Origin: a virus
Taxonomy: Duplodnaviria > Caudoviricetes
Direction: 5' to 3' (one strand)
Virus record (IMG/VR): IMGVR_UViG_3300027714_000014
Location: 1,460 to 65,459 of that record
Length of the DNA stretch: 64,000 nucleotides
Part shown: piece by piece, positions 1 to 64,000 of the stretch
How the letters are laid out: each line of letters opens with the position of its first letter
Position numbering within the stretch: the first letter of the stretch is position 1
Notes under the pieces: generated by a model
What the model was told of the DNA's origin: nothing
Seen by the model: only the letters and a program-made list of their open reading frames with translations
Databases searched by the model: none
Program-made: the position numbers and the translations under genes

Positions 1-214
1 GTTCTTCTTCAGAGGCAGGCATCTTCGCATCCAGACCCGCTTTCTTAAGCATGCGCTCAAATGAATCATCTGAATTAATAGTTACTAAACCTGTCCCGCC
101 TGTGGTTTTCCTGACAACGTAAGACTTACCGCTGCCAGGTCCACCAGCTAGGAAAAATGCTTTAAAAATGTTGGGGTCATTGATCCCCTCTTTTAATTCT
201 TGAAATGTCTTCAT
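1..214 (-). CDS. P-loop kinase/NTPase (partial, continues off the window), capsid-targeting-like N-terminus
   Basis: Manual translation MKTFQELKEGINDPNIFKAFFLAGGPGSGKSYVV...; Walker A GGPGSGKS; absent from the ORF track because truncated. Confidence 0.75.
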   Translation of the reverse strand, partial: MKTFQELKEGINDPNIFKAFFLAGGPGSGKSYVVRKTTGGTGLVTINSDDSFERMLKKAGLDAKMPASEEE

Positions 215-386
215 TTTTATTTCCTATTAACTCTTGCTGTCGCATTAACGCTATCATGTATTTATGATCTTCCGAAATTGGTTCGATCTGTCTATCCTGC
301 TTTTGAAAGGTTTGCATTTTCTTAATTCTGTTTTTAGCTTTAGCCATTTTTTCTTCCTTTTCTTCGTGATAGGGTTTTTTAGTCAT
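177..386 (-). CDS. hypothetical protein
   Basis: 69-aa ORF with an upstream AAGGAG; overlaps the next gene's start. Confidence 0.45.
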   Translation of the reverse strand: MTKKPYHEEKEEKMAKAKNRIKKMQTFQKQDRQIEPISEDHKYMIALMRQQELIGNKNEDISRIKRGDQ

Positions 387-422
387 GATGTTTGAGTTAA
401 CTTCTCCTTTCTATTGTCTAGT

Positions 423-2015
423 TTAAAAACCTGCTGATATTCTTTTTTCTTTATCTTTAGCAGCAACATCTGCTAGTGCTTTGTCACGTAATGGACTGCT
501 TGTAGGATTGTCATTTGGGAATACGTTATCTAAACCATTCTCATCGTATCCTTCAATATCCCCATAAAAATGTTTATCTGTAAAGGTCTTGTCGTCTTTA
601 ACGGGTTTTATTTCCACATGATCTCCTAACTCAAGCTCATGATCAATGCTGTCTTTTGTTACTTTTATATACATAGTATGAATATTACTTTCTCTACTAA
701 AAACATGCTTAATGTCTTGAACAAGGAAGCTTCCTCTAGAAAATTTATCTGTAGATTCGTCATCATGTTCGTTCTCTTTTTTAAGATTTACAGTTATGAT
801 ATCTCCAGCACCAAAGGTAGTTTGACCAAGACACGATAAAATCATACTAATCCCTGCATCAAAATTTGTGAATATAGAATGTCTTTTCTGTAGTGAATTT
901 TCCTTCTTAACAGGATCAAATATATATTCTGTCAGGCCGGATGAGCTATTATACACCTCATATTGTGAGTTTTTATAAACACCGCTGTCGTTCTTAATTG
1001 TTGTAACGGGTGTAAGATATTGGATAGGTATGAAATCAGAAAGTCTATTTCCTTCATCATCTAGTGGCGTGCTATTATATAGATGTTTGTCTTTCCCTTT
1101 GCTTGCATATCCTTCAATACCTTGATCTAAGACGCTCTTATCATCCAGATAGTTGTATGTATGGGTGGTAAACTTCTTTTGTAATATATCATGAGTAATT
1201 AGTCGAGAGGACATAGCTCCAGTAGCAACAGTAAGCATAGTGTCATTATTGTTTGACATATTTACGCTTCTTAATCTTGCTAAATCTTGTGTAATTTGTG
1301 CATTTAACTTTGTATTGCTGAGGCCGGGCGATGATGCATCGCCGGTTCCTGCACTCTCAGCGGCTTCAAAATAAGTGAAACGGCTTCCTTCAGCATATAG
1401 ACTCTGTATTGATCTAAAGTGATATCCTCTAAGATTCTCAAAAAATACAAATGATGGTAATCCATGACGTACAGCAGTTGCTTGTCCTGTAAATCCAGTA
1501 ATGATATCCATTGGATGGGTATTATGTGCTATATATTCTTTTGTATCATTTGTCTGTTCTATATACAAACGTTTCTTGCATTTCAAGTCTTTCCTTAAAA
1601 TGTTCTCAACTATATCATGGTATGTGCCTCTTAAAGTTCTTGATATAAGTTTTCGTTGATTGTGAACTATTTCAGAGGAATAGAAATCCAATGTTAGAAT
1701 TTCTGCTCCATTGTTATACTCTTTTATTACCTTAGTAATATGAAAGATATTCTCATCGAATTTTATTTTATTTGTATCATCCTCTAGAGTTGGTGTGGAC
1801 AAGACCAATCCTAAATATTCTTGACCAATAATTGGACCTTCATTTTGCAAAGCTATAGTATTCACTAATTGAATAGAGCCGGATAATCCTCTATTGTAAA
1901 TACTTTCGTATATTTGAATTTCAATTACTGAATCTTGGAATGGAATTACATTACCTGTAGAAGTATACAGTATAGCTTCTGTAAGTTCCCAATCACCTGC
2001 TTGTTTTAGTTCCAT
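423..2015 (-). CDS. putative baseplate hub/tail protein (gp27-like)
   Basis: 530 aa directly downstream of gp53/gp48; IYESIY..LSGSI and FVFFENLRGYHFRSI motifs typical of T4-like hub proteins. Confidence 0.6.
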   Translation of the reverse strand: MELKQAGDWELTEAILYTSTGNVIPFQDSVIEIQIYESIYNRGLSGSIQLVNTIALQNEGPIIGQEYLGLVLSTPTLEDDTNKIKFDENIFHITKVIKEYNNGAEILTLDFYSSEIVHNQRKLISRTLRGTYHDIVENILRKDLKCKKRLYIEQTNDTKEYIAHNTHPMDIITGFTGQATAVRHGLPSFVFFENLRGYHFRSIQSLYAEGSRFTYFEAAESAGTGDASSPGLSNTKLNAQITQDLARLRSVNMSNNNDTMLTVATGAMSSRLITHDILQKKFTTHTYNYLDDKSVLDQGIEGYASKGKDKHLYNSTPLDDEGNRLSDFIPIQYLTPVTTIKNDSGVYKNSQYEVYNSSSGLTEYIFDPVKKENSLQKRHSIFTNFDAGISMILSCLGQTTFGAGDIITVNLKKENEHDDESTDKFSRGSFLVQDIKHVFSRESNIHTMYIKVTKDSIDHELELGDHVEIKPVKDDKTFTDKHFYGDIEGYDENGLDNVFPNDNPTSSPLRDKALADVAAKDKEKRISAGF

Positions 2016-2024
2016 TGTATACCT

Positions 2025-2543
2025 TTAATTAGATTGTAGATTTTCATATTCTTTTATAAACTGAGGAAGAAAAGAAGTACTGAGTATTTTTATTTGTCTC
2101 TTCCTATCTTGTTCTTTTTCTTCATATTCAAAATTTGTTATTAATGTAGCAGTAGGATAATCTGTGTTATCATCTCCAATATTTATAGTAAGATTAGTAT
2201 CACCAGAAGATTGAGAAATCTCATAATGATGTACACCATTAGGATCATCATATCTATCAGCAAGAAATGCTTGAAACTGATTAACATTCATGGGCCATTC
2301 ATGGTAACGATCATATATGTCATTTACCAGAAGAAGAACCCAATGTAACTCTGCATCGCCATAAAAATCAAATGCAACAGATTCTGGAGTTTCAGAACCC
2401 CTTATACTATATTTACTAAACAAAACACCATTAGTTTTAACAGCATCTCTTGCCCCAATGCGTCTAAGTATATTTACTACTGTTCTAGATGGTCCACCTT
2501 CAACATTAGTATATTGTATTCTAGGAAATTTTTCAAAATACAT
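2025..2543 (-). CDS. gp53: baseplate wedge subunit gp53
   Basis: MYFEKFPRIQY; LysM-like ETPESVAFDFYGDAELHWVLLLVN; HHYE motif. Confidence 0.88.
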   Translation of the reverse strand: MYFEKFPRIQYTNVEGGPSRTVVNILRRIGARDAVKTNGVLFSKYSIRGSETPESVAFDFYGDAELHWVLLLVNDIYDRYHEWPMNVNQFQAFLADRYDDPNGVHHYEISQSSGDTNLTINIGDDNTDYPTATLITNFEYEEKEQDRKRQIKILSTSFLPQFIKEYENLQSN

Positions 2544-2544
2544 A

Positions 2545-3570
2545 TTAATACCCCGCTCTAACAGCTTCTTGTGTTATCATTTCAATTTCGTCAAATGACA
2601 AAGTTAACGTAGTATTTTGTGGTGGAGCTCCCAGCTCATTAGGAGTATAAGCAGTAAACCTCTCACCACCATACTTAACATCCATATCAGTCAAGTAACA
2701 GGTTGAAATCTTATTGAGGTAAGTATTTTCTTTAGCTTCATCAGCGCTACTCCGATAAAAATATTTTATATCCATAGTAGTTGGAATTGTTAGGGTTCTA
2801 CCCTCTCCACCAGTTCCAGCTGCGTTTAGCCCTAGAGCAAGTGCCCCAGCGCCCTCTGCGACATTTCCAGTACCAAAAGATGAAGCATATGATGGGAGCA
2901 TAGCAATCTTAAAAGCCTTAACTATTTCGTGAACCTGATTAGCTTCTTGTTCTGACTTTGGAAGGAATGCAAAAGAAAAAGTAAATTGTCTTCTCTCAAT
3001 TCCTTTAAACATTAATTCCATTTTCTCAGTAACAATTTTTCCCGAATTGAGTTGAAACAATTCTTTAGCGCCGGGCCCAATTGTATCAATTATTCCGCCA
3101 GCTACAGTGCCTACAGCTCGACCAGCAACAGCACCAGCTACCTTACCCATTGAGTCTATCAGACTTCCTCCAGATGCAACCGAACCAATTGCATTTGCAC
3201 CAGCTTCTGCCACGGCTCCAATTTCTTTATTTTCATAATTTGATTTATAAGTTGTTCCTACTTGTGGAGGCATATACAATGCAATTTGTGTCTCAACTGT
3301 TTTGGTTGATCCTCTAAGAGCAAAACTGCGTCTTTTAAATCCTGATCCCTCTTCAACTTTGCCCAATTTACCAGAAGTTAATTTGTGTATTTGAAACAAT
3401 ACAAAATGACCTTGTTCAAGACTGCCGGCCTCATGAGGATAAGACAATAACTTTGTAGACCCTAACTTTCGTTCAGAATCACCTTTTCGAACAGCTCCTC
3501 CATTAGGATTTGATTTAGCATCATCGAATTTCTTCGCCGCTGGAGTGCCCACAAAGTTAGTTCTAGCCAT
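2545..3570 (-). CDS. gp48: baseplate tail-tube cap gp48
   Basis: IALYMPP, ELMFKGIERRQFTFSFAFLPKS..EA, C-terminal LTLSFDEIE; likely start MARTNF (3570) after late promoter at 3611. Confidence 0.85.
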   Translation of the reverse strand: MARTNFVGTPAAKKFDDAKSNPNGGAVRKGDSERKLGSTKLLSYPHEAGSLEQGHFVLFQIHKLTSGKLGKVEEGSGFKRRSFALRGSTKTVETQIALYMPPQVGTTYKSNYENKEIGAVAEAGANAIGSVASGGSLIDSMGKVAGAVAGRAVGTVAGGIIDTIGPGAKELFQLNSGKIVTEKMELMFKGIERRQFTFSFAFLPKSEQEANQVHEIVKAFKIAMLPSYASSFGTGNVAEGAGALALGLNAAGTGGEGRTLTIPTTMDIKYFYRSSADEAKENTYLNKISTCYLTDMDVKYGGERFTAYTPNELGAPPQNTTLTLSFDEIEMITQEAVRAGY

Positions 3571-3610
3571 ATTTAGCTCCCATAAATAGTCTTGCAAAGT
3601 CTTACAAAGG

Positions 3611-3618
3611 TATTTATA
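3611..3618 (-). promoter_or_regulatory. T4-type late promoter TATAAATA (gp48 operon)
   Basis: Exact tatttata on the + strand, between the divergent gp48 and gp4 genes. Confidence 0.75.
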
Positions 3619-3622
3619 AGTT

Positions 3623-4069
3623 ATGGCGTACAAAGGTAAATATACACCAAAGAATCCTGCAAAATATAGAGGTAATCCAAGTAGTATTATATATCGTTCT
3701 TTGTGGGAAAGAAAGTTTATGGTATATTGTGATGATAGCAAATCCATAATCGAATGGGGTAGTGAAGAAATTATTATCCCCTATGTTTCGCCATGGGACG
3801 GGAAGGTGCATCGTTATTTCCCAGATTTCTATATCAAGGTTAAACAGAACCATGGCAATATTAAGAAATATATTATAGAAGTTAAGCCCAAGAAACAGTG
3901 TAGGCCGCCTGACAGTAAGCCCGCAAGAAAAACTAGGAGATGGTTCTCTGAGGTTAAAACATGGGGAGTCAACGAAGCTAAATGGAAATCTGCAAACTCT
4001 TGGTGTTTCGATAATGGAATGGAATTTAAGATATTGACAGAAGATGATTTAGGCATTCGTTACAAATAA
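3623..4069 (+). CDS. gp4: head completion protein gp4 (TnsA-like nuclease fold)
   Basis: MAYKGKYTPKNPAKYRGNPSSIIYRSLWE...HRYFPDF...IEVKP, classic gp4. Confidence 0.92.
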   Translation: MAYKGKYTPKNPAKYRGNPSSIIYRSLWERKFMVYCDDSKSIIEWGSEEIIIPYVSPWDGKVHRYFPDFYIKVKQNHGNIKKYIIEVKPKKQCRPPDSKPARKTRRWFSEVKTWGVNEAKWKSANSWCFDNGMEFKILTEDDLGIRYK

Positions 4070-4070
4070 T

Positions 4071-4343
4071 TTACAAATCCAATACTAATAATGGAGATGT
4101 TGATCTTGATTGACAAATTGTTAATTGTGTATCGTGATCTATATCCATGTCACTTAATAAGTCACGATGATCTACTGTTCCTTCTAAGTAAGTAACGAGA
4201 CATTTACTACACATCCCCACTTTGCACGAAGAAGGATGACCTATCTTATTTTCATATAGTACATCTAATATGCTTTTATCTTTGGGTACGAGAAACGTAT
4301 CTCCTGTACTTGCTATTTTTATATTAAATTCTATGTCTTGCAT
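4071..4343 (-). CDS. 2Fe-2S ferredoxin
   Basis: SSCKVGMCSKC...LTICQS (C-x4-C-x2-C...C). Confidence 0.85.
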   Translation of the reverse strand: MQDIEFNIKIASTGDTFLVPKDKSILDVLYENKIGHPSSCKVGMCSKCLVTYLEGTVDHRDLLSDMDIDHDTQLTICQSRSTSPLLVLDL

Positions 4344-4438
4344 ACCTCTATTTATTAGACAAATCTAATTTTTAGCCATTCAATGTTTTTATCAATCACA
4401 TTCTAATAATGAATACCCAAATTGATTTGGGAATTCGT

Positions 4439-4446
4439 TATAAATA
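4439..4446 (+). promoter_or_regulatory. T4-type late promoter (gp2-tail operon)
   Basis: TATAAATA 5 nt upstream of ATG 4452. Confidence 0.75.
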
Positions 4447-4451
4447 AAGGT

Positions 4452-4979
4452 ATGGCAAATAGCGATTATATACAAGGCGTAATAGACGCCGCAAAAGGTA
4501 AACCTTATTCAACTGATTGGTATCGGGATAAGATTGAAGAATTTGGTAAGCCAGGAAAATTAGACCTAATTAGAGATGGTAAGCAGAATGGTAACCCATT
4601 TGCTGGAACATTGAATATGTTTGTTTATGGCCCAAAACACAAAAAGAAATTACCATATTACGATACTTTTCCTTTGGTTTTACCAATAGAAAAATATAAT
4701 GATGGATTTCTAGGGATAAACTTTCACTACTTACCTATCCCACTAAGAATGAAGTTGTTAGATAAAATGCTTGACGCTGATCTAACAACTAGCTATAGTG
4801 CAATCAAGGGTATTCGTTTAGTAAAACCAACCCTTCATAGATATTTAGCAGGATATACTAAATCTCAGTTTCGTAAGATTGAGGAAGATGAACTTGTTAT
4901 TGCAACGCTTCTTCCTGTTCATAGTTTTAAGAAATCTACAGCTAAAGCTGTTTGGTCAGATTCAAGGAAAATGATATAA
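4452..4979 (+). CDS. gp2: DNA end protector protein gp2
   Basis: PKHKKKLPYYDTFPLVLPI...FLGINFHYLP; C-terminal VWSDSR. Confidence 0.9.
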   Translation: MANSDYIQGVIDAAKGKPYSTDWYRDKIEEFGKPGKLDLIRDGKQNGNPFAGTLNMFVYGPKHKKKLPYYDTFPLVLPIEKYNDGFLGINFHYLPIPLRMKLLDKMLDADLTTSYSAIKGIRLVKPTLHRYLAGYTKSQFRKIEEDELVIATLLPVHSFKKSTAKAVWSDSRKMI

Positions 4980-5716
4980 TGGCTGGTAACGAAAGCACAA
5001 GACAGACTAATATCGATACTATTTTTGGGCAAGTTGACCCTGTAGCTGTTAGAGTCCCTGCTGTTGAACAGGGGTTTGACGAAGAGGGCAAAAAGACACC
5101 GGCGAGAGGTGCTTTTAATGCTATTGATGCATTACGAAGCGAACTTGGTCAATTTGGAATAGCACATAAAAATAGATTTCAATTAAATATAAATCCACCT
5201 AGAAACATAACGCCGGGCGGATCAAGTACATTAAGAAGATTAATGATTCGTTGTAATGCTGTTACCTTGCCAGGAAGTCTTCTAGAGACACAATCAGATG
5301 CTAACATATACGGGCCTAATAGAGATGTTGTGAGTGGAATTTCATATGCAGATGATGTTACAGTAAGATTTAGTCTAGATGATAAATTTGATGTAAGGAA
5401 ATACTTTACTGATTGGCAAAAGTTAACTTATGATGAAGATGATTGGAATATAAAATACTATAACGACTACAACGGTCAGCTTGATATATTTGTACTAAAT
5501 AGAAATCATAAACCAACAGCAGCGTATAGGATATGGGAAGCATATCCAAAAACTGTTGGACCAGTTGAATTTGATATGACATCATCTGATGCTATTCAAG
5601 ATTTTTCTGTTAACTTTGCATTTAGATTTTGGACTGATATTGGCGAACATGGGAGCAAAGCACCAAGACAAGAAACTAGTAGAGAAGCCTCTGAAGTCGA
5701 GCGGCTTGCCGAGTAA
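4979..5716 (+). CDS. tail tube initiator / tail-tube family protein (gp54/gp19-like)
   Basis: NRFQLNI, CNAVTLPG, EAYPKTVGPVEF, FSVNFAFRFW. Confidence 0.75.
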   Translation: MAGNESTRQTNIDTIFGQVDPVAVRVPAVEQGFDEEGKKTPARGAFNAIDALRSELGQFGIAHKNRFQLNINPPRNITPGGSSTLRRLMIRCNAVTLPGSLLETQSDANIYGPNRDVVSGISYADDVTVRFSLDDKFDVRKYFTDWQKLTYDEDDWNIKYYNDYNGQLDIFVLNRNHKPTAAYRIWEAYPKTVGPVEFDMTSSDAIQDFSVNFAFRFWTDIGEHGSKAPRQETSREASEVERLAE

Positions 5717-5758
5717 CATAATCACGAAGATTAACTGAATTGAAATAGGAGATATAAA

Positions 5759-6478
5759 ATGGCTTTGCCAAAACTTGAAACACCAACTTATAAAATGAAA
5801 GTTCCCTCTACTCAAGAGGAAATAAAATTCCGACCTTTTTTGGTCAAAGAAGAGAAAATTCTACTTCTAGCTCAGCAAGAAGAAGATGAAAGTGCAACAC
5901 ATCAAGGGGTTCTTGATCTAGTAAATGCTTGTACCTTTGGAAGTCTTGGTAATAAGAATGATCCAATGTTTGATATTGAATTTGCCTTTCTAAAAATCAG
6001 GCAAAAATCAATTTCAGAAACAGTTGAAGTAAAAATGTTATGTCCAGATGATGGAGTAACGTATGTTGATGTGAGTGTCGATCTTGAAGATGTTGCAGTA
6101 ACTATGGATGATAAACATAGCAAAACTTGCAAGCTAGGTAAAGATGCTAACGGTAATGAAGTTTCTATGGAATTAGATTATCCAAATGTTAGTGCAACGT
6201 TAGAAGCTGCTGGTAAAAACTCTGTAGATAGTATTTTTATTATCATTAAGAATTGCATATCTTCAATTCAATTTGGGGATGATATCTACAATAAAGTTGA
6301 CATTACTACAGCAGAAATTGAAGAATTTATAGATAGTTTAACACAAGATCAATTTGCAAATCTACAGGATTTCTTTGAAACAATGCCAAAACTTACTCAT
6401 GATGTAGAAGTTACAAATCCTAAAACAGGAGTAACATCAACAATTCATATGGAGGGGCTGAACGATTTTTTAAGCTAA
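5759..6478 (+). CDS. gp26: baseplate hub assembly protein gp26
   Basis: MALPKLETPTY..IKFRPFLVKEEKILLLA; FFETMPKL; ends EGLNDFLS. Confidence 0.9.
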   Translation: MALPKLETPTYKMKVPSTQEEIKFRPFLVKEEKILLLAQQEEDESATHQGVLDLVNACTFGSLGNKNDPMFDIEFAFLKIRQKSISETVEVKMLCPDDGVTYVDVSVDLEDVAVTMDDKHSKTCKLGKDANGNEVSMELDYPNVSATLEAAGKNSVDSIFIIIKNCISSIQFGDDIYNKVDITTAEIEEFIDSLTQDQFANLQDFFETMPKLTHDVEVTNPKTGVTSTIHMEGLNDFLS

Positions 6479-6660
6479 CTCTTTCTCACAATACTTTATC
6501 GTCATACTTTAAGATTAATTTTGGATTGATACAACACCACAAATATAGTCTTACAGAAATAGAAAGTATGATACCTTGGGAAAGAGATATATATGTTGGA
6601 TTATTAATGCAGTGGTTAGAGGATGAAAAGGAGCGACAGAAATCGCAAGATAGACAATAG
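6466..6660 (+). CDS. gp51: gp51-like segment, probably the -1 frameshift extension of gp26
   Basis: The -1 frame reads KLTLSHNTLSSYFKINFGLIQHHKYSLTEIESMIPWERDIYVGLL...RQ*; no ATG before the conserved part; open from the slippery T TTT TTA. Confidence 0.8.
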   Translation, partial: FFKLTLSHNTLSSYFKINFGLIQHHKYSLTEIESMIPWERDIYVGLLMQWLEDEKERQKSQDRQ

Positions 6661-6669
6661 GAGACTATA

Positions 6670-6993
6670 ATGGCTCAAAAAAAATTACAAGAAGAGAGTC
6701 AATATAATGAGTACGATTTAGATGGAGATGGTATAGTGAGTGATGACGAATTAGAGATAGTTCAGAAAATACACGAAGCAGAAAATGCTGATCAGAAAGC
6801 TGACGCTCAACGGCGTATGGCTTGGATATCTATGGTAGCGATGATTCTATTTACTGTTGTCGTTATGATTCCCGGCTTTATTCCCGAAACTAGATTGAAA
6901 CTCCTAGGCGACCTATCTGCTCTGTTCTACATTGGCATGGCCGGTGTTGTGGGCGCATACATGGGTATGACCGCTTATATGAGTAGGAAATAA
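6670..6993 (+). CDS. small membrane protein with EF-hand-like motif and 2 TM helices (holin-like)
   Basis: DLDGDGIVSDDE plus two hydrophobic segments. Confidence 0.55.
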   Translation: MAQKKLQEESQYNEYDLDGDGIVSDDELEIVQKIHEAENADQKADAQRRMAWISMVAMILFTVVVMIPGFIPETRLKLLGDLSALFYIGMAGVVGAYMGMTAYMSRK

Positions 6994-6996
6994 ACT

Positions 6997-9525
6997 ATGG
7001 CATTATCACCAGAAGAACTAAAATCAATTAAAGAACAAAGAGAAGCAACAAGAGAGTTCGCAGCTGCTGCAAAATCATTGCAAAAAGTTGCTCAAATGTC
7101 TCAGGAAAATTCTTTGCGTGAGACACTTGGATTAACCAAAGAATCAGCTATTGCTTCTATTCAAGATAAACTTTTAGGTAATGGTATAAAGAGAGATATA
7201 TTCAATTTTATACAAGATAAGAGGAAAGCAAAAGCTCTTAAAAAATCAGCTACGGCCGATGGCAGAATTTCAGAACAAGAATATAATAATGCAATAAAAA
7301 GAAAACAGCAACTTGAAAAAGAGCAAGCAACGGCAGCTGCTGAGAAAAAAACATCTGATGCAAGACATGCAGCCCTACGAGCAACACTTGGAGATGAAGA
7401 AGCAAATATACTTATTGAACAAGAACTACTACGTGATAAGGATAAAATAATATCAAGAGATATGGTTCTTGCTGAACAAGAAAATGAAGCACAGAGTTTA
7501 GAGGCGGACACAAGGTTAAAGGACGCTGCCGCCGCTAAAGAAAAAGCAGATTTTGAAGCAAAACAAATCGCAACTCTATCTGAAGCAGCAAATAGTATAA
7601 CTGAATCTTTCTCTCTTTTGATTGAGGGGATAGAAGAGATCGTCACCCGCCCTATGGCGGCTGCTTCTTCTGATGGTGACTTGGTTGCTGGTCTTGAACT
7701 CGTTGCTGAACAATTAGAGAACTCTGGAAGTCTTGGAGGAGGAGGTGCAGTCAGCGCAGCCGGCGGTGGTGAAACCGCTGCAGAACGAGATGCAGCTGCT
7801 GCAGAACAAGAAAACTGGAAAAGCAAACAACTTGATTTGTTAAGTCAGATTGCAATGAGTGTAACTAAAACCGGCGGTGGTGGTAGTGGCGATGGTGGTA
7901 GCGGTGATGGTGGTGGCGGGATGCTTGCAAAACTTGGTGCTGGATTAGGCGCACTTGGTAAAGGCATTGGTGTACTTCTAAAATTCGCTGGAAAAGGATT
8001 AATGATATTTCTAAAAATGTTTGCAAAAGGAATAATGTCATTTGCAAACCCATTAGTCATTGGTGGTTTAGCTGTATTCACTCTTGGAATGATTGGTTTG
8101 GGTGCAGCACTAAGACTTGCAGCGCCTGCATTTGAAGCAATTGCTCCTGTCTTGATTAAGGTTGCTGATGTTATTGGCAACGTCTTCATGACTGCTATTA
8201 AAGAAATACCAGCTATATTAAATGAAATAGGTGGTATTATTAAAATAATTGGTGCTGTAGTTATAGGGATAATTGACAGTATTGCTGGTGGTATTGAAAA
8301 AATTGGACAGGGCGTAGGATTTATACTGGATAAGGTAGCAAAGGTTATAGATACAATCGGTAATAAGATTATTGGTATAATTAATTCGATTGGTGCTAGT
8401 ATACAGGGAATTATTACATCTGTAGCAGAGGGTATTGCAACAGTTGTTGAATCCTTCAAGGGCCCAAGTCTTGAGGAGAAAACTGCTTCGATTGAAAGAT
8501 TGAGTAAGATTGATCCTGCTTTGATGATGGCGACAGCCGGTGGCATTGAAGCAATTGGTGAAGCACTGGATAGCATCGGCGGTGGTGTTAAGATACCATT
8601 CCTTAGTGCAGAAAGTCCAATTGCTGGTCTTATTGAACTTGCCAAAAACTCTAAAGGTATTACAGATGCATCCAATGCTGTAAACGCATTTGTTGAGAAT
8701 GCAGGACTATTTAAAGACGGGTTTGAGATGGATGACTCTATTATTTCAAATATTGAGAAGATAGTTAAAACACTGAGTACTGGTAATCCACAAGCACTTG
8801 GAGCATTATCTGATGTTATAAAAAGTATAAACACTATTGATGCAACAAAAGTTGGTCTTCTGAGTCAGATAACACTACCACAGATTACACCACCAACTGC
8901 TGATGAATATGAGAGAATATTCAAAACAATGCAAGAAACTCAACCTAATTTAATTCAGTCGATTAGTAGTATGTTCAGTAATGCATTTAAAAGAGGAAAG
9001 GTGGGTGCGGCAGAATCTAAACTTGATGCAATATCCGGCGCTGCAGATGATGTTACTGGTGGGAAAGATGCTGTTACTGCTGCGGCACCTTCTTCAAAAA
9101 GTAGTGGTAAGAGAAGCCTTGCTTCAAGCGAACGAAGGTCTTTGTTATTTAAAGCAAAAAGAGCAGCTAGAGATAAATACGGGCCAGGAAGTTTTGTTAG
9201 TAAGGGCACCGGCAGTAACTTAGTCTTTATACCAGCATCTAGTCATCCATACGTACTAGAAGGAAAAGGTGATCCAGCAAACGACTCTATTAGAGCAAGT
9301 AGAGACAGCGCACGCCAATCTATGCGGGCGTCAAATATTGCTGCAAGTGGAGGGAATCAATCTAGTGGTCAGACAAACGTAAATGCACCTATGACAAATA
9401 ATAGTAGGACTATTACTACTACCACTAACAATCATAGCACGCCACACTCACCGTCTGTTCAAAGTCGTACCGCCCAAGAGTTCGTTGGCTTTTCAAGAGG
9501 TGGGGGAAACCCCGCTGATTTTTAG
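6997..9525 (+). CDS. tape measure / baseplate hub protein (gp29-like)
   Basis: 842 aa, helical Ala/Gly/Ile-rich amphipathic repeats; position after gp26/gp51. Confidence 0.75.
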   Translation: MALSPEELKSIKEQREATREFAAAAKSLQKVAQMSQENSLRETLGLTKESAIASIQDKLLGNGIKRDIFNFIQDKRKAKALKKSATADGRISEQEYNNAIKRKQQLEKEQATAAAEKKTSDARHAALRATLGDEEANILIEQELLRDKDKIISRDMVLAEQENEAQSLEADTRLKDAAAAKEKADFEAKQIATLSEAANSITESFSLLIEGIEEIVTRPMAAASSDGDLVAGLELVAEQLENSGSLGGGGAVSAAGGGETAAERDAAAAEQENWKSKQLDLLSQIAMSVTKTGGGGSGDGGSGDGGGGMLAKLGAGLGALGKGIGVLLKFAGKGLMIFLKMFAKGIMSFANPLVIGGLAVFTLGMIGLGAALRLAAPAFEAIAPVLIKVADVIGNVFMTAIKEIPAILNEIGGIIKIIGAVVIGIIDSIAGGIEKIGQGVGFILDKVAKVIDTIGNKIIGIINSIGASIQGIITSVAEGIATVVESFKGPSLEEKTASIERLSKIDPALMMATAGGIEAIGEALDSIGGGVKIPFLSAESPIAGLIELAKNSKGITDASNAVNAFVENAGLFKDGFEMDDSIISNIEKIVKTLSTGNPQALGALSDVIKSINTIDATKVGLLSQITLPQITPPTADEYERIFKTMQETQPNLIQSISSMFSNAFKRGKVGAAESKLDAISGAADDVTGGKDAVTAAAPSSKSSGKRSLASSERRSLLFKAKRAARDKYGPGSFVSKGTGSNLVFIPASSHPYVLEGKGDPANDSIRASRDSARQSMRASNIAASGGNQSSGQTNVNAPMTNNSRTITTTTNNHSTPHSPSVQSRTAQEFVGFSRGGGNPADF

Positions 9526-9531
9526 TCAATA

Positions 9532-9567
9532 GCAAAACCCCTCACCGATTTCTCAGTGAGGGGCTTC
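9532..9567. terminator. intrinsic terminator between convergent operons
   Basis: CCCCTCAC...GTGAGGGG hairpin, U-tract on the - strand. Confidence 0.7.
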
Positions 9568-9621
9568 TATATAGTGACTCTTTTAGTTCGTGTCTACCAC
9601 TGCAACTAGGAAATGTTCACC

Positions 9622-10524
9622 TTACCCATCTTCAGCCAACTTCTCAAAATATGACATAGCGTCATCTTCATCACCATTATCTGCTGTTGCCGTCACCGTT
9701 GGTGCGGGAGCCTCTTTCGTATTAACCGTAAGAGTAGCAGTGGGTTCATCTTCCATCAGCGTCTGCACTGTAGTGTTTGCAGCAACCGTACCAGAGAGAA
9801 CCATATCCATACGAGTCTTTAACTCCTCGTAGGATTTGAAGTTGGATGAAGCAGTAAACTCTGTTAGAGGATACTGTTTCTTATAGATGCCCTCTAGAAC
9901 ATCATCATCTTCAGACAGTGGCGACACTGCTTCAAATTCTGACTTATCATAGTTCCAGTAACCATCTACCTTACGAAGCTTCAACTTGAAGTTCGCACCG
10001 CCCCAAAAATCGAACGGATTGATTGGTGTTTCGTCCTCAAATGCAGGCTGCATTGATTCCATCACCTTGTCAAAAATCTTCTTACCAAAACGATAGAGGA
10101 AGATTTTACCTTCATTCGAAGGATTAGCAGAATCACTCACAACATAAATGTTTGCAAAATATTGCAGTTTACGTTTCTGTTTACGAGCAATCTCTTTGTC
10201 AGATTCAACACCTGAGTTCCAGAGAGAAGAATTATACTCTGACACAGGATCATTGTTGCCGAGAGTGGTAAGAGAGTTTTCAATATACCACTGGCCAGTT
10301 GGTCCTTGGAACGCATGGTTCCAGACCTTAGCCCAAGGAAGGTCTTCACCTTCACATGCAGGCAGAAAACGAATTACAGCATATCCGTTACCAGACTTAT
10401 CCATAACAGGTTTCCAGAGTCGATCATCGACGTAGGATTTCTTCTCCTGTGGTGCAGATTCTGCTTGGGCAGCGCCCAATAGTGAATCAAGACTATTTTG
10501 TTTTTTTAGTGCAGCAAATGACAT
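9622..10524 (-). CDS. gp32: single-stranded DNA-binding protein gp32
   Basis: DKSGNGYAVIRFLPA, WYIENSLTTLG, GANFKLK, YWNYDKSEF, acidic tail. Confidence 0.96.
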   Translation of the reverse strand: MSFAALKKQNSLDSLLGAAQAESAPQEKKSYVDDRLWKPVMDKSGNGYAVIRFLPACEGEDLPWAKVWNHAFQGPTGQWYIENSLTTLGNNDPVSEYNSSLWNSGVESDKEIARKQKRKLQYFANIYVVSDSANPSNEGKIFLYRFGKKIFDKVMESMQPAFEDETPINPFDFWGGANFKLKLRKVDGYWNYDKSEFEAVSPLSEDDDVLEGIYKKQYPLTEFTASSNFKSYEELKTRMDMVLSGTVAANTTVQTLMEDEPTATLTVNTKEAPAPTVTATADNGDEDDAMSYFEKLAEDG

Positions 10525-10572
10525 TCTTATGTCTCCTTATGTTTGCGTATGTTATCGTATGTTGATTTTATA

Positions 10573-10601
10573 ATAGTAACATAACAAGAGGGCTTTGTCA
10601 A
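10573..10601 (-). promoter_or_regulatory. sigma70-type promoter for gp32
   Basis: TTGACA-N17-TACTAT. Confidence 0.7.
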
Positions 10602-10614
10602 CCCCCTTTGTTAT

Positions 10615-10875
10615 TTATTTTTCCAATGGAAGTCCACTGATGTGAGTACCCCCTTTGAATCCATCCTTATCGTATCCATGTGGAAATTTATCCTCTCTGG
10701 GCATATTAGATTGTTTCTGTGCCACAAGTAAATCTTCATAAGATTTAGATTTATAATAGTCACCCTTACCCGCAATTTTCCACGTATCAGCAGTTCGCCC
10801 GTGGGCCTCTACTTGTGACTTTTTAAGTCCTTTATTCTTACCACTTTTCAGTGAGAGTTCTGGTCTTACTGGCAT
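10615..10875 (-). CDS. hypothetical protein
   Basis: 86-aa ORF with AAGGAG RBS. Confidence 0.6.
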   Translation of the reverse strand: MPVRPELSLKSGKNKGLKKSQVEAHGRTADTWKIAGKGDYYKSKSYEDLLVAQKQSNMPREDKFPHGYDKDGFKGGTHISGLPLEK

Positions 10876-10885
10876 AATTTTCTCC

Positions 10886-11743
10886 TTACTTAATTTTTAG
10901 TTTTTCACAAAGTTCTTCTTTTGTAATCATATTTATATTACTATCCCAACGACACAGACGGTCTATATTGATTTGACTATCTGTCCAATAAAAAATTTTG
11001 TCAGGATACATTTCGAAAACTTCTTTAATTTGATTTAACCAGTTTATAGGGTTAAACCCCTTAGCTTCTTTTGGTAAATAATTCTTTGTACCTTTATACA
11101 TATTATTTAGCGGCTTGTCATATGAAGATAAATCAAAGCCTAAAATATATATCTCTTCTGCATCAGATTGACACGCTAAAGATAGAGCAGTGTTTCCAGT
11201 TGCCCACCCCTCATGACCTTCAACTGAGCTAACCTGATCTCTAAATTCATTTACATATGTAATCCAAATTCCAACATCCTTTTCCATTTTGATTTTTACA
11301 TCTTTAGCGTCTAAATTGGGAAATTGTTTTATAGTAGATTCTATCTTTTCTGATAATGAGGCTGGGTCTTTTCCCCCTATGACACATTGATTTGTTCTGA
11401 TCAGGTTGCGATGAATGTAAGATTCTGGTATGTCAAAGCCCATTAACATACCGTCAGCGACCTCAGCAGGAACTACATTCCAGTTTGCAAAAAACGCATT
11501 ATGTGTGTTACCATATTCGGTATCTTCATCACACCAACCAGATTCATATATTTCTTGCTGCATTGCATAGTCCATTGCAACTAGATTATGTACACAATGA
11601 GGGCCATAACGATATATTGCATTACATCCCCATGTAGTAACTTCATCATCCCTTACCGTAGGAGTCTGTGTAGGATGGTCTGAACACTTTGGTATAAACC
11701 ACGACCTAGATTCACCGTTTCCTATAACAAGAGCCTTTTTCAC
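10886..11743 (-). CDS. hypothetical protein, Rossmann-like (DUF115/sialyltransferase-like)
   Basis: ALVIGNGESR, WGCNAIYR, IYILGFDL motifs. Confidence 0.55.
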   Translation of the reverse strand: MKKALVIGNGESRSWFIPKCSDHPTQTPTVRDDEVTTWGCNAIYRYGPHCVHNLVAMDYAMQQEIYESGWCDEDTEYGNTHNAFFANWNVVPAEVADGMLMGFDIPESYIHRNLIRTNQCVIGGKDPASLSEKIESTIKQFPNLDAKDVKIKMEKDVGIWITYVNEFRDQVSSVEGHEGWATGNTALSLACQSDAEEIYILGFDLSSYDKPLNNMYKGTKNYLPKEAKGFNPINWLNQIKEVFEMYPDKIFYWTDSQINIDRLCRWDSNINMITKEELCEKLKIK

Positions 11744-12444
11744 TTGCTCATCCTACGGTCAATCTTACCAGATGCACCATCGGTGTTTACCGTGTAACTT
11801 ACAGACGCATTATCCAACCACCGTTCATTCTTCACAAAGTCAAGCTTATATGCGTCACGCTCTGACAGGTTTGCAAGTACGTTAAACGCAAGACTGATCC
11901 TTGATTCATTAGTGGTGTTTTGACCAAACCCATGAAACAGATATGAGTTAAACATAATCAATGATCCCTCAGTACATGGCATACCAATCTTGTTAGTAAA
12001 GTTTGCATTTGCTTTACTGTAGTGTTTTCTCAATGAGAAAAATGGATCATTATTTGTTGGCATCTTTTCAAATACCAAAGGTGGATGTTCTGGTAGTGAC
12101 TTGACATAATACACACCACTGATAATAGAGTTACCATGATTGTGCATACTCTGAGAACTGCCTGGGTCTGCACTATTTAACCAGCTCTCATGAATCCAAA
12201 AATCACGATGATCTAGAGTCATTACATTGTCCAGATAGTCCTTAGTACACTCATAGAACCAATCTTTAAGATCAGAAAGACCTTCATGGTCAATAATGTT
12301 TGGAGCATCCTTGAACTGTGTTGTATCGGGATTTGCAACTGCTTGTTGATTAAATTCAAACTCATCCATAGAAGGGACTTCTGGTGGATTAGGATTTTGG
12401 TATATCTTCAATACACCAGCTGGGAAAATAGGAATTTCAGTCAT
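11740..12444 (-). CDS. 2OG-Fe(II) oxygenase (TIGR02466-like)
   Basis: SWLN...HNHGNSIISGVYY...FNSYLFH...RISLAFN. Confidence 0.85.
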   Translation of the reverse strand: MTEIPIFPAGVLKIYQNPNPPEVPSMDEFEFNQQAVANPDTTQFKDAPNIIDHEGLSDLKDWFYECTKDYLDNVMTLDHRDFWIHESWLNSADPGSSQSMHNHGNSIISGVYYVKSLPEHPPLVFEKMPTNNDPFFSLRKHYSKANANFTNKIGMPCTEGSLIMFNSYLFHGFGQNTTNESRISLAFNVLANLSERDAYKLDFVKNERWLDNASVSYTVNTDGASGKIDRRMSK

Positions 12445-13111
12445 TTAATATATCTCCAATTAATGGCAAAATCTTTGCAATCTGCACTGCACATTCCTTT
12501 GCCACTTCCATATGTTCTTGTTGTGTGCCATTCGCTGATCTTAATTCTATATAGTGAACCCAACTGCGAAGGGTTCCATTCATATATAAACGTGATACAG
12601 TATTACCTTCTGGTAGTACTACACGGGCCTGTTCTTTTGCAATACCATTTTTAATGGCCCATTCATATGTTTCTTTTGCAGTATTAATAAGAACTTCCTG
12701 TTTCATCTTCCAATGAAAATGTAACTCACTCTCACTATCTAACTCAACACTGTTTTGACGATTTTTATCATCTTGTAGTCGAGCATCTCTAGTAACAAAA
12801 TCTAAGTCTTTTGTAGGATCAGCATATCGTTGACTAAACTCTTGAAACGAGAAAGATCGATGACGTAGTATCTGCCTGGCAATATCTCTTGTTGTTTCAA
12901 TTTCTAAACATGCACTAACCATCTCTAGTGGCGACCAGTGTTTATGCTTAATGAGATACTTGATTAGTTTTTCAGAGGTATCTTTATTATTTTGATTATC
13001 AGGATTGGATACACGGGCGCAATAAGCTATCAAGTCTTGGCAGTTGTTCAGTCCCTTGCCAAACTGCAACCCTGTATCTGGTACTGAATTTGAAATTAAA
13101 TTTACTTGCAT
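12437..13111 (-). CDS. thyX: flavin-dependent thymidylate synthase
   Basis: RHRSFSFQEFSQRY ThyX signature; HKHWSPLE. Confidence 0.95.
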   Translation of the reverse strand: MQVNLISNSVPDTGLQFGKGLNNCQDLIAYCARVSNPDNQNNKDTSEKLIKYLIKHKHWSPLEMVSACLEIETTRDIARQILRHRSFSFQEFSQRYADPTKDLDFVTRDARLQDDKNRQNSVELDSESELHFHWKMKQEVLINTAKETYEWAIKNGIAKEQARVVLPEGNTVSRLYMNGTLRSWVHYIELRSANGTQQEHMEVAKECAVQIAKILPLIGDILND

Positions 13112-13129
13112 TATCTACTCTTCTAAAAA

Positions 13130-13204
13130 TGGTGCCGGTGGTAAGAATCGAACTCACAACCTATTGCTTACAAAGCAATTGCTCTACCGTTGAGCTACAC
13201 CGGC
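13130..13204 (-). tRNA. tRNA-Thr(UGU)
   Basis: GCCGGTG acceptor stem; ATTGC-TTTGTAA-GCAAT anticodon arm; TTCGATT T-loop; encoded CCA. Confidence 0.92.
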
Positions 13205-13213
13205 ACACATTAA

Positions 13214-13432
13214 CTATCGCCGATTACTATTCGGACGATATCCTTTAGGCCAACTAGGTTGGCGAGAGGCGAGTTTAGTAACTCGTTCCCTCAACTCCTC
13301 ATTGGCTTTCGCCAACTCAGCGTTTTGAAAACCAAATACCTTAATTTGATTTTCAAGTTCCGTCACCTTAGAGGCGAAGAAACCTTCTTCACGGATGGCG
13401 GGGTCACCATCCAGATGCACTGTAAATTCCAT
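13214..13432 (-). CDS. hypothetical coiled-coil protein
   Basis: 72 aa, GGAG RBS, own sigma70-type promoter at 13489-13517. Confidence 0.6.
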   Translation of the reverse strand: MEFTVHLDGDPAIREEGFFASKVTELENQIKVFGFQNAELAKANEELRERVTKLASRQPSWPKGYRPNSNRR

Positions 13433-13522
13433 TAGAAATCTCCATTGCTAGGGTTGCTGCCGTCAATCCCGACAGTTGAACATAAACTATATTACTATAG
13501 TTCAACGAATTTGTCAAGTACC

Positions 13523-13759
13523 TTATAGAGGTAATTGAGCACATTTTGGCAAATAATTCAAATCTCTCGCATTAGCTTCAATCTTCTCTTTGAGAGATTT
13601 TGAAATTAGAGGCCTTAAAGAATCAGGTTCAAGACCTTCTGCCTCACAGTACCATAACACGGCATCCATATGAGTTATCGCTTTCTCAAGAGCAATTTCT
13701 TCAATTTTGAGTGAAAAGGTTTTTGAGGTATTCAGTGGCATTATAATATTCCATAACAA
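13523..13759 (-). CDS. gp33: late transcription coactivator gp33
   Basis: FSLKIEEIA...MDAVLWYCE...ISKSLKEKIEANARDLNYL. Confidence 0.88.
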   Translation of the reverse strand: MLWNIIMPLNTSKTFSLKIEEIALEKAITHMDAVLWYCEAEGLEPDSLRPLISKSLKEKIEANARDLNYLPKCAQLPL

Positions 13760-13766
13760 TTAAAAT

Positions 13767-13841
13767 TGGAGCGGGTGGAAGGTACTGCCCCTTCTTCTAC
13801 AATTTGGTAAACTGTTGTAATACTTTTTATACTACACCCGC
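13767..13841 (-). tRNA. atypical tRNA-Gly(ACC)
   Basis: GCGGGTG/CACCCGC acceptor, U73, CCA; anticodon loop TTACCAA; D-loop lacks GG; T-loop GGCAGTA. Confidence 0.8.
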
Positions 13842-13899
13842 AAGTTGGGGAGTTAACCGTGACTCCCCACGGATGTATTACGGCATCACCCGTTAGACA

Positions 13900-14160
13900 T
13901 TACGCTGTACGTAGTGCCTGATAGCCAGCAGCAACAACTGATCGTTTAGGTGTACCGATACGATACTTCATATACGTCTGACCGTCAAAAGACGATACAC
14001 GCTTGTTCAAATAGATCGCAAGACCTGACAGGCGTAGCTTACTGATAACAGCACGAACATTCTTAACACCATAACGTGATGTAATCTGTTTAGCGGTTAG
14101 TTCTGCACCATTAACAAGTGCTTTTTCGACCTTATCGGTCTGGGTAGTGGTAGTAGTCAT
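13900..14160 (-). CDS. small winged-HTH DNA-binding protein
   Basis: ELTAKQITSRYGVKNVRAVISKLR HTH-like segment, basic. Confidence 0.6.
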   Translation of the reverse strand: MTTTTTQTDKVEKALVNGAELTAKQITSRYGVKNVRAVISKLRLSGLAIYLNKRVSSFDGQTYMKYRIGTPKRSVVAAGYQALRTA

Positions 14161-14300
14161 TTAAATGTTTTCCTTAACATTGCAAATAGGCTGAAAGTAT
14201 TCCAACCTTTAAAATGGTAGTTTTTAGTCCTATAAAGAGAACTACCAAACTCATTAAGTGTCGATATAGCAATAGGTTGCCGTCACTTAAATTCGTATTA
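14161..14300 (-). ncRNA. structured 5' leader (candidate cis-regulatory RNA)
   Basis: Four hairpins and loop-loop CCTAT/ATAGG complementarity, downstream of promoter 14307-14335. Confidence 0.45.
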
Positions 14301-14353
14301 TAACAAAGTATAACATAGTAATATCTATTTGTCAACACCTTTTTTCAATATTA

Positions 14354-15025
14354 TTACTCAACACGGAGAGTTCCACCCATTGGTATAATATTTCTAGGTT
14401 TCTTAGAAAAGTTTTTATGAATGTAGCAAGAAGTGGTTTCAGTATCTACATGTATTGGCTTGAAGCCATGAAAGTGAATTGGCAGTAAATCTGATTTATC
14501 CAAGAGCTCTTTTGCCCGTGGATTGTTATCACAATTATCTAGTATAATCATGCCGCCATCTGCAAGACTTTTTAAAGAGGGTAATACGCACTTGGTACGG
14601 AAATGACCATCAATAATAATCACATCAAAATTCATTTTGTACTTATAGATAGATTTTGTGTACAAGCTCTGATCTTCCTCAACACAAATTTTGTGTTTAT
14701 TGTCAGGATTTACTTTGTCTGCCCACTCTTTATTCTTTTCAACACCATACATATTACACTTCATGTTATCCCACCAAACGGTGCTATAGCCACAACCAAA
14801 CTCAAAAACATTAGAATTTTCCCAGTTCATACTGCGAAGATATTCATAGCATGGATATGTATACAGTGGCATAATTTCTTGATAACCACTTACGGGAACA
14901 TTGTTTCTTGAGGATTCTAAAAATCCATAATCATTTCTAAGCTTATGCATCAAATATGTTAAATGTAATTCTTCTATTGGCAGTTCAACATCTGCGATAA
15001 TAACTTGTCTCTCGTACATAACCAA
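14354..15025 (-). CDS. class I SAM-dependent methyltransferase-like protein
   Basis: VFEFGCGYST motif I; FDVIIIDG; GGMIILDN. Confidence 0.75.
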   Translation of the reverse strand: MVMYERQVIIADVELPIEELHLTYLMHKLRNDYGFLESSRNNVPVSGYQEIMPLYTYPCYEYLRSMNWENSNVFEFGCGYSTVWWDNMKCNMYGVEKNKEWADKVNPDNKHKICVEEDQSLYTKSIYKYKMNFDVIIIDGHFRTKCVLPSLKSLADGGMIILDNCDNNPRAKELLDKSDLLPIHFHGFKPIHVDTETTSCYIHKNFSKKPRNIIPMGGTLRVE

Positions 15026-15039
15026 TCCTCATTATAATA

Positions 15040-15433
15040 AAGTGGTGGGTATTCTGTTGCAAGGAACCCACCGAACCCCGAAAGATTACGCAGCTAGTGC
15101 GTAATCCCCATATGCAATATTATCGTTTGCATTTACTAATTTGACCAATAACGCAGTCATCCGACAATTCTCCACTCATCCGTCCCTGCCTGTCGATCCT
15201 GTTTCGCCCCCATCAAAAAAAGACTAGGTATATTAAACCCGCTAGTAGGGTAATGTCAGCACATATACTCCAAACGATATATGCTTTAAACATCCACTTA
15301 CTAACCTCTCGTACTAAGGGGGTCTTCATCAGAATCCCCTATCATTACTTTTGGCATACTAGTCTCCTTTTGGTGGAGGCGTTGGGTACTGCCCCCAAGT
15401 CCAGTTCAGTTCTCAATTCGTATCATCAAATTG
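15040..15433 (-). ncRNA. ssrA: two-piece (circularly permuted) tmRNA, alphaproteobacterial type
   Basis: Piece ending GGCAGTACCCAACGCCTCCACCA (CCA at 15371-15373) lies upstream of the piece starting GGGGGCGAAACAGGATCGAC (15211); G3-U70; tag ANDNIAYGDYALAA* at 15086-15130; outer ends approximate. Confidence 0.93.
15213..15329 (-). CDS. 38-aa membrane peptide inside the tmRNA intervening segment
   Basis: MKTPLVREVSKWMFKAYIVWSICADITLLAGLIYLVFF*; GGGGA SD; stop 1 nt before tmRNA G1. Confidence 0.55.
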   Translation of the reverse strand: MKTPLVREVSKWMFKAYIVWSICADITLLAGLIYLVFF

Positions 15434-15438
15434 TACTC

Positions 15439-15469
15439 TATTTATACCATGTGAGGAATCATTTGTCAA
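15439..15469 (-). promoter_or_regulatory. composite sigma70 + T4 late promoter for tmRNA
   Basis: TTGACA-N17-TATAAATA. Confidence 0.75.
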
Positions 15470-16149
15470 GACCCAAATGGAATAAAACTTTGAATAGAAT
15501 ATCTATATCTTTCATCAAATTCAGCATATGTTCCATGAAAATTTTTTCCCTCATAAATTATCAAGGTGTTAAATGTGCTTGGTGCAATATGATATAATTC
15601 CCAATCTTCATCTCCCTCAAAATTTTGCCAAGGAACAATAATACTTTTTTTAAGCTTGCTCATAACTATTCCACCAACTTTACTTTTTGGTAAGATTAAA
15701 TTATCATTATTATAATGCCCTTTGTATCTGTAAAATGCTGTGCCTCCAACATAGTCACACAGCCATATATTACAAACTATTTTAAGATTGTCAACATGGG
15801 GCATCCATGAATTTTTCCAGACTTGCATATTCTTTGATAATATCAAAGAAGTGCTTAATGATTTAGTCACATCAACGTTTACTCCTAATTGAGGAAAAAG
15901 GGATTGATATTTTTTTAATATAGGAACTAAATCCATAGGAGTAAAATTCTGTCGTGCGCCAGGAGTATATACATGACCATCCAATGCTGGCCATTCTCTT
16001 AAAATTGATATTGTGTCTAAGGGATTTTTCAGAAAATCATCAATAGAATAATACTTTAAGTCACCAATTTCATTTTTTGTAATTTTTAAATTATCATTTG
16101 GCTCTAAAGTTTTGTATAGTTTATCACGATTTATAAAATTAAAATTCAA
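15466..16149 (-). CDS. 2OG-Fe(II) oxygenase-like protein (DUF6445-like)
   Basis: IDDFLKNP, PHVD, GGTAFYR, FNTLIIYEG..FH. Confidence 0.7.
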   Translation of the reverse strand: MNFNFINRDKLYKTLEPNDNLKITKNEIGDLKYYSIDDFLKNPLDTISILREWPALDGHVYTPGARQNFTPMDLVPILKKYQSLFPQLGVNVDVTKSLSTSLILSKNMQVWKNSWMPHVDNLKIVCNIWLCDYVGGTAFYRYKGHYNNDNLILPKSKVGGIVMSKLKKSIIVPWQNFEGDEDWELYHIAPSTFNTLIIYEGKNFHGTYAEFDERYRYSIQSFIPFGS

Positions 16150-16580
16150 ATAGTAATTCCCTTAGTAGGTTTATTTAATTCTTTGCTAAATACACCACCG
16201 GCAAGAACCCATCCTAGAAAATTATTTTCTTTACCACTAACTCCAAGTACTACAGATTCAACTCCATTAAAATCTGCATATTGAATTAATGAGTGAGTAA
16301 CCATAAACAATAGCGGCGTTGGAAACCTTACGCACATTCCCGATAGATGAAAATCACGTAGCTGACCCAATACTTCTTCTTCTGATACTGTATCTGCTGC
16401 GACAATTCGTAGAATTGTCTCCTCATCTTTGCAAATATTAGCAATTAATATAGGTGTGCCAAGATTCCACACTGTAGGTTTTGAGTATGACTTATTAGTG
16501 CTATCTGCTAAAGCTGCTGTGGACACCAGCACTATAAGAAACACCCAACTCAGCACGATAGCTGTACGTAGATATTTCAT
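16146..16580 (-). CDS. hypothetical exported protein
   Basis: N-terminal signal peptide. Confidence 0.6.
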   Translation of the reverse strand: MKYLRTAIVLSWVFLIVLVSTAALADSTNKSYSKPTVWNLGTPILIANICKDEETILRIVAADTVSEEEVLGQLRDFHLSGMCVRFPTPLLFMVTHSLIQYADFNGVESVVLGVSGKENNFLGWVLAGGVFSKELNKPTKGITI

Positions 16581-16595
16581 TTTTTATTCTCCTAA

Positions 16596-17318
16596 TTATC
16601 GCCGCCAATCGGGTTGACGATTTTTATCAGCGGCATTCCATTCCTTTATGGCCTCTGTGAGAAGAGGTAGATATTCATATTTCTCTTTTATAAATTCTTG
16701 AACCGTTCCGTCTTCTGTAACAACAAGAATAACTACTTGATCAATGATAATTCCTGTCCTCTCTCCGAACATTTCTGCATATGCTGAACCTTGAATATAA
16801 TAGTTCTCATTATATTTTTCATTTCTCTCTCTTGTTGAGGTCTTAAAGTCGATAATTGACAACTTACCTTTGTAATTTGCAATACAATCAACTCTACCAG
16901 CAACTTTATATTTATCACTATACAGACCACATTCTTGGGCATATATGTTATTTATATTACAAAGTACCTTTTCTTTGAGTTGATTAAACAAACAAAATGG
17001 AAGAAAATTATTCTCATGTTCTTTCCACTTTTTTGGCCAGTTAATATGTACGTTATTAAGATAGTCCTCACACATATGATGAACCTTAGTACCACGGGCA
17101 GATGCAGTTCTTGCTATATGATTTGCAACATCATTACCAACACGCTTACGCCACTCAAACAGTCCTTTCTTGTTACGGACTGATAGAACAGTTGTTATAG
17201 ATGGATACTTATTACCTTCTGGTGTTTCATATAAACGAATACCATCATTATTCGTTGCTTTAATATCCGGCAATGTAAAAGAATCATTATGATCAAATTT
17301 TGTCATCGTAATTTCCAT
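16596..17318 (-). CDS. PD-(D/E)XK exonuclease (Cas4-like phage exonuclease)
   Basis: YPSITTVL, RGTKVH, AGRVDCIA, IIDFKTS, Q..AYA. Confidence 0.85.
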   Translation of the reverse strand: MEITMTKFDHNDSFTLPDIKATNNDGIRLYETPEGNKYPSITTVLSVRNKKGLFEWRKRVGNDVANHIARTASARGTKVHHMCEDYLNNVHINWPKKWKEHENNFLPFCLFNQLKEKVLCNINNIYAQECGLYSDKYKVAGRVDCIANYKGKLSIIDFKTSTRERNEKYNENYYIQGSAYAEMFGERTGIIIDQVVILVVTEDGTVQEFIKEKYEYLPLLTEAIKEWNAADKNRQPDWRR

Positions 17319-17327
17319 TGTAGACCT

Positions 17328-17603
17328 TTACTTACGTTCATCTAATATAGATTTGCATGGAATACGTTTAATTTTAGATAAAGTACCATCACTACTAAGC
17401 TGTTTGAACCAAACAGTATTTAAAGTTACAACAGGGTCTAAACCAAAAGGCCCCATAGCAACTGATCCATCTTCCAATGGATTTTTACCAACTTGATGGC
17501 ATCCAATGTATTCATATCCCTGACCAGTGGACGGAACTTTCATTGTTGGCGCACATGCACCAAGAACTAACAATCCAGACAATATTATTATTTTACTTTT
17601 CAT
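17328..17603 (-). CDS. putative lipoprotein
   Basis: Lipobox LGAC. Confidence 0.65.
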   Translation of the reverse strand: MKSKIIILSGLLVLGACAPTMKVPSTGQGYEYIGCHQVGKNPLEDGSVAMGPFGLDPVVTLNTVWFKQLSSDGTLSKIKRIPCKSILDERK

Positions 17604-18044
17604 TTATATATTCCTCATTCTATCAACGAGCCTATCAGCTCTTTTTGTAACCTGTTTATACCAACTGGAATCAACCATCTCATCAGCAGCTGCATTCCAA
17701 TCTTTCGCATCTACACCACGTTTCATTCCTTTGAACTTACTCAAACGAGGGCGCCCCATATTGAACATCATGTTCGCAATTATTTGTTGAGCTTCTTCCG
17801 GCAAAGTCTCAAAGTCTGAGTATAGGAGCTCGCAGTCCGACAGGACTCCTTGGAGATCAGATTCGAAGGCCTCAATGACTCTGGACTCACTGACGGGAGT
17901 GCCGTCGCTGCAATCATATTCGACATCTGATTCCAAAACCAGATGGCCGATCCCAAAAGTAGGATAGCCAAGATGATCTTTGTATACTTCATATTTTACT
18001 CCCTCATCAATCTCTAATTGTTCTCTAAGTTTATCTACGTTCAT
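17604..18044 (-). CDS. lysozyme (GH24, T4 e-like endolysin)
   Basis: DEGVKYEVYKDHLGYPTFGIGHL (E..D..T); NMMFNMG; SSWYKQV..RA. Confidence 0.92.
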   Translation of the reverse strand: MNVDKLREQLEIDEGVKYEVYKDHLGYPTFGIGHLVLESDVEYDCSDGTPVSESRVIEAFESDLQGVLSDCELLYSDFETLPEEAQQIIANMMFNMGRPRLSKFKGMKRGVDAKDWNAAADEMVDSSWYKQVTKRADRLVDRMRNI

Positions 18045-18045
18045 T

Positions 18046-18780
18046 TCATTCTCCTTTTGGTGCTGGGGTAAGACTATGTTCAGTAACAGGTATAATACTT
18101 TTTTCCCAATCTACTACTAAATTTCCAACAGCCATAATTCTTTCATGTTCACATTTCTGTTCTGGAACAGAATGATATAACCATGCTGGCCACAAAACAA
18201 GTTGACTACCCTTTGGTTTGACTTGCGTAAATCCGCCGCCTCCAGATGGATCATTACGATAGTATGCATCTGGAAAAACTAGTGGAGCACATTCCTCACA
18301 ACCTCTAACACAATAGGTAAAACTCCAAGTGTGGGGCCAGTGTTGGTGTGATTTAGTTGTTTGTCCCTTAGTATATATTAATCCCCATGAATCTGCAACC
18401 TTATAGTCATATTGTCTAGGATCACCAGATTCATTTGTTGCATTTGCAAGAGGCACAGTCTTAGCAAGACTAATTACCAACTCACCTAATTTCTTAAACG
18501 ATTCATATTCTTTGTCCATATCCCATCGTGTCATATGACACTTAGCAGCAGTCTTATGATTCAACCTATCACCAGATTCTCGAATATCATTTTCAAGTAG
18601 GTCATTAAAAGCATCAATTCTAGTTCCCTGTAAATCTTTAACCTTGACAGGAGACTTCTGTTTAAATTCTGGCCAACCCTCTTGGGTAGGCTTTATGTAA
18701 ATATCACTCAACACCAATTCCCATCTTAATCTTGTTAATAAGATAGCTACGAACAAAACCAGACCTAACGATGTCACCAA
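18046..18780 (-). CDS. 2OG-Fe(II) oxygenase
   Basis: SWGLIY, HQHWP, WPAWLYHSVP, RIMAVGN; true start probably near 18711. Confidence 0.8.
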   Translation of the reverse strand: MVTSLGLVLFVAILLTRLRWELVLSDIYIKPTQEGWPEFKQKSPVKVKDLQGTRIDAFNDLLENDIRESGDRLNHKTAAKCHMTRWDMDKEYESFKKLGELVISLAKTVPLANATNESGDPRQYDYKVADSWGLIYTKGQTTKSHQHWPHTWSFTYCVRGCEECAPLVFPDAYYRNDPSGGGGFTQVKPKGSQLVLWPAWLYHSVPEQKCEHERIMAVGNLVVDWEKSIIPVTEHSLTPAPKGE

Positions 18781-19417
18781 TGTTAAATTCTGTACAGTTG
18801 AACTCTTCCATTTCCTCTAGAATGCGTAGGAAATCATGAAGTCCATTTTTCTCATTTTGTCTTTGTAAATCTGATTGGCCAAAATCACCACAGAAGACAA
18901 TTTTAGAATCTTGTCCTACCCTAGTGATAATCGTATCCAATTCATGGAAGTTTAAGTTCTGGCACTCATCAACAATAATGATACTGTTGTCAAATGTCAA
19001 TCCCCGTAGAAATGAGGTTGAAAGAAAATATAGAGAACCTTGTCCCTTGAGTCGGTCATATAGATTATTGAATGCTTGATCACTGGGCATCTGAAACATG
19101 AAACGAACCATGTTCTGATATGGCACCTGATACAATGCAGCCTTATCTTCCTCATCACCTGGCAGAAATCCAATCTCTCTTGTAGGGATTAATGATCTAA
19201 CTAGAATAACCTTTTCTGCTTTATTCTTTAAATCTAACACCTCTTGTAATGCAAGATATAAAGAAATAAATGTCTTACCAGTTCCAGCAGCACCAAATAG
19301 AAATTGGTTCTTACCTTTTTTCCAAGTATCAAAAATAATCTTTTGGTTGTCGGTAATAGGCTTTACATCAACAAGAGTCGAACTGCTGATTTCTTTTGTT
19401 TGTTTTTTAGAGGCCAT
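18704..19417 (-). CDS. phoH: PhoH-like ATPase
   Basis: GAAGTGKT, IGFLPG, FLRGLTF, IVDECQN, GD..QSDL, DIVRSG. Confidence 0.95.
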   Translation of the reverse strand: MASKKQTKEISSSTLVDVKPITDNQKIIFDTWKKGKNQFLFGAAGTGKTFISLYLALQEVLDLKNKAEKVILVRSLIPTREIGFLPGDEEDKAALYQVPYQNMVRFMFQMPSDQAFNNLYDRLKGQGSLYFLSTSFLRGLTFDNSIIIVDECQNLNFHELDTIITRVGQDSKIVFCGDFGQSDLQRQNEKNGLHDFLRILEEMEEFNCTEFNIGDIVRSGFVRSYLINKIKMGIGVE

Positions 19418-19729
19418 TTATTTTCTCGCCTTATGTTTCTTGTAAATATTTTCTGCTTGTAGTCGTTTAGTACTTTTACGACTACCATATTTATCTGCCA
19501 TAGGTGAATCTGGATGTTTAGATGCAATATTACCCATCATATCATTAAAGTTAGTATCCGTCTTAGGACCAACTCCCATTAGATGATCACCCGCAAGAGC
19601 TGGTGCCTTTCCATGATACACCCGTTCTAGGTTAGGGTTCTTCTTCATATATTCATCGTAATCCGCCAAGGGTATGTTATCATCATACTCAATGCCGCTT
19701 TCTATATTCATAAATGTGTATGTGGGCAT
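19418..19729 (-). CDS. hypothetical protein (FmdB-like N-terminus)
   Basis: MPTYTF N-terminus; upstream of phoH. Confidence 0.6.
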   Translation of the reverse strand: MPTYTFMNIESGIEYDDNIPLADYDEYMKKNPNLERVYHGKAPALAGDHLMGVGPKTDTNFNDMMGNIASKHPDSPMADKYGSRKSTKRLQAENIYKKHKARK

Positions 19730-20044
19730 TTAAAACTTAAACTCCAATTGCGTGCCTTCTTGTTTCTCATAGTAAGTTAGCTCGTCTTTCAAATTCTTTA
19801 TTGTAATATATGCTGTATTCAGTCCCTTTTGCAACTCATATATTTCTTTTTTGAGAATATCTACAGCGGTCAAACTTTCTGGTGTATTTATCTCCCAACC
19901 AGACTCGCCCATATCCCACCTTGCAGCAGTCTTACCTTCTCTTTCTTCTCTAAGCTTGCGTAACATGTAATTGTAATGCCCTTCTCTCGTCATCTTGTGC
20001 CTCCAGAAAAAACTTTGGGGTTTCTCTACGTTTCCATTTTGCAA
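19730..20044 (-). CDS. hypothetical coiled-coil protein
   Basis: ORF within the operon; likely start MTREG. Confidence 0.5.
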   Translation of the reverse strand: MQNGNVEKPQSFFWRHKMTREGHYNYMLRKLREEREGKTAARWDMGESGWEINTPESLTAVDILKKEIYELQKGLNTAYITIKNLKDELTYYEKQEGTQLEFKF

Positions 20045-20480
20045 AACTAGACTTCTCTATTATATAGTATGTCTGATATGCCTTAACAGTATCACCAGTT
20101 TTACAATAGTCTGGCATACATTGTGGTGGATCAGTATAACCAACCATAGGAATAGTAACGGGGCATCTTGATAAGGGAACTAACAGTCGTTCCGTAGCAT
20201 GGTGTTTGTCATAACGAAATGTGTATTCCTTCATGAGAGCAACCATATGGTCATACAACCACATATAGTTCTCAAAACTAGAACGAACCCAGATCGTGCT
20301 TGGATGGTTTTTATGTGCCATCTTGTACAATCCATTTTCATCGGCACACTTGTCACCATCAAGAACACGATGCGTTGTAGACAGCATCTGTGCGCTTTCC
20401 AGTATCATCTTGACCACATGCTTGTCACAACTCATTTGTGCAGCCTTCACTGGATCACGGTCTAGGTAAAATATATTCAT
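19950..20480 (-). CDS. pyrimidine-dimer DNA glycosylase / endonuclease V-like protein
   Basis: MNIFYLD..P...CDKHVVKMILESAQMLST, HKNHPSTIW, PPQCMPD. Confidence 0.8.
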   Translation of the reverse strand: MNIFYLDRDPVKAAQMSCDKHVVKMILESAQMLSTTHRVLDGDKCADENGLYKMAHKNHPSTIWVRSSFENYMWLYDHMVALMKEYTFRYDKHHATERLLVPLSRCPVTIPMVGYTDPPQCMPDYCKTGDTVKAYQTYYIIEKSSFAKWKRRETPKFFLEAQDDERRALQLHVTQA

Positions 20481-20734
20481 TCTTCTTTCCTTGTATCATT
20501 CAATAGTAGTATTTTACCTCTTTTTTCATCAATTGTCAAGACCCTTTCTGTCTCAATCATATCAATAATTAAGGTAGTAATATCAACTTCTTTACCCAAC
20601 ACACTAATCTTCTTTTCCAATTTAATAAGAGTTTCTTTGTAGAAGTCTATCTCTTGTTGTTTGACAAGCCGTTGTTCTATAAGATCAGATAGTGATATTA
20701 CATTTTCTTTCATATTATCGGTTGTCACCATCAC
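20477..20734 (-). CDS. hypothetical protein
   Basis: 85 aa, overlapping neighbours within the operon. Confidence 0.55.
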   Translation of the reverse strand: MMVTTDNMKENVISLSDLIEQRLVKQQEIDFYKETLIKLEKKISVLGKEVDITTLIIDMIETERVLTIDEKRGKILLLNDTRKEE

Positions 20735-21035
20735 CTTTGATTTTGTTACGTTCCATTCTAGACTTTAGTTTGTCCACATTGGCTTGTGCAACCTCTTCTA
20801 GTGTCACACCAAGGTCATCAGCAAGTGCTGAGATGTACCATAGCACATCACCTAGTTCCAATCCTACACCAACGAGAGTCTTACCATCTCTCATATGTTT
20901 CTTAACTTTTTCGGCGACCTCACCAGCCTCTCCACACAAACCTAATGTTGGATATGTAATTTTACACTCATCTGGATAGATTGCTGTTGATCGTGCAAAT
21001 TCTTGATATTCGTCAAATGTCATTTTTTGTCCCAC
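20715..21035 (-). CDS. mazG: MazG-like nucleotide pyrophosphohydrolase
   Basis: LGLCGEAGEVAEKVKK...ELGDVLWY...GDGDNR. Confidence 0.9.
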   Translation of the reverse strand: MGQKMTFDEYQEFARSTAIYPDECKITYPTLGLCGEAGEVAEKVKKHMRDGKTLVGVGLELGDVLWYISALADDLGVTLEEVAQANVDKLKSRMERNKIKGDGDNR

Positions 21036-21541
21036 CTATAAAAGATATGATCACCAATTTCTGTTGTCTTTTGTTTAGTCTTTGCCCATGAGGGCGTAAC
21101 ATAATCAGCATGGTAGAACAACGCACCATCTGTTATATCTATAAACTTAATCTCATTACGCATGATTACAGTAGATAAGTCAATGGTCTTTTTGTAAGCT
21201 TCTTTATCTTTTGGAATATCATCTTTACCATCACAATACCAACTAAATTGGCATCTATTTTTTATTGGATAAAATGTACCATTATTTTTCCATGACTTTC
21301 TTGTGGGCCCTTGTTTAACAACCTCACATACTGTATTGGGGAATCGTTTATCGTTCACACGATTTATTACAACAGCAGTTACAGCAATTTTACCCGCTGT
21401 ACCTTGATCTCTTGCTTCATGATACATGTTTAATGCAAGACACTCAATTGTTTTTGTGGATGTGAGAACAATTTTCTCAGGGATAGGAGCATCTGATACG
21501 TTAACTCCAATCATTAACATTGCAGCTATAAAATCATTCAT
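21020..21541 (-). CDS. cell wall hydrolase (SleB/Hydrolase_2)
   Basis: CLALNMYHEAR, NRV...FPNTVCEVV, CQFSWYCDG, GALFYHA, IGDHIFY. Confidence 0.92.
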   Translation of the reverse strand: MNDFIAAMLMIGVNVSDAPIPEKIVLTSTKTIECLALNMYHEARDQGTAGKIAVTAVVINRVNDKRFPNTVCEVVKQGPTRKSWKNNGTFYPIKNRCQFSWYCDGKDDIPKDKEAYKKTIDLSTVIMRNEIKFIDITDGALFYHADYVTPSWAKTKQKTTEIGDHIFYRWDKK

Positions 21542-21992
21542 AACCGTATTGCTCCATAAACATTTCTGTTAAAGGTGCTTGTAACTTGTAAGCTTCGACT
21601 TCCCAAGGTTGTCTCTCATATTTTGTGTCACTATAGTTACGGTATTTACCGTCCTTGCATTTCCACAATTGCTTATAACCACCCTTGAACTTGTCTTTCA
21701 TGCGACCAGTAGCACCCTGCCACACATGAACCATTTCATGCACAATGGTTTCGATAAACTCCTTTTTACAGACAGTTCGTCCCAAACGTTTGTCAATTTG
21801 AATATTATATTCACGATCATCATCACCACGATAACAGAATCCTAAAGCCCCGTCTTCGAAGGTTTTACAAAACTCAAAATTAATATCCATGACACGGTGT
21901 CTAGGCATTAGCATATCCATGCACCACCAGACAATCTCTTCTGCCAGTTCACGTTCTTTTTTTATACCACCAGTAACTTCGATATTAAGCAA
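21534..21992 (-). CDS. zincin metallopeptidase-like protein
   Basis: TIVHEMVHVWQ (HEXXH); PWEVEA. Confidence 0.75.
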   Translation of the reverse strand: MLNIEVTGGIKKERELAEEIVWWCMDMLMPRHRVMDINFEFCKTFEDGALGFCYRGDDDREYNIQIDKRLGRTVCKKEFIETIVHEMVHVWQGATGRMKDKFKGGYKQLWKCKDGKYRNYSDTKYERQPWEVEAYKLQAPLTEMFMEQYGYE

Positions 21993-22026
21993 TCACTTTT
22001 TCCTTTTCATTTCTCATCATAAGTAT

Positions 22027-22055
22027 ATTATCGCACATTCTGGTAGATTTGTCAA
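22027..22055 (-). promoter_or_regulatory. sigma70-type early promoter
   Basis: TTGACA-N17-GATAAT. Confidence 0.7.
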
Positions 22056-22105
22056 GGAAAAAGTGATCTTAAATATCGTTTGGCATCAATAAGTTAGTAT
22101 TTTTT

Positions 22106-22582
22106 TTAGAAGTTTGCTTCGTGGCCAGGCAGAATTTCAGTCGGTTCTGGTTGCATATACGAATCAGTCCAGTTGAAAGCCTCCTTAACTACAGCATCAG
22201 ATAGTCCCTTATACTTCCTATGAAGGGCTCCATCCTTTGCAGAACAGACAAGATCAGCCTCTTCAGCAGATAGTCCCTCTAGCAGTTGAACAAACATATT
22301 TTCACGCCGTAGGGGCGTTAGTTTAGGATTTCCCCCCTTGATGAAGTGAAACAGAAGCCGTGACTCATGAGCCAGATTTGTATGATCAGTTCCAGCTGGA
22401 GCATCATTTTTTTCATATGGAACGTCACCCTCTGGTAAATCCCATTCGATTGAAGGGTCAAATGATGCTTTCAAAATCATACGAAGAGGTTCCGTATTGT
22501 TCTCTCTTAAAATTCTGACTTTTTGTTCTTTGGTCTTTGCTTTGGCAACTTTCGCCAATACTTCTGAAATAAGCGGTGTCAT
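22106..22582 (-). CDS. conserved T4-like marine phage hypothetical protein (DUF6433-like)
   Basis: LISEVL..V..AKTK..K, WDLPEGDVPY, RRENMFVQLLEGL. Confidence 0.7.
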   Translation of the reverse strand: MTPLISEVLAKVAKAKTKEQKVRILRENNTEPLRMILKASFDPSIEWDLPEGDVPYEKNDAPAGTDHTNLAHESRLLFHFIKGGNPKLTPLRRENMFVQLLEGLSAEEADLVCSAKDGALHRKYKGLSDAVVKEAFNWTDSYMQPEPTEILPGHEANF

Positions 22583-22583
22583 A

Positions 22584-23438
22584 TTAAAAATCTCCTATTG
22601 TTTCCATGAGATTCTTCAATCTCTTTTCTATAAAGTAATTTAGTAGTTTACTACGATCCCCTTCTGGGGCATCATGATAAGCTTGAACACACTCTATATG
22701 TAATTCTATAGGTGATTCTTTCAAGTCAATCAATTTCTTATTTCTTTGATAATTTCTTCGTACCTCATCATTAGGAAGTAATTGTTCACACAATGGGCCT
22801 GCCCACTGTTCAATCTTTTTCTTACCTAAAGGTTTTTGTCTAATACCGTCAACAAAAGTGTTGTCAACAGAAAGGACATTCGGCACTCCATCACTGGTAT
22901 CACCTTTCAAAATATGTTCATACAGATATACATCTGGATCAATTCCACTCACAAATTTCTTAGTGATTGGACTATACTGTGTTACGTTCTTGTATTTATG
23001 TAGTTGAATAAAGTCCTTATCACCAGATAAGATTAAGGTCTTACCGTTGTCAAACTCTAATTCACCAGCAAGAGCAGCAATGATATCATCTGCCTCTGCA
23101 CCATATACTTCAAGAACCTTATAAGGCATAAACTCAATGAGCTCATCTCTTATATTATTAAGACATTTAAAGATTGCATCCCAATCATGACCAGAGCCTT
23201 CTCTAGATTTCTTACGATTTGCTTTGTATTGTGGAAAAAAGTCTCGACGCCAATAGTGTTTGGAATCGTAACATATCACCAATTCACCATATTCATTAAG
23301 GAACCTCTCACGATACATACGAAGAGAGTTAAGTATCATATGGCGAACCATACTCTCATCTACCTTTGGTGCTTTTGTTAGATGCAAATGCATCATAACA
23401 CTAGCAACCGAAATTTGGTTCATATCAACTAGAATCAT
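22584..23438 (-). CDS. rnh: T4-type RNase H (5'-3' exonuclease)
   Basis: ILVDMNQ, YWRRDFFPQYKANRK, EADDII, SGDKDFIQL, GDTSDGVPN. Confidence 0.93.
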   Translation of the reverse strand: MILVDMNQISVASVMMHLHLTKAPKVDESMVRHMILNSLRMYRERFLNEYGELVICYDSKHYWRRDFFPQYKANRKKSREGSGHDWDAIFKCLNNIRDELIEFMPYKVLEVYGAEADDIIAALAGELEFDNGKTLILSGDKDFIQLHKYKNVTQYSPITKKFVSGIDPDVYLYEHILKGDTSDGVPNVLSVDNTFVDGIRQKPLGKKKIEQWAGPLCEQLLPNDEVRRNYQRNKKLIDLKESPIELHIECVQAYHDAPEGDRSKLLNYFIEKRLKNLMETIGDF

Positions 23439-23973
23439 TATTATCTTCTTTCATTTCAAGTGCAACACTCTTTCTAACAGTATTAAAGCTAACTGTAATT
23501 CGTTTATCAGTTTGGTTTTCAGTAGTATGATGATCAAGCCAACTAGGAAAAATTACTAATGATCCACTAGCAGGGTGCATATTTACAACTCTTCCTTCTG
23601 GAAATGTAAAGATAAGAGGAGCGCTTCCTTCATCTACATAAGGATAATACGCACCACTAACCACACTTCCTTCTCTATCGTCCCAAGATTCAACATGCCG
23701 ATGCCTACTAACCTTATGTCCTTCACCTAAAATATTAAACCAACTAGATGATATAACTGAAGTTTGTAATTTATCATTCCCTCGAACATATCCATTGATA
23801 CATTCTTGAATTTTTATCATCAAAGGTTTAAGCTCTTCTTTAAATAAAAATTCTCTATCAATCTCATAACTACTTAAACCAGAAACCAAATGATAATTTC
23901 CAGTTGTAGACTTATCAATAACCTCAATACAGTTATCATTAAATTTGTTTAGATTAAAATTTTCAATCATCAT
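23425..23973 (-). CDS. 2OG-Fe(II) oxygenase
   Basis: SWFNI, HRH, SGAYY, FPSWLDH, RITVSFN. Confidence 0.82.
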   Translation of the reverse strand: MMIENFNLNKFNDNCIEVIDKSTTGNYHLVSGLSSYEIDREFLFKEELKPLMIKIQECINGYVRGNDKLQTSVISSSWFNILGEGHKVSRHRHVESWDDREGSVVSGAYYPYVDEGSAPLIFTFPEGRVVNMHPASGSLVIFPSWLDHHTTENQTDKRITVSFNTVRKSVALEMKEDNNDSS

Positions 23974-24653
23974 GTTTTCATGTGGGCGTTAAAGCTCATA
24001 CTTCTTCTCTCACCTTCGCTATAAAAGGGGTATACAAAATGTTTTAAGTAAGATGGAAACACCAGTATCGTACCAACCTCTGGTTTAAATTTTATTGTAT
24101 CACTTCTCATATCAGAGTTTTCACCATACATGAACTCAATGAGCCCATTAGTAGGATAGTGGTCTGTGAACTCTTTGTCAAGTTCCTTTTGCATGTTGGA
24201 GGGAATTTTTAGATACACTACAGCAGAAAAATCTCCAGTATGGTGATGATAGGGATTATACTCTCCAGCATATTGACTAACAATCCAACTATGCGTTAGA
24301 TGTATATTATCTAATGTTGGTTTGCTTTCACGCCCTGCAATTTTGTACCAACCATATGCTCTATTCTTAGAAATAATAAAATTAAGATAGTCTACACAAG
24401 CTTGTCTCATAGTTGTAAATAGTAAATCTCTATCGTCAGCATCGTCAATTGGAATTTGGATTTCCTTACTGACTTTACCAACGAGTTTATGTGACCAATC
24501 CCACTTAGCACTTTTCTTATCACTCGACAGAACGTCATCACCAGATGCGTTAACAATATCTATGAACCTTTGAGAAACCTTAGACTCCATAATTGTAGGA
24601 CTAAAGACTTCTAGAAATTTAGGCCGGTGTTTTTGGGTCTTTTTCTTCATCAT
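23970..24653 (-). CDS. 2OG-Fe(II) oxygenase
   Basis: SWIVSQYAGEYNPYHHH, FPSYLKHFVYPF, RRSMSFN. Confidence 0.85.
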   Translation of the reverse strand: MMKKKTQKHRPKFLEVFSPTIMESKVSQRFIDIVNASGDDVLSSDKKSAKWDWSHKLVGKVSKEIQIPIDDADDRDLLFTTMRQACVDYLNFIISKNRAYGWYKIAGRESKPTLDNIHLTHSWIVSQYAGEYNPYHHHTGDFSAVVYLKIPSNMQKELDKEFTDHYPTNGLIEFMYGENSDMRSDTIKFKPEVGTILVFPSYLKHFVYPFYSEGERRSMSFNAHMKT

Positions 24654-25101
24654 CTAATCCCTCAATTATTTTATTCATCACAGCATCATTCAGACCTCTA
24701 TAATGATCATCTTCATCTTCTTTCTCATTAGGGAGTTTTGTTTTTGTAAATGCTGACATCACCTTTGCCATCGGATGCCCATATCCAACTTCTCTATATA
24801 AACAAGCTCTAACTGATTCAATAATGAACCCCATGTCACGCAAAAAATCATCTGCATCAACTTCAAACGCATTTTCCCGTATAGTATGTATCATCTGAAC
24901 CATTAAAGCTTCAGTAAGATTATCACAAAACACAAGATTTTCTTGCATTTCAAGGACATCAAGCTCTGGAATAACAACCTCTTTTTTAGATTTTATTTTC
25001 CAAGGGCCCTTAACTACGTTTCCGACTTTTTCTTCTTGGTTTTTCATCTTTTTCCTCGATTCCGTTATCAGAATTGTACATTTCTTTAGTGTAAACAGCA
25101 C
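24619..25101 (-). CDS. hypothetical protein
   Basis: NVVKGPW motif near the likely start; within the operon. Confidence 0.6.
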   Translation of the reverse strand: MLFTLKKCTILITESRKKMKNQEEKVGNVVKGPWKIKSKKEVVIPELDVLEMQENLVFCDNLTEALMVQMIHTIRENAFEVDADDFLRDMGFIIESVRACLYREVGYGHPMAKVMSAFTKTKLPNEKEDEDDHYRGLNDAVMNKIIEGLDDEEKDPKTPA

Positions 25102-25636
25102 CTAATATTGGATACCATACACCAACATCAAATTTTGGTTCACCTTTATTAGGTCCATACCAATGATAAGATTGAGCAACACATCTACGAGTAACCTTCT
25201 TTTCTTGATATTCTCCGTAGAAACAATCGCAGTAGTCACCATCTCGTAGGTAACGTTTTAGATTTCTAACATAACCTTCATGAGAGCATTGCTTTGCATA
25301 TGAACCCTTGACCCCAGCCTTGTTTGCCCTACGTTCTGAACTGGCTAGTTCCATCTGTGTCTTAATCCAGACCTTAACCCTCTTAGGATGTATTGGATAA
25401 TCATCTGGCAAATTACGTAAACTTTCATGAATACCAGATTGACCATAATCTGGATTATTTTCAGCCCTTGCTTGTCTTGCCTTTTCAAGACGTTCTGATG
25501 CTGCAGCTTTCTGCTCATCTGTCATAGGTTTGCGTTTCTTACGAACCTTCTTCTTTTTAGAAGGATCAGTCCAACCCTTATTATCCGTCTTGGATTTAAT
25601 ATTTGCCATCGTTCTATTTATCCCTGTTTTAACCAA
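25010..25636 (-). CDS. hypothetical basic protein
   Basis: KRKPMTDEQKAAASERLEKAR motif. Confidence 0.65.
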   Translation of the reverse strand: MVKTGINRTMANIKSKTDNKGWTDPSKKKKVRKKRKPMTDEQKAAASERLEKARQARAENNPDYGQSGIHESLRNLPDDYPIHPKRVKVWIKTQMELASSERRANKAGVKGSYAKQCSHEGYVRNLKRYLRDGDYCDCFYGEYQEKKVTRRCVAQSYHWYGPNKGEPKFDVGVWYPILGAVYTKEMYNSDNGIEEKDEKPRRKSRKRS

Positions 25637-25950
25637 TAACCAACTAAACCATTCAAAAGAATGGCACCACCAACAGCGTTGACAATAATCAACGATCTAT
25701 CATTCCACATAATAGCAACAACTAACCAACCAAGTATGCCCACACATTGAACAATAATGTTGTAGGGATAGAGATTGTTTGCAGCTAAAACCATACCAAT
25801 AATTAAGACAATTGAACTAACCCATTTAATATACCAATCAGTGGTATGCAGCGGTGTTGCTGTTTTAGTGGGAATTTCGTGTGTCTTCAATTCAATCTCG
25901 GCAGTCCTAGTTTTAGACTTATCAACTATCTCAGTAACCTTGTTCATCAA
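25618..25950 (-). CDS. small multi-TM membrane protein (DUF6552-like)
   Basis: DWYIKWVSS...YPYN...GWLVVAIMWNDRSLIIVN. Confidence 0.65.
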   Translation of the reverse strand: MMNKVTEIVDKSKTRTAEIELKTHEIPTKTATPLHTTDWYIKWVSSIVLIIGMVLAANNLYPYNIIVQCVGILGWLVVAIMWNDRSLIIVNAVGGAILLNGLVGYWLKQG

Positions 25951-26134
25951 ACCTTTTCTCCAAAGTTTTCTTTTGCCTACTTTTACCAGCAGCCTTTGCT
26001 AACCGTTTCTTTTCACCCTTTGTTTTGTGATACTCACGTTCACGCAACTCCGTATAGAAACCTTCTCTTTGTAACTTTTTCTTTAGGATACGCAGCGCTC
26101 CATCAATGTTATTGTTACGAACTTCGACTTTCAT
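25931..26134 (-). CDS. rpsU: ribosomal protein bS21
   Basis: VEVRNNNIDGALRILKKKLQREG...ELREREYHKTKGEKKR. Confidence 0.9.
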   Translation of the reverse strand: MKVEVRNNNIDGALRILKKKLQREGFYTELREREYHKTKGEKKRLAKAAGKSRQKKTLEKRFDEQGY

Positions 26135-26503
26135 TTAACTTCTCCTCATTGTTGCAACTTCTATTGCTTGTTCTTGGTTGCGAATAGGTACTGCATTAGA
26201 TTTATGCATCTGGGCAATCCCTATAATTTCAGTTCCCGTATAAACCATCTCTTCTTTCTTTGCCATAGAAGAGTCATATACGATCTTTGGTTTGGTGCTC
26301 TCGACAGGACTCGAACCTGTGACCCACGGTTTAGAAGACCGTTGCTCTAATCCAGCTGAGCTACGAGAGCCAATTCCCATCTTCTTCAAAAACTTTTTAT
26401 GATCACGCTCGGCAGCAAGTAGACTTTGAGTCTTCTTGCGTACCTTACGTTTCTTAGTGTTCGTTGTAGAGTAGAACACCGGCAATAAATGCATACCACT
26501 CAT
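26135..26503 (-). CDS. hypothetical protein containing an in-frame tRNA
   Basis: MSGMHLLPVFYSTT... and C-terminal YTGTEIIGIAQMHKSNAVP; start overlaps the upstream stop and stop abuts rpsU. Confidence 0.7.
   Translation of the reverse strand: MSGMHLLPVFYSTTNTKKRKVRKKTQSLLAAERDHKKFLKKMGIGSRSSAGLEQRSSKPWVTGSSPVESTKPKIVYDSSMAKKEEMVYTGTEIIGIAQMHKSNAVPIRNQEQAIEVATMRRS
26293..26370 (-). tRNA. tRNA-Arg(UCU)
   Basis: GCTCTCG/CGAGAGC acceptor; ACGGT-CTTCTAA-ACCGT; TTCGAGT T-loop; CCA; 78 nt. Confidence 0.92.
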
Positions 26504-26574
26504 TAGTACATCATCACATATAAAACTTTATTAACAATACCAATTGTGGCAATCACCACTAACACTGTAATCAT
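26503..26574 (-). CDS. 23-aa hydrophobic peptide
   Basis: MITVLVVIATIGIVNKVLYVMMY*; ATGA and TAATG overlaps with both neighbours. Confidence 0.45.
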   Translation of the reverse strand: MITVLVVIATIGIVNKVLYVMMY

Positions 26575-26918
26575 TTCACTATTCTCCATTCTTTATTAGT
26601 GTAACACACTGTAACTTCTTTGTCAAGGGTTGTTTTAGTTTCTTTACAATCACCCTCTTCATAATAATTATCCCACTGAAAATTATCACGCATTTCTTCA
26701 AGACGTTTCATGTTTTCAACTGGGCGCTCTACGAACAGGTACTTATTGATTTCCTGTTTGCATTCAATTACCTTACATGCAATAGGGCCAATAATACCTG
26801 TTAATAGAGACAAGGGTTCAAACGCCTGGGCTGGTTTTGCGACTAGACTGAGACAAACTACGCAACTCACGCTTAAGGCGATCATCATCTGCCTTATTCT
26901 GCTTACTTGCATTCTCAT
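26571..26918 (-). CDS. hypothetical exported protein
   Basis: Signal peptide ending AQA; Cys pairs. Confidence 0.55.
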   Translation of the reverse strand: MRMQVSRIRQMMIALSVSCVVCLSLVAKPAQAFEPLSLLTGIIGPIACKVIECKQEINKYLFVERPVENMKRLEEMRDNFQWDNYYEEGDCKETKTTLDKEVTVCYTNKEWRIVK

Positions 26919-27504
26919 CTAACTCCTTCCAAGCTTTGGTTGCCCGCAACTTATTAAACAGCATTTCATCCTTACGCAAACGATTCGTTAGAATCTTTCT
27001 TGCTTCTGCATCTGAATATTCCAACAAGACAAATGCACGATACTGAACACCATTAGGAACAATTTCTAGCTTTGATACTTTGTAACCAGAAACATCTGTA
27101 TCAGCAGTAATATTCTTTACTGCACGTTCAAACTCTGAAATTACAGACGAATCAAGATCACCAGAACCAACTTTCGCCTTGAACTGTTTTGCCTGACTAC
27201 GCAATCGTGAATTGATACGATCAGCAAGAATTACCTTTGCATTTAGTACAGCAGCATCAATTGAAAACTGCATGTCTGGTGTTACAGACGTTCCACTAGA
27301 ATAAATGTTACGATCATCCTCTGGTTGTAGCTTGAACCAATCTGGAATATTGCCGATCTGTTCCTTAACACGATCACGCTTATATTCATAAGTAACGTTA
27401 GTAGTAACATCAGTTCCTGGCAACGCTGCGTCCTGTGTTGTTTTGCACGCTGATAGTGCAAGCAAGCTTGCAACACTAACTAAAGCCAATTTACTTTTCT
27501 GCAT
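26818..27504 (-). CDS. lipoprotein (LPP20-like)
   Basis: Lipobox LSAC; IPDWF; YRAFVLLEY. Confidence 0.7.
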   Translation of the reverse strand: MQKSKLALVSVASLLALSACKTTQDAALPGTDVTTNVTYEYKRDRVKEQIGNIPDWFKLQPEDDRNIYSSGTSVTPDMQFSIDAAVLNAKVILADRINSRLRSQAKQFKAKVGSGDLDSSVISEFERAVKNITADTDVSGYKVSKLEIVPNGVQYRAFVLLEYSDAEARKILTNRLRKDEMLFNKLRATKAWKELDENASKQNKADDDRLKRELRSLSQSSRKTSPGV

Positions 27505-27658
27505 TTGTAGTCTCCTCAATATTAACATCTGTCATCAATCCTTCACCCATAGTTACGATGTCTGCACCAATACCCATAACAGTATTACCACAACCACCAA
27601 GAGCTAAAGTCATACTCATTAGGCCGAATACAAAAGCCGTTGTTGTAAATAATTTCAT
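27491..27658 (-). CDS. entericidin-like small lipoprotein (55 aa)
   Basis: Manual translation ...LALGGCGNTVMGIGADIVTMGE; below the ORF-track cutoff. Confidence 0.6.
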   Translation of the reverse strand: MKLFTTTAFVFGLMSMTLALGGCGNTVMGIGADIVTMGEGLMTDVNIEETTNAEK

Positions 27659-27667
27659 AATTATTCC

Positions 27668-27805
27668 TTACTTTACTTCCATTAGAGTCTTAACTGTTGC
27701 ATCACGAACGCCCGACTCGATAAAAGCGTCCTTAATGTATGGTATTATATCAGGGTAAAACATAGTTAAAGTTATCCCGATTGCCATTCCAATAATAATT
27801 TTCAT
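27668..27805 (-). CDS. 45-aa membrane peptide
   Basis: MKIIIGMAIGITLTMFYPDII...; ATGA overlap with the upstream gene. Confidence 0.5.
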   Translation of the reverse strand: MKIIIGMAIGITLTMFYPDIIPYIKDAFIESGVRDATVKTLMEVK

Positions 27806-28398
27806 TTGCAGATTTCCTTCCATGCTGCTCGCATTACACCATCAATCCATACGTTCATGTAAATCCTACGACAAGATTGTTGTCTAGGGCGATCAACTTG
27901 AAAAACACGATTTAAAAATCCACCAGAATTTTGTTGCGTAGAACCATTCTGATTAATCAGTGGATCACCAAGTTTTACTATTTGTACTGGTTTAACTGGC
28001 ACAGCTGGCGGCGCTGGCGGTTCATCTGCTTTTGGTTTTTCACCAATAGTTACATTACAGTTTTGTTCTGTATTTTTCTTTAGAATTTCTGGAACTGTGG
28101 TGCGTAGAATATTCTCTTTCGCACTCGTTTCTGCATTTTTACATGCTGCATTTTCTGCCATGTTAGGCCCGAAAATATAACTACCAGACGTTGGATACCA
28201 TTTGTCCTTAATTTGGACATCAAGTTTTACAACACATTTACGAGTGTCATCAACGTGAGTATAAGTTGTCTTATCGTAATTTCTAGATTTAGATATAACA
28301 CCATCAAACGAGGCACTTATCCCTGTAGAGTATTCACATTCACTTGCCACGGCAACTCCAGATAGGAGACATAATGCCGGAACCATAATATATTTCAT
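27802..28398 (-). CDS. hypothetical exported Cys-containing protein
   Basis: Signal peptide; Pro-rich linker. Confidence 0.6.
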   Translation of the reverse strand: MKYIMVPALCLLSGVAVASECEYSTGISASFDGVISKSRNYDKTTYTHVDDTRKCVVKLDVQIKDKWYPTSGSYIFGPNMAENAACKNAETSAKENILRTTVPEILKKNTEQNCNVTIGEKPKADEPPAPPAVPVKPVQIVKLGDPLINQNGSTQQNSGGFLNRVFQVDRPRQQSCRRIYMNVWIDGVMRAAWKEICK

Positions 28399-28421
28399 AA
28401 CAAACTAACCTTTAGAGTATT

Positions 28422-28868
28422 CTACCAACGGACGCTTGAACGTCCCCAATCACTTCCACGACCATCACCACGACCACGTTGACCACGAGCAATGTAATAT
28501 GCCTGACGTTCAATCTGAACTTGGAGTTGAGCTTGACGATCTGCAAGACCACGGGCACAAGCAGCACGAGCGCCAGGGTTATAATAACCATCACAAGGTC
28601 CGCCAACGAAAACTGTTCCATTAGGCATAGTAGGTGTCCGAGCGGGTGCAGAGTTTTTACGAACCATTTCTTGACCCAGAAGAACGCCGCCTACTGCACC
28701 CACAGCAGTTGCAACCGTGTTACCACGACCACTACCAAACTGATTTCCAACAAACCCACCAGCAACACCACCAAGAACAGGGCCAATCCACTGATTGTCG
28801 GCATTTGCTGGAGCGGTGAAAGTAAACATTGCTGCAGCAACGGCTGCAACTATAAGTGTTTTTTTCAT
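28422..28868 (-). CDS. glycine-zipper 2TM surface antigen-like protein
   Basis: GPVLGGVAGGFVGNQFGSGRGNTVATAVGAVGGVLLG. Confidence 0.8.
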   Translation of the reverse strand: MKKTLIVAAVAAAMFTFTAPANADNQWIGPVLGGVAGGFVGNQFGSGRGNTVATAVGAVGGVLLGQEMVRKNSAPARTPTMPNGTVFVGGPCDGYYNPGARAACARGLADRQAQLQVQIERQAYYIARGQRGRGDGRGSDWGRSSVRW

Positions 28869-29053
28869 TAAATTTCTCCCATTATTTCAGTTGTAAGTTT
28901 CGAAACATATGTATCATCAACTAAAGACATATTAGTTTTAACATATGTAAGAACATCCGATTCGTTCTTCGCACCCATTTCGATGGCAGAAACGACTTGT
29001 TCCTCAATATCCATCATCCAATTTTTCATCTTACTCATAAAAATCTCTTTCAA
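28868..29053 (-). CDS. hypothetical protein
   Basis: MSKMKNWMMD; downstream of promoter 29070-29098. Confidence 0.6.
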   Translation of the reverse strand: MKEIFMSKMKNWMMDIEEQVVSAIEMGAKNESDVLTYVKTNMSLVDDTYVSKLTTEIMGEI

Positions 29054-29069
29054 CTCATCTTACTTACAT

Positions 29070-29098
29070 AGTATACCAGCAAAAATACTCTTTGTCAA
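29070..29098 (-). promoter_or_regulatory. sigma70-type early promoter
   Basis: TTGACA-N17-TATACT. Confidence 0.75.
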
Positions 29099-29346
29099 GC
29101 ACTAATTTCACTTTTTTCACTTTTAATTTCAGAAATAGGGATTAATGACTTTTCACCATCCTTATCTAGCCGTGTTTCAACGAATCCGTCTGCCTCAAGT
29201 CTATCTAGCATAGCGCCAATGATATCGGACAAAATCTCCATTCTAGTTAGATATCGTCCCCAAGCATAGCAAGCACCCATAGTTGCTAGAGCCAGTGCAG
29301 TATGTGTATAAACGTCAATTTCCATAATATTCCTCTGTTCTCTCAT
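29095..29346 (-). CDS. hypothetical membrane protein
   Basis: One TM segment; start downstream of promoter 29356-29384 (TTGACA-N17-TATACT). Confidence 0.55.
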   Translation of the reverse strand: MREQRNIMEIDVYTHTALALATMGACYAWGRYLTRMEILSDIIGAMLDRLEADGFVETRLDKDGEKSLIPISEIKSEKSEISA

Positions 29347-29387
29347 TGTATATACAGTATAACAGACAAAAATAGGTTTGTCAAGCA

Positions 29388-29963
29388 CTATTTTCGCATA
29401 TTTGCTAAAGGATTCTTTAAAGCCTTAATAATCTGTTCATTTGTTTCTTTTTTCAAGGTCTTCATCTGATTAGTTAGAGAATCATCCAAACTGTCCATAC
29501 GAGTGCTTAGTCTATCTCTAAGGGTATCATTTCTGGTATTTTCCTTATCAATCATAATACGAGTATCATCCTGTATACCCTTGACTCGTCTTTCAATTGA
29601 TTCTATCATTCTCTCACCACGAACAATCTCTCCCTTGAGATCACGTTTAATCTCTCTAGCCTCATCTCTAGTTGCATCTGCTGATGTTTGAATATTAGAT
29701 TCTAACTTCTCAAATACAGCTACCTCTGATGTAAGCGCTCTCATGTCTGCATTCAGAACATCAAGCCTCTTATCAAATCCAGATAAATCTGGAGCCGTGT
29801 ATTTCTCTATTTTTGTTCTCATATTAATATAGTCTTTATAGAACTCAAATCCTGCATATAATCCGCCGCCGAGGGTTGATAATGCTGTAATAATTATGAA
29901 TATCTTTCCACCTCGAAACTTGACCCCGGCAAACTCAACTTCTGTTGTGCCGCCGTCTGACAT
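29388..29963 (-). CDS. membrane-anchored coiled-coil protein
   Basis: N-terminal TM, long heptad region, ends ALKNPLAN. Confidence 0.7.
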   Translation of the reverse strand: MSDGGTTEVEFAGVKFRGGKIFIIITALSTLGGGLYAGFEFYKDYINMRTKIEKYTAPDLSGFDKRLDVLNADMRALTSEVAVFEKLESNIQTSADATRDEAREIKRDLKGEIVRGERMIESIERRVKGIQDDTRIMIDKENTRNDTLRDRLSTRMDSLDDSLTNQMKTLKKETNEQIIKALKNPLANMRK

Positions 29964-29973
29964 TTATTCTCTC

Positions 29974-31467
29974 CTATCTATATTGCATACCTGTTAACTC
30001 ATCCATTCTTGCGTTACTTCCACCGATCATAAAATATGCTGCAGCATTATTATCTGATATTTCTGAATCTGGAACACGATCTGTACTAAAAAAGTTTGGT
30101 ACATCTGGTATCTGTGCTTGGTTAGCAAAGAATGTTTTTGTATTTCCTAGAACTTGCATCACTATCAATGTCTTTAATTGATTTGTGCTGTCGTATTTTC
30201 CCTTATCGCCCATCCTCTTAACTATTTTATTTGCAGCCTTTTGTTTTGCTTCTTGTTTTTTTTCTACCTTTGTTTTTACTTTAGGTTTATTCTTTTGTTC
30301 TACACTAGCAGATTCAGTCTCGTTCCCCTCTTCTGGTTCGACACTTTCTTCGGCAACTGCTGGTTCTTGTCCCTCCGATCCTTCTCCGTCCGATACAACT
30401 TCTCCACTTTCCTGTGGTGTGTCCATTTCGGTAGGTGATTGATCCTCACCCAATCCGCTGTCATTGAGATCATTGTTCATCTCCATTTCTATCTCTGTGT
30501 TAACTTCTGCAACTTCTACTTCAACAACGGCTGGAGCTTCAACTGTAGGCATTTCTAATTGTGTCTCTATTTCCATTTCAGTAGAAACCTGTAATTCTAA
30601 AGAGGCAACTTGATTACCAGCAGGAGTGCTAACTTCAACTGATATTTCTGCAACTTCAACATTTTCTGGAATATTATTATCCAATATATTTGTTGTGTTT
30701 AATATGTCTATAATTTCTGTTTCTATTAATGTTATAAGATCAAAGGTTGTTGTCAGTGCTGGATTTGCAAAAGCAGGTCCAAAAAACTTATTTGGAAAAC
30801 CAGCATCTATACCAAACATTGCAAATTCTCCTGTCAAAGAGTTAAAGGAGTTTTCTGGAATAGCCTGTTGAAAGGCAAAATTCCTTATACCACTAAAATC
30901 TAACTCAACCTCATGTTCAAACTGATGAGCCAAAACACTACCGCTGTCAAATAAAGATACTGTTAATTTAAATATATCTCTGCAATCAGCTGCTTGTGAC
31001 GTATTCCCACCAACACAGCTTAAAATTGTAGCACGGGCATTAGATACATGAGAATCTACATCCATTCCATAGTCCATCGTGAAACCACGATTGATTTGGT
31101 CTATGGTCATATTTTCTTCTAAATCAAATGTGGATGTATAAGTACCGCCGGGGCCCTGTTTACCAGCAGTACAGAAATTACCAGAAGAACAACCCTTTGA
31201 TGTAGCTGCTCCATTATTAATCAAAGTCCCGCCACTTCTTGTAAAATTTTCCATTGTCGGTAACTGATTTGGGGTTGTTTCTGATCCTGTAACAACTTCA
31301 GTTTGTTGTGCATTAGAAGAAGAATGGAATACCAAGACAAGAGGGAATGCCAATGAAGCAACCAGCACCCAATATGCCCAAGCCGATGGTTGTAAGAATT
31401 CCAGTATTGTCTTCGATTTCGTGTTCATCCGAATCAGCATAGTCATCCATTGTTTCATCATAATCAC
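29974..31467 (-). CDS. hypothetical exported protein with acidic linker
   Basis: Signal/TM segment, beta-rich domain, Glu-rich region; start uncertain. Confidence 0.65.
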   Translation of the reverse strand: MIMMKQWMTMLIRMNTKSKTILEFLQPSAWAYWVLVASLAFPLVLVFHSSSNAQQTEVVTGSETTPNQLPTMENFTRSGGTLINNGAATSKGCSSGNFCTAGKQGPGGTYTSTFDLEENMTIDQINRGFTMDYGMDVDSHVSNARATILSCVGGNTSQAADCRDIFKLTVSLFDSGSVLAHQFEHEVELDFSGIRNFAFQQAIPENSFNSLTGEFAMFGIDAGFPNKFFGPAFANPALTTTFDLITLIETEIIDILNTTNILDNNIPENVEVAEISVEVSTPAGNQVASLELQVSTEMEIETQLEMPTVEAPAVVEVEVAEVNTEIEMEMNNDLNDSGLGEDQSPTEMDTPQESGEVVSDGEGSEGQEPAVAEESVEPEEGNETESASVEQKNKPKVKTKVEKKQEAKQKAANKIVKRMGDKGKYDSTNQLKTLIVMQVLGNTKTFFANQAQIPDVPNFFSTDRVPDSEISDNNAAAYFMIGGSNARMDELTGMQYR

Positions 31468-32040
31468 TTAGTCCGTATTCTCTAGCCAAAAGTCTTCCTC
31501 CATCTCCTCCATCGGATAATCGCTGTTCGTCCTCTCCCCCTTCGATTTTAAATTGTTCTTTTTTTTTACTTCAGCCATAAGACGGGAACCAGAAGGAATA
31601 TCATGTGGATTTTCTTCCCACGCATCACCAGCCTCTTTTCCTATCTTACCTTTGTAGGGACAAGGCGTTCCTGCCATAATCATTGCATCAAAAATTCTTG
31701 CGTCCTGACATAGTGCAGCAACCGCAGCAACTTTCATACCCATTCCAAAAAGAGAACGAGACAATTTAAGACGTTCACAATTTTCATCTGTAACTGTAAT
31801 ACCTGATGCGATACCTAAAATTTGTGTTTGTACACCAGCGCTAAATGCTGACTTGCAGACATCACTGTTGTTTATAACTATAGATGGCGCAGAAGCCGTT
31901 GGCGGTGCTTTATCAGTGACTACAGTTGAACTTACTGTATTTGTATCAGCTGCGTATGCACTACCTGTTACTAAAATACATAATAGACTACCGACCAAAA
32001 TTTTATGTAAGTTACGCACTAGGCTCTCCCTGTTACACAT
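31468..32040 (-). CDS. hypothetical exported Cys-rich protein
   Basis: Signal peptide; PPTASAP..C..DENCERLKLSR..AGTPCP; late promoter at 32057-32064. Confidence 0.7.
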   Translation of the reverse strand: MCNRESLVRNLHKILVGSLLCILVTGSAYAADTNTVSSTVVTDKAPPTASAPSIVINNSDVCKSAFSAGVQTQILGIASGITVTDENCERLKLSRSLFGMGMKVAAVAALCQDARIFDAMIMAGTPCPYKGKIGKEAGDAWEENPHDIPSGSRLMAEVKKKNNLKSKGERTNSDYPMEEMEEDFWLENTD

Positions 32041-32083
32041 AAATCTGGTATCTATCTATTTATAAGAGGCATTTGCTTAATTT

Positions 32084-32449
32084 TCACAAAAGGTCATCAA
32101 GACCTAATTCTTTTGCAACTCTGTTATGCAATGTAATAAAATACTCTGCATCAACCACCACTAAGGGTTTTTGATTATTTCTTTTGATAAAAACTACTGG
32201 TTCATAATCACCAGAATTAGATTCTGCCTGTTCGTATGATTTCCACACGTTCATGCTTTCTTGATTCTTACACTCAATCGAATATGGAAACTTCTCTCTT
32301 GCAGCACGTGCCATAATGAGGTCTTCACCCCCTGCACCCATACTACGAGACTCTACATCCTCTGGATGCACGTTTAATTGTTCTATAAGTTGATCACGAA
32401 CCCATTGTTGGAATCTGCGGCCCTTTGCTTTAGCGCTACTTGTTTTCAT
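32084..32449 (-). CDS. Holliday junction resolvase-like PD-(D/E)XK nuclease
   Basis: KAKGRRFQQWVRD, MGAGGEDL, SIECKNQE. Confidence 0.75.
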   Translation of the reverse strand: MKTSSAKAKGRRFQQWVRDQLIEQLNVHPEDVESRSMGAGGEDLIMARAAREKFPYSIECKNQESMNVWKSYEQAESNSGDYEPVVFIKRNNQKPLVVVDAEYFITLHNRVAKELGLDDLL

Positions 32450-32466
32450 TATTTACCCTTTTACCA

Positions 32467-33972
32467 TCACATCATTGTGAAACGATTTGGCCGAGCGGCC
32501 ATCACTTTATCAAAATATTGCGAATAAATTTCTTGGTTTTCTCTTGGGACAAAATTGTTTTTAAAATTTAGATAGTCCCAAGGCTTATCAAAATAATATA
32601 CTATCCCATCATTACTAAATTTTTTACCCCACTCAAAAACTATATCATTACACTCTGCATAAGTCCAATGTTCATTTTTCCACTCATAAGTTGATTTTCC
32701 ATTTTCCACCGGCTTTTCAGTAAATGTATATCCATACTTTTCTGCATTTCTCCCAAATTCACTAACAAAAGTATCCTTAGTTTTATAGCCAATTCTTAGT
32801 GCTTCAAGTTTCCACCCTGTTAGTGCTAATTTCTTATCGTATAAATCCCCTAACCATTGGTTTACAGTCTCTTTATTATCATGTGGCAATCCAATAATAA
32901 ATCCTGACCACAAACATACATCTGGACCCCAAGAATCTCTGATTGCCTGTATGGTTGAATATACGTCTTCTGTTCTAATTCCTTTCCCTACAGATTTGGC
33001 AGATTCATAATTGAGAGTTTCAATTCCAAATTGACACGCCATAATTCCCATGTCTTTCATTATTTGAATTTGTTCTGGATATCTGTGTATTAACTCTAAT
33101 CTAAGATAACAGGCAAAACGTATCTGTTTTCCAGTAATACTCTTGAACCTATCAAAAAGGTCTTTGATTACTAATAGTTTCTCTGTTGTTTCATTAAATG
33201 TGTCACACAAAATATTATAGTTTGTTGTGCCAAAGTTTTCATAGTTAAATATCAGTTCTTCCCAAATTTTTTCTTTATTTCTAATATACTTATCTGACAC
33301 TTTTCTTCCTAATAAAGAAAATCCACAGAACTTACATTTGAACCGGCACCCTCTACTTATTTCTAGAGGTAGGGCTTCATTTGGAAATATAAAATCAGAA
33401 GAATGAAAAGTGGTTCCACAATTATGAAAATCCCATTCCACAGCATCTCCACTGTCTATTTCTTTTTCAGTTGGCTTATTATTATAAATGTTGATTAATT
33501 GATTCGTTGCTGATTCTTCTGAATACCCAAGAAACATATGATCTGCATCCACCATTTCATACATATGTCGAACCATTTCACCTTTACCACCAATAATAAT
33601 TTTATTGTCTGGGAAAAAGTTTTTCAAAGCATCAACAAAAGTAAAAAGTTTGTCATTCAGTGACAGAGAATCTTTCTCACTCTTATCTCTTCGATAATTC
33701 TTCAAGAATTTTAGCCGCCTTGATGGACGGAGACTTGCATGACCTAAAAAACTGAACATGAAAGTAGCAGAAAATCCAAATATAGTATTTTCATGTACCC
33801 ACTCTTCGTTAAGTTTTAAGATAAATTTGGCGTACCAAGCTTCCTGTATGAGAGTTTCTAAAAAATCAACAACTTTTACCTTATATCCCTGTTCTCTTAG
33901 GATCATCGCAATTCGGTAAGCACCTATTTTTCTAGTACCATCATGAGGTGTAAATAATATGAAGTCATACAT
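32467..33972 (-). CDS. radical SAM protein (possible B12-binding class)
   Basis: EISRGCRFKCKFC (CxxxCxxC); FGIET; GFIIGLP. Confidence 0.88.
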   Translation of the reverse strand: MYDFILFTPHDGTRKIGAYRIAMILREQGYKVKVVDFLETLIQEAWYAKFILKLNEEWVHENTIFGFSATFMFSFLGHASLRPSRRLKFLKNYRRDKSEKDSLSLNDKLFTFVDALKNFFPDNKIIIGGKGEMVRHMYEMVDADHMFLGYSEESATNQLINIYNNKPTEKEIDSGDAVEWDFHNCGTTFHSSDFIFPNEALPLEISRGCRFKCKFCGFSLLGRKVSDKYIRNKEKIWEELIFNYENFGTTNYNILCDTFNETTEKLLVIKDLFDRFKSITGKQIRFACYLRLELIHRYPEQIQIMKDMGIMACQFGIETLNYESAKSVGKGIRTEDVYSTIQAIRDSWGPDVCLWSGFIIGLPHDNKETVNQWLGDLYDKKLALTGWKLEALRIGYKTKDTFVSEFGRNAEKYGYTFTEKPVENGKSTYEWKNEHWTYAECNDIVFEWGKKFSNDGIVYYFDKPWDYLNFKNNFVPRENQEIYSQYFDKVMAARPNRFTMM

Positions 33973-33981
33973 TATATTTGC

Positions 33982-34140
33982 TTAAGAGTCATCTTCATGC
34001 CATTCTATATCATCTTCCATCTCTGGGTCTTCAATATCGCCCTGACAAAATGGGCAGTGCATAATTCTATAATGAGTATTACTCATAGTATGTTTTATTT
34101 TAAACTCAGCTTCACACGAATCACATACAATCATTCTCAT
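33982..34140 (-). CDS. 52-aa zinc-ribbon protein with acidic tail
   Basis: Manual translation MRMIVCDSCEAEF...HCPFCQGDIEDPEMEDDIEWHEDDS; ATGA overlap with nrdJ. Confidence 0.7.
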   Translation of the reverse strand: MRMIVCDSCEAEFKIKHTMSNTHYRIMHCPFCQGDIEDPEMEDDIEWHEDDS

Positions 34141-36083
34141 TGTATTTCACAAAAACCGGCTGAGCAGGCTAGTTCTTGTGAGCCGATAGTTGTATCAGTC
34201 TTTTCATATTCTGACAATTTATTCCACTCCACATTTCTAGGCATCTGTTCCAAGAGCACTTCATATTCTTCTTTTGAGCAATCCTGATAGGGTGCTTGTT
34301 TATATGTATGTTCTGAAAATGGAAGGAAACTAACTCCGCTCATGTAATCGAAATTTTGATATACCCAAGCACCAACTTCAAGCCACTCATGATCTTTGAC
34401 AGAAATGGTTACAGAAGGTTTATGCTCACACCAACATTCTTGATAGGTCTTCCAAAGCTCCAACTGATCAATTGCAGTCAAGTCTGTACGAAACACAGCA
34501 CTTTGATCTACTTTGTGAGGAAAAGAAAATACAGAAGTATGACTAGGATTCATAACATCATCTTCTACAGGAAACCCTTCATCAATCATCATCATTGTAA
34601 GAGGGTCTTTTTTATCACCACGGACTGTTCGAACATAGTAAGGATTATGCCTTGCATGGATACCAGATGCAGAGTCTGTCAACTGACTGACTGTGCCTGA
34701 CGGTTTAACACACGTTACAGCAACACTTTGATTGATGCCTAACTTTATAGAATATAGTTTGTTTGTATCAACTGCCATCGCTTTCAAATCTTTTAACACT
34801 GCCGGAAGAGAACCTTGTGGGCCCTTACCATTTGTAACCTTACAGTCCATAATACCAGTAAGAGAGACTCCTAAAAGTCTCTCTTCTTCACAATTCTTTT
34901 GCCATGACTTAGATACATATTTGAAGTTCACAAGTGTAGATTGGAATGTGCCCAGAATCGTTGCAAGCCTCACCTTCTCCAAAAGAGACTCCCGTGTATC
35001 AGATGCACGAACTACAACCTCTGATAGATTACAGAACTCTCTACTACGTAGAATAATTTCTGAACATGGGTTTGTACCAAACTCATAGTCCTCTGTGTTT
35101 CTACGACCATTCTTTGATGCCATCCAGACAGCAGACTCACGATTGAAGATACCACGCTCACCAGACTTGGAATCATAAAGAGCTTTCCACTCATTCATGA
35201 AAATGCCCATATCAGGTTTTTCAGAGTATGCAGCAGAGTTGTTTGCTAAAGCACGTTGAGGGTTCTCATTCCACCACTGCCCAGCTTTTGCGTCACGCAT
35301 ACGATCATCAGATAGGTTAGACAAACTAATGAGGGCAGAACGACGAACACCACCAACCACAACAACTTCTGCAATTTTACACACAATATCATGTGCTTCA
35401 AGTGAAGATAATTTACGTCCAGCTGCGTTTTGAAAAACATTTACGGCAAAGTTAAACAAAGACTCAAGTGGTTCCGGCCCGCTGGCACGACCGCCAAAGG
35501 TCTTTAGAGGGGCGCCAGCGGGTCTTATCTTATCTAAGTTCCATCTGGGTATCTGTCCAATATACAACATTCCAACCAATTCTTTAAGTGCTTTTGCCCA
35601 GCCAAGCTTGGAATCTGCAACCGTGATAGTAGTGTCTGAGGGATGAAATTCATCTGCAATACGAGGAAGTTCGGCTACATATTGACGTTCCACACTGAAA
35701 CCAACACCAGTACCATTCATAAGAACATATAGAATTTCGTCAAATGCTTGTGGACGATCTACTGCAACATAAGCACAATTATATCCTGCAATATTTTCAC
35801 GTTTCAATGCTTCACCAGCAGTCATCAAACAACGCATAGATGGCATAACACGTAATCCTAGAACCGCTTGTTCTAATTCAGATCGTAAAGATTTTGATAA
35901 AGTGTAGTCAACAGTTTCTTTTAGATGTTCAGTGAAAAAATCAAAATACCTTCCTACTGTTTCATCCCACGTTTCTCTACGAGATTTTTCTGGCAACCAT
36001 CTTGAATATCGTGATAAGTGAATAAATTCTTGGTAGGATGTAGGTAGGTAATTATTAGGCATGTATCTTTCTCCATTCTGCAA
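34137..36083 (-). CDS. nrdJ: class II (adenosylcobalamin) ribonucleotide reductase
   Basis: GGVRRSALISL, TNPCSEI, TCVKPSGTVSQL, C-terminal CSAGFCE; no nrdB nearby. Confidence 0.93.
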   Translation of the reverse strand: MQNGERYMPNNYLPTSYQEFIHLSRYSRWLPEKSRRETWDETVGRYFDFFTEHLKETVDYTLSKSLRSELEQAVLGLRVMPSMRCLMTAGEALKRENIAGYNCAYVAVDRPQAFDEILYVLMNGTGVGFSVERQYVAELPRIADEFHPSDTTITVADSKLGWAKALKELVGMLYIGQIPRWNLDKIRPAGAPLKTFGGRASGPEPLESLFNFAVNVFQNAAGRKLSSLEAHDIVCKIAEVVVVGGVRRSALISLSNLSDDRMRDAKAGQWWNENPQRALANNSAAYSEKPDMGIFMNEWKALYDSKSGERGIFNRESAVWMASKNGRRNTEDYEFGTNPCSEIILRSREFCNLSEVVVRASDTRESLLEKVRLATILGTFQSTLVNFKYVSKSWQKNCEEERLLGVSLTGIMDCKVTNGKGPQGSLPAVLKDLKAMAVDTNKLYSIKLGINQSVAVTCVKPSGTVSQLTDSASGIHARHNPYYVRTVRGDKKDPLTMMMIDEGFPVEDDVMNPSHTSVFSFPHKVDQSAVFRTDLTAIDQLELWKTYQECWCEHKPSVTISVKDHEWLEVGAWVYQNFDYMSGVSFLPFSEHTYKQAPYQDCSKEEYEVLLEQMPRNVEWNKLSEYEKTDTTIGSQELACSAGFCEIQ

Positions 36084-37083
36084 ATCTCAATTGCGCCGCT
36101 GCACCACTGAAAGTATTATCTGTTATAATTTCTTGAATCCGTTCTTTAATATAACCGTCAACAATCATATCATTTATATCTTTACTTTTCATCCAATCAG
36201 GCCAAATCACAATCTTCTTTCCCTGATTTAATATGTTATCCATTTGTTTACAAATTTGTTGGTTCCTTGGTTCATTATCAAATATTATTGTTAATTCACT
36301 ATTTTCAATTTTACTTCCACCAACCATGATGGGTTTAGAAAAATCTGATCCTCCAACTGCAATACAATTATCAATGAACATACTATCTATTGGTCCTTCT
36401 ACAACGTAGATTTCTTTGTCTTTATCTACTCTGTCAAGGCCATAAACTTTATCAGCATCTTCATTTATTTTTATGGTAATATACTTAGGTTTCTCATCAC
36501 CAAAGGCTCTACCCTGATATGCAAATATTTCTCCCTTTTCATCTCTGAACGCAATTAACAACCTTGGATGATCACCACCCAAGGAAGGAAATTTATTTGG
36601 TATTATCGTGTTGGTAAACTTATAAAATTCGTTACATAGGAATAGATCGTTGGTGAGGAACTTAGACGGTATCTCTCTCTTTCCAACCAATCTTCTCGCC
36701 GGGTGGGTTGAGGCCAGTGATGATATGGATTGAAGAGACTTGAATACATCTTTTTTAAACACTGGAGCATTGAATTTAAATTCCTTCTGGGGGCTACTTC
36801 TGGTTTCAATACCTTTGCGATATCGTTCTAGTATATAGTCTTCGTAAGTTTTTAAGTCTACATGTTTAATTAGGTTGCCCAAGGAGGCTCCAACCGCACA
36901 ATTATGACATTTGAAGAATAGATCATTTTTCTTACGAAATACAAATCCCCGTGTCTTAGTGCGAGATTTTTGTGAATCTCCACAATATGGGCAACGAAAG
37001 TTCCAAAGGTTATCCCCCTTCTTTTTGAAAAGGGGGAGCATGGGACTTATTAGGTTTAGGTATTTTGTATCTACATATGACAT
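36055..37083 (-). CDS. gp61: DNA primase gp61
   Basis: NFRCPYCGDS..CHNC Zn ribbon; VVEGPIDS; DNEPRN; KDINDM. Confidence 0.95.
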   Translation of the reverse strand: MSYVDTKYLNLISPMLPLFKKKGDNLWNFRCPYCGDSQKSRTKTRGFVFRKKNDLFFKCHNCAVGASLGNLIKHVDLKTYEDYILERYRKGIETRSSPQKEFKFNAPVFKKDVFKSLQSISSLASTHPARRLVGKREIPSKFLTNDLFLCNEFYKFTNTIIPNKFPSLGGDHPRLLIAFRDEKGEIFAYQGRAFGDEKPKYITIKINEDADKVYGLDRVDKDKEIYVVEGPIDSMFIDNCIAVGGSDFSKPIMVGGSKIENSELTIIFDNEPRNQQICKQMDNILNQGKKIVIWPDWMKSKDINDMIVDGYIKERIQEIITDNTFSGAAAQLRFAEWRKIHA

Positions 37084-37089
37084 TAATAG

Positions 37090-37118
37090 ATACTAACAGG
37101 TTAATCAGGGTTTGTCAA
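37090..37118 (-). promoter_or_regulatory. sigma70-type promoter, likely leaderless primase mRNA
   Basis: TTGACA-N17-TAGTAT-N6-ATG. Confidence 0.65.
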
Positions 37119-37543
37119 GACACTTGTATGAATTTGTTTAAAATAAATCCTGCAACGATAGCTGCACCAATCAAAACGTGGCGCCACTTTTCTAGAACTC
37201 CTACTCTATGTTTGATTTCGTCACGAATTTTACCAATTTCTTTATTTTGTTCTGCATGCTGAGAAGCTGCAGCAACCATTATTTCTTTGGTGTTTGTAGT
37301 AATACGAGAATGTAGCTCATCTATTTTAGTTACCATTTCTGTACGACGAATTTCTAATCTTATATCTGCTGCAGCAGTAGCTTCTTCTTGTCTAGAAATT
37401 TTTTCCTCATGTACGGCAAGCATACGATGAATGGAGTTGGAAACATCAGTTAATTTTTCAATCGCAATATCAATACGATCATGTATCTTTGATTGATCAC
37501 GTACTTCTTTTTTAAGAAGTTTTAGTTCTGTTTCCAACTCCAT
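37115..37543 (-). CDS. coiled-coil protein with C-terminal TM
   Basis: AIEKLTDVS..I.RMLAVHEEKI; hydrophobic C-terminus. Confidence 0.7.
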   Translation of the reverse strand: MELETELKLLKKEVRDQSKIHDRIDIAIEKLTDVSNSIHRMLAVHEEKISRQEEATAAADIRLEIRRTEMVTKIDELHSRITTNTKEIMVAAASQHAEQNKEIGKIRDEIKHRVGVLEKWRHVLIGAAIVAGFILNKFIQVS

Positions 37544-37547
37544 AATT

Positions 37548-37703
37548 TTAATCTTCGGATTTCAGAAGAGTGATAACACCCCAAGCAATAGCAGCATAAG
37601 CAATAATTGTAGTTGGTGCAATTAAAATAATAACACCCGTTGCAATCAAAGCAGCTCCATCCCATGAAGTTCTTTCTGTAAATCTATTTTTTAACCAACT
37701 CAT
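37548..37703 (-). CDS. small membrane protein
   Basis: MSWLKNRFTERTSWDG plus 2 TM segments; GGAGG RBS. Confidence 0.6.
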   Translation of the reverse strand: MSWLKNRFTERTSWDGAALIATGVIILIAPTTIIAYAAIAWGVITLLKSED

Positions 37704-37707
37704 ATCG

Positions 37708-38367
37708 TTACCTCCAAATTTTGGTTTCAATCTTCATCTTCTTTTTAGATGAAAATAGGAAATCATCTCTAATGTGATGCTTTCTACGGTTTACGCCTTC
37801 TTGGTTATAGCCAATTCCCATCAACAACAAGGGAGCATCTTCTAGCAATGCGACTTCTTGAATCTTGTCAGAATCAAAACATTGACAACAACCTGTTCTA
37901 TACCCAAGTAGTGAAGCAGTTAAATTAAGATAACCAGCTGCAATTCCTACACTAGTATGAACGTCCCTTGTAATTGATTCTTCCCATTCGCCGTGTTCTT
38001 CAAAATATCGGGTCTGACCATTTCTCTTCACCATATCATCTTTCAAACGATCATTTGGTGTATGTCGTTCAAAGATAACTAATAGGTTTGCAAGAACCTG
38101 AGTGTTTGTTTCAAAACCAGATTCATGCTTTTTAGTAACAAAGCCCCTTGTGTGACTATGTATATCTTCGATCAAATCACGATCCATAATAAAGTGAGTT
38201 TTGTAATATGCAATATTTTGTTTGCTAGGACACTCTGAAACTGCATTGATCATGATGTTCATATCTTCTTCTGGAACATTTTTACTTAGATCAAAATTTC
38301 TTTGACAATGTTGACTACGAACAATAGCTTTAGAAATATCAGTATGACTATGTGATTCCTGTAACAT
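37708..38367 (-). CDS. nitroreductase-family protein
   Basis: RSQHCQRNFD, CPSKQN, VGIAAGYLNLTASLLGYRTG, LLMGIGY. Confidence 0.78.
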   Translation of the reverse strand: MLQESHSHTDISKAIVRSQHCQRNFDLSKNVPEEDMNIMINAVSECPSKQNIAYYKTHFIMDRDLIEDIHSHTRGFVTKKHESGFETNTQVLANLLVIFERHTPNDRLKDDMVKRNGQTRYFEEHGEWEESITRDVHTSVGIAAGYLNLTASLLGYRTGCCQCFDSDKIQEVALLEDAPLLLMGIGYNQEGVNRRKHHIRDDFLFSSKKKMKIETKIWR

Positions 38368-38368
38368 T

Positions 38369-38671
38369 TTAAATCTCCTTGTCTACAGTGGCTTCACGAC
38401 TGCATTCATTATCTTCACAATGCTGTATAAACAATGCTCTATCAGCTACAATCACTTCATCATTAACAAATGTATTCTTATTTGCTTCAGACGCAAAAAC
38501 TCTAGTTCTGGTCTTTTTCAATTCATTAGACGATAGTGATACAGCAAAGGAAATAGATTTTCCTGTGTCCGTATAAGTTGAAGCTATATGTGTTTGACAA
38601 TCAGATGATGACACATAAAATTCTGTATCAGTATCAGGCCGTGTTTCAACCACTGTTTTTTGCCATGCCAT
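38369..38671 (-). CDS. hypothetical protein
   Basis: 100 aa with AGGAG RBS. Confidence 0.6.
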   Translation of the reverse strand: MAWQKTVVETRPDTDTEFYVSSSDCQTHIASTYTDTGKSISFAVSLSSNELKKTRTRVFASEANKNTFVNDEVIVADRALFIQHCEDNECSREATVDKEI

Positions 38672-38689
38672 TTTATCTCTCCTTTTATT

Positions 38690-38842
38690 TTACCAGAACT
38701 TTAGTTTCTTAACTGCCTTTGTACTTGCTTTTGCTGTGCGACTTATCACGCCAGCAGTTTGATTTGCTGCATTCGTTGTTGCACCAACAACTGCGGCTGG
38801 TGTTTCTTTAATTGTTTTTAACTGTTGATTTAACCATCCCAT
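38690..38842 (-). CDS. 50-aa amphipathic peptide
   Basis: Manual translation MGWLNQQLKTIKETPAAVVG...KKLKFW*. Confidence 0.5.
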   Translation of the reverse strand: MGWLNQQLKTIKETPAAVVGATTNAANQTAGVISRTAKASTKAVKKLKFW

Positions 38843-38855
38843 TTTTTATCTTCTC

Positions 38856-39119
38856 TCATTTTCCGTCATTTAGATGTATTTTTTCTAAGTCTTTTAATCT
38901 TTTTTCTAAATCTGTAAGTTTCCTAGCAACATTCGGATGTCTTTTTACCCACGCCTCTTCATTAGCAAGTATCTTTATATTTAGTTTTTTCGCAGACCAA
39001 GTAAAAATGTCATCTACAATCTTATAAAACCAAATTCCACACTTAGTTTCTGAAAACCAACTGTCGGTTGCACTACCAAGTATACTGCCTGCAATACTAG
39101 ATACAATAAAAATCCACAT
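38856..39119 (-). CDS. hypothetical protein
   Basis: Likely start MWIFIVSS. Confidence 0.55.
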   Translation of the reverse strand: MWIFIVSSIAGSILGSATDSWFSETKCGIWFYKIVDDIFTWSAKKLNIKILANEEAWVKRHPNVARKLTDLEKRLKDLEKIHLNDGK

Positions 39120-39121
39120 AT

Positions 39122-39244
39122 CTAATCTGGAGTCCCGACACAACAAGGACAAAGATCATCTTCTGAACAATCACACATAAGTCCAGCCTCTAAATTTTCA
39201 CAAGAACAAAGTGGATTTTCACATTCTTCATTTGAGCAACTCAT
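39122..39244 (-). CDS. metallothionein-like Cys-rich peptide (40 aa, 9 Cys)
   Basis: MSCSNEECENPLCSCENLEAGLMCDCSEDDLCPCCVGTPD*; strong RBS TAAGGAG. Confidence 0.7.
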   Translation of the reverse strand: MSCSNEECENPLCSCENLEAGLMCDCSEDDLCPCCVGTPD

Positions 39245-39254
39245 TTAAATCTCC

Positions 39255-39716
39255 TTATTCTGGTTTAGCAGATGCTGGCCAACTACCAAACATTCTGACT
39301 GACCAATATGCAGAATACATTTTAAATTTTGAAACTCTGGGATCAGCCGATTTCATTCCCAACAGGAAAACTTTATCAGACAATTTTCTTGCAGCACGCC
39401 ATGTCTTCTTATTCATACCATCGGTGTGATAATATTTTCTCAGGGTAGCATATAAGTGGTCATGAATAACCGCTGCCCTTGCGACATCCCAAGGCGATAG
39501 AACTGCCCAACAGATTCGAGGAACAGATGCAAGATCAGTCTTCATTCCTGTTTTACAAGTAATTCTTCCTGTACCAGAAATGTTTGCGCCTATTTTATGC
39601 AAAGTTCCAATCTCGGCTGATGTTAAATCATCCATTACAAGAGACAGTGTTTTCTCCAACACCCAAGTTTTGGGTGGTGTGAACTCTGCGTGAATTTTTC
39701 CGTTGAACTTGTTCAT
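39255..39716 (-). CDS. DUF1353-family protein
   Basis: TDLASVPR...AAVIHDHLY...AD/SD..F...Y.SVR.FG. Confidence 0.8.
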   Translation of the reverse strand: MNKFNGKIHAEFTPPKTWVLEKTLSLVMDDLTSAEIGTLHKIGANISGTGRITCKTGMKTDLASVPRICWAVLSPWDVARAAVIHDHLYATLRKYYHTDGMNKKTWRAARKLSDKVFLLGMKSADPRVSKFKMYSAYWSVRMFGSWPASAKPE

Positions 39717-40126
39717 TTCTTCTCCTGTTCTTCTTTATTCTCAGTTTTTGTAACTGCCTTCTCGTAGTATACAATAACTTGCTTTTGCTGATCAATAAAT
39801 CTTTTAAGCTCTGCCATATTATATGCGATAGTTTCATAGTCTCTAACACTTAAAGCATAGAATAAAAAATCACCATTTTCCTTAATAAATCTTTCTTTGA
39901 ATTGATCAAACGTATCCTCTGTAACAACATAAAAATGAACATTATTCATTTTTACAGGGCGAGGTCTATTCTGTACAGGTATGTTTCTCTCTATCTCAAT
40001 AGTCTTAACCTGTACTGGTAAAACATCCTTCCAACTACTACAACCACTACTTAACAAAAGGAGTGGGAAGAGCAGGCTCAGCCCCAGATATTTTTTCCAA
40101 CGATCTAAATAATTTTTCTGTTCCAC
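39713..40126 (-). CDS. putative o-spanin-like lipoprotein
   Basis: Lipobox SSGC; overlaps the upstream TM coiled-coil gene. Confidence 0.55.
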   Translation of the reverse strand: MEQKNYLDRWKKYLGLSLLFPLLLLSSGCSSWKDVLPVQVKTIEIERNIPVQNRPRPVKMNNVHFYVVTEDTFDQFKERFIKENGDFLFYALSVRDYETIAYNMAELKRFIDQQKQVIVYYEKAVTKTENKEEQEKK

Positions 40127-40454
40127 GATTTATCTTCTTTTCTACTAAGCCTGGTTTTTTTAAACTCAATGTTGCCAAGTCATGTTTGCGTAGTTTATCT
40201 ATTAAAGTATTCTTATATTCGTTTGATTTTTCCAACCTTGTTTGTAGTTCTCTATTTAGGGTATCAAATTTTTCCCTGTCTGCAATCAATGTGTTAATAG
40301 TATTATCCTGAGCTGCTTTTGCAGCCATAACCTTTGCATTGTTTTCTGTGAGAATTTGTATCCTTGACTGTGTGTCCTTATAGTAATAGTAACCACCATA
40401 GACTACACCACCAACAAGTCCAACGACCATTATGAGCATATATAATTTAAGCAT
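40047..40454 (-). CDS. putative i-spanin-like protein
   Basis: N-terminal TM plus periplasmic coiled coil; KPGLVEKKIN. Confidence 0.55.
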   Translation of the reverse strand: MLKLYMLIMVVGLVGGVVYGGYYYYKDTQSRIQILTENNAKVMAAKAAQDNTINTLIADREKFDTLNRELQTRLEKSNEYKNTLIDKLRKHDLATLSLKKPGLVEKKINRGTEKLFRSLEKISGAEPALPTPFVK

Positions 40455-40957
40455 TATTTATCTGACCTCTTTTTGGATTGGAAACTTTCAAATGACAATT
40501 TAGGGTCAGATGTCATAAAACCTTTTTTTCTCATAACAGTTTTAGCAACCAATTCTATTTCGTTATTTTTGTAGTTAAGAATAAAGGGCATGTTAATGTC
40601 AGTTTTCATATCATTGATGACTGCTTCAGCATCGTCTGGCATCTTAGAAATCTTCTTACCATATTTCTTATAGGTCTGTTTGAACAAACGAACCAATTCA
40701 GATGCACTTATCTGAGACATATTACGAGCATCATTTACCCTATCCATAAAATGTTTAGTAAACTCTACATCAATACCAAGTGAGGAAAATACCTTGTCAG
40801 CATACCTCTCAACTTGATCTAGATCAGACTTTGTAATTGGTTTACCCTTCTGAGCAAACAAAGCTTGGTTATATGGAGGAATATCTCCTAAGTCAGCTAC
40901 TGGTTGAATGCCACCAGCAGAAGGACCAATACCTATATATTCCTTAAATAGTTTCAT
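40454..40957 (-). CDS. hypothetical protein, probable internal head protein
   Basis: MKLFKEY N-terminus; FTKHFMDRVNDARN; AKTVMRK. Confidence 0.6.
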   Translation of the reverse strand: MKLFKEYIGIGPSAGGIQPVADLGDIPPYNQALFAQKGKPITKSDLDQVERYADKVFSSLGIDVEFTKHFMDRVNDARNMSQISASELVRLFKQTYKKYGKKISKMPDDAEAVINDMKTDINMPFILNYKNNEIELVAKTVMRKKGFMTSDPKLSFESFQSKKRSDK

Positions 40958-41237
40958 CTTTTGATCCTATGATGTCCTCTACAAACTTACTCTTTCTCAT
41001 CTCCAATCGTTTTAGTCTTTGTGATTCTAATTTTGCACGATGTTCACGATAAGATTTTGTTCGTCCATCAATTAAAGTATCTTTCTTTTTCTTTTTCTTG
41101 CCTGGTTCTCCACTGCCAGGATAATCTGGATGATCAACACCAAGTCCAGCAATAGCACCACCGCCAGCTGAATTTGTAGGGGCATCCTCTTCAATGGGTA
41201 ATCCATTACGAGGGCTTACTTCGTTCCATGTTTTCAT
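40944..41237 (-). CDS. hypothetical protein
   Basis: EEDAPTNSAGGGAIAG and IDGRTK motifs. Confidence 0.6.
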   Translation of the reverse strand: MKTWNEVSPRNGLPIEEDAPTNSAGGGAIAGLGVDHPDYPGSGEPGKKKKKKDTLIDGRTKSYREHRAKLESQRLKRLEMRKSKFVEDIIGSKDETI

Positions 41238-41857
41238 TGGTCTAAATCCTCTAAACTAACATATATCTTTTCTTGTGTTTTAATATGAATAACGGGAAAT
41301 ATTTCTACACCCAATATAGTATCAACAGGAGGCTCATCTTCAAAAGTAACAACTTTATCACCCTTCTTTGCAGTTAAAGATTCTTCCTCTGTATTCAAAA
41401 TATCAGCATTTAAAATGTATTCTCCTTTAGGTAAAATATCACCAAATCCAATAACATCTTCACTAATACTATCGTCGATTTCAAACTCAGATGTGAGATA
41501 CTTCATAAACTCTTTCTCAAATACGTCTGGGTCATCCACGGATTCCTTAAACGTATCTTTGAGAAGAAACAGTGCAGCAGCATAAGTTCCTAATTTTGTT
41601 CGTAAGCCAGGAACTTTACCCATCAATTTTTTAATATTAAATACTAATTTATGAAGAACTGTATATGCAGCCTTTTCTTCTGATGTATTTAAATTCTTTG
41701 GCCTCTTATCCCAAGAACCCGTTTTGGGTTTAGGAGGAATTATACGATTTCCATCTTCGTCAATAATACCCAATTTAAACGCTGGTGTATCCTTAAACGG
41801 AGTTACCAATAACTTGATAAAACGGTATGTAACAAATAAATCTATCGCTCTTCCCAT
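41234..41857 (-). CDS. conserved T4-like hypothetical protein
   Basis: DLFVTYRFIKLLVTPF...AFKLGIIDEDG. Confidence 0.7.
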   Translation of the reverse strand: MGRAIDLFVTYRFIKLLVTPFKDTPAFKLGIIDEDGNRIIPPKPKTGSWDKRPKNLNTSEEKAAYTVLHKLVFNIKKLMGKVPGLRTKLGTYAAALFLLKDTFKESVDDPDVFEKEFMKYLTSEFEIDDSISEDVIGFGDILPKGEYILNADILNTEEESLTAKKGDKVVTFEDEPPVDTILGVEIFPVIHIKTQEKIYVSLEDLDQ

Positions 41858-42219
41858 TATAGTTTCCTTAGCGTGTCCAAAACTTTTTCATCTTCTGCAA
41901 TCTCAGACATTTCTCCCTCTCTCAATAAATTAAGAAAAAGTAAAAACGACTTTAGTGTTCTCCAATATTCTGGTTGAATTTTAAACAGAAGCAATGTAAC
42001 ACATGCATCTGGCCCAAACAAATTATTAAGCACAATAATATGATTCAATAGAAGACGTTCTTTCAAAATTTTATATTCAAAATACTTCCTAAGCAATCGT
42101 TTGATATACTTAAATCGTTTCATATCATCATGAAATTCTGCTTCACTTTCACAATGTGGATTTTCATAATGACGTATAGCAAACATATTAACGTTTGCTT
42201 TAGTTATCTTCTCATACAT
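41857..42219 (-). CDS. conserved T4-like hypothetical protein
   Basis: FAIRHYENPHC..EFHDDMKRFKYIKRLL..LLLNHIIVL.N.FG. Confidence 0.75.
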   Translation of the reverse strand: MYEKITKANVNMFAIRHYENPHCESEAEFHDDMKRFKYIKRLLRKYFEYKILKERLLLNHIIVLNNLFGPDACVTLLLFKIQPEYWRTLKSFLLFLNLLREGEMSEIAEDEKVLDTLRKL

Positions 42220-42647
42220 TATGCAATTTTGGCTCTGAGCCTACATTGGTTAGTTTCCGTCATTTCATAACTAATGTTTAAGCTCAATCCACCTTCAATA
42301 TTATTACTGATTCCATCATCTTCTAAAAATTCGTTATGAGGAGTATCTACATCCTTACCAAATCTTCCACCAAACAAAGTCAAAGGCAAACTAAATGAAC
42401 CATTCGATTCTGTCATGTTAGGATATGGATCAAATGTCAATCCAATTTTACTCAAAGAACTACGAGTCAGAGTAAGTTTTGCTTCTGGATCAAACTGATC
42501 TCCTTCAAAAATTCTTCCAACTATAGCATTAAGTTTTTTAACAACTTCTGTAGTCAAATATCCCTGAGAGGGATTTCTTCCATAAGTTGGCTCATTTGGG
42601 ATTTCTGGTTGTCCCGCCTCAGCCATAAATTTACTGAATTTTTTCAT
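42219..42647 (-). CDS. hypothetical protein with capsid-targeting-like N-terminus
   Basis: MKKFSKFMAE. Confidence 0.65.
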   Translation of the reverse strand: MKKFSKFMAEAGQPEIPNEPTYGRNPSQGYLTTEVVKKLNAIVGRIFEGDQFDPEAKLTLTRSSLSKIGLTFDPYPNMTESNGSFSLPLTLFGGRFGKDVDTPHNEFLEDDGISNNIEGGLSLNISYEMTETNQCRLRAKIA

Positions 42648-42786
42648 CGTTACTATCCTCTTCTATTGGGGGCTTTGTTCGAATCTGTTCTTCTAAGAAC
42701 TCTGCTTCTTTTTCTTCGACAATCTGGGGCTTTGTATAACTAACTTTAATTTTGTTATACCCTTTAATCTCTTGTAAAATTTCCAT
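42631..42786 (-). CDS. 51-aa acidic protein
   Basis: MEILQEIKGY...; GGAG RBS; after late promoter 42804-42811. Confidence 0.5.
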   Translation of the reverse strand: MEILQEIKGYNKIKVSYTKPQIVEEKEAEFLEEQIRTKPPIEEDSNDEKIQ

Positions 42787-42821
42787 TTTATCTCTCCACA
42801 TTCTATTTATATCTATTTATG

Positions 42822-43475
42822 TCATTCAATTTTTTCAAATTTGATTCTATAGGTGTAACTATTATAAAAATCAGTTGAATCTTTGCCTGGTTCTTCGAAA
42901 TTAACTAGTGCATTCCATGACAAACTAATCCTCTGTCCCTTAATTTGTAGAGGAGCATGTGCATGATATAGAGGGGATTGCCATACAATCATAGTATCCT
43001 GTACAGTAGGAAATCCAAGTTTATTAGTTGTATTTGGGTGGTTGACTGCATACTGCTCACTCAATGATATAAACGGATTTTGATCACTTGGACGAGCTCT
43101 ATGAAACTCTAACGGGGGATGTTCTGGCAAAGTTTGAACATAGTATGTGCCACTAATAATTGAATTGGGGTGTGAGTGTACAGGTTGACTGCCACCTCGT
43201 TGATTTACATTTAACCAACTCTCTGTTACAAAATGCTCTGAGTATTTCATGAAAATCTCATTCGTAAGATAGTCATCAATACAGGTTTTCACCCAATCAT
43301 GCAATTCTGTTAGAGACTCATGTAACAACACATTGTTAAATTTTTCACTACGCCATTTGTTTGAGCCGAAATGTTTTTTTGTTGGAAAGTTTTTGAGATC
43401 AAATGTCTCTGAAAATTTGGTGGGACTTTCGTAAATCTTTACCACACCAGCTGGGAATATTGGAACTCCACTCAT
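42822..43475 (-). CDS. 2OG-Fe(II) oxygenase (paralog of 11740-12444)
   Basis: PIFPAGV.KIY N-terminus shared with the paralog; HSHPNSIISGTYY; RISLSWN. Confidence 0.85.
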   Translation of the reverse strand: MSGVPIFPAGVVKIYESPTKFSETFDLKNFPTKKHFGSNKWRSEKFNNVLLHESLTELHDWVKTCIDDYLTNEIFMKYSEHFVTESWLNVNQRGGSQPVHSHPNSIISGTYYVQTLPEHPPLEFHRARPSDQNPFISLSEQYAVNHPNTTNKLGFPTVQDTMIVWQSPLYHAHAPLQIKGQRISLSWNALVNFEEPGKDSTDFYNSYTYRIKFEKIE

Positions 43476-43493
43476 AATAACTCCTTACATTAT

Positions 43494-43526
43494 AAAGAAA
43501 AAAGGGAGGGATAAATCCCTCCCCTT
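43494..43526 (-). terminator. intrinsic terminator
   Basis: GGGAGGGA-TTTA-TCCCTCCC followed by a U-run. Confidence 0.75.
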
Positions 43527-43549
43527 CTCGTAACCAAATATCGACGGAA

Positions 43550-44032
43550 TTAACCGTTAGCGATATCAATAAGATCAGCAGGAATATCGGCGCCAACATC
43601 AGCGAATCCAATAATTGCCCACTTAGCACCCGACCACATCAACATGGCAGTGTCGCCATCGTCAACAAAGTTCAAGTCAGCAAAACCCATTGGGTCAGCT
43701 GGGGTCATGACAGAAGCACCACCATCCGTATCATGGATGATAACTTTAATCTGTCCAACAACTGTTCCGTCAGCAAGCGTTGTTGCGTTTGAACCAGCAG
43801 TCTGAAGCAAAGTAACAGCAGTTGCAACCGAAATCGCAGTCTGTGTACCATCAGAAATATCTTCAATGGAGTTCGAGAACCCAATGAAAGAAGGAAGGTT
43901 GTTAATGAAGTTAGTCACTGAAACCTTCTTGTTAATAGGTGTGCCCGTAGGGTCATCGACCACATGGAGCAAATCAGCACCAGCAATACCTGTGGACAGG
44001 TCTGTTAGGGCTGTAATTTTCTTATCGGCCAT
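43550..44032 (-). CDS. putative virion structural protein
   Basis: MADKKITALTDL; beta-rich TLADGTVVGQIKVI. Confidence 0.6.
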   Translation of the reverse strand: MADKKITALTDLSTGIAGADLLHVVDDPTGTPINKKVSVTNFINNLPSFIGFSNSIEDISDGTQTAISVATAVTLLQTAGSNATTLADGTVVGQIKVIIHDTDGGASVMTPADPMGFADLNFVDDGDTAMLMWSGAKWAIIGFADVGADIPADLIDIANG

Positions 44033-44093
44033 TTTGGCGTCTCCTTATATTAACCCACTGAATTGTGGGAATGTTACTGAGAGTATGAACGCA

Positions 44094-44294
44094 TCATCCC
44101 TCATCACTTGATTCATTACCAAGATTTTTAAGAAAATCGTCACATTGCTGGACGGCACCTAAAAGTGCGTTTTGCAATGCAACGTTTTCTAATTTCTTAC
44201 TTTCCAGTTCGTTTCCTTGAAAACGAACCTTATTCAAATCTTCTAGAAGAGCTTTTTTTCGTTCTTCAATCGCTTCTTTACTAATCATAATCAC
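44094..44294 (-). CDS. hypothetical coiled-coil protein
   Basis: NALLGAVQQCDDFL; late promoter at 44319-44326. Confidence 0.6.
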   Translation of the reverse strand: MIMISKEAIEERKKALLEDLNKVRFQGNELESKKLENVALQNALLGAVQQCDDFLKNLGNESSDEG

Positions 44295-44334
44295 TCCATT
44301 ATTAAGTTGTTGTATAGTTATTTATAACGATTTA

Positions 44335-45564
44335 TTAAGCGGCTGCAACAGTTACACCATTTAATACAAATGCAGAACCAGTAGATGTTCCTGCCTGACT
44401 GTAGAAAGCAATGTCACTAGTACGAGCTTCTGCAAGAACACCCTCATTCTCGTCAGCCGAAGAACCATCAGTTGCATCGAATACAATTCGATCTTCTCCA
44501 GTGTCCGTAGTACCTTGTTCCTGTTGACCGATATAAACCGTTGTATCTCCACCCGTGAAAGGTATGCCGGAAACATCAGTTGCACCATCAACACCTTCAA
44601 GTATGAAGTCAATACTCTCGCCTTGAACACTATCGTGTCCATCAGCAGAGAAGTTTAGAATAACATCGTTTGCAACAATAATTGCATCACTAACTGTAAC
44701 ACTTGTTTGTGATGCAACAGCAGTAACGGTAAGTGATCCGTCTTGTGACAAAGCAGTACTTCCTTGAGCATCTGTCAATGGTGTTGCATTAGCTTGTCCA
44801 TAAACTTTCATACCCACTGCAATTGTACCAGAGTTACCATCTAGAACCAAAGTAGTTGTTGCTGTTGTAATCGCACCATTTACCGTTGCGACAATAGCAG
44901 CAACAGAGTCGAGAACAATTCTACCAGCAGGAGCAGCATTAGTACCACCTTCTTGTCTCATTGCCAGTACTGATACACCATCTTCTTCAGACATATCAGC
45001 ACTACCATCGAATACGATACCCGCTTCACCAGCAGTTACACCGTCACCAACACCAGAACCATTCAGTCCAATAAATCCAGTTGCAGCATTTGTTTGTGCA
45101 GTACCTCTGAATGTAATCTCGTTGGTTCCAGAACCACTAAAGTACATTGCAGCAATTGTGCTGTCCTCTACCATGTCTGTTACACCCAAACGGGACAACA
45201 GAATGTATGCCTTGTTTGTAATAGTTTGGTTGGCAGAAAATGCAGCAGAAGTCATATCAACTGCCTCATCGAATGTTATCCGAACATCGAATGTTCCTAC
45301 ATTACCAACCGCACCTGTATCAAAGTCGATACCAACAACTGTTGCAGTACCACGAATGGCAGCAAGGTTACGAATACAAACCAAAACTTCAGGCTGTGCA
45401 GCTTTATTATCGTTACCTGATGCACCTGTGCCTGGGGTCAATCCCCAACCACCGGCGACTGCAATAGCGTCTTCTCTCGCTCCCATTGACCCAGATGCAT
45501 TTGAATCAACTGGTAGGAACTTAGGCCGACTCTCAGCAGATGTCGAACTTCCCCATAAACCCAT
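44335..45564 (-). CDS. putative virion structural protein (Ig-like, G/A/T-rich)
   Basis: MGLWG N-terminus; VRITFDEAV, YFSGSGTNEITF. Confidence 0.65.
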   Translation of the reverse strand: MGLWGSSTSAESRPKFLPVDSNASGSMGAREDAIAVAGGWGLTPGTGASGNDNKAAQPEVLVCIRNLAAIRGTATVVGIDFDTGAVGNVGTFDVRITFDEAVDMTSAAFSANQTITNKAYILLSRLGVTDMVEDSTIAAMYFSGSGTNEITFRGTAQTNAATGFIGLNGSGVGDGVTAGEAGIVFDGSADMSEEDGVSVLAMRQEGGTNAAPAGRIVLDSVAAIVATVNGAITTATTTLVLDGNSGTIAVGMKVYGQANATPLTDAQGSTALSQDGSLTVTAVASQTSVTVSDAIIVANDVILNFSADGHDSVQGESIDFILEGVDGATDVSGIPFTGGDTTVYIGQQEQGTTDTGEDRIVFDATDGSSADENEGVLAEARTSDIAFYSQAGTSTGSAFVLNGVTVAAA

Positions 45565-45619
45565 TGTATTTCTCCTTTTATTCTTGCAAGAATATTAAGT
45601 TTCTTTCTTTCTATTTAGG

Positions 45620-46138
45620 TTATTTAAACCCTAGACGCTTCAACTCACTAATGGTTTTAGAGACATTTGTGTGGTGTATACTGATCCCACCAGCTGTTTC
45701 CCATTCTTTTGTATTTTTAATATAATCATCAATTAAGACGTTTGGTTTCCCACCCGTCATAGCATATTTTTTCTTATCAGCTCGTTTAACTAGATTAATA
45801 TTTGACCTTTTCCAGTTAGTATTCTTAGACAACCATTTCATCTTACCATTTTGTGAAGATGGATCACGGCCAGAATAAGCAGACAAGACTTTTGGGTCAT
45901 ATTTTTCAATATAACTGTATAGTTTCTTTGCACCCGGCATCCAATCAAGATTAGCCCAAAATCCTTTAGTCTGATTAATCTTGTTCCAACGGTCATCTTT
46001 ATCTGTAGTTGCAAAATCACCACCAATGGCAGCCTCTGCACCTCCCATAAAGTCAACCAAAACTTGATCTAAATCACAATAAATGTTTGGTAGATCATCT
46101 TTAGCTTCTACCGTTGTCATATTTCTCAACGTTTTCAT
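45620..46138 (-). CDS. HAD-family 5'(3')-deoxyribonucleotidase-like protein
   Basis: IYCDLDQVLVDF (DxD); LIDDY..N..EWE.AGG. Confidence 0.8.
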   Translation of the reverse strand: MKTLRNMTTVEAKDDLPNIYCDLDQVLVDFMGGAEAAIGGDFATTDKDDRWNKINQTKGFWANLDWMPGAKKLYSYIEKYDPKVLSAYSGRDPSSQNGKMKWLSKNTNWKRSNINLVKRADKKKYAMTGGKPNVLIDDYIKNTKEWETAGGISIHHTNVSKTISELKRLGFK

Positions 46139-46827
46139 TATTTTTCTTTAATCTCAGGTTTCAAATCAATCTTGTCGGCCTTATTGCCCGTCATTGTTAT
46201 ACTACTACCTTTAGAGCCCTTTGTCAAGGACTTTTCATCTTTTTTTGCTTCATCCAATCCCCACACTTTTGCAAGTGCTTCTTTCATGGATTCTACCTTG
46301 AATCTTTGAAAATCGGTGATTTCTTGACCTGGCGTAACCTCTTGAGTATGCTCACGATACTCAGGTGTACCAAGCTCATAAGATTCATAGGAAGCCATCA
46401 TTTTAGAAGCTGCCATATCTGAGTAGTTTGCCATAAGAGTCTTAATTGTCTTAACATCTACTTTCATAGCTTTAGCAATTTCTTCAGCAGATTTCTTGTC
46501 CTTAATCATTTGGTGTAGTTGAGACATTTTACCTTCTTCAAGGTCAGATTCTTCTTTTACTTCATATGTCTTACCACCAACAACGAAAGTCTTTTCTCCC
46601 TTGTCTTTGGCAGCCATCAAAGCCTTTCCAAACTTATTACCTTCTTTCTTTGCACCCTTCTTGCGAAGTTTTGCAAGATCAGAACCTTCAATCTCTCCGT
46701 CACCGTCAACATCAATCTTCTTCTGTTTAGGTGAAAGTTCTTCTTCTTTCTTAGCAGCTTCCTGCCAGAGTCCTAGAATCGATGACTCTAAGGATTCCTT
46801 TTTTGTCTCCAAATACTTTTTACCCAT
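46138..46827 (-). CDS. probable internal head protein (EF-hand-like motif)
   Basis: DVDGDGEIEGSDL; Lys/Glu-rich; LEE/LDE linkers. Confidence 0.6.
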   Translation of the reverse strand: MGKKYLETKKESLESSILGLWQEAAKKEEELSPKQKKIDVDGDGEIEGSDLAKLRKKGAKKEGNKFGKALMAAKDKGEKTFVVGGKTYEVKEESDLEEGKMSQLHQMIKDKKSAEEIAKAMKVDVKTIKTLMANYSDMAASKMMASYESYELGTPEYREHTQEVTPGQEITDFQRFKVESMKEALAKVWGLDEAKKDEKSLTKGSKGSSITMTGNKADKIDLKPEIKEK

Positions 46828-48544
46828 TTTTTCTCTCCTTGAGTTTATTACCGATCCTAGATAGGATAGTTTCTTTTTGTTCTCCGTAACCAGCTTTCAA
46901 CGACCTCATCATGTCTTTGTAAGACTTTGCAATTTGCATTTGATATTTTTCTTTATCTGCTGGACGCCTCATTGTATTATATTTATTCTGAACTGCTTGA
47001 GCAATCTTAGAATTAACTTTGTGTTTACCATCGGCAAACTCTACTTCATAAGATCGTAATGAAACTGCTTTCCTTAGTTGCATGATGATATTCTTAGATG
47101 CAGCCTTTACATCATCATCAGTTGCAGTATTATCTACATCAGCAGGATCAACCGATTTACCTTTACGCATGGCCTTCATTGCATCAGCACGAGCAGATGC
47201 TTCAGCAAGTGAGTAACCCTGTTTGATATATTTGTCTTGGTCTTTCTTATCAATAACAATGACTTTATTTTTCTTGACAACCATCACCTCTTTATTAGGA
47301 TCAATTAACTGTCTTGCAGATTTTTCTTTGGCTTCATCAATATCTTCTTTCTTATCTTTCTTTTTCTTTCCTGATGTAACACGCATCGGACCACCACCAA
47401 AATTTCCACCGTATTCATCAAGTTCATCTTCTTCTTTCTTATCTTTCATACGTTTTTTTATGCGTTTAGTTGTAGCATCCTGTTTGGAAGTTGTCATTGG
47501 GGCGGCTTCATCAAGTTCAACATCTTCTGGAACATATTCATTCTTCTGCATCATTTTCATTGCCAGAGTTGCAAGTTTGATAATGGGAAGTTTTTCCATC
47601 TTCTTCTTGTTTGCGTCATTTACCTTGTCATAGATTTGCGAAATAGCAGATGCAGTGAAGGAATCAACCATAGTACCATCAATCTTTGCAGCAGATTTCT
47701 TGGAGGCAATCTCTTTTACCTTGTCGATAACACTCTCATCAAGTTCAACTTCTTCTCTATAGCGAGAATATTCTCCAGTTGGCGTCAAGGCCTTTACTTC
47801 TTCTTTGATACCCAACCTCTTCATGTGACTTTTAACCATCGGCCGAATATCATCATTAGGGTTCTTATCTGCATAATCATCCAAATCATCAGACATTTCA
47901 TCATCGCCGATAATATCATATAATTTATCTGAGGCATCTTTCGCCTTTAGAGGCTTAGAAAGCAATTTCTTGAGTGCAGCCATTTCCTTTGGTGTTTTTG
48001 GTAATGCCCATGTTCCTTCATCAAGATCAACTTCTTCTTTGATCAATTCTTCATCATCGTAAGATTGAACCTTACCATCAGAAAATTTTACAGTATAAGC
48101 ACCTTTATTTCTTCCTGTACCAACTTTGTGGATAACTCCAGATTGTCCGTTATGAGTTTCGCCCTCAAATTCAGTATCAATCTTTACTTTGTCTCCCGTC
48201 TTAAAACCTTCATCAAGATCAACTTCTTCTTTATACATATTCAACTCAAATGGTTTTGAACCACCCTTGTTGTATACTTGAATTTGGACAGCACCCTTAT
48301 CACCTTTTAGACGATAAGTGTTTGTCTTACCTTCTGATGGTTTACTGGGGCCAGTTGCAACTTTGGCATCAATCTCTTTAGGGTCAATAGTAATACCATG
48401 ATGTTTCTTTGCTACGTGATATGCATGTTGCATAGCAGAAGAAAAGTCTTTGTGATAAAGTTCATACTTAGCTTCAGCAAAACGAAGCTTCGTGGACTCC
48501 ATTTCTCGTAATGCATCGCTCATTGTTTTTATATATACAGTCAT
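46820..48544 (-). CDS. multi-module internal head polyprotein
   Basis: Repeated EEVDLDE/EEVELDE/EDVELDE linkers between small domains. Confidence 0.65.
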   Translation of the reverse strand: MTVYIKTMSDALREMESTKLRFAEAKYELYHKDFSSAMQHAYHVAKKHHGITIDPKEIDAKVATGPSKPSEGKTNTYRLKGDKGAVQIQVYNKGGSKPFELNMYKEEVDLDEGFKTGDKVKIDTEFEGETHNGQSGVIHKVGTGRNKGAYTVKFSDGKVQSYDDEELIKEEVDLDEGTWALPKTPKEMAALKKLLSKPLKAKDASDKLYDIIGDDEMSDDLDDYADKNPNDDIRPMVKSHMKRLGIKEEVKALTPTGEYSRYREEVELDESVIDKVKEIASKKSAAKIDGTMVDSFTASAISQIYDKVNDANKKKMEKLPIIKLATLAMKMMQKNEYVPEDVELDEAAPMTTSKQDATTKRIKKRMKDKKEEDELDEYGGNFGGGPMRVTSGKKKKDKKEDIDEAKEKSARQLIDPNKEVMVVKKNKVIVIDKKDQDKYIKQGYSLAEASARADAMKAMRKGKSVDPADVDNTATDDDVKAASKNIIMQLRKAVSLRSYEVEFADGKHKVNSKIAQAVQNKYNTMRRPADKEKYQMQIAKSYKDMMRSLKAGYGEQKETILSRIGNKLKERKNG

Positions 48545-48548
48545 TTTT

Positions 48549-51068
48549 TTAACCCTTCATCAAGTCTGTTACTGACTTACCAGACCAAAACTTACAAGAC
48601 CAGTATCCTGCTGTTGTTTTATCTTTCTTTTGATCACAATTGTGTCTTGCTCTAAATGCTTTTCTGCGTGCTGGATCATCTCGTTTGATAGACATATTTG
48701 GATCACCAAACTCGACTTTTACCACATTTCCCTTGTCATTTTTGACATAAACTTTGTATTTCTTTACATCACCTTTTGTAGGATTATTTAGTTCTTTCCC
48801 ACTCTTATCATCTTTTTCTGTAACTTCGCCCCACTCATTCAGTTCTGCTTCTTCTGGCACACAATTGGGAACTTCTTTGTTACCCTTTTTCTTCATACCA
48901 ACCTGTTTGTATCCAACCCAACAGGCTTCTTCAATTTGTTCAACTTGTTTTGCAAGGTCTTTATCTGCCTTACCCCAAGTCCCCGACGATTTAGTTACGA
49001 ATGAATTGACCCTTGCAAATGCCCACTGTTGTGGAGTTGCGCCAGGGCGATGACCCGTTTTAAATGCAGCCATACCACGGTCATATACCTTTTTAAGAAT
49101 AGAGTATGGCATGCCAGATTTCTCTGCTTTATTTATAAGACCCTTAATTTTTTCATCAAGCTGATAAGCTTCATTTTTTGAAAGATATGCCGCAATCGCC
49201 ATATCTTTTCGTTTCTCCTTGGATTTACCTTTAAACTGGGGTGCATCAGAGTTAGTGAAATCATCTATATAATCTCCTTGATCTGCGCCACTAGGTAACT
49301 TCTCACCAAACATTTGTTTAAACTTTTTAGTATGAGTTGATGGTTTGGTTTTGGCGCTATCGCCAGGAGCAGGCCCAGCTTTCTTTTTCTTGAAATGAGC
49401 ATCTCTTTTATCTTTAGTAGACTTTGCCATATCACCAGCATAATATTTTGCTGGTTGACTTCCCTTCTTATCATCAACTTCTTTGTCTTGTTTGACTTCG
49501 CTAATTTGTTTAACGAATGATTTAAATGATTCTGGTTGTAATTCTGACTTCAGTTCCTTGGGAAGTTTACCATCATCAACTAGTTTGTTGATATACTGCA
49601 TAAGAGTTCTACCCGTGTATCCGTCATAATTACGAGCAATTGTACCTGCAATATAAGAAGCAGTCTTGTTTTTTAGTTTTGGGTCTGCCATAGCATCAAC
49701 ATAGCTTTTTGTCATTTTTTCAAAATCTTTTGGGTGACTCATCTGATCAAGTTTTGCTTTTGCTTTCCTAAACCATGACATCTCATCAAGGTCAACTTCT
49801 TCTGCAATCTTCACAGACATAAAGTCAGGCATTTTGTCTAGATAAATTGCAAACCCACCCCGTTTTTTAGTATCGTGATATGTGAGATGCGCTTTGCGTC
49901 CATCTTTACTTTTTGTAATCTTATTAACAACCATTTTGTCGGATTCTGCTGGAAGTTTCTTCTTTGGGTCTGTAATACCAGCCACAGTATATGGACGTTT
50001 TGCTTTATTAAGAATAATCGTGTCACCCTTTTTAATATCAGGTGCAGAAGCTTCACGCAATCGTGGCTCTCTGCGATTCTTCGATGGGTCTTCATTGCGT
50101 AAGTTCTCAGGAGAGTTGTTCAGTGGGTCATTGTCCCTATGTCCGACATCCATACCCTTAACTACTTTATCACCCATTGCTCTACGAGCTTTATTACGAG
50201 AACTTCTACGTTCTATTTGATCAGGACGGCCAGCGTAATTGTCATACTCTTTTCTATAGTTTCTCTCATTTAAAGAGATATCATATAACCACGCTTTATG
50301 AACTTTACCTTGGCCGTCCATGTATCCTATGTAATTCGTTCCTCTGTTTACTACTCGACCTTCAATACCATTTGCCTCAACCAAATCATCTATATTCCAC
50401 AACTTACCTGTGAGATAATCATCTCTCATTTCTTCGTAAGCATCCATTGGGCCCATATCTCGTTCTTCACGGATATTCATGTATTTTCTTACGTCACGGA
50501 ATAGTTTTTTACCATCAGTAAATTTAGAAGGGAGTCCTAATTTAAAAGAATCAAAATCCCCATCAGCAGCTGCTTTTCTCATCTTGGAAGCAGATATACC
50601 TTCAACACCTTCTGCATCAGGGTCACGTTCTCCAGCAGACACAACTTTTATAGAATCAAATTTAAATACTTGTTTTCCTGATTTATCAGGAGCATCATTA
50701 TATCTATTAAGAAGTTTTGTAAACTCAGCTACACGGTCAGAACCAGCAACCATTGTGAAATTCTTATAACCTTCTTCAGATAAAATAGTTGCAACATCAA
50801 TAAAAGTTTTTGCACTCTTATCAACCGTTATAGCCTTCTTATGAGCTGGAAACATTTTACGCATATATGCGGTTTTTAGTGCATGGGGCAGGGGGTCTTT
50901 GGCAGGGTTCTGTGTAAAACTTGGATAAATTCTGTATTCAGAACCATTAGCAACTTTCTTAGTCATATCACACAATTTCTCATGGCCAACTGTTGGCGGG
51001 TTCATCCGCCCGAAAGCTATTGTGATATCAGAATCTTTTGCTTCTGAAATTTCAGAAAACTTCTTCAT
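48549..51068 (-). CDS. cytidylyltransferase-like (HxGH) multidomain internal head protein
   Basis: FGRMNPPTVGH, VAGSDRV, SAGERDPD, SASKMR; followed by HNH-like and further small domains; late promoter at 51102-51109. Confidence 0.78.
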   Translation of the reverse strand: MKKFSEISEAKDSDITIAFGRMNPPTVGHEKLCDMTKKVANGSEYRIYPSFTQNPAKDPLPHALKTAYMRKMFPAHKKAITVDKSAKTFIDVATILSEEGYKNFTMVAGSDRVAEFTKLLNRYNDAPDKSGKQVFKFDSIKVVSAGERDPDAEGVEGISASKMRKAAADGDFDSFKLGLPSKFTDGKKLFRDVRKYMNIREERDMGPMDAYEEMRDDYLTGKLWNIDDLVEANGIEGRVVNRGTNYIGYMDGQGKVHKAWLYDISLNERNYRKEYDNYAGRPDQIERRSSRNKARRAMGDKVVKGMDVGHRDNDPLNNSPENLRNEDPSKNRREPRLREASAPDIKKGDTIILNKAKRPYTVAGITDPKKKLPAESDKMVVNKITKSKDGRKAHLTYHDTKKRGGFAIYLDKMPDFMSVKIAEEVDLDEMSWFRKAKAKLDQMSHPKDFEKMTKSYVDAMADPKLKNKTASYIAGTIARNYDGYTGRTLMQYINKLVDDGKLPKELKSELQPESFKSFVKQISEVKQDKEVDDKKGSQPAKYYAGDMAKSTKDKRDAHFKKKKAGPAPGDSAKTKPSTHTKKFKQMFGEKLPSGADQGDYIDDFTNSDAPQFKGKSKEKRKDMAIAAYLSKNEAYQLDEKIKGLINKAEKSGMPYSILKKVYDRGMAAFKTGHRPGATPQQWAFARVNSFVTKSSGTWGKADKDLAKQVEQIEEACWVGYKQVGMKKKGNKEVPNCVPEEAELNEWGEVTEKDDKSGKELNNPTKGDVKKYKVYVKNDKGNVVKVEFGDPNMSIKRDDPARRKAFRARHNCDQKKDKTTAGYWSCKFWSGKSVTDLMKG

Positions 51069-51120
51069 TCAAATTGCTCCATATGTCTAAATTATTTTAA
51101 CTATTTATACGATATAGATT

Positions 51121-52485
51121 CTATAGATTAAAGTTTTTCCAAATATACATTGGATACTCATCCATCACATCAAAAATGTTTGGATGAAGCATCAAAGCAC
51201 GACGATATGGACTCCATTTGATACCTCTGCCCCAACCAAGAAAATCCATGATTTCTTTTTTAGTTGCAGGGCCTTTCTTGATAAACTCTATAATATCCAA
51301 AAGTCTATCAGTTTTACAGTCACGTAATATATTAGGAGCCCTCATTACTTTCTGTCGATCAAGCAAGTCATTCATGTAATCATTCATCTCAATTACACTA
51401 TCTTTGTAGATAAGATTTTCACGAATACAATCTAGAGCCTGTTCTGCTTGCTCATTTCTAAACTGAGGATCATCAAGATATGTATTCATAAGCATCAATG
51501 CTTCATGGTCATCCTCAAAGAAATCACCTTTGGCATTCAGTTCGTGATAGTATGACGCATCAAACATAATATATGGAACACCATTCATCATACCATCAGT
51601 CATTGCAACAGACCAACCACCATACTTTTGTTTAGGCGAAAATCCCATATAGCAGTTTTGCAATCCTTTATAGTACCACTGCTTGTCACCTTTGTTTGTG
51701 ATAACATAGTCACGATTAGGTTTATCTAGTAATGGTATCCAAACTTTAAAGTCTTGTCTTAACTTCCACAACTCATCACAAACAGCAATAAACTGTTTGA
51801 AGTGTTTATAAGTATCTGGTCTGTGATTGAACACGATAATCTTTTCTGGTGTTTCATTTATTTTAGATACAATATCACTCTTATTAACGCCCAAATGTTG
51901 TACAGTTAGAATATTGTCCAGTTTCTCTATTGTAGCATCATTAAAGGTTTCTTTTGCTTGTTCAATGACCAACTCTTTTTGATGTTGTGTGTTCAAATAA
52001 CATCTATCGTATTCCAATAGCCCAGTAATATTTTGTAGAAAACTATCTTTAGGCCAGGCAACAACAGATTTAAGATCAAACCAGTGAGCATATCCAAAAA
52101 CTGGTGGAACATGATGGGTTGTATTATACATTGTGTTTACTAGTTGATGTGTATGCTCAGGTAAGTGTGACATGACTAAATCAAAGTCATATCCCTTATG
52201 TAACATTTTGCGTATAACATCAACTCTGAAATTGCTTCTCATAGTTTGAGGGTAAGTTTCAAAGTCAATGTACAATTGTGTTACATTATCAAATACAAGA
52301 GATGGAACTGAGCATGGAAGAATCAAGTAGAACCAGAGGTCACTACGAATTTCATTCAATAGCAAAATCTGGTTCTTAATGACTTGGATGTAACTGTCTT
52401 TCTCCAAGTCTTCTTGAAAAGTGATGTTAGGGTACACAAGCACCCTAACAGTTTTCACCTTCTTCTTATCGTCAAAGAGTTTCAT
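51121..52485 (-). CDS. GT-B glycosyltransferase-like protein
   Basis: IVFNHR...YGGWSVAMTDGMMNGVPYI, GT4-like nucleotide-binding segment. Confidence 0.72.
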   Translation of the reverse strand: MKLFDDKKKVKTVRVLVYPNITFQEDLEKDSYIQVIKNQILLLNEIRSDLWFYLILPCSVPSLVFDNVTQLYIDFETYPQTMRSNFRVDVIRKMLHKGYDFDLVMSHLPEHTHQLVNTMYNTTHHVPPVFGYAHWFDLKSVVAWPKDSFLQNITGLLEYDRCYLNTQHQKELVIEQAKETFNDATIEKLDNILTVQHLGVNKSDIVSKINETPEKIIVFNHRPDTYKHFKQFIAVCDELWKLRQDFKVWIPLLDKPNRDYVITNKGDKQWYYKGLQNCYMGFSPKQKYGGWSVAMTDGMMNGVPYIMFDASYYHELNAKGDFFEDDHEALMLMNTYLDDPQFRNEQAEQALDCIRENLIYKDSVIEMNDYMNDLLDRQKVMRAPNILRDCKTDRLLDIIEFIKKGPATKKEIMDFLGWGRGIKWSPYRRALMLHPNIFDVMDEYPMYIWKNFNL

Positions 52486-53966
52486 GCGGCCTCTTTAGTT
52501 TTAAGCATCTCCATGAAATCATCACCATGCATATTCGACTTCTTGATGTTAATCCTCTTAGAGCAAACTACAAGATTGGAATATTCAGTAACACCACCAA
52601 GAGCAACACCGAACGAGCGAGGGATAAAGTGATCCCCAGCAAGGTCATCTTCAACAATAGGTTCGTCAGTGTAGAAACACTTACCGCCCTGTTCTTGCCA
52701 CTTCTTCAAGATTTCTGAACGAGTGAATGATACCCTTGGATCAAGTTTTATCAAACCCATCTGAACTTCCTTCTCTGGAGAAGGAAACAAAGGACTTTCA
52801 AGATACTCTATATCAAGAACCTTAAAGATGGTTTTGATAGCATTACCATTCTTACCATTAAAGAGTTCATTAAACTCCTTCATCTGATTACCATTATCCA
52901 TCGTTTCATTCATATACAACTTTGTAGTTGTATCACTCCAACGAGTATAGATATCAAAGAATGCTGGAGAATACTTTTCTGGTACAACATTAAATCCACG
53001 ATTTTGAGATTCAACAGCATACAATACAAGCATCAGTGAAGTCATAGGATTCAACTTTACCTTATATTCTACTGGTACAGCCTTCAATATAGCAAGAGCA
53101 AGATTAAGGATATCTTCAATCTTCTTCTTATCCTTAAACTTAACGACATAATCACCGTTAGGAGACTGAACCTTCTCAGCCCAGAGATAATGACCATCCT
53201 GTGTGATTCCAGAGCGCCAACCATTTATTACTAAGTAGATAAGAGAAGATAACCACTCATCAACTTCCATGTGTCCACCCAAGGTAAACTTACTAGAGAA
53301 GTGTTTCAAGTACGACTTTTCTACACCCTTCTTTATAACAGTGTAGCGTTCAAATAAAAGATGGGGATCAAGTTTTACAGCAGGATCATCGTTTCCACGA
53401 GCAGTATCACGAACATACTCAGAATAAAAACCAAGGATTGCATTACGAAGTTCTTGTGGCCTCATACCATTCACGTTGTTAAGCACATTGATAAAAAGGT
53501 GAGCAGTTTGAAGATCAGTTAAATCTTCATACCACTTACAAGTGATACGATAATCCTTGATGCGCTGATAGATTTTTGGGTATGAGGCAAGGAGTTCTCC
53601 AGCAACCATTCCACCGATATCACAAAAATCTACTACTAATCCTTCAGGCATTGGATAATCACCATCAAGGTAATCAGTGATTGAAGTGATCCTCTGCTGA
53701 CCATCAATGATTTCATAGCAATAACCACCATCAGTTTTTATAACACGAATATGGACTTCTGGGATACGAGCATAGGTATTCAATAGAACCGTAAGCATTA
53801 TGTTCTGCTTCCATTCTTCAGTAGTGACCTTTTCACGTTGATAAGCACGTTGCTGAGTATTGATATTGGGGTTTGTTGTCCAAAGGACAGATAAGTCTCC
53901 GTTGTTGCATGGTACTTCACTTTTACCGAAATACGTCTCGGCGTCTTCACAGGCGTAATATGTCAT
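52482..53966 (-). CDS. DUF262 + HNH nuclease (GmrSD/SspE-like)
   Basis: YQREKV..W, IIDGQQRITSI, FINVLN; C-terminal KCFYT...DHFIPRS..GG....NLV...N..K. Confidence 0.8.
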   Translation of the reverse strand: MTYYACEDAETYFGKSEVPCNNGDLSVLWTTNPNINTQQRAYQREKVTTEEWKQNIMLTVLLNTYARIPEVHIRVIKTDGGYCYEIIDGQQRITSITDYLDGDYPMPEGLVVDFCDIGGMVAGELLASYPKIYQRIKDYRITCKWYEDLTDLQTAHLFINVLNNVNGMRPQELRNAILGFYSEYVRDTARGNDDPAVKLDPHLLFERYTVIKKGVEKSYLKHFSSKFTLGGHMEVDEWLSSLIYLVINGWRSGITQDGHYLWAEKVQSPNGDYVVKFKDKKKIEDILNLALAILKAVPVEYKVKLNPMTSLMLVLYAVESQNRGFNVVPEKYSPAFFDIYTRWSDTTTKLYMNETMDNGNQMKEFNELFNGKNGNAIKTIFKVLDIEYLESPLFPSPEKEVQMGLIKLDPRVSFTRSEILKKWQEQGGKCFYTDEPIVEDDLAGDHFIPRSFGVALGGVTEYSNLVVCSKRINIKKSNMHGDDFMEMLKTKEAA

Positions 53967-54060
53967 CTTTTCTCCTTTCGAGAGATTTAATGTGTTGGGT
54001 TTACCCTAGGCAAACATTTAACACAAGTTTTCGATGGGGACAATTCCTCATCTTATATAG

Positions 54061-54089
54061 AGTATAGACTAATTTTATATCTTTGTCAA
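54061..54089 (-). promoter_or_regulatory. sigma70-type early promoter of the DUF262-glycosyltransferase operon
   Basis: TTGACA-N17-TATACT. Confidence 0.75.
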
Positions 54090-54104
54090 GGACTTTTTTA
54101 CATT

Positions 54105-55247
54105 TTATCGAATTATATCTATCTTATTCATGGTATCTTCATTCCATACCTCAAGCTCCTTTCTAATTCTTCCGTCAGCAACTATATTGTTATATCGTTT
54201 AATAGCTTTTTTCTTCCACCAATTAACGATATTCTCCATCTCAAATTTATCATACTGATCACCCTTTATCAAGGTATCGGTTTTACCAAGCAGAACATCC
54301 TTTGCATTGGAATATCCATATGTACTCATGAAGAAACGTTTTTTGGTTGTGACATCACTCGCCTTAGCAATAGCATCACAAAAGATTTTATACCCTTTAG
54401 CATCATACTCTTTCAAACTATTTTTAATAATAGATACAAACTTAGTCTGCATCTTTAATTTTCTGCTTGCTGTAGGTATTCCCTTATCTGTCTTAACTGG
54501 AACTAACTCTTCACCACCATTTCTTTCAGTAAACCAATCTTTCAGCTCTGGATAGATTTCTTCCCCCAATGTCAATAGAAATTTAGATTCCGTCATACCT
54601 TGGAATCTCAAATATGGCCGCATACCGTCATACATCGAAGCTCCACCATTTGCAGTTTTCAGATTTCCATATAAAGATGTGGTTTCGAATAAACAAAACT
54701 CATTATTATACTTCTCATTTAACATTCTACGAGTGTCGTGTGAACAGCAGATGGCAGCAAGTAATTTACCACCAAGACAATTAAATCCAAATGGTTGTGC
54801 GGGTACAATATTAAAACCCATGATTGCACGATGATTGAATATATCTAAATCTGGCACACCACCAAGGAAATCATTACGAGGTTTACTATTAATCAGTGGA
54901 CTACCATATCGAATGAAACCTACAATAGTGTTCGTACTCTTTTCTTTAACTACAAGCTTCAATGCCTTGCCTGGATTTTCATCAGGAGAAAATGAAGCAG
55001 TCTTCTCAATTAAAGTGTCAAACACTTCGCCTGGAACTTTTACAACTTCGAAATCCATATCTTCTGGATGCATATTATAATCTTGAAACAATTCATCTTC
55101 AATACTCATACCTGGCAGACCAGCTGGCATATCCTTTACTCGTTCAATCTTTCTTGCACGAAAATAATCATCGATACGATTGAAATCTTTAAAGTAGTTC
55201 ATTACTTTATGAGCAACATAAAATGTATCTTGTTTTTCTAAAATCAT
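54105..55247 (-). CDS. DUF4338 (DruA-like) family protein
   Basis: VPAQPFGFNCLGGKLLA; FETTSLYG; SMYDG. Confidence 0.6.
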   Translation of the reverse strand: MILEKQDTFYVAHKVMNYFKDFNRIDDYFRARKIERVKDMPAGLPGMSIEDELFQDYNMHPEDMDFEVVKVPGEVFDTLIEKTASFSPDENPGKALKLVVKEKSTNTIVGFIRYGSPLINSKPRNDFLGGVPDLDIFNHRAIMGFNIVPAQPFGFNCLGGKLLAAICCSHDTRRMLNEKYNNEFCLFETTSLYGNLKTANGGASMYDGMRPYLRFQGMTESKFLLTLGEEIYPELKDWFTERNGGEELVPVKTDKGIPTASRKLKMQTKFVSIIKNSLKEYDAKGYKIFCDAIAKASDVTTKKRFFMSTYGYSNAKDVLLGKTDTLIKGDQYDKFEMENIVNWWKKKAIKRYNNIVADGRIRKELEVWNEDTMNKIDIIR

Positions 55248-57730
55248 TAAAAGAAATCCTCTAGTGTAGATTGGGCGCCGTAACTTATTAACCAGTTAAT
55301 CTTTTCAGTGATCACCTTGAGTGGCTCAATGAATGATTTCTCATACTGCATATCATAGTCTATCTTATTAGAAATATCAAGTTCCTTTGGTACTTCTGTC
55401 ATAAAAGAAAATGCAGAGGAGGAATAGATATTTGGCTGCCTCATATGAAGGAAACGTATCTTGTCTCCGTTTTGTATTAATTGGTATTTGTTTTCTAGTT
55501 TCTTCTTTTTGATCAGATGATTGTATAGGATTGCTCCTTTACAGTGGATGGGAGCTCCCTTTGCAAATAGAGTACTCTCACCAGCAAACTTTTCTAGTCC
55601 ATTGACTGACCTTGGATATGCAATATCTTCTGGTGGTAGATTCATAAATTCGTCCCTAAACTCTTTTATGAAAGTATTTAGCATTTTCTCGTCACCCGAC
55701 ATTATAATCTTTAGTGCTTCCTTGATCTTCTCTCTACAAGGAGCAGGAGTAGATGACTTGACTGCTTCAATACCCATAATCTTTAAGTGAGGTTCCTTAT
55801 ATCGAACACCTTCCATATCATGAACATTGAGGATATATCGTTTCTTTGCAGTCCAAATCCCCTTGTCAGCAATTGCTTCTCTGGCCATAAACATCTTTTG
55901 ATCGTATGCATTTACAGTTTTAGCAAGAGCTTGATAAGATTTGTCAATAAAAGGTTCCAACTTCTCTTTTGCAACCTTATCCAAGAAGGTGACGATTTTG
56001 CTAGTCTCAGCTCCTTCTTTGAAGACACTATTAACCAGTGAGTCAAAAGTGATGTAAACTGAATCAGTATCACTTGCAATAACGTAATCCACGTGCTTGG
56101 TTTCCAAGATTTTGTTAAGATAAATGTTGAGACTTTTTTCAATCCAACGTATAGATAATTGCCCAGAAGTCGTAATTGCAGTAGCAACCAACAAATCAAA
56201 ATACCTAAACCAATTATTGCCAATTGCACCATAAGCGGAATTAAGAGAAATCTTCTTTGCCATTTGGATGTTATCGTATCTTGATATTTTCTTGAGTATT
56301 GAGGAGTCATTAGTGTCCTCATACTGTTGTTTAGCTTCGAGCATAAGTTTTTTATATTTAACACGGTCATTATACATATTCTCCATTAATTCTGGCAAAA
56401 ACCCTCTAACGTCTTTACGAAAAAACGCACCATTAGGAGTCATACAATACTCTGTATCATTTTTAATCTTACCATCTAATATCTTATCAACCATACCCTC
56501 AACCATATCAGTACCACCATTCACCAATGTCTCAGGCGAAATGTTATACTGCATTATAAGGTGAGGATATAGCGAGTTCAAGTCAAAAGACATAACCCAT
56601 TTGTGCATACCAACTTGTGGGTCTTTTACATACGCACCTTCAAACTTTTCTACCTTTTTGTGTTCAGTCTTTTGTGGGATAACAATATTCTTTTTTCGTA
56701 GATAGTTGTATATTACAATATCCCAATAACGAACAGAGCCAAGGACATCAGTAAAGTTGACCTTACCATCATACGCCATAGTTAAACACAGTTCAATAAG
56801 ACGCATCTTATCTTCTAGTTTATCTACAATCTCAACGTCTTGAATGTTGTATTCGATAAACGATTGATAGTCTTTCTGATACCATTCTTTGAAAGTTTCA
56901 TATGGGTTGCCGTCTTTGCGTTCACCTAGCTCTACAAATGCAATATGGTCTAGTGTGTATCGTTCTTGGTTTGTATATGTAAACTTGCGATATAGATCAA
57001 AGAAATCTAGTGCAGCAACACCGTAAATATTATAGACTTGTTGTTTACGGCCCATCTGATATACTTCACGTTCATGCACCTTACCCCAAGGAGATAATTT
57101 ATCAACCATCTCTCCACCTAGAATTTTTGCAATTCGATTACACAGATAAGGAATATCAAAAAACTCAGTATTCCAGCCAGTAATAACGTCTGGCTCAATC
57201 ATAGACCAAGTGTCAAGGAATTTAAATAGCAAGTCTGCTTCATCCTTACACAAGCGATAGTCCACATCATCACGATGGTTTTGGAACTCATGAAGACCCC
57301 AAACAATAATCTTTTTGTTTTGGTGGTTCTTCATTGTGATTGACAGCATAGGTTCTGCTGCATCTTTTGGATTTGGAAATCCGTTCTCGCATTCAACCTC
57401 AATATCAATCGTCACAATGCATAGCTGATCTTTATCCCACGGAATATCGTTAGGAAACTCATCACCAATGTAGCAATAATTGTATTGAGTGTTACCAAAC
57501 ACAAGACCTTGCTTCTTATGAAGATCATACCAATCCTTCGCCTCTGTAATAGAGTCGAACTTGTTGGGTTTTACATGCTTACCATCTAAGGTCTTATACC
57601 CAGTGGGTTGTGAAACAAGATCAAAAAGTGTAGGTTCATAACGAATCTTCTTCTTGAAACGAAGGCCATTATCAACTCCTCTAACGAAAAGTTGATTGCC
57701 CCATTGAAGTACATTAGTGTAAAAGTCCAT
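55247..57730 (-). CDS. gp43: family B DNA polymerase gp43
   Basis: DIEVE exonuclease motif; SFDLNSLYP; KISLNSAYG; DTDS; KKRY. Confidence 0.97.
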   Translation of the reverse strand: MDFYTNVLQWGNQLFVRGVDNGLRFKKKIRYEPTLFDLVSQPTGYKTLDGKHVKPNKFDSITEAKDWYDLHKKQGLVFGNTQYNYCYIGDEFPNDIPWDKDQLCIVTIDIEVECENGFPNPKDAAEPMLSITMKNHQNKKIIVWGLHEFQNHRDDVDYRLCKDEADLLFKFLDTWSMIEPDVITGWNTEFFDIPYLCNRIAKILGGEMVDKLSPWGKVHEREVYQMGRKQQVYNIYGVAALDFFDLYRKFTYTNQERYTLDHIAFVELGERKDGNPYETFKEWYQKDYQSFIEYNIQDVEIVDKLEDKMRLIELCLTMAYDGKVNFTDVLGSVRYWDIVIYNYLRKKNIVIPQKTEHKKVEKFEGAYVKDPQVGMHKWVMSFDLNSLYPHLIMQYNISPETLVNGGTDMVEGMVDKILDGKIKNDTEYCMTPNGAFFRKDVRGFLPELMENMYNDRVKYKKLMLEAKQQYEDTNDSSILKKISRYDNIQMAKKISLNSAYGAIGNNWFRYFDLLVATAITTSGQLSIRWIEKSLNIYLNKILETKHVDYVIASDTDSVYITFDSLVNSVFKEGAETSKIVTFLDKVAKEKLEPFIDKSYQALAKTVNAYDQKMFMAREAIADKGIWTAKKRYILNVHDMEGVRYKEPHLKIMGIEAVKSSTPAPCREKIKEALKIIMSGDEKMLNTFIKEFRDEFMNLPPEDIAYPRSVNGLEKFAGESTLFAKGAPIHCKGAILYNHLIKKKKLENKYQLIQNGDKIRFLHMRQPNIYSSSAFSFMTEVPKELDISNKIDYDMQYEKSFIEPLKVITEKINWLISYGAQSTLEDFF

Positions 57731-57736
57731 TGTTAG

Positions 57737-57765
57737 ACTATACCACCTTTGTAGTTATTTGTCAA
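57737..57765 (-). promoter_or_regulatory. sigma70-type promoter, likely leaderless gp43 mRNA
   Basis: TTGACA-N17-TATAGT-N6-ATG; no SD. Confidence 0.7.
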
Positions 57766-57772
57766 GGGTATA

Positions 57773-59194
57773 TTAATCTATTTCGTCTGTTTCATCGCCT
57801 TTTTCTGACCAATCAGATAAGACAAATTTTCTACTTGGATTGACACTAACTTTAAATCTTTTCAACAAATCTCTATTAATAAGAAATGTACTTGCAGCAT
57901 CTTCTAGCTGAAGTCCAATAGGAACATCTGTATAAATCATATTATTAAATTTTACATTTATATATACTATTGGCCGTTCAGTAATCTTACCAATATGAGT
58001 AGGTTTTGAAATTCCCTGTAATTTGCTGGTGAATTTTTTACCCTTTCTCTCCCACTTAACAGTTTTACCAGACACTTCTACTTTATCAACAACTAACATA
58101 GATGCCTTTGTACCATTGCCGGTATCAAATTTAGCTCTTATTGGTCCATATCCATCAATCTCTACAGTCTCATGATAACCCGATTCTTGATTAAAATCAA
58201 ACCTTCTGTGTACAGGATTTTGCAAATACTCAACCATTAATTTAACGATATCTTTTTCTTTTGTTGGTTCTTGTGGAACCGTAGTCATATCGTAGTTTTG
58301 AAACTCTGATCCCATACCAGGCGAACCATTACACTCTAAGACATAAATTTCATTATTTACAATTGCATGATCAACACCAACCATGTATGCACCCGTTGCT
58401 CTAGCAGCTGCAAGAACTTCTGCCTTCTCATCTTTACTCAAGGTATAAGGTTTTGTCTTTGCGCCCATATGACGATTGGAACGAAAATCTTTTTCTGGTT
58501 TAATTCTCTTAGTTGAGGCAACGATACGACCATTAAGAACGATAGTCCTAACGTCAAATTCTATTTTTAAAAATTCTTGAATGATAAGGGGCGCATTGAA
58601 TTTCCACAATGACTGAATAACACTCATCATGGATTCCATACTGTCAACCTTAGAAACACCGATACCTTGTGTTCCTGTCAAAGTTTTGATAATGACAGGA
58701 AACTTACCACCGATACGTTCATGAGCATCAATAATACTTTTTTCATTGTTGACCAGTGATGTACGGGGAGTGTTGATATTGTTTCGTTCAAACGATGTAT
58801 AGGATGACATTTTATTATCACATGTCAACATACCATCACGATCATTGATCATCATGCAACCAGCATTTTGCAGTGTACCTAGTAATGCAAGACCAATCTC
58901 ATCTTGCAGAACACCAGCCCGCACAAACACCACAGTCGATGCAGTTTCAACTTCAATATCCTTTTCTTCACCATCATAATTTTTAATGGAAACTATACCC
59001 TTTTCGATATCGTTATCAGACACCCATGCCTCAGTTGTTACCACCCTATAGCATGGCAATCCTAAGTCTGAACAGGCCGCTAAGAGCATACCAGTAACAA
59101 CTTCTGGTTTTTTTGATTTAGAGTTTGTTAAAATAAGAACTGTTATCTTATCTCCAACAGCTTCCTCAGTTATAAAAGACTTGAAATTTTCCAC
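57773..59194 (-). CDS. RimK-family ATP-grasp ligase fused to a retropepsin-like (RimB-type) protease
   Basis: FPVIIKTLTGTQGIGV, IQEF, FRSN.H.G, GVD, LECNGSPG; C-terminal AKFDTGN, ERP.V, LINRDLL. Confidence 0.85.
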   Translation of the reverse strand: MENFKSFITEEAVGDKITVLILTNSKSKKPEVVTGMLLAACSDLGLPCYRVVTTEAWVSDNDIEKGIVSIKNYDGEEKDIEVETASTVVFVRAGVLQDEIGLALLGTLQNAGCMMINDRDGMLTCDNKMSSYTSFERNNINTPRTSLVNNEKSIIDAHERIGGKFPVIIKTLTGTQGIGVSKVDSMESMMSVIQSLWKFNAPLIIQEFLKIEFDVRTIVLNGRIVASTKRIKPEKDFRSNRHMGAKTKPYTLSKDEKAEVLAAARATGAYMVGVDHAIVNNEIYVLECNGSPGMGSEFQNYDMTTVPQEPTKEKDIVKLMVEYLQNPVHRRFDFNQESGYHETVEIDGYGPIRAKFDTGNGTKASMLVVDKVEVSGKTVKWERKGKKFTSKLQGISKPTHIGKITERPIVYINVKFNNMIYTDVPIGLQLEDAASTFLINRDLLKRFKVSVNPSRKFVLSDWSEKGDETDEID

Positions 59195-59196
59195 TA

Positions 59197-59610
59197 TTAA
59201 GTTTCCCGTTTTTTGCCAATGTTATACTTAGTCTCTAACGACCACTCAGATTTATCTTTGAATGATATAACTTTGATTTGACTAAGAGGTGCAGATGGTT
59301 CTGCGACACCAACAATTTCAACCAAGCCCCAATCATTGAGAAGATTTACAATTGTATTTCTCCTTGCAATATCATTCTCAGAAAGATTAGTACTTTTACC
59401 GTCTAGTGCGAATAGTTCCTTAAAATGAACAATATAATATTTACCCTGCTTATGTAAAATATGGCAGGATTGATATAATTTCTTTTCTTTACGTGAAGCA
59501 ACTCCAATTCGTGATAGTGTCTCTCTTACTTTCAGAAAATCATCGGGCTGTTTCAAAACAACCTCTAACATGTCCTTCTGTGTCCAACTAACTTCTTCCA
59601 TTTTTTCCAC
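59197..59610 (-). CDS. regA: translational repressor RegA
   Basis: DDFLKVRETLSRIG, LYQSCHILHKQGKYYIVHFKELF. Confidence 0.95.
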   Translation of the reverse strand: MEKMEEVSWTQKDMLEVVLKQPDDFLKVRETLSRIGVASRKEKKLYQSCHILHKQGKYYIVHFKELFALDGKSTNLSENDIARRNTIVNLLNDWGLVEIVGVAEPSAPLSQIKVISFKDKSEWSLETKYNIGKKRET

Positions 59611-59986
59611 CCTTATATGTTCTTTGTTTTATGGCAGAAATCTGTTCATCATCTAGTACATCAAGAGCGGCCTTAGCCTTCTCATTATTATATCCATAAT
59701 ACTCTTTAACATACTCTAGATTAGCTAATTTCGTCGCCTTCGCCCAAGGACTAAATCGTTTCCTTGGTCTTAGACTATTTAGGAAAAAGTCAAACTGTAA
59801 CTTTTTATCTATGTTTGGTAGTTGATTTATCTCATTAACAAATAATATAGTATCTTGAAACGGCATAAGACACTTATTCACAACAAAAGGCGGGTATTTC
59901 TTTTCCCACGTTTTATCCCCACTATCCATCAAAGGTTCTTTTGTTTGGTTAATCGCTTTTAAGTAGTCTTTTAATTCATAAGTCAT
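59588..59986 (-). CDS. gp62: clamp loader small subunit gp62
   Basis: LKDYLKAIN, YPPFVVN, QFDF, KEYYGYNNEKA. Confidence 0.9.
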   Translation of the reverse strand: MTYELKDYLKAINQTKEPLMDSGDKTWEKKYPPFVVNKCLMPFQDTILFVNEINQLPNIDKKLQFDFFLNSLRPRKRFSPWAKATKLANLEYVKEYYGYNNEKAKAALDVLDDEQISAIKQRTYKGGKNGRS

Positions 59987-60432
59987 GAACGCCTTCCACC
60001 ATTATAATTCCACAATCCTTCATACGCTTCATCCAACTCCATTTCGGGAACTGGACGCCTATTCATTTCCATTTCATTTGCACCATTAAGAAGAGTTAAA
60101 TCTTGTCTTAATTGACCATCTGATAACTCACCAATAAAATATGTTCTAGGTCTTTCTAAGATAGAAAACTCATAAACCAAATGTTCAGCTGCCTCTCCTA
60201 TTAATTCTCGAATCATATCACGATCTTCAGTGCTCTTATGTTGAAAAGACGTTGTTCCATATATTGAATGAAACAGACCAGCTTCACAAATATAGTTAGG
60301 AGAATTATTTGTAACAAGAATATCATGTACAGCGATAAGATGTTCTATCAAGGTTCCACCACTATGAGGAACCTTATCAGCACCCATTGCAATAAGAAAT
60401 TTAATCTTTGTAGTGATCGAGTCTTGCATCAT
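59983..60432 (-). CDS. DUF6817 / HD-like protein
   Basis: PHSGGTLIEHL...AGLFHSIYGT...IGEAAEHLVY. Confidence 0.7.
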   Translation of the reverse strand: MMQDSITTKIKFLIAMGADKVPHSGGTLIEHLIAVHDILVTNNSPNYICEAGLFHSIYGTTSFQHKSTEDRDMIRELIGEAAEHLVYEFSILERPRTYFIGELSDGQLRQDLTLLNGANEMEMNRRPVPEMELDEAYEGLWNYNGGRRS

Positions 60433-61006
60433 TCACCTCTGTAGTAAAACACTTAAATACAATACAGCTTCTTAATTTGAAACAGTTCTTGGACACAGGC
60501 ATTGCTTGATGCAATCTCTTTGCTGGAAAAACCATCAATCTATTTCCAGTGTATGCAACGTGTTTTTCAATTTCCTTTGGTTGTTCTTGTTTCTCTTGAT
60601 CGTGTTCTGTCCATATTACAGTTCCGCCGCCCCAATCTTTTCTCCAATCCATAAGAGGAAAATAGATCATGGTAAACTCACCATCATCAATATGAGGCCG
60701 AGGTTCTACGCCATATGTATGTGCATTAAAATATATTCTACGAAAAGTATCAATACCATATTTTAATTTGAAATCAATTTTATACATAAAGTGATTCCAC
60801 ACAGGAATCAACCACTCAAATCCATTATCAGTAATCTGTTTTTCAGTTTTTCCAGCAAGCCGATGCCAGTGATATATATCCTGTTTATTATCAGATTTAT
60901 GGTAGTACTGCCACATAAATTCTTTGTCAGACATTAAATCACTAACCATCTGAGCATCATGATTATTCATAACATTATCATAAACGTGTATTTTAGATTC
61001 ACTCAT
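60401..61006 (-). CDS. 2OG-Fe(II) oxygenase (prolyl-hydroxylase-like)
   Basis: PHIDDG, WGGGT, NRLMVF..H, R..IVFK. Confidence 0.85.
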   Translation of the reverse strand: MSESKIHVYDNVMNNHDAQMVSDLMSDKEFMWQYYHKSDNKQDIYHWHRLAGKTEKQITDNGFEWLIPVWNHFMYKIDFKLKYGIDTFRRIYFNAHTYGVEPRPHIDDGEFTMIYFPLMDWRKDWGGGTVIWTEHDQEKQEQPKEIEKHVAYTGNRLMVFPAKRLHQAMPVSKNCFKLRSCIVFKCFTTEVNDARLDHYKD

Positions 61007-61670
61007 TATAAAAATCTAACCTCTCATTATTACCACCATTTGCAACAGTTTTATATGTTATAGTGTATCTCATATTATGACAAATTCTTGCAACTGGTTC
61101 AGCTTTATGCCAATGCCATGCGTCAAAAAGAACCACTCTATTTCCTCTATTGGTAACATGTTTTAGCACTTCAAGTTCTTCAATCCTATCTACACTATTT
61201 TCAATATAAGGTTCCCAAATAGTTGTACCACCACCCCAATGATACTGGTTCCAATTTAGAATAGGGTAATATAATAAAGTCATATTGCCCCTATTACCAT
61301 CATAATGAATATGTGGCTCTTGTCCATGACTATGAACGTTTATATAAGCATCACCATAACTATCAATACTAAACTTTGATTTGAGATTAATACTTTTTTG
61401 AAAATCATCAAACAAATCATGTATCCATTTTAGATCAAGATGTTCTAAAGATTTTTCATCCTGACCATGTTTTGACATCCAATGACGATTAGGCCCCTCT
61501 TGAGGCTCCCATTCTCCCCACTTTAGTCCTTTTGGTAACTCAAATGGATAGTAGCTACGACCAGATAATGGCAAACTATATGCAGGACCATATTTATGAT
61601 TCTTTACTAATTTCTCTATCTTTTTTGCTACTTCTATAGGAAGCACATTATCAAATACATGCACACTCAT
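60999..61670 (-). CDS. 2OG-Fe(II) oxygenase (tandem paralog)
   Basis: PHIHYD, WGGGT, NRVVLFD..WH; C-terminus RLDFYN similar to the neighbour's RLDHYK. Confidence 0.85.
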   Translation of the reverse strand: MSVHVFDNVLPIEVAKKIEKLVKNHKYGPAYSLPLSGRSYYPFELPKGLKWGEWEPQEGPNRHWMSKHGQDEKSLEHLDLKWIHDLFDDFQKSINLKSKFSIDSYGDAYINVHSHGQEPHIHYDGNRGNMTLLYYPILNWNQYHWGGGTTIWEPYIENSVDRIEELEVLKHVTNRGNRVVLFDAWHWHKAEPVARICHNMRYTITYKTVANGGNNERLDFYNE

Positions 61671-62602
61671 TTGAATTTTGCCCTTGACATTATCTCAGTT
61701 AAACAAGCGAGAGTGTTAATTTCTTGATCTGCGACAAACGCTGACTTATACTGGTACTCGCCCAATATAACAACGACATGAGGTATACTGCCACCATCCA
61801 CGCAATCATACAGGTTATCATACAAGTTACGAAACAAACGTACAGGATCGTTATCAAGATTATCGACAACCCATTCACGAACATCAGTAAACTCCTTTTT
61901 TTTCATGTGACTCATAAGTTCATTTATGTTGTCACTCTTTATATTTACCAAGATACCAGCGTCAATAGTTCCAGAAACAGAATATCTTTGCAACTCATTT
62001 AGAACTCTTCGCCAGTCAGGAAAGTGTTTCTGTACTAGAGCAGCAACGGCCTTGGGTTCAAAATCAACATTCTCATTCTTGAGAATTTTCAAAGCACTCT
62101 TGAAGAACTCACCAGAAAGTTCTAGTTTCTCTTCTTTTGGAATTGAGAAATCATAAGTTGGACATCTGGATATGAGTGCAGGGATAATACGATTTTGATA
62201 ATTACAAGTTAGAACAAATCCACAATTTGAACTAAACTCTTCAATGAACCCACGTAACGCAGGCTGTGTTGATTGAGGATTAAGGTAATCAGCCTCATCC
62301 AAAATCAAGTATTTGCGACCACCATGTAGAGACACAGTGGAAGCAAAGTTTTTGATCTTGGTTCTGAGAATGTCAATACCTGACTCCTCAGAACCGTTGA
62401 TCATCATGTAGGTTAGACCCATCTGTTCAAGCATTGCTTTTGCAGCTGTGGTCTTTCCTACGCCTGGCCCACCAGAGAGAGTGACATTTGGAAGTTCTCC
62501 AGCTGACACAAACTCAAGTAGAGTCTTCTTTAACTCTTTAGGGAGTACGCACGATTCGACTTCAGTTGGGCGGTATTTCTCTACCCATAAAAATTCTTCC
62601 AT
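61667..62602 (-). CDS. gp44: clamp loader ATPase gp44
   Basis: LWVEKYRP, GGPGVGKTT, ILDEAD, SRC. Confidence 0.96.
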   Translation of the reverse strand: MEEFLWVEKYRPTEVESCVLPKELKKTLLEFVSAGELPNVTLSGGPGVGKTTAAKAMLEQMGLTYMMINGSEESGIDILRTKIKNFASTVSLHGGRKYLILDEADYLNPQSTQPALRGFIEEFSSNCGFVLTCNYQNRIIPALISRCPTYDFSIPKEEKLELSGEFFKSALKILKNENVDFEPKAVAALVQKHFPDWRRVLNELQRYSVSGTIDAGILVNIKSDNINELMSHMKKKEFTDVREWVVDNLDNDPVRLFRNLYDNLYDCVDGGSIPHVVVILGEYQYKSAFVADQEINTLACLTEIMSRAKFK

Positions 62603-62616
62603 AATATAATTTCTCC

Positions 62617-63294
62617 CTATTTACCATAGTATGATTCTGGTTCTAGAGCAATAAAGTATTCAATATCAACCTGAGTGTTTTTGAAGTTACTAATTTTGTT
62701 TTTAGAAACACCAACATTATAAGTTCCAGGCATCAACTTCAAATTCTCAACTTTGAACCAAAACTTATGATCTACAGGAATAGGTGTTTCATGATCCATC
62801 TTATCATAATCAACTTCCATAGAAAACATATTTGCAGTATCGTTCTTCTTGTCAGTTACTCTAAGAGTGCCATTATGCAATACCATGTCTGGCACACCAA
62901 TAACAGCAGCTGCTTTTGTAATGTCAGACAATACTTTATCAGAAAGATTGAAACTAATCTCAGCAGGAGGCATATTAATTTCATCTTTAACTGCCGTAAC
63001 AACAGATGGATCACTATACCAGTATTTTAATACGTTGTTAGTTTTATCTTTCATTATTACAAATTTATCTTGAAAATCTAAATCTGGATTTTCAAATAAA
63101 GATAGGGCTGCAAGAAATTCATTCAAGTCATAAATTGCAACGTCCTTCTCAAATGTTTCACTTACTGTAGCCTTTGCCACAATATTCTTCATAGCAGACA
63201 TTGTAGATAGTGTATTGCCCACTTTAATCATTAGGTTCTGATTTATTGTAGAATAATTCTTCAATACAGATACCGTTTTATCACTTAGTTTCAT
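62617..63294 (-). CDS. gp45: sliding clamp gp45
   Basis: MKLSDKTVSVLKNYSTINQ, IYDLNEFL, ENLKLMPG.Y, YFIALE. Confidence 0.95.
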   Translation of the reverse strand: MKLSDKTVSVLKNYSTINQNLMIKVGNTLSTMSAMKNIVAKATVSETFEKDVAIYDLNEFLAALSLFENPDLDFQDKFVIMKDKTNNVLKYWYSDPSVVTAVKDEINMPPAEISFNLSDKVLSDITKAAAVIGVPDMVLHNGTLRVTDKKNDTANMFSMEVDYDKMDHETPIPVDHKFWFKVENLKLMPGTYNVGVSKNKISNFKNTQVDIEYFIALEPESYYGK

Positions 63295-63643
63295 TACTTA
63301 GATTCTCCATCTCATTAATATATAGTGCTATTATACCATAGTGTATAACTTTTAACAAGTCCTTTTTGTCCTTGCCGTTCTTTTTTCCATACCGTTGTGC
63401 ATATTTCAATATGTTTCCGATACAAAAACCTTCACCGTGTCCACCGTCTATGATGAACTCTGTAGCTTGAAAAGTGTTCTTGCTATAGTGTCCATCATAT
63501 GTGGAATCAATGTATTCTTTTAATCTCGCAAGAATATCTCCTTCATTGTATTTGTAATCTGGATTAGTCACTTGCATTTTCGCCATCATATAAACTCTCT
63601 TCACGATCTGACATGTACTTCTTTTTTTCTTCTTCAGAATCAT
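63281..63643 (-). CDS. conserved phage protein (DUF3310-like)
   Basis: YIDSTYDGHY, GFCIGNILKYAQRYGKK, DLLKVIHY. Confidence 0.75.
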   Translation of the reverse strand: MILKKKKRSTCQIVKRVYMMAKMQVTNPDYKYNEGDILARLKEYIDSTYDGHYSKNTFQATEFIIDGGHGEGFCIGNILKYAQRYGKKNGKDKKDLLKVIHYGIIALYINEMENLSNETK

Positions 63644-64000
63644 TCACATTCCAATTCATAGCAATAGAGCGGCGTTCACCTTCACCAAAGAAAGGCAACA
63701 CTTGATGTTTGAGCCACTGAGGAAAGATTAACATAGCACCTTCAGTAGGTTTAATGTAATCCTCTGTCTGTGGTCTAAGCTGCATAAGATCACGCATAGT
63801 GTTAGTGCCCCAACACAAATGAGTCCACCCATCAACAGCACCTGAGGCACCCTTAATATTAGGAACGTCTGGAGTATCTTGGATACACTGAGGAACTTTC
63901 AACCATAGGAAACCCGATAGACCAGCAACAGTCTTAACACCGTGGTCATGAAACGGATTGTAGTCACCAGCATATGCATGGTTAGTCCAACACTGAGAAA
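63564..64000 (-). CDS. 2OG-Fe(II) oxygenase (5' end off the window)
   Basis: CWTNHAYAGDYNPFHDH...FPQWLKHQVLPF...RRSIAMN. Confidence 0.8.
   Translation of the reverse strand, partial: SQCWTNHAYAGDYNPFHDHGVKTVAGLSGFLWLKVPQCIQDTPDVPNIKGASGAVDGWTHLCWGTNTMRDLMQLRPQTEDYIKPTEGAMLIFPQWLKHQVLPFFGEGERRSIAMNWNVNDSEEEKKKYMSDREESLYDGENASD

Follow-up and report, generated by a model that had tools for sequence, protein, structure and literature searches.

A predicted phage tRNA-Gly(ACC) from a large group of unannotated marine-phage tRNA genes with an alternative elbow

Introduction

A 75-nt element on the minus strand of a viral contig raises the question of what purpose is served by a tRNA-Gly that combines the rare anticodon ACC with an unusual D- and T-loop elbow. 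The element lies at 13767..13841 of a stretch of 64,000 nucleotides, referred to here as the window (positions 1,460 to 65,459 of the IMG/VR record IMGVR_UViG_3300027714_000014). The source is a 65-kb viral contig, estimated to be 40% complete and related to the Methylophilales phage Melnitz and to SAR11 myophages. A sequence-only reading of the window had offered three answers, namely a decoder optimised for GGU, a nuclease-evading or decoy tRNA, or a donor of glycine outside the ribosome. According to the accessible text of two papers, tRNA-Gly(ACC) is absent from eukaryotes and has been 'banished from nearly all organisms' (PMC4928997, PMC6720975). The same texts, as far as they are accessible, describe a mutant tRNA-Gly(ACC) that can be charged and is active in elongation (PMC4928997, citing Boren et al.), as well as an ACC/GGU pairing that sustains translation in a tRNA-mimic reporter (PMC6720975). 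Position 34 is stated there not to be read by glycyl-tRNA synthetase, GlyRS (PMC4928997).

Results

The reverse complement of 13767-13841 is identical to the tRNA sequence given by the earlier reading. It forms a cloverleaf with a 7-bp acceptor stem (13835-13841 paired with 13771-13777), a D arm (13817-13832) of three pairs plus U13.U22, an anticodon arm (13799-13815) with a 5-bp stem and a T arm (13778-13794) with a 5-bp stem, followed by U73 at 13770 and an encoded CCA at 13767-13769, all on the minus strand. Direct reading placed the anticodon A34 C35 C36 (13806..13808, minus strand) inside the 7-nt loop UUACCAA (13804-13810) and found U8, A14, A21, U33, G53-C61 and the 3' CCA in place. The identity set of bacterial GlyRS comprises G1-C72, C2-G71, G3-C70, U73, C35 and C36, and each of these marks was read directly in the gene, as had been claimed for its glycine identity. 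The T-stem pair 51-63 is A-U. From the conserved elbow set, G19, C56 and A57 are kept, while the remaining positions are A18, G54, G55 and G58. The D-loop, AAAAAGUA (13821..13828, minus strand), is the consensus AAAAGUA of the family described below with one extra A, and the T-loop, GGCAGUA (13783..13789, minus strand; G54 G55 C56 A57 G58 U59 A60), was read directly and placed by alignment. The previous description of the gene as having no G18G19 holds for G18; a single D-loop G remains and is aligned with G19.

The Rfam tRNA model (RF00005) scored the gene at 43.4 bits against a cut-off of 29 (E 3e-7) under lax filters only, a favourable outcome for the covariance-model check that had been proposed. 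The other suggested check, ARAGORN, did not report a tRNA at 13767-13841 when run on the window, nor did Rfam with default filters. The family model R1 gave 85.4 bits (E 1e-19). The fold z-score was -4.07, and none of 200 shuffled sequences folded as well. A 7-bp D hairpin present in the minimum-energy fold was rejected, because the covariation of U11-A24 to C11-G24 within the family favours the cloverleaf register. A DNA contig from an independent run spans 13384-13894 with 0 differences from the window, so the gene is not an assembly artefact; 14 DNA runs contain at least 80% of the sampled words from 13300-14300. The RNA contigs of three metatranscriptome runs, compared over 13000-14400, cover an 86-aa ORF (13902-14279) and part of the tRNA-Thr gene and leave the tRNA-Gly gene uncovered, although such contigs cannot show absence.

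An exact 24-nt search returned two identical copies of tRNA-Gly(ACC) and a third copy in locus L006, which is 95% identical over the tRNA alone and has unrelated flanks. It differs from the window gene at four positions: an unpaired base, an A deleted from the D-loop, and two stem positions at which pairing is retained or strengthened (G10-C25 to G10-U25, and G30-U40 to G30-C40). In L101, the acceptor pair 5-68 has undergone a double change from G-C to A-U. Relatives were collected with two patterns. The first fixed CCAA, the T-loop and UCCA only and had at least 118 matches; among the matches listed, a cloverleaf is formed by 48 distinct sequences, every one of them with a GG-less D-loop that the pattern had not specified. 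The second fixed the D-loop and the T-loop, left the anticodon free and was run on viral contigs (matches listed only) and on 185,579 species genomes. Together, the scans gave at least 135 copies and at least 87 distinct sequences, of which two rows (L218, L225) do not fold; with these removed and the window type added, 86 sequences were aligned. The class is defined by the D-loop (A)AAAAGUA without G18, the T-loop GGCAGUA and A as the last base of the variable loop. Since the collecting patterns fixed the loops and CCA, loop invariance in the alignment of 86 is partly a matter of construction. In the stems, 95.6% of the cells pair, compensatory changes on both sides occur at 19 of 21 pairs and covariation is present in all four stems; no shuffle out of 500 matched the alignment, and slid controls paired at 35-46%. 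The family-wide covariation and the fold-compatible differences of the L006 copy bear out the earlier view that the stems are intact and not decaying. Judged from its sequence and that of its relatives, the window gene is a genuine, conserved phage tRNA-Gly with the rare ACC anticodon.

ARAGORN called none of the 86 distinct family sequences, and Rfam in default mode missed the variants in L093, L291, L006 and L101 besides the window copy. The group is hidden from the standard tRNA finder because its elbow is built of different matching bases. The alternative elbow is nearly confined to viral contigs: the scan of 185,579 species genomes yielded 23 pattern matches, and about 12 of them have a tRNA fold; of these 12, several come from short MAG contigs or from tRNA arrays, and no Pelagibacter-type title is among them. 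Contigs assigned to bins of gut, soil and freshwater bacteria also contain tRNAs with this elbow. Most of the Gly members are located between Hsp20 and sliding-clamp genes, as is the alternative-elbow tRNA-Gly(UCC) of the isolate Pelagibacter phage Mosig (MT647606 7779-7852; L291 4001-4074), which is annotated only as the 96-nt hypothetical CDS Mosig_000011. The tRNAs of these phages have been surveyed with tRNAscan-SE and ARAGORN, and the term 'tRNA-Gly' is absent from the accessible main text of that survey (PMC9004378). A literature search that covered few subscription journals found no description of this elbow class. By its loops and stems, the window tRNA is placed in a large unannotated group of putative marine-phage tRNAs with an alternative elbow. 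The T-stem pair 51-63 is A-U or U-A in 64 of the 86 family sequences. Five distinct sequences of one Gly subclade (L157, L255, L290, L181, L201) have 6-nt anticodon loops (UCCCAA, UACCAA, UUCCAA) and the member in L177 has A33 (loop UAACCAA); sequencing error, decay of the copies or an unusual mode of decoding could each account for them.

The elbow was surveyed in 260 ARAGORN-called tRNAs of the fetched loci together with the variants, giving 278 distinct sequences. A GG D-loop was accompanied by U55 in 127 of them and an AG D-loop by G55 in 103; about 20 of the 278 rows fall off the diagonal of the 18:55 table, and at least four of these are A19:U56 forms. The 54:58 pair is U:A in 149 tRNAs, G:G in 86 and A:U in 12. 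The unbiased result of 48 GG-less D-loops out of 48 matters here because part of the table of 278 is pattern-selected. The changes co-vary across the 278 tRNAs, so the contacts have been replaced, not lost: A18:G55 stands for G18:U55 and G54:G58 for U54:A58, with G19:C56 unchanged. Intermediates were present among the ARAGORN-called tRNA-Gly(GCC) genes of the same phages, which combine the D-loop AGUAGUA with the T-loop UGCGAAU, AGAAGUA with UGCGAAA, or AGAAGUA with AGCGUUA. ARAGORN-called tRNAs in L051, L073 (tRNA-Thr), L141 and L246 have a D-loop ending in UGAUA and a T-loop beginning with UUUGA; these forms suggest a matched A19:U56 replacing G19:C56.

A two-piece (alpha-type) tmRNA is encoded about 1.5 kb upstream of tRNA-Gly(ACC), at 14995..15473 on the minus strand. 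The reported identity between its T-loop, GGCAGUA at 15387-15393, and that of the tRNA was confirmed and spans 11 nt, GGGGCAGUACC, covering the T-loop and its two closing G-C pairs. A specific link to the phage's own tmRNA did not stand, as the same elbow occurs in contigs binned with other bacteria and the T-loop follows the general co-variation. Among 66 tmRNA T-loops of the fetched loci (mostly L008-L087), all have G55, and positions 54/58 are split between G..G (34) and U..A (32), so the resemblance is to a general alternative T-loop and indicates no within-phage link. The individual loops were GGCAGUA (30), GGCAGUG (4), UGCAAUU (21), UGCGAUA (7), UGCAAUA (2) and UGCAACU (2). Gene conversion from the phage's own tmRNA was considered as the source of the tRNA T-loop and rejected, since tRNAs with that loop also occur in contigs from bins of Clostridia, Bacilli, Verrucomicrobia and cyanobacteria.

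The gene order at the locus is tmRNA, three ORFs (the last being the 86-aa ORF), tRNA-Gly, a coactivator gene, a 72-aa ORF, tRNA-Thr and ThyX. The late-transcription coactivator gene (PF16805, E 8e-17; 13523..13759, minus strand) lies directly downstream of tRNA-Gly(ACC). Upstream, the conserved 86-aa ORF (13900..14160, minus strand) served as the anchor for fetching syntenic loci; viral contigs contain 287 relatives of it, and it has no Pfam family at E 0.001. The 223-aa ORF between the tmRNA and the tRNA (14354-15025, minus strand) has no Pfam family at E 0.001 either. Two further tRNAs, both found by ARAGORN and Rfam, have canonical elbows: tRNA-Thr(UGU) at 13130..13204, a standard tRNA in the same phage, and tRNA-Arg(UCU) at 26293..26370, each on the minus strand. 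Locus L039 shares this order and has flanking proteins that are 86% and 93% identical, but its slot is occupied by a canonical tRNA-Gly(UCC); in L010 and L012, no tRNA separates the 86-aa ORF from the coactivator gene. The sequence-only reading had regarded canonical versions in relatives, combined with uniqueness of this copy, as grounds against itself. The close relative L039 does carry a canonical UCC gene at the same site, but the window copy is not unique. Since relatives leave the slot empty or fill it with a canonical UCC gene, and since the flanks of the L006 copy are unrelated, tRNA-Gly(ACC) behaves like an exchangeable cassette, apparently gained, lost and replaced between two conserved genes. 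The contigs of one DNA run end exactly at the 5' edge of tRNA-Gly(ACC). Immediately upstream of the gene, at 13846-13894 (minus strand), there is a conserved element with a 7-bp hairpin. A 26-nt stretch of it matches Melnitz between the tmRNA and the coactivator gene (L004 5047-5072), and the depth over the element in one DNA run spikes to 169, versus about 5 over the tRNA. The coactivator gene may have a shared regulatory site in this element.

GGT accounts for 49% of the 1138 Gly codons in the 66 ORFs of the window. The codon-usage count proposed for a GGU decoder thus came out in its favour, with GGT the commonest Gly codon and this option the best fit of the three; the other tRNAs of the contig fit its commonest Thr (ACA) and Arg (AGA) codons. 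Among the distinct Gly members of the family, the anticodon loop is UUUCCAA in 35 and UUACCAA in 16 (15 plus the window type), the rarer forms being CUUCCAA, AUUCCAU, CUACCAG and UUGCCAA. ACC is maintained across many different anticodon stems. The odd elbow, previously described together with ACC, proved separable from it: six loci have an ARAGORN-called tRNA-Gly(ACC) with fully canonical D- and T-loops (L253 9558-9632, L266, L196, L278, L279 and L290), and these phages also carry a variant UCC or C34 tRNA. When isolate phages were searched by BLAST with canonical-elbow Gly(ACC), there was no clear isolate gene among the matches listed. A second Gly tRNA was present in 20 of 84 variant-U34 loci (15 GCC, 5 ACC) versus none of 26 variant-A34 loci, a contrast (Fisher p = 0.003) that is uncorrected for relatedness and drawn from fragments of unequal length. 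The occurrence of a second Gly tRNA with variant UCC, and never with variant ACC, suggests a division of decoding labour. Codon use differed little between A34 and U34 loci (GGT 69% versus 65%, Mann-Whitney p = 0.065; GGA, p = 0.04), and the near-equal GGT does not support codon adaptation of position 34. On a sliding-clamp protein tree (71 rows, quick method), position 34 needs nine changes, at least three to four of which are forced by well-supported branches; the nine changes would also be compatible with weak constraint at a base that the synthetase does not read. As to an editing of A34 to inosine like that of tRNA-Arg(ACG) by TadA, the deaminase fold PF00383 had no match in the 65-kb contig, whose completeness is put at about 40%.

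The scaffold carries seven anticodon identities including Gly. Members with the Gln UUG anticodon mostly have G73 (three rows have A or U), those with Lys UUU have A73, those with His GUG mostly have C73 (one row has A73) and those with Ile GAU have A73; the Thr UGU anticodon is also represented. U73 is found in all NCC-anticodon members except one GCC row (L283, A73). Members with the Ala UGC anticodon have G3:U70 and A73. The anticodon is not what the alanine synthetase reads, and the presence of G3:U70 together with UGC argues that the Ala-type RNAs have been selected as translation adaptors. Several identities with mostly fitting discriminators or G3:U70 point to ordinary use in translation. 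In one viral contig (L246 6558-6894), four alternative-elbow tRNAs stand in tandem within a larger array, with 17 tRNA-like genes listed, and a contig of Chthoniobacter flavus Ellin428 (L213 1540-6353) has 14 tRNA-like genes and adjoins a Lon-protease-like ORF. Both arrays mix canonical, intermediate and full alternative elbows.

Discussion

The window gene probably encodes a working, GGU-reading tRNA-Gly built on an alternative elbow. Its conservation, covariation, identity elements, distribution and synteny are established by the comparisons above. We infer that it is transcribed and processed, charged and used on the ribosome, and that A34 stays unmodified. As all the sequence marks of bacterial GlyRS are present, the host enzyme most likely charges tRNA-Gly(ACC) with glycine. 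A34 would pair on the ribosome with the U of GGU, the commonest Gly codon of the phage, and in its unmodified state may read other GGN codons less well. The L-shape would be kept by matched corner contacts, namely A18:G55, G54:G58 and A15/A48 in place of G15/C48, with the outer G19:C56 retained. The scaffold is common to at least 86 distinct tRNAs, and its T-loop pattern to the tmRNAs of related phages. On the simplest view, the alternative elbow is an equally good structural solution that has become fixed in place, as leaving it would require simultaneous changes at several bases. Against the decoding reading stand the five 6-nt anticodon loops of one subclade and A33 in L177, and the fit between discriminator and anticodon is imperfect, given the Gln, His and GCC exceptions at position 73.

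Host elbow-modifying enzymes and T-loop-directed nucleases read G18, U54, U55, A58 and G46, and T-loop-cutting toxins are known. The tRNA could decode and have its elbow kept for the removal of these bases, as a form of counter-defence or self-marking by which the phage tRNA survives or works when host tRNAs are cut, or needs no host modification. Such a role would be in keeping with the loss of bases that are the targets of conserved elbow modifications, with the near-restriction of the class to viral contigs (about 12 folding matches in 185,579 species genomes) and with the existence of arrays of alternative-elbow tRNAs (L246, L213); in the accessible text of PMC7912444, G18, U54 and U55 are described as modified and conserved. 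We nevertheless consider it unlikely, since Gly alone has the new elbow in the window phage, where the Thr and Arg tRNAs are canonical, since the corresponding site of close relatives is empty or holds a canonical tRNA-Gly, since the graded intermediates resemble drift through matched pairs and not a switch, and since no nuclease or partner gene was identified. We advance only tentatively the broader idea that rebuilt phage elbows free phage translation from host elbow-modifying enzymes and T-loop nucleases, with the tmRNA following the same strategy and the ACC tRNA acting as a modification-free reader of the whole GGN box. If true, phage translation would run independently of host elbow enzymes and defences. 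A decoy tRNA is less likely.

In work on EF-Tu, A-U or U-A at 51-63 is the weaker kind of pair, as in the staphylococcal non-proteinogenic tRNA-Gly, and this pair is A-U in the window copy and A-U or U-A in most of the family. A U32-A38 pair is conceivable and would shorten the anticodon loop, and some members have 6-nt loops. These features could belong to a non-ribosomal glycine donor of the staphylococcal cell-wall type, which GlyRS would charge but which would be withheld from EF-Tu and serve a transferase instead. The non-proteinogenic NP1-3 tRNA-Gly of S. aureus are, in the accessible part of their description, likewise without G18 and U55 and have A-U at 51-63 (PMC13443448); position 34, which according to the passages available GlyRS does not read (PMC4928997), varies freely in the family. 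However, the staphylococcal tRNAs have lost both G18 and G19 and have the anticodon UCC, whereas the window tRNA retains G19:C56, has the anticodon ACC and shares its scaffold with tRNAs of six other anticodon identities (Gln, Lys, His, Ile, Ala and Thr), whose acceptor marks mostly agree with the anticodon and which also stand in mixed arrays. The pattern of second Gly tRNAs, which suggests divided decoding labour, also speaks against a donor. Profiles of Fem-type transferases, FemAB (PF02388) and Fem-like acetyltransferase (PF13480), had no match in five phage records, including the window contig and full-length Mosig. With six other identities on the scaffold and no Fem-type gene in these records, the donor proposal of the sequence-only reading has lost weight and appears very improbable. 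A decaying pseudogene, a chance cloverleaf or an assembly error, to which the lack of a call by ARAGORN or default Rfam and the canonical tRNA of a close relative at the same site might point, is scarcely credible given that all four stems covary, that a conserved copy lies in the unrelated flanks of L006, that an independent DNA contig shows 0 differences and that there are 86 distinct relatives.

Read as a probable decoder, the window tRNA shares with the canonical tRNA-Gly(UCC) of L039 the cloverleaf, G1-C72, C2-G71, G3-C70, U73, C35 C36, CCA and the slot in the genome, the two being 69% identical. It differs in having A34 for U34, the D-loop AAAAAGUA for AGUGGUA, A for C as the last variable-loop base and the T-loop GGCAGUA for UUCAAUU. 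An ACC anticodon on a glycine tRNA has parallels in engineered or mutant tRNA-Gly(ACC) and in the natural A34 tRNAs found in reduced genomes; unlike the engineered molecules, the window tRNA occurs in nature, is conserved and recurs within a phage group. The Steinberg laboratory reportedly selected functional T-loop variants from E. coli libraries, in which the 54-58 pair and the D/T contacts were replaceable by matched solutions. In contrast to those selections, the alternative elbow described here is natural and occurs on many identities.

These tRNA genes are overlooked by a standard tool, including the copy in the cultured phage Mosig. Given the complete failure of ARAGORN on the 86 sequences and the misses of default Rfam, phage tRNA counts, and the host predictions made from them, are incomplete. 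The family can be regarded as a natural experiment in tRNA architecture, in which the near-universal G18:U55 and U54:A58 appear swappable, with intermediates, and in which the same solution is met in tmRNA. A natural and conserved tRNA-Gly(ACC) makes the avoidance of A34 by glycine testable in a culturable phage-host pair, Mosig and Pelagibacter ubique HTCC1062.

The T-arm of the two-piece tmRNA (Rfam RF01849; consensus GGCgGUA) has the same T-loop and closing pairs as tRNA-Gly(ACC). The tRNA differs from tmRNA in having a full anticodon arm and a D stem and no tag reading frame, and it carries G3-C70 and U73 as opposed to the Ala marks (G3:U70) of tmRNA, so that the shared part is the T-arm only. 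About 100 nt upstream of the tmRNA in the window, at 15580-15659 on the minus strand, a weak match to the family model (18.2 bits, E 0.027) ends in ACCA and could be a degenerate tRNA remnant or a product of chance.

What the first reader, a model, noticed from the sequence alone, without database searches (positions are those of the whole stretch)
15212..15370. tmRNA intervening segment is a stem-closed cassette encoding small proteins
Seen: the 159-nt spacer is bounded by inverted repeats (AAAGGAGACTAG...CTAGTCTTTTTT). It holds a 38-aa ORF with a TM-like C-terminus (15213-15329) whose stop lies 1 nt before the tmRNA 5' G. It also holds an overlapping 18-aa ORF, MPKVMIGDSDEDPLSTRG (15301-15357), behind a strong AAGGAG that is paired in the closing stem. 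Known: this segment is normally a non-coding, excised spacer. Inference: cargo mRNA released by or coupled to tmRNA maturation, possibly a small toxin-like or superinfection-exclusion peptide.
Basis: partly seen in the sequence, partly recalled or inferred. Interest (0 to 1): 0.75.

Follow-up and report, generated by a model that had tools for sequence, protein, structure and literature searches.

The report
Small protein gene inside phage tmRNA
The spacer normally cut out of a marine phage's two-piece tmRNA gene carries a conserved gene for a 38-residue membrane protein and a short leader reading frame, so an RNA-gene "waste" segment doubles as a tiny messenger.

Summary
The window (a 65-kb IMG/VR phage record) holds a permuted tmRNA gene on the minus strand. 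Its 159-nt intervening segment (15212-15370) is closed by a 12-bp stem and holds the two ORFs described.

Comparative data show that the 38-aa ORF is a real gene. It is intact in 44 of 44 distinct homologous spacers. pN/pS is 0.15 in its frame, against 1.25 and 2.83 in the other sense frames. Relatives form 71 clusters of small "hypothetical" proteins in metagenomes. Some relatives are free-standing genes with the same leader-ORF layout.

The 18-aa ORF behaves as a translated leader. Its start codon and open frame are kept in 36 of 36 spacers, but its peptide evolves neutrally (pN/pS 1.09).

Long, ORF-bearing spacers occur in viral genes (20 of 75) and not in cellular alphaproteobacterial tmRNA genes (0 of 96). 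Near-identical tmRNAs carry unrelated spacers, so the site behaves like a cassette slot. At least three unrelated spacer ORF families also show coding signatures.

Release by RNase P and 3' trimming, the timing of translation and the protein's function (toxin or exclusion) remain inferred. No paper found in four searches reports this. Interest 0.72; a new variant of a known kind.

The parts
15441..15469 (-). Sigma-70-type promoter of the tmRNA precursor: TTGACA (15469-15464), 17-nt spacer, TGgTATAAA (15449-15441)
   Evidence: Read directly from the sequence. The same layout lies upstream of relatives' tmRNA genes (L419; Melnitz). The scan tool did not list it because it requires T at position 6 of the -10 hexamer.
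15371..15434 (-). tmRNA acceptor piece (T-arm and 3' acceptor strand), ending in CCA at 15373-15371
   Evidence: Rfam RF04321 and RF01849 alignments; ARAGORN
15212..15370 (-). Intervening segment (IVS), 159 nt
   Evidence: Homologous IVS found in 119 viral loci, 45 distinct sequences.
15359..15370 (-). 5' arm of the closing stem, AAAGGAGACUAG. It contains the Shine-Dalgarno AAGGAG of the leader ORF (15369-15364).
   Evidence: All 12 pairs are kept in 16-19 of 19 sequences.
15216..15227 (-). 3' arm of the closing stem, CUAGUCUUUUUU. It doubles as the last four codons (L-V-F-F) of the 38-aa ORF.
15301..15357 (-). Leader ORF (18 aa, MPKVMIGDSDEDPLSTRG). It overlaps the Shine-Dalgarno and the start of the 38-aa ORF in another frame.
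   Evidence: A start codon (ATG 10, GTG 25, TTG 1) is present in 36 of 36 distinct 159-nt IVS. There are 0 of 36 stops in its 9 free codons, against 36 of 36 and 21 of 36 in the other frames. pN/pS is 1.09.
15315..15341 (-). Hairpin UAGGGG / loop with AUG / CCCCUUA. It sequesters the GGGG Shine-Dalgarno (15339-15336) of the 38-aa ORF.
   Evidence: RNAalifold pairs 31-36/52-57 of alignment A1, with G-U to G-C changes only. The same hairpin appears in free-standing homologues.
15213..15329 (-). 38-aa ORF MKTPLVREVSKWMFKAYIVWSICADITLLAGLIYLVFF: a basic N-terminal part, then a 23-residue hydrophobic helix with an invariant Asp25
   Evidence: Intact in 44 of 44 distinct copies with pN/pS 0.15. The profile finds 71 clusters. 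AlphaFold2 gives a single helix over residues 4-37, pLDDT 89.6. Mean hydropathy is 2.01 for residues 16-38.
15212..15215 (-). UGAU just before the mature 5' G. It nearly complements the ACCA end (one C x A mismatch), and its UGA is the stop codon of the 38-aa ORF.
   Evidence: Pair table of the precursor fold. TGAT is kept in most IVS families, short hairpin ones included.
15041..15211 (-). tmRNA coding piece: 5' acceptor strand GGGGGCG, then the tag reading frame at 15130-15086 (ANDNIAYGDYALAA, stop)

Best explanation
The intervening segment of this phage's permuted tmRNA gene is a miniature two-cistron message lodged inside an RNA gene.

How it most likely works:
1. One early-type promoter transcribes the acceptor piece, the 159-nt segment and the coding piece as a single precursor.
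2. The segment carries a strong Shine-Dalgarno and a short leader ORF whose peptide does not matter. It also carries a 38-residue single-helix membrane protein of a widespread, uncharacterised phage family.
3. Two helices restrain translation. The 12-bp closing stem pairs the leader's AAGGAG with the Phe-Phe codons at the end of the protein gene. An internal hairpin hides the protein gene's own GGGG ribosome-binding site.
4. Ribosomes most likely load on the nascent RNA before the 3' arm is made. Translating the leader then opens the internal hairpin.
5. Once the whole segment is transcribed, the closing stem extends the tmRNA acceptor stem into one long helix. The host's RNase P and 3'-end trimming then free the two tmRNA pieces and a stem-closed 159-nt RNA.

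Shown here: the anatomy, purifying selection on the 38-aa ORF, selection for an open leader frame, homologues outside tmRNA genes, restriction to viral genes, and spacer swapping.

Inferred: co-transcription, the processing sites, when translation occurs, membrane insertion, and the protein's role.
For: - tmRNA gene and boundaries.
- Stem and hairpins.
- ORF2 intact in 125 of 125 loci that carry the 38-aa form (44 of 44 distinct sequences).
- ORF2 pN/pS is 0.15, against 1.25 and 2.83 in the other sense frames. It is 0.17 in codons 26-38, which no search pattern touched.
- The set found through the tmRNA alone (7 distinct spacers) also has ORF2 intact in 7 of 7.
- The antisense shadow frame carries stops in 25 of 44 sequences.
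- The ORF2 profile finds 71 protein clusters at E<=1e-3 and 11 at E<=1e-10 among 1.84 billion representatives.
- Free-standing homologues with the same AAGGAG, leader ORF, GGGG and ATG layout lie just upstream of a tmRNA promoter (L002, L007) or among protein genes (L352, L356). They fold with the same SD-to-3'-end stem.
- Leader ORF: start codon in 36 of 36, 0 of 36 stops, pN/pS 1.09.
- Cellular control: 0 of 96 distinct alphaproteobacterial spacers hold an SD-preceded ORF of 20 or more codons, and 91 of 96 are under 60 nt. The viral figures are 20 of 75 with such an ORF and 39 of 75 at 100 nt or more.
- tmRNA flanks 94-95% (acceptor piece) and 75-83% (coding piece) identical to the window's carry unrelated 32- or 74-nt spacers.
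- Other spacer ORF families have pN/pS of 0.20, 0.20 and 0.34.
- Processing of permuted tmRNA precursors by tRNA-processing enzymes: PMC11915505, passage seen.
Against: - There is no direct evidence of translation or of a stable excised RNA.
- The metatranscriptome data are Logan contigs of relatives, 85-95% alike and at low depth. They cannot separate RNA from carried-over DNA.
- In the folded state both ribosome-binding sites are paired, so the released RNA may be translationally silent.
- Sequences in the pN/pS counts are related, and all pairs were pooled without a tree.
- Two of the three searches that gathered the sequences used patterns inside ORF2.
- Some spacer variants lack the leader (L408 type) or replace it with another ORF (L132, L208). 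The leader is therefore not obligatory.
- Covariation support for the helices is weak: 1 of 38 pairs shows a double change.
- No named phage genome holds ORF2 (tblastn, no match). No cultured system exists for this particular gene.
Confidence: 0.8

Rival explanations
1. The segment is an ordinary non-coding spacer. Its conservation reflects RNA structure needed for tmRNA folding and processing, and the ORFs are accidents.
For: The closing stem and internal hairpins are conserved. In the single sequence a 38-codon ORF arises in 2% of shuffles. Cellular spacers are plain hairpins.
Against: Variation is frame-specific: pN/pS is 0.15 against more than 1 in the other frames. 25 of 38 third positions vary, against 8 of 38 second positions. 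Homologous proteins are encoded outside any tmRNA gene. The profile finds 71 protein clusters.
Confidence: 0.03
2. ORF2 is a type I toxin-like (hok/mok-style) killer or abortive peptide. Its mRNA is kept inert by 5'-3' pairing and activated by processing, with an antisense RNA as antidote.
For: It is a small hydrophobic single-helix protein. An overlapping leader ORF resembles mok. A long-range SD-to-3'-end stem is present even in free-standing copies.
Against: No convincing antisense promoter was found: the only plus-strand match is 9 of 12 at 15141-15168, and the number of sites was no more than in shuffles. 3' trimming would remove the stop codon and the last codons rather than activate the message. 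The highly conserved motif with an invariant Asp in the helix suggests a specific partner rather than generic membrane damage. No toxin family matched.
Confidence: 0.12
3. The protein is functionally tied to trans-translation, for example by modulating a membrane protease or the fate of tagged proteins. The RNase P cut leaves its stop codon 1 nt from the 3' end, which would make the released message a near-nonstop substrate of the phage's own tmRNA.
For: 66 (68 if two loci not read directly are counted) of 79 distinct family members sit inside a tmRNA gene, and two more sit directly upstream of one. The UGA lies at -4..-2 of the cleavage site. In at least seven other spacer ORFs, including cultured phage Melnitz, the frame reads 23-64 nt across the cleavage site.
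Against: The linkage could simply reflect a convenient, strongly transcribed, swap-prone site. The UGAU is explained by pairing with ACCA. Free-standing copies far from any tmRNA exist (L351, L352, L356, L365). Nothing here bears on tagging.
Confidence: 0.12
4. ORF2 is a generic phage early membrane protein (superinfection exclusion, lysis timing or similar). It was merely parked in the spacer, with no functional relation to tmRNA maturation.
For: It lies behind an early-type promoter (the Melnitz paper places ssrA behind an early promoter). The family also occurs as ordinary genes. The spacer slot accepts unrelated ORFs.
Against: The protein ends inside its hydrophobic helix (…LVFF), without the charged C-terminal tail I recall as typical of holins. 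No lysis genes lie beside it. Function was not tested. This rival differs from the best explanation only in the protein's role, so the two can both hold.
Confidence: 0.3

Closest known systems
Intervening sequence of permuted (two-piece) tmRNA genes of Alphaproteobacteria, some Betaproteobacteria and Cyanobacteria (Rfam RF01849, RF04321)
   Same: It has the same gene order (acceptor piece, spacer, coding piece), the same stem that extends the acceptor helix, and the same expected excision by tRNA-processing enzymes (PMC11915505 passage).
   Different: Cellular spacers sampled here are 95 nt or less (91 of 96 under 60 nt) and hold no SD-preceded ORF of 20 or more codons (0 of 96). This one is 159 nt and protein-coding.
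ssrA of Methylophilales phage Melnitz (MZ577095; Buchholz et al. 2022, PMC9004378)
   Same: It is the closest named tmRNA (77% identity over 50% of the query). Both are marine T4-like phage two-piece tmRNAs behind a TTGACA/TATAAA promoter. Its spacer also starts with GGAG and an ATG ORF.
   Different: Melnitz's spacer ORF is unrelated to ORF2 and reads into the coding piece. The paper (abstract, passages and section 8 read) discusses a glutamine riboswitch 3' of ssrA and does not mention spacer ORFs. Its supplements could not be seen.
hok/mok-type type I toxin mRNAs
   Same: Both have a small hydrophobic protein, an overlapping leader ORF with the strong ribosome-binding site, and an end-to-end pairing that hides it. 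The features of hok/mok are recalled, not looked up.
   Different: No antisense RNA was found. Activation by 3' trimming would destroy the ORF. No sequence similarity was found. The gene sits inside a tmRNA gene.
Group I introns with homing-endonuclease genes in tmRNA genes; a tRNA-Ala gene or a repeat element inside a permuted tmRNA spacer (PMC11915505)
   Same: These are other genes nested in a removed part of a tmRNA gene (passages seen).
   Different: Those are selfish or RNA genes. This segment is not an intron (no intron model matched), and a 38-aa helix cannot be an endonuclease.
mRNAs punctuated or released by tRNA processing (mitochondrial tRNA punctuation; bacterial tRNA-mRNA co-transcripts) - recalled, not looked up
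   Same: A message would be delimited by RNase P and 3'-end processing of flanking tRNA-like structures.
   Different: Here both flanks belong to one split RNA molecule, and the message's own ends form the helix that helps that RNA fold.

Membership tests
Permuted (two-piece) tmRNA gene | Covariance-model score above the curated threshold | tested here: met
   RF01849 scores 125.7 bits (cut-off 50) and RF04321 scores 111 bits (cut-off 47).
Permuted (two-piece) tmRNA gene | Acceptor piece ending in CCA lies upstream of a coding piece that starts with the complementary G-rich strand | tested here: met
   CGCCUCC-ACCA at 15381-15371 pairs with GGGGGCG at 15211-15205.
Permuted (two-piece) tmRNA gene | Tag reading frame ending in a hydrophobic ...LAA and a stop | tested here: met
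   ANDNIAYGDYALAA* at 15130-15086.
Uncharacterised small-protein family ([KR]W[ML]F[KR]AYIxWS[IV]CAD...G..YLIFF) defined here | Significant profile match and the conserved Y17/W20/D25 core | tested here: met
   71 clusters at E<=1e-3. D25 is invariant and Y17, S21 and G31 are kept in at least 90% of 35 diverse members. All named members are 'hypothetical protein'.
Type I toxin-antitoxin (hok/mok-like) | Small hydrophobic membrane peptide | tested here: met
   38 aa, single helix over residues 4-37; hydropathy 2.01 over residues 16-38.
Type I toxin-antitoxin (hok/mok-like) | Cis-encoded antisense RNA antitoxin | tested here: inconclusive
   Only a 9-of-12 plus-strand promoter-like match at 15141-15168, with no more sites than in shuffles. 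No strand-specific RNA data.
Type I toxin-antitoxin (hok/mok-like) | Toxicity on expression | not testable with these tools
   Needs an expression assay.
Homing endonuclease in a tmRNA group I intron | Self-splicing intron in the T-loop and an endonuclease domain | tested here: not met
   No intron family matched at gathering thresholds. The segment lies at the permutation junction. ORF2 is 38 aa with no domain hit.
Pfam DUF2542 | Score at or above the gathering threshold (25 bits) | tested here: not met
   15.3 bits, E 0.029 for the window protein. 11 of 35 relatives give sub-threshold hits, best E 0.0045.
Phage holin | Hydrophilic charged C-terminal tail after the last membrane helix, and a lysis-gene neighbourhood (features recalled) | tested here: not met
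   The protein ends ...IYLVFF inside the helix. Its neighbours are a methyltransferase-like ORF and a DUF6445/phrog_1644 ORF.

The most novel reading that the evidence does not exclude
Marine phages use the excised spacer of their own tmRNA gene as a slot for messages that RNase P turns into nonstop or near-nonstop mRNAs. In this window the stop codon ends 1 nt from the cut. In several other spacer families, cultured phage Melnitz included, the frame runs across the cut. The products would then be made normally only from the uncleaved precursor and would be tagged by the phage's own tmRNA once the precursor is processed. That would be a self-contained circuit linking tmRNA maturation and activity to the level of a small membrane protein.
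Probability: 0.12. Interest if true: 0.9.

Novelty: new variant of a known kind. Interest (0 to 1): 0.72.

Why it matters
The spacer of permuted tmRNA genes has been treated as disposable. The papers read here note only a tRNA or a repeat inside it.

This work shows that in uncultured marine phages the spacer repeatedly holds conserved small protein genes: at least four unrelated families, and sometimes two genes at once. That adds a hidden class of genes that gene callers and tmRNA annotators both skip. It also gives a compact natural example of one sequence serving several roles at once: ribosome-binding site, codons, and a helix that folds another RNA. The question of how translation and RNA processing compete on one transcript becomes directly testable.

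The cultured pair Melnitz and its OM43 host, whose tmRNA spacer also holds an ORF, offers an experimental entry point.

Tried and rejected
- Expression data. The run search found only small shares (0.05-0.07 of words) in marine RNA libraries. Laying four runs from four studies gave Logan contigs 85-95% alike, so they come from relatives. Two low-depth contigs bridge the spacer/coding-piece junction (X5 15152-15302; X9 15112-15275), and a few lie inside the spacer. Many 'joints' are relatives with other spacers. Contigs give no depth profile, ends or strand, so this neither supports nor refutes translation or excision.
- Word-index protein search. The exhaustive profile search was used instead.
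An alignment headed by a 42-aa member was sent instead.
- Family libraries. PHROGs gave no hit for ORF2. Pfam gave only a sub-threshold DUF2542 hit. NCBIfam gave nothing meaningful. The ESM Atlas returned only unnamed clusters, best score 0.91.
- tblastn of ORF2 against 50,697 named phage records gave no match.
- The plus-strand 114-aa ORF at 15253-15597 was rejected as a shadow frame. It shares wobble positions with ORF2, covers the tmRNA acceptor piece and promoter, and its frame has stops in 25 of 44 relatives.
- The idea that homologues in L353, L355, L378 and L420 sit between tRNA genes was not upheld. Neither ARAGORN nor Rfam calls a tRNA there. Only L357 has a tRNA-Cys, 12 nt after the stop.
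- Literature. Four full-text searches found no report of protein-coding tmRNA spacers. Supplements were closed.

Full report
**What is there**

The window is bases 1460-65459 of a 65,459-base IMG/VR virus record, estimated 40% complete. It encodes a family-B DNA polymerase, a ribonucleotide reductase and a tail protein, plus tRNA-Thr and tRNA-Arg.

On the minus strand ARAGORN calls a permuted tmRNA (14995-15463, tag ANDNIAYGDYALAA). Rfam scores it well above threshold: RF01849 at 15041-15473 with 125.7 bits against a cut-off of 50, and RF04321 at 15086-15434 with 111 bits against 47.

- The acceptor piece ends with CCA at 15373-15371.
- The coding piece starts at G15211.
- The intervening segment (IVS) is 15370..15212, 159 nt.
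- A TTGACA / 17 nt / TGgTATAAA promoter lies at 15469-15441. I read it by eye. The scan tool omits it because its -10 ends in A.

IVS nt 1-12 (AAAGGAGACUAG) pair with nt 144-155 (CUAGUCUUUUUU). In the fold of the whole precursor this stem continues the acceptor stem through ACCA/UGAU, with one C x A mismatch, into a helix of about 26 bp.

- The IVS folds at -44.4 kcal/mol, z -3.15, with 0 of 200 shuffles as stable.
- A 12-bp terminal stem arose in 2 of 20000 shuffles.
- The 38-aa ORF (15329-15213) stops at a UGA one nt before the mature 5' G.
- The 18-aa ORF (15357-15301) starts 6 nt after GGAG.
- On its own the 38-codon ORF is weak evidence: 402 of 20000 shuffles reach that length.

**Relatives**

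In 112 of them an acceptor end could be located, giving 75 distinct IVS of 14-264 nt. Thirteen loci (7 distinct sequences) carry the homologous IVS, and all 7 keep both ORFs.

Two further scans widened the set: a DNA pattern inside ORF2 (45 stretches) and back-translated protein motifs (233 relatives, best 80 kept). In all, 129 loci carried the motif.

- 125 loci have the 38-aa form intact.
- 3 loci hold a longer 44-aa free-standing form.
- 1 locus is cut by a contig end.
- 119 loci lie demonstrably inside a tmRNA IVS.
- These give 45 distinct IVS and 44 distinct ORF2 sequences of the 38-aa form.

**ORF2 is a gene**

| Measure | ORF2 frame | Other sense frames |
|---|---|---|
| Pooled Nei-Gojobori pN/pS, 44 sequences | 0.15 | 1.25 and 2.83 |
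| pN/pS, codons 26-38 (untouched by any search pattern) | 0.17 | 1.53 and 5.84 |

- In the first 21 sequences, 25 of 38 third positions vary, against 8 of 38 second positions.
- The antisense frame that shares wobble positions scores 0.34 but carries stops in 25 of 44 sequences. This disposes of the plus-strand 114-aa ORF listed.
- A profile of ORF2 finds 71 clusters (E<=1e-3; 11 at E<=1e-10) among 1.84 billion representative proteins. They are small proteins sharing [KR]W[ML]F[KR]AYIxWS[IV]CAD...G..YLIFF. All are unnamed or 'hypothetical'.
- Asp25 in the middle of the hydrophobic helix is invariant in 35 diverse members.
- AlphaFold2 gives one helix over residues 4-37, with pLDDT 89.6.
- Pfam, PHROGs, NCBIfam and the ESM Atlas give no family.

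**The leader ORF**

In 36 of 36 distinct 159-nt IVS a start codon (GTG 25, ATG 10, TTG 1) sits at the same place. The nine codons before ORF2's ATG contain no stop. The other two frames have stops in 36 of 36 and 21 of 36 sequences, and shuffles leave the frame open 45% of the time.

pN/pS for these codons is 1.09, the same as in the other frames. The act of translation therefore seems to be selected, not the peptide.

The leader runs across the hairpin (15341-15336 / 15320-15315) that pairs ORF2's GGGG ribosome-binding site and holds its AUG in the loop. Leader translation would open that hairpin.

The leader is present in 43 of 45 distinct IVS. The two exceptions carry a different, conserved 34-35-aa Cys-rich ORF in its place. 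A diverged IVS type (L408) puts ORF2 directly behind AAGGAG.

**The module exists outside tmRNA genes**

- In L002 and L007 the same AAGGAG, leader, GGGG and ATG unit, with a 44-aa ORF2, lies immediately upstream of the tmRNA promoter. L030 is cut at its 5' end.
- In L352 and L356 it stands among protein genes.
- L351 and L364/L365 have ORF2 homologues without a leader.
- L357 has one 12 nt upstream of a tRNA-Cys.

A script regex placed 61 of the 79 distinct family regions in an IVS, leaving out nine loci at contig ends. I read six of the remaining 18 by eye, and five of those were in an IVS, giving 66. Two more (L409, L418) encode the L408 protein and are presumed to be in an IVS too, which would make 68.

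The free-standing messages also fold with the ribosome-binding site paired to the last codons, and with the same GGGG hairpin (4 of 4 tested). The 3' boundary I chose for those folds favours that pairing. Still, the closed architecture looks like a property of the gene, and it would suit insertion into an IVS that needs a closing stem.

**A viral cassette slot**

| Set | Distinct IVS | Lengths | SD-preceded ORF of 20 or more codons |
|---|---|---|---|
| Cellular alphaproteobacterial tmRNA genes with the same 20-mer (97 of 120 loci usable) | 96 | 91 under 60 nt, longest 95 nt | 0 of 96 |
| Viral | 75 | 39 at 100 nt or more | 20 of 75 |

- tmRNA genes whose acceptor and coding pieces are 94-95% and 75-83% identical to the window's carry unrelated 32- or 74-nt IVS. 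Some genes with the homologous IVS are less similar, for example 81%/86%.
- Other IVS families hold their own conserved ORFs. pN/pS in frame is 0.20 for the 145-nt family, 0.20 for the 115-nt family and 0.34 for the 152-nt family. The 109-nt family gives 0.59 on an ungapped comparison. The 127-nt pair shows no frame-specific signal: 0.80 in frame against 0.69 and 0.68 in the other frames.
- Expanded IVS of 256-380 nt hold two genes.

**Closest named relative and literature**

The nearest named tmRNA is that of Methylophilales phage Melnitz (77% identity over half the query). Its IVS also starts with GGAG and an ATG ORF, which reads into the coding piece.

The Melnitz paper (PMC9004378) describes the two-piece ssrA, an early promoter and a glutamine riboswitch 3' of it. 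I read the abstract, passages and section 8; it does not mention IVS ORFs. The tmRNA database paper (PMC11915505; passages) mentions a tRNA-Ala and a repeat element inside IVS, and introns that bear homing-endonuclease genes, but no IVS protein genes. Four full-text searches found nothing closer. Supplements were closed.

**How it most likely works**

Shown: the anatomy, the coding constraint, the open leader frame, the conserved helices, the contexts and the swapping.

Inferred from established knowledge of permuted tmRNA maturation: the precursor is cut by RNase P at 15212/15211 and trimmed to CCA at 15371, which frees a 159-nt stem-closed RNA.

Both ribosome-binding sites are paired in the folded RNA, and the 3' arm is transcribed about 140 nt after the 5' arm. 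I therefore favour loading of ribosomes on the nascent transcript, leader-assisted opening of the ORF2 site, and silencing once the stem forms and processing occurs. A ribosome on the last ORF2 codons would cover the 5' acceptor strand, so translation and tmRNA folding should exclude each other on one molecule.

The protein's role is unknown. The invariant intramembrane Asp and the tight motif suggest a specific membrane partner.

**What remains open**

- There is no direct expression evidence. The RNA-library contigs come from relatives and cannot show ends, strand or level.
- It is open whether the released RNA is translated, inert or tagged. The stop lies 1 nt from the predicted 3' end. In several other IVS ORFs the frame crosses the cut by 23-64 nt.

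**Verdict**

The leader is probably regulatory. The toxin and exclusion readings are unsupported. This is a new variant of known kinds of nested genes and of messages delimited by tRNA-like processing.

Noticed in passing
L012, L085, L108, L023, L100, L038 (109/108-nt IVS); L060, L063, L035 (115 nt); L074, L032, L049 (145 nt); L003, L011 (152 nt); L037 (205 nt); L102 (244 nt); L081 (264 nt): Unrelated IVS families in viral permuted tmRNA genes each hold their own SD-preceded ORF of 29-77 aa. Several have a hydrophobic helix. In-frame pN/pS is 0.20 (145 nt), 0.20 (115 nt), 0.34 (152 nt) and 0.59 (109 nt, ungapped).
   Followed up: partly
L012, L023, L038, L003, L072, L097, L115; L150 2580-2790 (Melnitz): In these IVS the ORF has no in-frame stop before the tmRNA 5' G. 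It reads 23-64 nt into the coding piece, so RNase P cleavage would leave a nonstop message. Cultured phage Melnitz shows the same (MFKWLSKTRLVVITRDYF...).
   Followed up: partly
L132/L159 (260-nt IVS), L208 (256 nt), L144/L149/L211/L212 (380 nt): Expanded versions of the same IVS carry an extra gene upstream of ORF2. One is a conserved Cys-rich 34-35-aa ORF (..NCF.ANYRRKCNA.Y.DLCM). The 380-nt form carries a 72-aa ORF followed by a second AAGGAG and leader.
   Followed up: partly
L147/L184 (236-nt IVS): The IVS contains an embedded copy of a different, 62-nt hairpin-type IVS (like that of L069), followed by ...CUGAU GGAG. It looks like a recombination scar between two tmRNA genes.
   Followed up: no
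L007 5478-5577; L002 1133-1235: Between the tmRNA promoter and the acceptor piece lies a conserved ~32-aa ORF (MDFLYEGPFKDPKIREEYERYLDRV...). In these phages the 5' leader of the tmRNA precursor also seems to carry a small gene.
   Followed up: no
L150 2902-2950 (Melnitz): A glutamine riboswitch (RF01739, 52.8 bits) lies directly after the tmRNA and before a short ATG ORF. It may control that downstream ORF rather than the tmRNA, as the paper's wording suggests.
   Followed up: no
L353, L355, L378, L420, about 130-190 nt upstream of the ORF2 homologue: A T-arm-like sequence (GGTTCGAGTCCCCTCTCTTCC...) precedes the gene. Neither ARAGORN nor Rfam calls a tRNA or tmRNA there.
   Followed up: partly
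P0015 (686 aa): A long protein matches the 38-position ORF2 profile in 10 separate stretches. It could be a repeat protein or a mis-called frame; I did not look at it.
   Followed up: no
window 15466-16149 (-) and 14354-15025 (-): The flanking genes are a DUF6445/phrog_1644 ('minor coat protein', E 3.8e-22) protein and a weakly methyltransferase-like protein (Methyltransf_24, E 0.01, below cut-off).
   Followed up: partly
IVS ends in most viral loci: The four bases before the mature 5' G are nearly always UGAU. They pair with the ACCA end except for one C x A mismatch. This may be a conserved feature of how these precursors present the RNase P site.
   Followed up: partly
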